Positions 1-22,409 of a DNA stretch of 22,409 nucleotides are shown piece after piece. The DNA is taken from contig OZ287076.1 in the NCBI GenBank assembly GCA_965645245.1, positions 2,294,001-2,316,409 on the forward strand. The letters are read 5' to 3'. How positions within the stretch are numbered: the stretch's first letter is position 1; each line of letters opens with the position of its first letter. The position numbers were made by a program, and so were the translations under genes. The notes beneath the pieces were generated by a model. The model saw only the letters and a list, made by a program, of their open reading frames with translations, did no database searches and was not told the DNA's origin. This DNA is from Massalongia carnosa. Its lineage: Eukaryota.

Positions 1-456
1 GGCCGGCCCCCTGAATCCTAATGCAGTAAGGTGGTTAAGGAGGTGTTTGCTATAGCAAACAATCTGGTCAATAAGGTCCTCGGGAGGACCCCTCGAACTT
101 CCTTCCTTCTAGATAGCATTAATATAATCACCTTTCAAAGCCTTCAGTCTGCCACTAAGCCTCCTGTAATCAAAGTCTCGTTCGTAGTATGGATGTTCCG
201 AGATGTCAATCTCGCGAGCCCCTTCCTTCTCATTTCCTGACCCAGCCTTCGGGGTCTTTTCTAGTGTGCATTCTGTCTCGTCTCCCATCTGCTTACCGGG
301 TGTAAGATCGGAGTCTTCGAACGTCCCTGGCATACTATCAGAGCGAGCCGATTGACGGGACATGGAACGGGCGCGAGTGTTAAAGGCAGGGCCTGCTTGA
401 GTGTCTTCGCGAGGAGCGCCGGCCTTTCGAGCAGTCAGGGGAGTTTTCGAACTCAT
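1..456 (-). pseudogene. gag: gag-like ORF N-terminus with an in-frame TAG
   Basis: ATG at 456 lies downstream of the LTR/PBS. The TAG at 109-111 (plausibly CAG>TAG) is followed by a frame that stays open to the window edge (KEGSSRGPPEDLIDQIVCYSKHLLNHLTALGFRGPA). Identity is inferred from position only. Confidence 0.5.
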
Positions 457-639
457 GACTGTGTTCTGGAGGTGAAAGAGCTCTGTCTTTCGATTCTGGA
501 AGTTTTAAAGGTTCTGGAGTGAGGACCAGCTCGGATTCTCACGAGTGGTCGTTCTGGAAAGCTAAAGGAGCAGGTCGTTGTCCCTTTCTAAATGTACTGA
601 AAGTTCTAGAAGACTGGAAGAGTTCTAATAAGCATTAAA

Positions 640-651
640 TGTAGTTAAATT
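640..651 (-). promoter_or_regulatory. Self-priming primer-binding site
   Basis: 640-651 TGTAGTTAAATT is the exact reverse complement of 697-708 AATTTAACTACA inside the LTR, and lies 1 nt outside the LTR end. Confidence 0.7.
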
Positions 652-652
652 A

Positions 653-854
653 TGTCAAGCAGCTTGCCCTGATATTATTCAGTAGCTATGAACTAGAATT
701 TAACTACAAGGAAAGAAAAGAATAATCATCGCTGAACTCCTAAACATAATCTACCGTGGTGCGCTAGCCAGTCAAGCGACGCGCGCTACTGCTTAGGGGA
801 GTCACGCTGTCCCGTGACCACCAGAGCATGTCGGGTCAGGCCAGGACCCTGACA
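653..854 (-). repeat. LTR (5' LTR of the Gypsy element)
   Basis: Terminal inverted 5-mers TGTCA (653-657) and TGACA (850-854); a PBS lies directly adjacent. Confidence 0.7.
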
Positions 855-1095
855 GATACTTCGATAAAGCCTTTATTGAATTATTGTCTTCTCTCTTTCT
901 CGCCTCCGACAACTCACGAATGCCTTCCCAAAAGCAATATGAGTCATTACGCCGCATGACTGCCTACCAAATCGCCCTGACAACTATGTACACTCTCCTC
1001 CTCGGCCGCCCAAATGCTGATGAATTTTTCGCAGCCTCTGTCGTACTAGCTGCGGAAAAGCCAACTTGGTTTTTTCAATTGCGAGAAAATGAGCT

Positions 1096-2653
1096 TCACA
1101 TGACGGGGTCGAGGAAATTATCATCGTCTAGGTCAGAGAGTATCTCCACGCCCATCAATTCCAGCTCTTCTCTCGCAGGTCTATGCTTGTCATATGGTGG
1201 TGGCCGTGGATTATACCCTGCTGGTCTCTGCTGTGCAAGTGCGTCTTGCCGAAGCTCTTCAATGTAGCTACTTTCTTCGTCTATATCATTAATCTTCTCA
1301 GTTTCAGGATGCCACGTAGATAGAGCGCATTTTCTTTTGTGATCATAGGGATATCGTTCTAATTGTTCGACTTTGTCATCGTCTTCCAGAGTTGGCAATA
1401 TATAATCAAATGAGGATTTAGCACTCGTTTCTCCGCGAATTCGTTTACGTTCCGAGACGTACTCGGCATCTTCATTGATCAAATCTGCGGCCACCCTGGA
1501 TCGTTTGGTAGGACTGTTGCTGCGGGAAGCCGCTGCTTGTCTCCCAAGCATGACCGCGTTCGTGATCTCCTCAACAACTCGTTCGCCTGTGTCCGCTTTC
1601 AACCGAGAAACTAGTCGGCTCCTTGATCTATTGAGGAAGCCTAACAGGAAAGGAAATATAGACCAGGCGAACCTCGTAAACAGGAACTCCAAACTGCATT
1701 GGGTAATGCTGAGACGAGTATTATGATATAGTTGTCCAATATCCGAACTTGGTTCTAGCATGTGTAGCACAAAGCCGTCGGAGTCTTTAGGGAAGAAGAC
1801 AAATCTGCGCTGATCGAAAGACTTATGCATATCGGATCTCAACAAGACCGCATTACCGGGATCTCTTAGAAGGTTGCCTGGATCCAGCGTCAAGAAAGAA
1901 TTCCATTCGCTCATGGAATTTGACAGAAACCATTGTCTTTCGTGTTCTGGGATCAAGTGTGCAACTTCCGTACCACTCTCAAATGCCGTAATACGACATG
2001 TGACATCGCGTTGGCGTATCGCTGCCGTCAAATTGGACTGTGAGATAGTATTCAAACCTGCGTCTTGAATACGCCTGCACCGCGTCCAGGTCTCTGGCAG
2101 ATCTCTCGGAAAAGTCCAGTCTTGAAAGGTGGGCACGACCGGCCATCGATAAGGCGATCGAGATTCATTGTTGAAAGGCACCGACGAGTCTGGCACGAGG
2201 AGTTTTATGATGTCAGTTGTTGTGTTTCAGTTGCTTCTCACCTCTCATGATTAAACGTTTCAATGCGCAATACGTACCTAAGGGATAAGGAATATAAAAG
2301 TAATAGTCTGCGATCGCAGCAGGCAAAACGTCGTCCCAGGCAGCCAAGATGCGCTCGCCATGCTCGCCGTCGCAGGTTCTGCTCAAGTAACCATTGGTAC
2401 AATTGCCTGCGAATATAGAACAGGCGCCGTGTGCTAAGCCATGGTGTATTCCACCTTCGTCATGATCCCAAGCATATAACGTGAACAGGATGTTATCATC
2501 GGGGGCGTAAGCAGGATGACGAAAGTTGATTCGATATTTGCGATGGTGAACGGGTGCCTGGAGAAATTCGTATTGCCTAGGGATTGGACTTGGAAATAAA
2601 GACGCAGGTTCTCTTACATATACATGTGCGAGAGTTTGAACCGGAGCTGACAT
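1096..2653 (-). CDS. Fungal HNH endonuclease (HNH_2-like), 2 exons, ~489 aa
   Basis: Exon 1 is 2653-2278 and exon 2 is 2189-1096. The 88-nt intron 2277-2190 (GTACGT donor, CTGAC branch site, CCAG acceptor) joins the two ORFs in frame (YPL-D-SSVPF). Motif: RDVTCRIT...EVAHLIP...DPGNAVLLRSDMHKSFD. Confidence 0.8.
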
Positions 2654-2805
2654 GATTCAAGATGATATTCATTCGAATTAGAGGTGTCGGCTTCAAGAAC
2701 AATATTAGCTCGGAAACAAAGCGGAGAAAGGAGAATCTCTTCCGCGAGTCCCGTTGCCGACCAGATGATTAGAGCTTCATGCAAAAGTTATACGATGAGA
2801 AGAAC

Positions 2806-2997
2806 TGTCAAATTATAGGATAACTAATCCTAAACATCAGTGGTAACTCAGGATGATATATCTGAAGGTTTATTCCGGCCCGACTAGACACGTGGCCTCC
2901 CCCCTTAGATAGATTCCCACTTTTCCACATCCTCCACAATACAATCAACATCTACCCAATTCCCTGATTATGCCTTTTGACCCTTATATATTTGACA
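2806..2997 (+). repeat. Copia 5' LTR (192 bp)
   Basis: 8-bp terminal inverted repeat TGTCAAAT...ATTTGACA, immediately followed by the PBS. Confidence 0.85.
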
Positions 2998-3008
2998 GTT
3001 ATGAGCCC
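2998..3008 (+). promoter_or_regulatory. PBS complementary to the initiator tRNA-Met anticodon region (half-tRNA priming)
   Basis: GTTATGAGCCC directly after the LTR matches the GGTTATG(G/A)GCCC-type PBS of copia/Ty5-like elements. Confidence 0.8.
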
Positions 3009-3081
3009 GGATAGTCGTAAAGACACCGCAAATCGTCAAGAGCATTAGATTCTTAAATTCAACGAGACAGCAATCGCGAAA

Positions 3082-4068
3082 ATGGCAGCAGAATCCAAAA
3101 CGATGAGGACAATCCTCGAGACATCAGAGGATTGGGAGACGTGGTATGATGAATTGAAAACGATATCAGCTAACGAGTTTTGGAATATGGCAGATCCAGA
3201 CCAACCTACTGTTCTTCCTGCGGCAGCTCCCTACAAGCCGGTAGTAGCAGACATAGTACAAGGAGAGACACTATACACAAACCTCTCAGCCGCAAATCAG
3301 CGAATGTTCGATAATGCAAGAAAACATTACGAGTCGGATCAGAAAGACTATATAAGACAAGAAACCTCGTTGACGACGATAAGAAAACACATAGTAGAAA
3401 CAGTTCCGATCACAAACCGAACGAGCCTGAAAGCGAGTATGTCAGTAAAGGAGTGTCTCATTATCTTACGAAACCTTATGGCACCTCCGACGGGACATTC
3501 CATGGCGTTGGCGAAGGAGAAATATGATAAGTTGCTTAGGATGAAGGCGAAACCACTAGACTGGTTGGATAAGTGGGAGAAGGTAGTAGCCAAGGCCCGA
3601 CAACACGATTTGTCGGAGTTCAAGCACGGAATATGGCTTGGAAATATGTCGTCGTGGATGAAACCACACGCACCAGAACTATCCTATGCACTTCGATCCA
3701 GAGGCAACGACGCCGCAAGAAATGACATATCGCAATATCCAGAAGTCCTAAGAGAAATCCGAGAATACTTGAGGGATGGAGTGAAGCAGACGGTCCGGGG
3801 AGCCGCGTTCCAGACGTTAGTGGACGACGAAGACGAAGATGGCCTACTAGAAGAAGTAGCCAATACAGCCACTAAGAGAAAGAGGGCAAATAAAACTGGA
3901 CAATCTCACCATGGAGGGAAAAGGCACGATAAGATATGCCCTGCGTGTGAAAGACCAGCCCATGATCTCGAGAACTGTTGGTTTATATTCCCAGAAGGGA
4001 AACCAGATGACTACACTCTAGGGAAAAGGAAAACTAAAGAGGACAATTTGTCTGATTCATCAAGTTGA
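3082..4068 (+). CDS. gag: Copia Gag with CCHC zinc knuckle
   Basis: 328-aa ORF after the PBS, containing CPACERPAHDLENC (C-x2-C-x4-H-x4-C). Confidence 0.85.
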   Translation: MAAESKTMRTILETSEDWETWYDELKTISANEFWNMADPDQPTVLPAAAPYKPVVADIVQGETLYTNLSAANQRMFDNARKHYESDQKDYIRQETSLTTIRKHIVETVPITNRTSLKASMSVKECLIILRNLMAPPTGHSMALAKEKYDKLLRMKAKPLDWLDKWEKVVAKARQHDLSEFKHGIWLGNMSSWMKPHAPELSYALRSRGNDAARNDISQYPEVLREIREYLRDGVKQTVRGAAFQTLVDDEDEDGLLEEVANTATKRKRANKTGQSHHGGKRHDKICPACERPAHDLENCWFIFPEGKPDDYTLGKRKTKEDNLSDSSS

Positions 4069-4114
4069 CAAACTTCCTGCATTTCAAAGGTCAGATTCAT
4101 CTAGTAAGGCCGCA

Positions 4115-6326
4115 TTGCTAATAACTCCAATACCTCGTCGTCGTTTAGGAAAACCTAGATCCTCCTCAAAGGGAGATGCCTTCATCTGGCATTGTCGTAT
4201 GGGACATCATGGACCAATAAGCCTTCACAAACTAGGAGAGAACTCATTAGGTGTTACACTATTAGGGCCATTGACCACTCAGTGTGAGGCGTGTATTCTG
4301 GCAAAGATGTATAGACAAATATCACGTCGGCCAGGAAATAGAAAAGTGACGAAGCCAATCCAGGAACTGCACATAGATTGGACGGATTTCGATAAGGCCA
4401 TGGATGGTTTTATACGAACAATGTTTATCACAGACAAATATACTGGATTACTCATACCTTATTTCATGTCAACATACGGAGAGGAGTTAGAAACCCTCAA
4501 GATTCTCAAAGACCTAATGGCTTGGTGCAAGCAACGGAACCTACTGATAGAAAGGATACGGTGATATCTGGAGTTGAATAGAAAGCGTGCCAACAAGTGG
4601 TTGTCATCGGTAGGGATAGAATTCGAACCTTCCGTTCCTAGAACTGCAGCACAAAATGGTGTAGCGGAACGTTCAGGGGGTGTGATAGTGACGAAGGCGA
4701 GGGCGATGTCAATAGGAGCTAAGTTACCATCAAATCTCTGGAAGGAGGTAGATGCGTCAACGTATTTACATAATAGGACTCCTAGAGAGGCTCAGTCCTG
4801 GAAATCACCGTTCGAAACATTCTACAAAACCAAACCTCAATTGGCCCATTTAAAGGCCTATGGCTGCAGAGCATATGCGATGACTGAGGACGCTCAACTT
4901 CATAAGAACAGACGACAGAAACTCCAACCCCCTGCATATATAGGACACCTGGTAGGATACCGATCGACGAATATCTTTAGAGTGTGGATACCAGAAAGAC
5001 ATGGTGTCATCTCCACACGAGACGTGATACTCGATGAGTCCAGATTCTACGAAGGACAGTTACCCGAAGAAGGAACGTCTAAAGTAGAGAGAGAGACCAT
5101 CATAAATAGGATCGAGTTGCCAGTGGCTGAAGCAATAAATGAAGGCATCTTAGAGGAAGATGTGGAGATACTAGAGTATCATAATGATGAAGCAGAGGAT
5201 ATATCTGACGTCGATAGGCTTGATAGACCAGACAAATTGATCGAGGACCTACGCCAAGCAGAGGAACAAGAACGTGGATTACCAACACCACCACCAGATG
5301 AGGATGACGAATTAGCCATGGCACTTCATGCTCGGTTAGAAATTGAAGATATACATGAGGCAAGCTGCTCTCAATGTGACTTCGACGATAATATCTATAT
5401 TAGTAAAGAAGCACCACGCATCCAAACATCAGAACTCGGGGCATTTGCCGCTGGTCGGTTGTTCAGTAAGTTCCATAAGTTGAATCTACCCCCACCTCCC
5501 AAAACCATACGTGACCTGGAGGGTCACATGTTCGAGTCTCACTTCATCGATGCCATCAGAGAACATCTCGGTGAGCATGAGAAGATGGAGACGTTTGAAC
5601 TAGTCGAAACAAGCATACCATAAGACATCAAGTGCTGGACTGCATGTGGGTTTTCACCTACAAGACAGACAGTGATGGCTATTTGGTAAAATGCAAAGCT
5701 AGATTAGTAGTATGTGGGAATCAACAAGAGGTTGGGGAACTACCAACACGAGCGACCACTTTGGCCAGCTCAGCATTCAGGTCCATGATGGCTTTAGTTG
5801 CGAAGTATGATCTAGAAACTAGACAACTCGATGCAGTAAATGCATTTTTCAACTGTCCGCTGGACGAGGTGGTATACATACATATTCCACCATATTATCC
5901 ATTCACAGGTAGGCATTCGCATTCGCCGTCGAGCGGGCGGGCACTGAAAAGAGGACGACTCTATCAGAAGACCAAACAGCGGCGACCCCTGGTGAAATGA
6001 TGACTTCTGTAAAGGAAGGCCTTCACACCCAAGAGAAAACGCGGCCAGTCTAGGTGAGAAACCAATCTGGAGAACTAGTCGACAAGGACTGATCACCCTT
6101 GAATCGATATAGTCCCGGACAGTAAAGCTCAAAGGTGGAAGAGGTTAAATCAGAGATGTGGTCTAAAACAAAAATATGTGTTAAGACTGAGAAAAGCACT
6201 CTATGGCCTGGACGGTCACCATATCTATGGCAGAATCATCTGTCAAAAACATTTCAATCCATGAAATTTAGAGCCATACCTCAAGAATCATGTATAATGA
6301 TGAGAGGCGGAATCCTAGCATTATGA
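4115..6326 (+). pseudogene. pol: Copia pol remnant: GAG-pre-integrase, rve integrase, SH3 region, partial RT
   Basis: Motifs: WHCRMGH...CEAC; ELHIDW; QNGVAER; HLKAYGCRAY...STRDVILDE; WVFTYK...KARLVVCGNQQ...QLDAVNAFFN; LRLRKALYGL (from 6181). Lesions: stop at 4562 where the second catalytic Asp is expected, stop plus frameshift near 5623, an insertion at ~5908-6170, and a frameshift near 6210. Confidence 0.9.
5991..6097 (+). ncRNA. Candidate box C/D (K-turn) RNA inside a foreign insertion in the Copia RT
   Basis: GGTGA stem (5991-5995), A, box C ATGATGA (5997-6003) ... box D CTGA (6089-6092), TCACC (6093-6097); 107 nt in total. No guide target identified. Confidence 0.3.
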
Positions 6327-7256
6327 ATGGGAAAATGGGCCTTAGGGTCAGGATGGACTTTAGAGATTTTTTTCGGGGAAACGATCGGGAACGATCTTAT
6401 CAGGGCAGCGCTCTACCTCTTCTTGTCGTGCGAGCATCGTGGTGGGAGATATAAGGCGCCGAAGGGGGTAGTGTTCGAGGTGGGATTACCGAAAGCGGCA
6501 ATCGTGGGGTGGCAGAATTCTCCCCGCTTTCCGAATCGGGGTTTTCGGGACACGACGTCAGAGAGGTACCCAGGCAACCAGAGTTAACAGATATAAAGAA
6601 GGTTCGTATATAGGATATAGTCATAAGAAGACGCACTATCAATATCCGTAGTTTCTATACCTATAGATGATTTTTTCGCGGGAGTTACACCAAGATATGT
6701 GGTTACTAGAAGAGGGCTCGATACGCTTTGCCAAATCGAGGTTTTCGGGACATCTCCTGTCGGTGCTTTATTTACATTGGCCCGACCTTCTCTTATAGAT
6801 AATCTATCTATCCTAATACTGTACTGGCCCGGATAATGCAGCAATACCTTCGAAGCAGCGTGGCGGGCGGCGCAGATAATATACTGATAACGAGCTAGTT
6901 CGTGTCAATCTCGTTATATTGCTACTAAGTATGTTTGGGCTATTGCTCACAGCCCCCGGCCTCGAGAGGGGGACTCGATAAGGGCCTTGCTGTCTACTAA
7001 TGTAAGACCCTCTCGCAGGCCTTGGGCTGTGAACAGACTCCCTCTATCTAAGCGACAGAAGAACTGGAGTGGGTGGGTGGGAAAGAAAACGTTGCAAACA
7101 GTGCTATCAAAATGCTATGCTTTTTGATTGTCTTGAGATGTGAGATGATGAGGGATACCGTCTGGGACCTCCTCTTTATATATCTTCTTCCTATTCTCCT
7201 TGTCCTACTCTACCATCCCAGTATGCCCCATCAACGCGGCCCATAGCAAGGCATAC
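6327..7256 (-). mobile_element. Probable decayed LTR-element 5' end (LTR part, PBS-like site, leader and degraded ORF)
   Basis: The minus strand reads TATATAAAG, a pyrimidine-rich tract, ...GGTCTTACA (LTR-like end at 7001), then T-TAGTAGACAGC (a TGG-type PBS if a G>A change is assumed), flanked by a long inverted repeat. The upstream boundary is uncertain. Confidence 0.4.
6944..7035. repeat. Imperfect 27/28-bp inverted repeat
   Basis: TGCTCACAGCCCCCGGCCT-CGAGAGGG (6944-6970) versus the reverse complement of 7008-7035, TGTTCACAGCCCAAGGCCTGCGAGAGGG. Confidence 0.85.
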
Positions 7257-7277
7257 ACAAATCCGAAACCTAACTGT

Positions 7278-7382
7278 CGTCCGAAGGATCGATGCGGTGC
7301 TAAGATCTCTATGCCGTGCTGAGACATCCTTATGGTGCTGAGACATCTATGCCGTCCGAGAGATCCATGCGGTGCCGAAATC
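7278..7382 (+). repeat. Cluster of short direct repeats
   Basis: CGTCCGAAGGATCGATGCGGTGCTAAGATC (7278-7307) resembles CGTCCGAGAGATCCATGCGGTGCCGAAATC (7353-7382). GTGCTGAGACATC occurs at 7316 and 7335. Confidence 0.7.
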
Positions 7383-7653
7383 AAAGCGGGAGCTGTCTCG
7401 ATTAACGACGCACTAGCTCTCAGCATAGCCGAACTAGAAAGTGAGAAGAGCAAACACTAACTGTAAGAGGCGCCACTGACTTCATCCTCCAGGTCCAGTC
7501 GACTTCATCACGTTCGAGCGATCATTATCGTCCGGAGCTCCTGCCAGCACGCGGCCCGAGATTGGGCTCCGAATAAGTCTGGATATTTGAATCCCGCCCG
7601 ACTCTGGTGCTCAAGAACATAATAACAGAGTACCCGATGCTCGATTATCACAA

Positions 7654-8331
7654 TTGCCCAGCCCATGTCACAGGCTTTGCCTACAAAGCACGCCGGAAGA
7701 GGCAGAAGTTATAGGACGTATCAAGCAGATACAAATCGACGAGCAAGCCGGCGACGGCGAAAAGGAAGAATATGATGCCGAAGTTGCAGCGCGAGTAAAG
7801 GCAATGGCGACTGGCGACTCGGAAGCTATGAACACCCCGAATGTACTACACGGCAGCGGACGGGCGAGGATTGAGACAAAGTCACATGATTCTGATTACA
7901 TCCTCCAGGAGTTTGAGAATTTTGATTTGGGCGTACAACAAGAGCTTAGCAAAGCACGGGAACCTAATAGATCTACAATGAAGTTGCAGAGATCACAGCA
8001 GAATGCGCCCCGCAGCAATGACAACAGCAATAGCATAACCCCTCAGTCTGCATCAAGTGGAAAACAAAGCCGACGGAGTAAGAGCGCGTCTTTTCCGGCG
8101 CAGAAAAACACCCTCTTATCATGGGTAAGGCCAGGCTTAGACACTACTGCCAAGCATCCCCCGGCGACTCGATGCCTACCCCCCAGCTTTCCTTCGCTTT
8201 TGCCTTTGCCTCAGCCACTATACGGGCGTGAGCAAGCGGAGGCACTGCCTACGACCCCCCCTCGGCGGCTGACCCAATCCCTGGCGAGGTGCCCACGCCA
8301 GCCAGACCTAGGGTATTACATGACAGCTTAG
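7654..8331 (+). pseudogene. Low-complexity N-terminal part of the large uncharacterised gene, separated from it by a frameshift
   Basis: A C7 run at 8255-8261 shifts the frame. The paralogous copy has C8 (21027-21034), which reads in frame into EVPTPARP. The true start may lie further upstream. Confidence 0.6.
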
Positions 8332-11300
8332 ATCCTACGAATACTGATTCTCCTCCACCAGAGCGGACGGCTTTACAGCTAGCCAAGCAGCTCCGGAAAT
8401 TTCAGGGCTGTACACACGAGGAACATGCAGAGGCAGAACGCAAGCACCAGGCACATCACCAACGCCCCGATGTACATTCAGAGTGCTTCTCTATTCCGGG
8501 GAGTACTTCGATGCTTCGGGGGAGCCATGCCGGAGGAAGGCCACTGCCGGATGTCCTCAGTAACAGCAAGCTCATGAGGGCTACCGATATCCTGGGCGCC
8601 GACTGCCAGGCTGCGTTCGAGGGCACTAGTGTACAAGCAGCTTTGGGAGATGCCGAGGCAAGGGAGCAAGAACTCCCCCGTAACCTCTGTCTCAACCAGC
8701 ACTATATAGCCAGCCGTAAGAGCCGCCGTCCTAGGGTTGCGTTCGATATTGACAGCACATGTTGTTTCCCAACCAGCCTTGGATTCGCACGCCGAGGTGT
8801 CGACTGGTTTCCTAGAGTCCACCCTTTCCTCAACCTTACGGCGGACATACATTTTGGCCTGAAGGTCCGCGGATACACGGCCAATGGCAGGCCGTCTGAG
8901 AGATATGCTCCACTGCACAAGGTTCCGCACTACTGCTTTGGTAGCGTGATTGGAATGAGCGAGCTTCTTGTATTCGTCTTCTTTCCTGCGCTTCATGAAG
9001 AGAGTGCCTATGAGCACTCTACCTACCTGAGCAAGCATGACCAGCAGCTCTGGACGGATGCTATTGTACTTCCTTCAGTCACCAAGGTCGTTGGATCTTC
9101 CAATATCCTGCTACACTATCCTGCGTCTTCTCGTGTCGCCAGCCTGGACGCTACTGCTGTCTCTGCCGAAGGCCTCGCACGGAAAGAGTCTGCGCGTGAG
9201 CAGCTTCTCAAGCACGCCATACAGCCACAGTACCTTGACCTACTCTGGACGGCCATCCAGGAGACCATCGAGGAGAATCCAGGCTTCCATCGATTCCAAG
9301 GTGCGACGCTCTTCACACACGCCAAGAACACCAAGCTCGACTTCAGCAGGCCTGGCTTAACCGCTGCATACAATATGTGGGAACGGCGCTGGTCGGAGGC
9401 AACCGATCCGGATTTCTACAATAAGGATCGTACGTATGTCGACCTGGCAAAGCAGACCACATCTGAGGATTCTGCATTGCCGTATGACCAGATCCCCGAC
9501 GATCACGAGGCTGAAACGTTCCTGTGGAGGAAGTGCTGCCTTGACGCATACTCTAGGACCCGCACAACTCTTAATCCAGATGGTAGCAAAGCAAAAGGGA
9601 ACCCAAAGCGTACCGTATATCCTTGGGCCACTATGCGAGATACAGTAGGCCAGACATTCCTCGCTGCACCGCAGGGAGTTGAATGCCGAGATGGACTGAT
9701 TTATTCCCAGTTCTATGCGCTGATCAAGACGCCTTTTGACTCGACGAAGGTGTACGTCTTTGACAACGACTCGGTAGAAAACCTCGCACTAGATCCCGAA
9801 TATGTAAGGTCTCTGCAACAAGAGGATGGTGCCGTTACCTTCTCCAAGGGCGTGTGCGAATTTGCCTACCTGCATGGTAAGAAGCGGGCCTATGCCAATC
9901 TCCTCGACAACCGCTGGAGATCGTACGGCACGAGAGAAGAGCATCGGATTTCTCTGACCATGATGGAGGAGATCTATGAGCAATGGTGGCAATGGGACCT
10001 CTACGATGCCGACGATATCGACGATAGCCGGTCTCCGTTGCCGTATTATATTATCCCCACGCGTGACCTTCTCGCCTTCCTCTATGCCCAGATCAATAAG
10101 TACCGCTTTCTCTTCGAGCACACCCTGGCCAACACAGCGAAGACCTATTCCTTACCTGAGACGATCGTGATGGTCGTTGCACTGCGAGCACTCCGGTTCT
10201 GCTACGGCAGTAATTTACTCGAGCGAGAATCGCTCCTTTTCAAGGATCACTGGCAGCAGATGCGTGGCCAGAAGGTCCTCGTCAAAGAGGGTCTCGGGAT
10301 GAAGAAGACCATCGAGCGCTGCGGAATTGGCTGGTTCCTCCCCAACTTCAACTGGGCGACATGGAGGCTAGCAGCACCGCATGGTGAGAACATCCTGGTA
10401 GGAAACATGCTCATGCACGAGGAATACAAGCGGAGGTGGAGGGCAGTCAAAGATCTCCGGGACGTCTACGTCCGTTTCAACCAGGCAAAGTCCTGGTATG
10501 ATAAGTATAATGTGCTGGGCAACGGTAGGCTAAGGATGGCGTGGCTAAAATATCTTCACGTGCTAAACCTCGAGCAATTTGACGCTGATGTATGGAAGGC
10601 CATGCTCAGGACTAATAAACGGAGCCATGAGCTTAGACCCGAGGCTATACAGTCGGCAGCCAAGACACGGTTTTGCTATCATGATATGAAGAGGATGTTC
10701 TCGGGGAACGGAGCAGGGTGCCCACCACATCTCGTGACGGGCAACAGGATGCGGTTTGAGAAGGTTATAGACTTGCTAGACTTCCTGTTCTTATGGGACG
10801 AGCAAGAGCGGCCGGGGTGGGGCGACAAGCCATATCGGGTGATATTGAACAAGACGTTTGAGCTGATTGAGCAGCGGCTTGGATATCGACAGGCCGATAA
10901 GTGGCGGGATGAATTCCTCCATCTGGTTCGACTGACGCATTGGATTCTCCCGTATCCTTCCACGAGCGCCTTGATTACATCAACCAAGACTAGTCAGAGC
11001 CGGGATCTTTCAGGGCGTATGATGTGGTTCTCGGTCGTGTATGCAGACCCATTATATGTAGAGCTCCCGTTGCAGCGGCCTCCTTCAACGCTGTCTACTA
11101 TCATCTGGCATGCCCGAACGCGGATACTTGGGGAGGATGACGAGCGGCAGGCATGGAGCACAGCGCAGCTACTGGCAGGCGTCGAAGCGCAGTGTGTGGA
11201 GACGAGTGGGGGTGAGGAACTCTGGGTGGCCGGGAAGAAGAGCATAGGGCTCAAGGGGTTTGCGCCCCTCTGGGAGCGGGGTCAACCACCGCGGCTAAAG

Positions 11301-11621
11301 ATACTTGAACAAGTGCGAAAGAAGAGTCTGGAGGAGCTAGAGGAGCTGATGGCGGGACTGAGCGTTGAGTATGCTGCTGATGACGGAGAAGATGACGTTG
11401 GGCCTGGGGATGACGAAAGGGGTGAGTTGGGTGGAAGTACTGACAATGAGGCGGCTGATGTTATCAGCCGGACCGCTGCGATTGTAGCAGGAAGGAATAT
11501 CTTCGCCGCATTTGCCAGGAGGAGTAACGGGGATGGAGACAGAGATGATGAAAGCTATAGGGCGCTCGGTACCGCTGGCACAGACAGCGGTAGTATGTTC
11601 AGTCCAGGTGGAAGCGGATAG
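8289..11621 (+). CDS. Large uncharacterised fungal protein (1,110-aa open frame; C-terminal part of a ~1,320-aa gene)
   Basis: 3.3-kb uninterrupted ORF with globular composition and an acidic tail. A diverged partial copy lies at 20941-21425. No family confidently recognised. Confidence 0.8.
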   Translation: MPTPARPRVLHDSLDPTNTDSPPPERTALQLAKQLRKFQGCTHEEHAEAERKHQAHHQRPDVHSECFSIPGSTSMLRGSHAGGRPLPDVLSNSKLMRATDILGADCQAAFEGTSVQAALGDAEAREQELPRNLCLNQHYIASRKSRRPRVAFDIDSTCCFPTSLGFARRGVDWFPRVHPFLNLTADIHFGLKVRGYTANGRPSERYAPLHKVPHYCFGSVIGMSELLVFVFFPALHEESAYEHSTYLSKHDQQLWTDAIVLPSVTKVVGSSNILLHYPASSRVASLDATAVSAEGLARKESAREQLLKHAIQPQYLDLLWTAIQETIEENPGFHRFQGATLFTHAKNTKLDFSRPGLTAAYNMWERRWSEATDPDFYNKDRTYVDLAKQTTSEDSALPYDQIPDDHEAETFLWRKCCLDAYSRTRTTLNPDGSKAKGNPKRTVYPWATMRDTVGQTFLAAPQGVECRDGLIYSQFYALIKTPFDSTKVYVFDNDSVENLALDPEYVRSLQQEDGAVTFSKGVCEFAYLHGKKRAYANLLDNRWRSYGTREEHRISLTMMEEIYEQWWQWDLYDADDIDDSRSPLPYYIIPTRDLLAFLYAQINKYRFLFEHTLANTAKTYSLPETIVMVVALRALRFCYGSNLLERESLLFKDHWQQMRGQKVLVKEGLGMKKTIERCGIGWFLPNFNWATWRLAAPHGENILVGNMLMHEEYKRRWRAVKDLRDVYVRFNQAKSWYDKYNVLGNGRLRMAWLKYLHVLNLEQFDADVWKAMLRTNKRSHELRPEAIQSAAKTRFCYHDMKRMFSGNGAGCPPHLVTGNRMRFEKVIDLLDFLFLWDEQERPGWGDKPYRVILNKTFELIEQRLGYRQADKWRDEFLHLVRLTHWILPYPSTSALITSTKTSQSRDLSGRMMWFSVVYADPLYVELPLQRPPSTLSTIIWHARTRILGEDDERQAWSTAQLLAGVEAQCVETSGGEELWVAGKKSIGLKGFAPLWERGQPPRLKILEQVRKKSLEELEELMAGLSVEYAADDGEDDVGPGDDERGELGGSTDNEAADVISRTAAIVAGRNIFAAFARRSNGDGDRDDESYRALGTAGTDSGSMFSPGGSG

Positions 11622-11935
11622 TTTAATGGGAGTAATCTAGGGCGCGGGAGCCGATCGAGGCGGGGTTTGGCTCGAGGCTTCTTCTCAAACCGAGATGTTA
11701 GCCGATGCTCGACATCGATCCTCGGCCCCCCTGTCTCGGCATACTCCGCTCGGACTCGTCCATTCTTTACCCTCGTTTACCCTCTTTGTTTCATGGTGGT
11801 ATGCCCTCCATTTCCCATTCTATATGGGTAGCTAAATGTAGGAGTTCCCACCTACAGAATACAATCTAACCCATATGCTTAGCACCGTAGGTACGGAATA
11901 TACCTCCTAGGGACCAGATTTACTTAAGCGGCGTA

Positions 11936-12014
11936 CAAGGTTCGGTCGCAAAAGTGTCTGCCCCCCTAGGGGGAAAAAATAGGGGGGGGCAGACACTTTT
12001 GCGACTGAACCTTC
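11936..12014. mobile_element. Tiny MITE-like palindrome (Tc1/mariner-pogo type)
   Basis: Arms 11933-11966 and 11984-12017 are 34-bp inverted repeats with 2 mismatches. TA dinucleotides sit at 11934-35 and 12015-16. Confidence 0.6.
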
Positions 12015-12503
12015 TACATGTCATCTGGGGGGGTACGGTGGAAAATCATTCAAGGGTTGGTTGCTATTCCACCCTCTAGGCCGATTTTCTTGATTCAAGC
12101 GGTCAGAAATAGCCCGTCTTCGAAATTGTAACATATGTTTCAAAGGGAAAAGATCCGATCATTCCTTGATTTTAGAAAAATCGCGGAGCAAAGGGTGTTT
12201 GAGGAGCTATTGAGCGGTGAAAGTAGAGGAACATTAAAACTCGCGGCCGCTCAACATCAGCAGATGATGAGTACCGTGAAAGATAATGTATGTATAAACT
12301 GTACAGTTTCACTCGGCGACTCCGAATATGTAAGAACTAACGTTGTCGCATTAAAATGTAGTTGTCAAATCCATAAAACCATTCGACTTCATTCCCCATA
12401 AGATCCCGCTTGCGTCCCACTCTGCGAAGAAGCGAGCCCATATCACGAACCATACAATGGAAGGGAAGATCGCATCCCCGAACAGACCATTACTATTATC
12501 ATC

Positions 12504-13797
12504 ATGAGCACATTACCCATTAGACATTTGAGCGAGTGGCGATCATGTGTCGCAAATGTCAACATGCCATTTAACCGGCTCAGGTGCAGTCTCATTTCCA
12601 AGACCCGCAGCATCGCATGAAAGGCAAGGAAGCCGTACCCATTGCGGAGACGGCGCAATCATGGCCTAATTTGATCCAGTACCCCATAGAGTTAAACCTT
12701 ATCAATCAAGTAGATAGGAGGATTCACGGACTGGCAATGCATTTAGTGGATTGTTTTATTACCTTCAACCGGAACGATGTCAGTATATTTATTGCAGTGA
12801 AAAGAAAATGAAGACGCATTGCAAACAGAAGCACGATTGGTCGATGCAGTCACGAAAAGGCAAACCCAGCAAGATAAGATCGACCTCGACTCGTGGAGCA
12901 GGGATTGATGGTATAGGTGACCCGATATCATAAAGGGTAGGTGGGGAAAGGGATGTCAAGGTGATTCATGGATATTTGCGCGGCGAGATCGGGGAGTCGT
13001 TGATGTATTACACATAGTTGGTATTGCCGTTTCAGCCTCAATTGGAAGTCACGTTTTAGGAGAGAGATCAGGTGTTAGCGTTCATGTGGCCATCCAACCC
13101 GGATGGCAAACGGTGGACGTCGCAGCGACTGCGGACGGTGTTGTAAGACGAGAGTCGAATTGGCATGGAGGTGTCATTGGGCATTCAGGAATATGGGGAG
13201 ATTGTCATTGACATCAGTCGAAAGTACATGCGAGACGGTTTGTCATTTCATGTCGACACGGAAAACGAGGAGACGGCCGATGATAGGTTAAACTATATCG
13301 CGGACTTGCAGGTGGGGCATGGATGGCAGGTGGCGGGCATGATATATGCACGAGGCATTGTGGAAGCCAATAGGGAGGTGGCCAGCAAGCTTCAGCGGTT
13401 TCGTCAAAGCAGTCAGGAATGGCATGGATTTTTAGGATTTGCATCGGTCATGACGACGCACATGTCGTCGGAATATGAATTAAAACGCCGGACGGTATGG
13501 GAAGAAGAGAATGAAGAGATTCGGATGCATTGATGGAAACGATTGCGTGGAGTAGACGTTTAACAACAGTTGGAGCGATTGAAGGGGGCCGGCAGTTGGT
13601 TCCGCAAGGTGCAACGGGTCACGATTGAGGCGATCATGGCGGGCGAAAGCGCCGTGATCGCGGCGATAGCCATCGGGGGCGGCAAAAGCATGATATTTAT
13701 GTTGCCGGCGTCGTGCGGGCACGGAGGGGTGAGTGTAGTAGTGTTGCCGTTGATCGCATTACGGCAAGATATGCGGCGACGGTGCGAGAGCATTGGT
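12504..13797 (+). pseudogene. TLH-type RecQ helicase remnant A (DUF3505-like N-terminus, internal deletion, recombinase-like C-terminal motif, helicase motifs I/Ia)
   Basis: MSTLPIRHLSEWR/IMCRKCQHAI*PAQVQSHF; C...HCKQKH; IADLQVGHGWQVAGMIYARG; AIGGGKSMIFMLPA...VVVLPLIALRQDM. Many stops and frameshifts. Confidence 0.8.
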
Positions 13798-14991
13798 AGA
13801 CAAGCACGAGACAACAAACTGGTTAAAGAAAGCAGTGTGACGGGTGCATTTCCAAGAGAGGGATCTTGCCGAGATCTATGCTTGCAGTCGTATGCCTGGC
13901 CGGGAAGATGACGAGCTGCGGAGGATGGTTGCTGCGATGAAACGGTTGTTTTTTGGCCGCTGTATTGATAGCCTGAAGAGCATGCCATTGATGACACGCT
14001 TACTCCTGGCCAGTCCCCATCATGACGATGCTCACAGCCGGCCGTTTGGCCTATTGCAGGAGAAGGCAAGCATAGACCGAAATCTGATTTACTGGACGCG
14101 GTTCTTTTGCTACTGCCTGAATGTCCTCCAATTAGCCGATGCAGAGCTGTTTAAGAAATATGGTTTCTATTTTACAGCAGCACAGAGAGGGAGTCTTGAA
14201 AGGTTGTGGGAGCTTTTAAAAGATAAAGATTACTCTAAAGGAGTCCTGGAAGAGGAGTTGCTGCAAGTGTCAGCTACTTTCTGGATGCAGCGTCTTGATA
14301 GGGATCCGTTTCTTAGTCCGCTTTGGCATTTTGTTGGCGTTCTGGGAACTGATGGTAAATCTAGGCACTTCAGACCAGCATATCTGTTCACAAATATGCT
14401 TGCAGGGCTAGTATATGTTGGGAGAGCATTGCTAGGGGAGTGAGCTATCCCTGCTGCAGAGAGAGCCGGTATAAAGGATTTGGGAGGGCGAATTGGCCAG
14501 GTGCGGAACACTTGGCTATGCAAAGCTACTTACTCTCCGATGGGCTATATTCTCAGTTTATTGTTGTACGGCCGGAAGATTGCTCAGGAAAGTAGAAGCC
14601 GGCTTATGGTATCTTGGAGCAAGCAGGGTGAGTTGATTTATTTCATGAGAAAGCCCATTGCTTTGGACGACATCCGCAGCATGGTAGCAGAAATGACGGC
14701 TGATGCAGAAGACCTGTTGTGGAACTCTCTAATGTTTAAAGAGGGTGAGGATATCCGATTCACTATCCCATTAGCTATTATTGAGGACGACTTCACCCAG
14801 ACTCAACGGGGGAAATCCTTCATCCACAGCAATGGCCTTGCTGGAAAAAAAGTGGAAATGCTAGAAGATCTTGTTAATAGACGGCGAAGGCGGGAATTAC
14901 TAGACAACAATGGCCAGTGGAAGTGGAAATAGGTCGAGAAATACAATAAGGCAGTTAAGAAGTTTGATCTTGCTACTAGTGCAACTCACAT
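13798..14991 (+). pseudogene. TLH-type remnant B (central region of a different paralogue), cut by a Gypsy LTR
   Basis: ETTNWLKKAV*RVHF...SRPF...YWTRFFCY...SPLWHF...YSPMGYILSL aligns by eye with PWLRRTG...TRAF...YWKQFLTY...SSLLSF...TPMGEILG of the full copy. Stops at 13838, 14441 and 14930. It ends at LLLVQLT, just before the expected GQPxR motif. Confidence 0.75.
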
Positions 14992-15305
14992 TGAAGAGGG
15001 GTAGTCGTGGGTGGTGCGTAGGGTGATGACCTCTAGAGGGGCGATCGAAAACAGACGTGGAACGAACGTGAAAACACAAACAGAACTCGGAGTAGACTCT
15101 GACCTGATCGAACTCTGGACTAGACACTAAAAGAAAACTCTCTTGATTGTTGAAAGGAAAAAGAATGTGTGTCCGCACTGTCTATCTGAACTCCCCTATC
15201 TATAAGGAGACGGGACTGCCTCGGCCCCGGAAAAACTCCCCCTCCACACTGCCTCCACCCCTGCTCACCACCTCCACCCCTACTCACCACCTCCACCCCA
15301 CCACA
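14992..15305 (-). repeat. Gypsy 3' LTR (~314 bp) containing a 19-bp tandem repeat
   Basis: The minus strand begins TGTGGTGGGGT and ends ACCCCTCTTCA (8/11 inverted match). CCTCCACCCCTRCTCACCA occurs 2.5 times at 15252-15299. The left edge coincides with the break in TLH remnant B. Confidence 0.7.
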
Positions 15306-15748
15306 TCTTCCACATACTCCCAATGATGCCGTCCCCTGGCATCACCGCCTACGAAATCCCTCCCCAAAAACACCCACTGCTGCATCCACCTCAAACCACC
15401 CTTCCGTCTCAAGGAGCGAATTCAAACGGTCCATCCCCCTTTTACTTACTTTCCAAATATTGTTCAGGCGCTTAACCTGCTCCGAAGGAACAATAGGGTT
15501 CATCAACCCGAAGAGAAAAGCCAACTGGTTCCCATGCCGACCGTACAAACCCACCTGCCCATATTGGTAGAAGGGCAGAAGCTCAACGTTCCCCGTTGCG
15601 CTGCTCTCCCTCCGCCCTTCCAGGTCGGCCAGCCACTCCTCCGGGGCCGCGCAAGCACACTTCTCACCTTCCTTCTCATATACAAAGGAAAATCCTCATG
15701 AAGGAACGACTATAGTCAGGAAAACATCCGCAAACACTCTTACTCAAT

Positions 15749-16080
15749 CTACTCAACGCTGGGGACCGGAGGAACCACTACTGCCAATGGCCAGCCGTCT
15801 GGGATAGCAAATTGCCTGGGATCATTTCTGACTTCCTCCGCAGTAGACTCAGGGGAATCAGTATAAGTAAGCCTTTGCCTAGGGGGAAATTCTTTCAATC
15901 GGTTGCCAGCAAAGGTATTGGTCAGGACAGCTCCATCTAACTCGTCAAGAAAGTAAGTTCCCTTCTCAGGTAAAGCCTCATGGATCCTGTAGGGACCTAA
16001 CCAACGATAGGCTAGCTTGACAGCCATGGACATAGTCAAAGTAAACAAAGAATCACCCTCTGAAAGTTCTTTCCTCATCC
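15749..16080 (-). pseudogene. pol: Gypsy integrase C-terminal fragment
   Basis: ELSEGD...KLAYRWLGPY...GNRLKEF. Confidence 0.8.
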
Positions 16081-16480
16081 ACTTCTTCTCACTCGGCCTC
16101 ATCCATCTCACTGACTCGTCGTCGACCCCACGTTGTCGGTGTCCCTACCTCGCTGTCGGTGCTTGCTGCTTTTCCCAATGACGAACACCCGTTCCCAAAG
16201 CACCTTGATGGACGACATAGTCCTCGACTCCCAGGAGATTGTCGGACTGACGCAGGCCCAACCCAACCAAACCTTCGCCTACCTGTAGAAATCGCCCGTT
16301 GTGCGGCGTAACACGAAACGCGTAAGGTGTGATTGGCTGATTTCCCCCCGCTTCGGCGTCGGCACGAACCGCTGCACCGTAAAACGTACACCATAACACG
16401 AGAATCCCCGTCGCTGGCAACGCGACCTCCAATCGCCCCACGAGGGAGCTGGGAAGCGGCTAGGGCATAGGGAGAGGATC

Positions 16481-19400
16481 ATGAGCGCCCGTTTTGTCTA
16501 TCTGCCGGAATGACGGACGCTGGTGTGCGAAGAGTGCGGCTTTGGCCTCCGTCCCGGTCGCGGCGTTTGGGTTCGGCATCTGAGGCAAGCACCGCATTGC
16601 TTGAAGGGCCCCGAGCTCCGGGCCCAGGTCGAGCTGTTCGAGAGCTACGACCTCTGCGCGCCGGAGCCGGAGCTCGCGCAGCTGCCGGCCCACGCGATCC
16701 CCGGATTACGGCTCCTCGACGGTTCCAGTGCTTGACCTGCGCGGCTGGTCTTACCCAAAGCCTCCAAGCTATCGAACGGCACGTGTCAAAAGCCCACCAG
16801 CTCAAGCCTGCATGGCATAAGAAGAACCCCCTCTGGCGGTCGTGCAAACTCAAGACTTTCTTTGCAGAGAATCGCTTAGTTCGGTATTTTGTGGTAGAGG
16901 ATGAGGGAAGAGAAGAGGCGCCAGGGAGCTCCGGATACAGGAGCGCGGATAGCTTGGGTTTAGGGGACGAAGACTTCTTTAAGCTGCTCGACCAGGACGC
17001 CGCTATTGCAGAGGAGGATGCTAAGGCAGAGGCCAACATCGTTCATGGCTTCGATGGCCACCGATCCGCTGTGGTGCCGTGGCTGAGACGGACGGGCATC
17101 GAGGAGCACACGCGGGGCTTAAAGAAGGACGAGATGCACGCCTCTTTTGCAGTACCGAAGGCTGCCGAGAGCGAGCCCGAGCTGTTCCTGATGCTAGAGG
17201 TGATGGACGAGATCTTTCTAGAGGCGCACAGCTGGTGCTTCGATGGCCCCGACTGCATGCTGACCTGGCCACGGCAGCTGGCGTTGAGCCGCTTCCATAC
17301 TGCCCCTGCCCCAGGGCAGAAGACGCGCGCGTTCGACCCGAAGAAGGAGCCTAATACGCTCAAGACCAACTTCGGCTACTGGAAGCAGTTCTTGACCTAC
17401 AGCTACCGGGTGGCCTACCGGGGCGACCACTTCACCGCGGCCGACAGCGACCACTTCACCGCGGCCGACAGCGACCAGCGGACCCCCGAGAGCCATATCC
17501 AGCTCACGTGTGCTCAGGAGAATGCGTGGGAAGTGGCTTTCCAAAGTGCCGTCGAGCAAGACGGGCCTGCGCTGAGAAAGGCCATGTCGGTGCTCTCAAT
17601 GGCGCTGATCTGCCACGAATTTGGAGGCAATCGGTACAGCTCCTCACTGCTCAGCTTCTACGCCATGCTCAGCGTCAAGCCACACATCAAGACTTGGAAG
17701 TAGCCGGGCAATTACAATAGCTGCTTGTCTGGCGTAATCTGGATTGTGCAGCTAATCATCTTCCACGCCAGCGCCTGTCTGGAGAAGGCGGAGCTAGGTG
17801 ATACACTCGATCGCATTGAGCAGTATTGCGGGCAGTTCTTGAAGCAGGACACCGAGACTCCTATGGGCGAGATCCTCGGCTGACGCTTGCTGCTGTTTAC
17901 TGTCTCGAAGGCGGTTGTTGGGCCGCACCAAGCACAGTGGGATGTGGACGAGAAGGTCCTGACCTACCGAGACGTTGATTTGCATATAGATCACGTGCCG
18001 CGGCTCTTACTCTCCGAGTTCCAGCAAGCCCAGCACCTACTCTACGACGAGCTGATGTTCGGGACCCAGAACCTTCCGCGGATGCGTGCTTGGGCATTAA
18101 AGGACAACTTAGACGCCGATGCCTTTGGCTGGTTCTTTGGCCAGCACCGGGTGAACTTTGAGCTGGTAAAGCCACTGGCGAGGTCTTTGCTAACCGTTAT
18201 CCAAGACTCGAAGCCGTTGCGGGACTCGTTCCTGGATGCCAACGCGGATGGCGCTAAGGTCTGGCGGGAGAAAGCGATTGAACGGTATGAGGCCGTGGCT
18301 AACGAGTTCCTGAAAAGGCTCTTAGTCTTGATCCACATGGGCTCTGGCCAGCCTCTGCGCGAGAGTGAACTGTTCTCCGTCACCTGGCGTAACACCCAGC
18401 GGCAGCGAAGCGTCTACCTCAAGCACGGGCTAGTCATGCTGCACACCACATACCACTAAGGTCAGCAGCAGACGGGCAAGTTTAAGGATAATATCAGGTT
18501 CTTGCCTGCACCTATTGGAGACCTCTTGCTGGACTACTTGGTAGTTGTAGTCCCGCTCCTCCAGGTCTTCCTCCGCCGGTCTGCCCCGCATGCCCTTCTC
18601 TCTCCGTACTTGTGGTGGCAAGACGGCAAGGTCTGGGCTGACAACCGGCTCACGCGGTGCATGGAGCAGGCGTGTAGTCGGGCCAGCGTCCCCCGGCTAC
18701 ACATTGCCAACTGGCGGCAGATGACGGTCAATATCGTCAAAACTAAGTTTGCAGCTGACGTTGGGTGCTTTGAGGTTGACGACGGGGCTAACGACGAGGA
18801 TGCCGAAGAGATCGAGGCGGACATTCGGATTATGACCAAGCAGCGGAACCATAGTACGCGGACTGTCAACCTGGCATATGCAAACCAACACAATGCTAAC
18901 TTTGGGAACGTGTGGGATGGCCTTATCCGCCGGAATCTGCGTGCTTCAACTCTGTGGAAGGACTAGTGGGGGCTTGACCAGCTGCTTGGACCTGCTGGGA
19001 AGAGGAAGCGGGATGGTGAAGACATTGGTGGTCCGCAAATGCTCAAGAAGATCGCCATGGGGGTCTACCGGCCACGGAAGAAGTGGTCAGCTGCGGCTCC
19101 GCTGAACAGTGCAAGAAAGCTGTACCTAGATAACACGCTGAAGTGGAAGTCAGCAGCGCAGGAGCGGGCTATGACTACTATCATGTCATGGCCTGAGCAG
19201 GTGGTAGTTATCATGGCTACTGGCGAAGGGAAGAGCCTGCTGTTCATGCTGCCTTGCATCCTCCCGGACGCTGGGGTGACAATCTTGGTCTTGCCACTCG
19301 TATCTTTACGAGGAGATCTCCTCCGCCGAGTTGGAGAATTGGGGATCGATTACTTGGTGTGGTCGCTTAGCGAGCAAAGAGATGCGCCTTTGGTGTTTGT

Positions 19401-20826
19401 CACAGTTGAAGCAGCATGTACGGAACAGTTTCGGACTTACGCCCACAAGCTCGCGGCTACGCAAGACCTCGGGCGCATTGTATTGGACGGGGCTCACTTG
19501 ACTATCACAGCGTCCGACTATCGCGAGGCTATGGTTGACCTCGCCCTGATCCGCAACGTCCGTACGCAGTTTTTTTACTTAACAGCTACTCTACCACCGA
19601 CAATACAAGCTAGATTTGAAGAGCAGAACAACTTGGTGAACCCCAAGGTGATTCGAGCATCGACGAACCGGCGAAATCTGTTCTATATAGTACAGCAGGC
19701 CACTGGGCGAGGGAGTCTGCTCGAAGAGGGCGCGCGGAGGGTAAGGGAGGCGTGGGAGAATAGCCAGCTCTTGGATCGGGCTCGAGATAAGATCATCTTA
19801 TACGTTCGGACAAAGGAAGATGCTGCTACGCTGGCTGAGCTACTCTGCTGCTCCCAGTACACAGCTGATATAGGCACGGCTGAGCAGAAGGAGGAGGTGC
19901 TGAGAATGTGGCCTGCCTCCTCGGACCAGCCGTACATGATGGCCACGTCTGCACTAAGCGCTGGCTTCGACTATGCCTACGTTCGCTTAGTTTTGCATAT
20001 CAAGGAGCCGTCGTCTTTAGTAGACTTCGCCCTTGAGTCTGGTCGGGCCGGGCGGAATAGAAAGGAGGCGTACTCGCTAGTCCTCCTCTCACCTACATGG
20101 AAGCCGCAAGCGGCTGAGAGTACCGCGGTCGAGAGAAGAGCGCTGCACCGCTATCTCCTCGGGCAGGACTGCCGCCGGGCATGCTTGAGTGAGCACCTCG
20201 ACTCGGAGCCGTATTGGCGACAGTGTCAGGCTGACGAGGACGTTGTATGCGACGTATGCAGCGCCGGCCCAGCTCTCGCTCCGTCTTCCGCTCCGTCTCG
20301 CGAGCCGGCTCTTCAGTATACTGGCAGTGCAGCTATCCAGGAGAAGCGACGTCGAGCCGAGCTCGAGTTAAGCCGGTACCAGGAGGACCTGCTCGCAGTT
20401 CAAGGCACGTGTCTGCTCTGCCAGGCATCCGACGATGCCTGGGACCACGCCTTCCCTACGTGCTGGCGTCGATTCTAGTTCTTTGAGGCTCGCAATCGTG
20501 TTAAGAAAGCGAAGCAAGGATGGCGGTGGATTACTCCGTACCACGCATGCTACTGGTGCTATAATTCCCAGGCCGTCTGTCCGCGAGCGGACCCAAAGAG
20601 TAACTGCCAGAGCTGCCTCTACGCAGAAATTGTCATGCCGCTCTGCTATGGCATCGTCCACGGAGGCGGGGCCGAGCAGTGGCTAGAAGAGCGGTTTCAG
20701 CGGACGTTTACAGACGTCGATGAATTTCTTAAGTGGTGTGGTCAGGCAGCTAGCTTCGGCGGGGGTAAGGCAATCTGGGGAGTCTGTGTAGCTGCGGCTG
20801 CCCTAATTGAATTTGAGTTATACTAG
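16481..20826 (+). pseudogene. TLH1: Full-length telomere-linked RecQ helicase (TLH-like) pseudogene, ~1,450 codons, oriented toward the telomere
   Basis: ATG at 16481. DUF3505-like CEEC...H and CLTC...HVSKAH. RecQ motifs MATGEGKS, LPLVSL, VLDGAH, LTATLP, ATSALSAGFD, ESGRAGR; Zn motif CRR...C...CDVC; C-terminal Cys clusters. One frameshift (~16722) and six in-frame stops (16511, 17701, 17881, 18457, 18964, 20476). Confidence 0.92.
17425..17477 (+). repeat. In-frame 24-bp perfect tandem duplication (DHFTAADS x2)
   Basis: GACCACTTCACCGCGGCCGACAGC at 17425 and 17449, plus a partial third copy GACCA. Confidence 0.95.
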
Positions 20827-20940
20827 GCTAGGTGTAAGGTAAAACGGGAGTTTAGACTAGGGTTGAGTTAATTATAATTTTAAAGTATAAAGTATCGAAT
20901 AGAGAAGGATTAATTATAAATAGGCAAATAGGCCATAGGG

Positions 20941-21425
20941 TCGATGCCTACTCCACAGCTTTCCTTCGCTTTTGCCTTTGCCTCAACTAATATACGGGCG
21001 TGAGTAAGCCGAGGCACTGCCTACGACCCCCCCCTCGGCGGCTGGCCCAATCCCTGGCGAGGTGCCCACGCCAGCCAGACCTAGGGTATTACATAATAGC
21101 CTAGATCCTACAAATACTGATTCTCCTCTACCAGAGCGGACGGCTCTACAGCTAGCCAAGCAGGTCCATAAATTTTCGGGCTGTACGCACGAGGAATATA
21201 CGGAGGCAGAAGGCAAGAACCAGACACATCACCGACGCCCCGATATACATTCAGAGTACTTCTCTATTCCGGGGATCACCTCGATGCTTAGGGGGAGCCA
21301 TGCCGGAGGAAGGCCACTGCCGGATGTCCTCAGTAACAGCAACAGCCTTAGATTTGCATGCCGAGGTGTCGACTGATTTCCTAGAGTCTACCCTTTACTG
21401 AAACTTATGGCTGATATACATTTTG
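20941..21425 (+). pseudogene. Diverged, internally deleted partial copy of the large ORF (equivalent to 8169-8569 plus 8774-8856)
   Basis: Direct nucleotide similarity; ~204-bp deletion at a CAA microhomology; many CA>TA and TG>TA differences. Confidence 0.93.
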
Positions 21426-22241
21426 TACGCCGCCGGATGGGTTGGGTATTACCCAACACAAAACCCAACCCAATAGGTTATCGTTGGGTTACCCAACAGA
21501 AAAAATCTGCGAGTGTAAATGATGACTACTAGCATGACCACCACAAAACACGAATGCAACAGTTATTATATAAGTTAGGATTTTTAATTATATGTAGATT
21601 TATTTTAATGACTATCACAAAGTGAATTGTAGATTTTTGATGAAACATTTATTTCGTTGACGTCGAACTACCAAAAAGATTTTTACAAATTCATATGCTA
21701 TCTTTTATCTTCTATCGAAATATGTCGCTCATTCATCGCTTTCTATTCAAAACTCGTAAAGAAAGTCTCTCGCTATCTCATTCTTTACTCTCTATCTTCT
21801 TGTCGCCCCCACCCTCCCCCCCCCTACTCTACCTCATCCTCCACCATACCCTTCTCCTCCTCCTACTCCTCAACCTTATCTACCACACCCTCCTCTTTTA
21901 AACCCTCCTCTATCACATTCTTCTCCATAATACCCTCCTCCCGCACACCATCCTCTATCATACCCTCCATTACCTCCTCGCTTGATGGAAGCCTAGCCCT
22001 TCTTGTACGCGTTACAATCCTTTTATTCTTATCGCGTTGCTCGGAAATGGAGTTTCTGTTATTGTAAGTTCGTTTCTTACCTTTCTGTAGAATAATTAGC
22101 TCTAGAAGACACGAAAGTAAGTGACTTGATGCTTATATCTCGCGCTAAGACCTGCTCAACCTGGGATAACCCAATTTGCGTTAAATAGTCCTCGTCATTG
22201 TCATCGTCTTCCTCTTAACTAATGTAGGCCTTCTGAAAAGC
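21426..22241 (-). mobile_element. Probable hAT-like DNA transposon end with a degraded acidic coding tail, truncated by the telomere
   Basis: Abrupt start at TACGCCGCCGG, then clustered GTTGGGT/ACCCAAC repeats (21441, 21451, 21463, 21483, 21491), an AT-rich spacer, and a minus-strand D/E-rich broken frame (AYIS*EEDDDNDEDY). No transposase catalytic domain is visible. Confidence 0.45.
21806..21980. repeat. C/T-rich low-complexity tract (degenerate ~15-bp GAGGAGGGT-containing units on the minus strand)
   Basis: Recurrent ACCCTCC(TC) motifs with strong strand skew. Confidence 0.7.
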
Positions 22242-22409
22242 TTAGGGTTAGGGTTAGGGTTAGGGTTAGGGTTAGGGTTAGGGTTAGGGTTAGGGTTAGG
22301 GTTAGGGTTAGGGTTAGGGTTAGGGTTAGGGTTAGGGTTAGGGTTAGGGTTAGGGTTAGGGTTAGGGTTAGGGTTAGGGTTAGGGTTAGGGTTAGGGTTA
22401 GGGTTAGGG
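22242..22409 (+). repeat. Telomere, (TTAGGG)28
   Basis: 168 bp of perfect TTAGGG running to the end of the sequence. Confidence 0.99.

Follow-up and report, generated by a model that had tools for sequence, protein, structure and literature searches.

A predicted tyrosine recombinase-like module upstream of the helicase core of telomere-linked RecQ helicases, and its degenerate copy at a chromosome end of Massalongia carnosa

Background

Genes for telomere-linked RecQ helicases (TLHs) lie at chromosome ends in many fungi. The accessible text of a preprint on these genes (bioRxiv 10.1101/2024.02.27.582403) also places TLHs in fission yeast, a smut fungus and a choanoflagellate, states that their function is undetermined, and cites a 2009 paper for the definition of the 'TLH domain', a conserved block, some 250 residues long and upstream of the helicase, whose own function is given as unknown. 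According to the same text, described TLHs have zinc fingers, this conserved block, RecQ motifs and telomere adjacency, all of which are shared by the gene analysed here. A recombinase is not mentioned in the accessible part of that preprint; in the accessible part of PMC8381367, TLH appears in a figure legend only, without a recombinase, and the accessible parts of PMC4522978, PMC10799480 and PMC4164029 hold nothing relevant to a link between TLH and recombinases. In the partly accessible literature that we searched, which did not extend to subscription journals or InterPro-type annotations, we found neither a link between TLH and tyrosine recombinases (YRs) nor a fusion of a YR with RecQ.

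In principle, the enzymes of Crypton and DIRS/Ngaro elements, the Starship 'Captain' proteins (DUF3435) and the protelomerases (TelK/ResT) belong to the same superfamily as the YRs. Helitrons encode a different kind of fusion, RepHel, in which an HUH nuclease is joined to a Pif1-like helicase. HUH nucleases form a 5'-phosphotyrosine link and work with a 5'-to-3' helicase, whereas YRs form a 3' link and RecQ helicases run 3'-to-5'.

Here we analyse a TLH gene copy in a 22,409-nucleotide stretch of the Massalongia carnosa genome (GCA_965645245.1, contig OZ287076.1, positions 2,294,001 to 2,316,409; hereafter, the window, whose own numbering is used below). An original prediction, made from these letters, had read the gene as a fusion of zinc fingers, a YR-like domain and a RecQ helicase.

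A degenerate TLH gene next to the telomere

The 3' end of the window consists of (TTAGGG)28 on the + strand at 22242-22409, with 100% matches in the TRF output, and the window is a chromosome end because these 28 perfect repeats stand at its very end. A pattern search for TTAGGG over the window gave 27 matches against 0.08 expected; all 27 lie inside the terminal array, and no interstitial telomere repeats were found in the window. The TLH pseudogene, 4.3 kb long, occupies 16481-20823 on the + strand and points to the telomere, whose array starts 1.4 kb past the gene end (from 20823 to 22242), as expected from the predicted telomere linkage.

The closest intact relative is P0002, a 1439-residue homologue from public metagenome data. 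The window gene shows 88% identity to P0002 across residues 82-1439 and 68% across residues 1-81, which are read in frame +2 (tblastn). Its lesions comprise one frameshift and six in-frame stops, at codon 11 in frame 2 and then at 17701, 17881, 18457, 18964 and 20476 in frame 1. The frameshift assumed in the original prediction is real, but it leads from frame 2 to frame 1 near 16723, in the zinc-finger part, and so lies outside the region that had been flagged. The copy also carries a 24-bp tandem duplication at 17423-17477 (TRF), and in the tblastn alignment DGAH replaces the DEAH motif of the helicase. Since it has the frameshift, the six stops (one of them at the candidate catalytic Lys described below) and DGAH for DEAH, this copy is a dead pseudogene, inactive under any reading of the recombinase-like module, and the interest lies in the TLH family rather than in the locus itself.

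Domain organization of the TLH family

All segments of the gene are on the + strand. The part corresponding to residues 1-81, with the first zinc finger, lies at 16481..16723 in frame 2 (with the stop at codon 11); it was located by tblastn and matches the Pfam family OrsD, a C2H2-type zinc-finger family, with an E-value of 1.2e-6. A second C2H2-like zinc finger and a linker follow in frame 1 at 16723..17175 (tblastn and translation). At the other side of the gene, the RecQ-type SF2 helicase core occupies 19153..20058, with DGAH as its Walker B motif, and is matched by Pfam DEAD (E 4.5e-10) and Helicase_C (E 2.2e-6). The family profile matched structures of RecQ5, BLM and RecQ1 with E-values of 3e-45 to 5e-36, and also those of bacterial RecQ and WRN, with E-values up to 1e-31. 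The last region, rich in Cys and His, extends over 20200..20823, where the gene ends, and includes the stop at 20476; it has invariant Cys/His columns among 40 homologues and no Pfam family match.

Between the zinc fingers and the helicase, about 600 residues are without any Pfam coverage. This middle region alone retrieved 2109 relatives at E≤0.001 among the 1.84 billion representative proteins searched and is thus a large, conserved, unnamed block. We divide it into a putative N-terminal core-binding-like helical domain at 17176..17931 (with the stops 17701 and 17881 and the duplication) and a YR-like catalytic domain of 356 codons at 17932..18999 (with the stops 18457 and 18964). All relatives that carry a name belong to Pezizomycotina (Lachnellula, Pseudogymnoascus, Hortaea, Cladosporium, Geoglossum and others), and one of them, P0113, which is named as a telomere-associated recQ-like helicase, has 46% identity. 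With a RecQ core, N-terminal C2H2 zinc fingers, the conserved pre-helicase block and a telomere-adjacent position with transcription toward the telomere, the window gene belongs to the TLH family.

Candidate catalytic residues and their conservation

The original prediction had picked out five positions in the middle region, from this single sequence and independently of conservation; its residues, strings and coordinates were all correct in our translation. In frame 1, candidate Arg I (GQPLRESEL, P0002 R618) is encoded at 18358-18360 within LIHMGSGQPLRESELFSV, and a TAA codon stands at 18457-18459 within HTTYH*GQQQ, at the predicted start of the beta2-beta3 hairpin loop. Candidate Arg II (NWRQ, P0002 R737) follows at 18715-18717 within HIANWRQ, and candidate His II (QRNHS, P0002 H782) and the candidate nucleophile Tyr (NLAYAN, P0002 Y791) are at 18850-18852 and 18877-18879, respectively, within KQRNHSTRTVNLAY. 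The stop had been taken to replace a Lys, and P0002 indeed has YHKGQQQ at this site (K651).

For the conservation analysis, the 173 of 268 relatives that cover the catalytic region were aligned to the family HMM, leaving out 95 fragments that lack it; their identity to P0002 in this region ranges from 24 to 100%. In region numbering (P0002 numbering is obtained by adding 231), the ranks among 608 positions were 3 for R508 (Arg II, kept in 171/173), 4 for Y562 (Tyr, 171/173), 5 for R389 (Arg I, 169/173), 6 for E392 (the Glu of RxxEL, 169/173), 8 for K422 (the candidate Lys, 169/173) and 11 for H553 (His II, 167/173). All five R-K-R-H-Y candidates occur together in 159 of the 173 homologues, and for five positions drawn at random, the chance that every one ranks within the top 11 of 608 is about 7e-10. 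The invariance on which the prediction depended is nearly complete (167-171 of 173).

The order of the residues and the H-x8-Y spacing also agree with those of YRs, as had been claimed: the spacing is the same as in XerD (H270/Y279), lambda Int (H333/Y342) and Cre (W315/Y324), whose sequences were inspected to check these residue types, and the Tyr lies near the C-terminus of the module, nine residues after the His, as in the YR / topoisomerase (topo) IB superfamily. The reading of HIANWR as the HxxR motif did not hold. At -3 relative to Arg II, the homologues have Ala (81/173) or Ser (63/173; 144/173 together), so the HxxR His is absent in TLH, and the His at -5 is found in only 107/173. The HxxR His position is also variable in topo IB and protelomerases.

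The candidate Lys, K422, directly follows the predicted strand 413-420 and precedes the strand 431-436, with about nine residues to beta3. In Cre, K201 directly follows a hydrophobic stretch (checked on the sequence), and we take its position, after beta2 in the hairpin, to be similar to that of K422. The hairpin Lys is ambiguous in profile alignments: one register gives K431, kept in 123/173 homologues, and the other gives K422, kept in 169/173.

Predicted structure of the middle region

We modelled P0002 residues 232-839 with AF2 from a 40-sequence alignment (pLDDT 82.4). The stretch of this first model that bears the His and Tyr had a pLDDT of only 31-42. In both of our models, the segment between Arg I and the Lys/stop site is beta-rich (strands 407-410, 413-420 and 431-436 in region numbering), consistent with the beta-rich segment that had been noticed there.

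Among the matches listed in the VIA structure searches, the highest score was for the archaeal XerA (4a8e; score 11.2, 3.3 A, 168), followed by IntI (9.7, 254 residues aligned), XerH (9.3, 272 residues aligned), the C-terminal domain of XerD (9.1) and Cre (8.9, 272 residues aligned), with lambda Int at 7.3 and Flp at 5.2. For IntI, XerH, Cre, lambda Int, Tn1549 Int and Flp, the alignments with the whole protein begin within model residues 1-11 and extend over 232-272 residues. The models thus suggest that the TLH module has the fold of a YR catalytic domain, with helices around a three-stranded sheet, and that a putative core-binding domain lies ahead of it. In Foldseek, Xer and Cre chains ranked 1-5 in one search and 1-11 in the other, with probabilities up to 0.99-1.00; no match reached E≤0.001, the best E-values being 0.02 and 0.0087. 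A probable reason for these low scores is the size of the domain, about double that of a bacterial catalytic domain owing to helical insertions and an acidic loop. No protelomerase was among the best 50 matches listed in either VIA structure search, and the ResT-TelK_cat cluster was a weak language-model neighbour (0.83).

The structural match to the YR fold that the original prediction had called for was thus found with Xer, Cre, IntI and lambda Int, and the proposed fusion is supported in its three parts by the OrsD match, the predicted YR fold of the middle region and the matches to RecQ structures.

Sequence and profile searches

Pfam searches recovered only DEAD and Helicase_C, without a YR family, from the read-through protein of the window at E≤1, and no YR family from 34 distant homologues at E≤0.01 or from 13 domain-only sequences at E≤10, Phage_integrase (PF00589) and DUF3435 included. 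A phmmer search of the middle region against PDB gave nothing relevant. RecQ matches dominated when the whole-alignment profile was compared with PDB, and the domain-only profile A3 gave a single chance match there. Alignments of A3 by hhalign with XerD alone and with lambda Int alone had probabilities below 1% each. A search for XerD homologues, intended for a diverse YR profile, was set aside, as it returned only relatives at least 88% identical.

As hhalign templates, we used thirteen recombinases from the E. coli K-12 chromosome, found with the Pfam model, and lambda Int. The TLH catalytic profile matched this recombinase alignment with a score of 35.6 (P 4e-4, probability 35%, 129 columns), whereas the scores of the controls were 15.1 for the reversed TLH profile, 15.5 for the reversed recombinases, at most 16.3 for 30 column shuffles and 14.8 for the N-terminal half. 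In this alignment, R389 is paired with the Arg in XerD GLRVSEL, R508 with that in HVLRH, H553 with the His in LLGH and Y562 with the XerD Tyr; these XerD residues, whose types were verified in the sequence, are R148, R247, H270 and Y279. When Cre and full-length XerD were added, the score decreased to 21.8 (P 0.036, probability 1.4%), with the four residues still in register. The profile-profile match between TLH and recombinases is thus weak and fragile. In the weak match of the N-terminal half, XerD 110-128 was aligned with region residues 259-276, and in the structural alignment XerD 111 corresponds to model residue 15, that is, region residue 259. The two alignments are independent and agree on the XerD register in this half.

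Flanking regions of related loci

The window was compared with 28 related metagenome loci, and nucleotide similarity was confined to the ORF and about 100 bp downstream. L016 and L017 (90-91% identical) were no exception, although their flanks reach 4.8 kb upstream in L016 and 2 kb downstream in L017. The TLH gene is not flanked by any convincing terminal repeats, direct or inverted. The limitation of the similarity to the ORF neither proves nor excludes mobility of TLH, and a multicopy unit that is compact and has a single ORF would be compatible with a mobile or gene-converting element.

Nine of the 28 loci have at least 2 kb of sequence downstream of the match. Two of these nine, L017 and L029, terminate in TTAGGG repeats of the same strand, which lie 2.0 and 2.9 kb past the gene, and the other seven have none within the available flank. 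Telomere adjacency of TLH is recurrent, yet not universal.

Discussion

In TLH, near-invariant R-K-R-H-Y residues occur at the catalytic positions of XerD, in the order and spacing typical of YRs. By predicted structure and active-site pattern, TLH falls within the YR / topo IB fold superfamily and lacks the HxxR His and a match to a curated model. It differs in several respects from the Xer-type recombinases (archaeal XerA, XerH and XerD), Cre and IntI, to which it has no significant sequence similarity. At 356 residues, the catalytic domain is about twice as large as that of the Xer/Cre type (about 180) and contains helical insertions as well as an acidic loop between Arg II and His II; Ala or Ser takes the place of the HxxR His; and the module shares one protein with zinc fingers and a RecQ helicase and has no known recombination site. 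In contrast to eukaryotic YR elements, the TLH module has no Pfam match to DUF3435 or another YR family, even at E≤10. The YR-like module appears to correspond, at least partly, to the 'TLH domain' of the literature, although that domain, as given in the accessible text on it, has about 250 residues, whereas here it would be part of a YR-fold module of about 600 residues.

The best joint explanation of these results, to which we assign a probability of about 0.7, is that TLH family proteins combine C2H2-type zinc fingers, a complete two-domain YR-fold module, a RecQ core and a Cys-rich tail, with a module that would cut and rejoin DNA in intact members. That the middle module has a YR fold seems almost certain, and its common descent with YRs is very probable. 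Catalytic activity of the module in intact relatives is slightly favoured over its absence. TLH proteins may thus cut and rejoin DNA besides unwinding it.

The motif R...K...R...H-x8-Y by itself carries little information, and one could regard the resemblance as a coincidence, with the region being a TLH-specific fold unrelated to recombinases. The sequence-based searches, all negative or weak, and the Foldseek E-values, all above 0.001, are in line with such a view; however, because of the conservation, the predicted fold and the profile controls, we take the motif to be more than chance, and we consider a coincidence extremely improbable.

A recombinase-derived module might also have become an inert DNA-binding domain, like that of the CBF3 kinetochore protein Ndc10 (score 6.2-6.4 in the structure search), and would then serve only as a tether of the helicase on subtelomeric or telomeric DNA. 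Ndc10 is not known to keep R-K-R-H-Y, whereas these residues are almost invariant in TLH, and we consider an inert anchor unlikely. The module could also be a swivel similar to a type IB topoisomerase, and not a transposase or site-specific recombinase, relieving the torsion generated by the attached RecQ motor. Bacterial topo IB was among the structural matches (score 7.9), but Xer, Cre and integrase chains scored above it, and the two-domain layout, for which the alignments to IntI, XerH and Cre span 254-272 residues, is that of a recombinase; a swivel therefore seems rather improbable.

If the recombinase-like module is active in intact members, the Tyr would attack a phosphodiester bond and form a 3'-phosphotyrosyl link, as in Xer, Cre, the integrases and topoisomerase IB, and both Arg residues, together with the Lys and the His, would stabilise the transition state, judging from the chemistry of YRs. 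Cutting and rejoining might then be combined with the action of the 3'-to-5' RecQ motor on the DNA of chromosome ends. More speculatively, the likeliest purpose would be transfer or copying of the TLH-bearing unit from one chromosome end to another, or promotion of subtelomeric or telomeric recombination. The roles suggested in the original prediction, an integrase-helicase of a mobile element or a telomere-resolving recombinase, are likewise speculation.

Helitron RepHel resembles TLH in logic only, in that a tyrosine-based DNA-cleaving domain is fused to a helicase in a multicopy unit; the fold of the HUH nuclease is unrelated to the YR-like fold of TLH. The polarity of TLH would mirror that of Helitrons, because the 3' link of a YR is combined with a 3'-to-5' RecQ helicase, as against the 5' link of HUH with a 5'-to-3' helicase. 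TLHs might even be enzymes of a eukaryotic DNA element, or of a system for chromosome-end maintenance, that has so far gone unrecognised and acts as a mirror-image Helitron; we regard this proposal as doubtful. The YR domain would become covalently joined to the 3' end of the DNA, and the fused 3'-to-5' RecQ helicase would then peel the strand, so that the single-ORF unit might be copied onto chromosome ends, or the ends might be rebuilt without telomerase.

We found no earlier description of the YR and RecQ architecture in the literature searched. Reading the pre-helicase block as a recombinase gives TLHs a concrete, testable activity, namely DNA cleavage through a phosphotyrosine link, and recasts them as possible DNA-rearranging enzymes or selfish chromosome-end elements, beyond plain helicases.

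In-frame stops and the conserved C-terminus of the TLH pseudogene

Comparison of the telomere-linked, RecQ-type helicase (TLH) pseudogene on the plus strand with an intact homologue revealed six in-frame stops, which lie at codon 11 (position ~16511) and at positions 17701, 17881, 18457, 18964 and 20476. The residues of the intact homologue at these sites are tryptophan, glutamate, tryptophan, lysine, leucine and glutamate, respectively. Repeat-induced point mutation in fungi typically leaves a C-to-T pattern, and the pseudogene does not look like the product of such a process; its GC content is steady at 54-59% throughout.

Alignment of the homologues also showed that the C-terminus of TLH (20200-20823, plus strand) is conserved and rich in cysteine and histidine, with many invariant cysteines and one invariant histidine among 40 homologues. 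No Pfam family matched this region, which is probably an undescribed zinc-binding module.

Surroundings of the pseudogene and TLH-like copies

Two C/T-rich low-complexity tracts flank the pseudogene, one upstream (15239-15299; 2.5 copies of a 19-bp unit) and one in the interval between the pseudogene and the telomere (21780-21970; 2.8 copies of a 30-bp unit). Farther upstream, domain matches identified remnants of a Copia-type LTR retrotransposon on the plus strand (3082-7000), which comprise a retroviral SH3-like integrase domain (4574-5623; E = 1.3e-17) and a fragment of RVT_2 reverse transcriptase (5632-6000; E = 3.5e-9), with a GC content of about 46% around them. On the minus strand, the window also carries an ORF (1096-2196; 366 residues) that encodes an HNH_2 endonuclease domain (E = 2.9e-9). 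A long open frame on the plus strand (8289-11621) spans 1110 residues; no Pfam family was found for it, and its sole match to PDB sequences was a marginal one to an FF-type domain of a formin-binding protein (E = 0.005).

A second, far more divergent TLH-like relic was recognized on the plus strand at 13597-14737 from a Pfam DEAD match and its similarity to P0002, an intact metagenome homologue. It carries the N-terminal fragment of a DEAD-box domain containing a GGGKS Walker A motif (Pfam DEAD E = 1e-8; 39% identity to residues 880-946 of P0002), directly followed by a stretch, interrupted by stops, with 21% identity to residues 194-518 of P0002, the core-binding-like part. The helicase fragment precedes the core-binding-like stretch, reversing the normal order in TLH, and the relic probably represents what is left of a different family member after rearrangement.

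Two metagenome contigs each contain two TLH-like copies, arranged in tandem in L033 (374-3829 and 7447-8744) and inverted in L041 (1-1666, reversed, and 3995-5343), indicating that the TLH family also occurs as local duplications.
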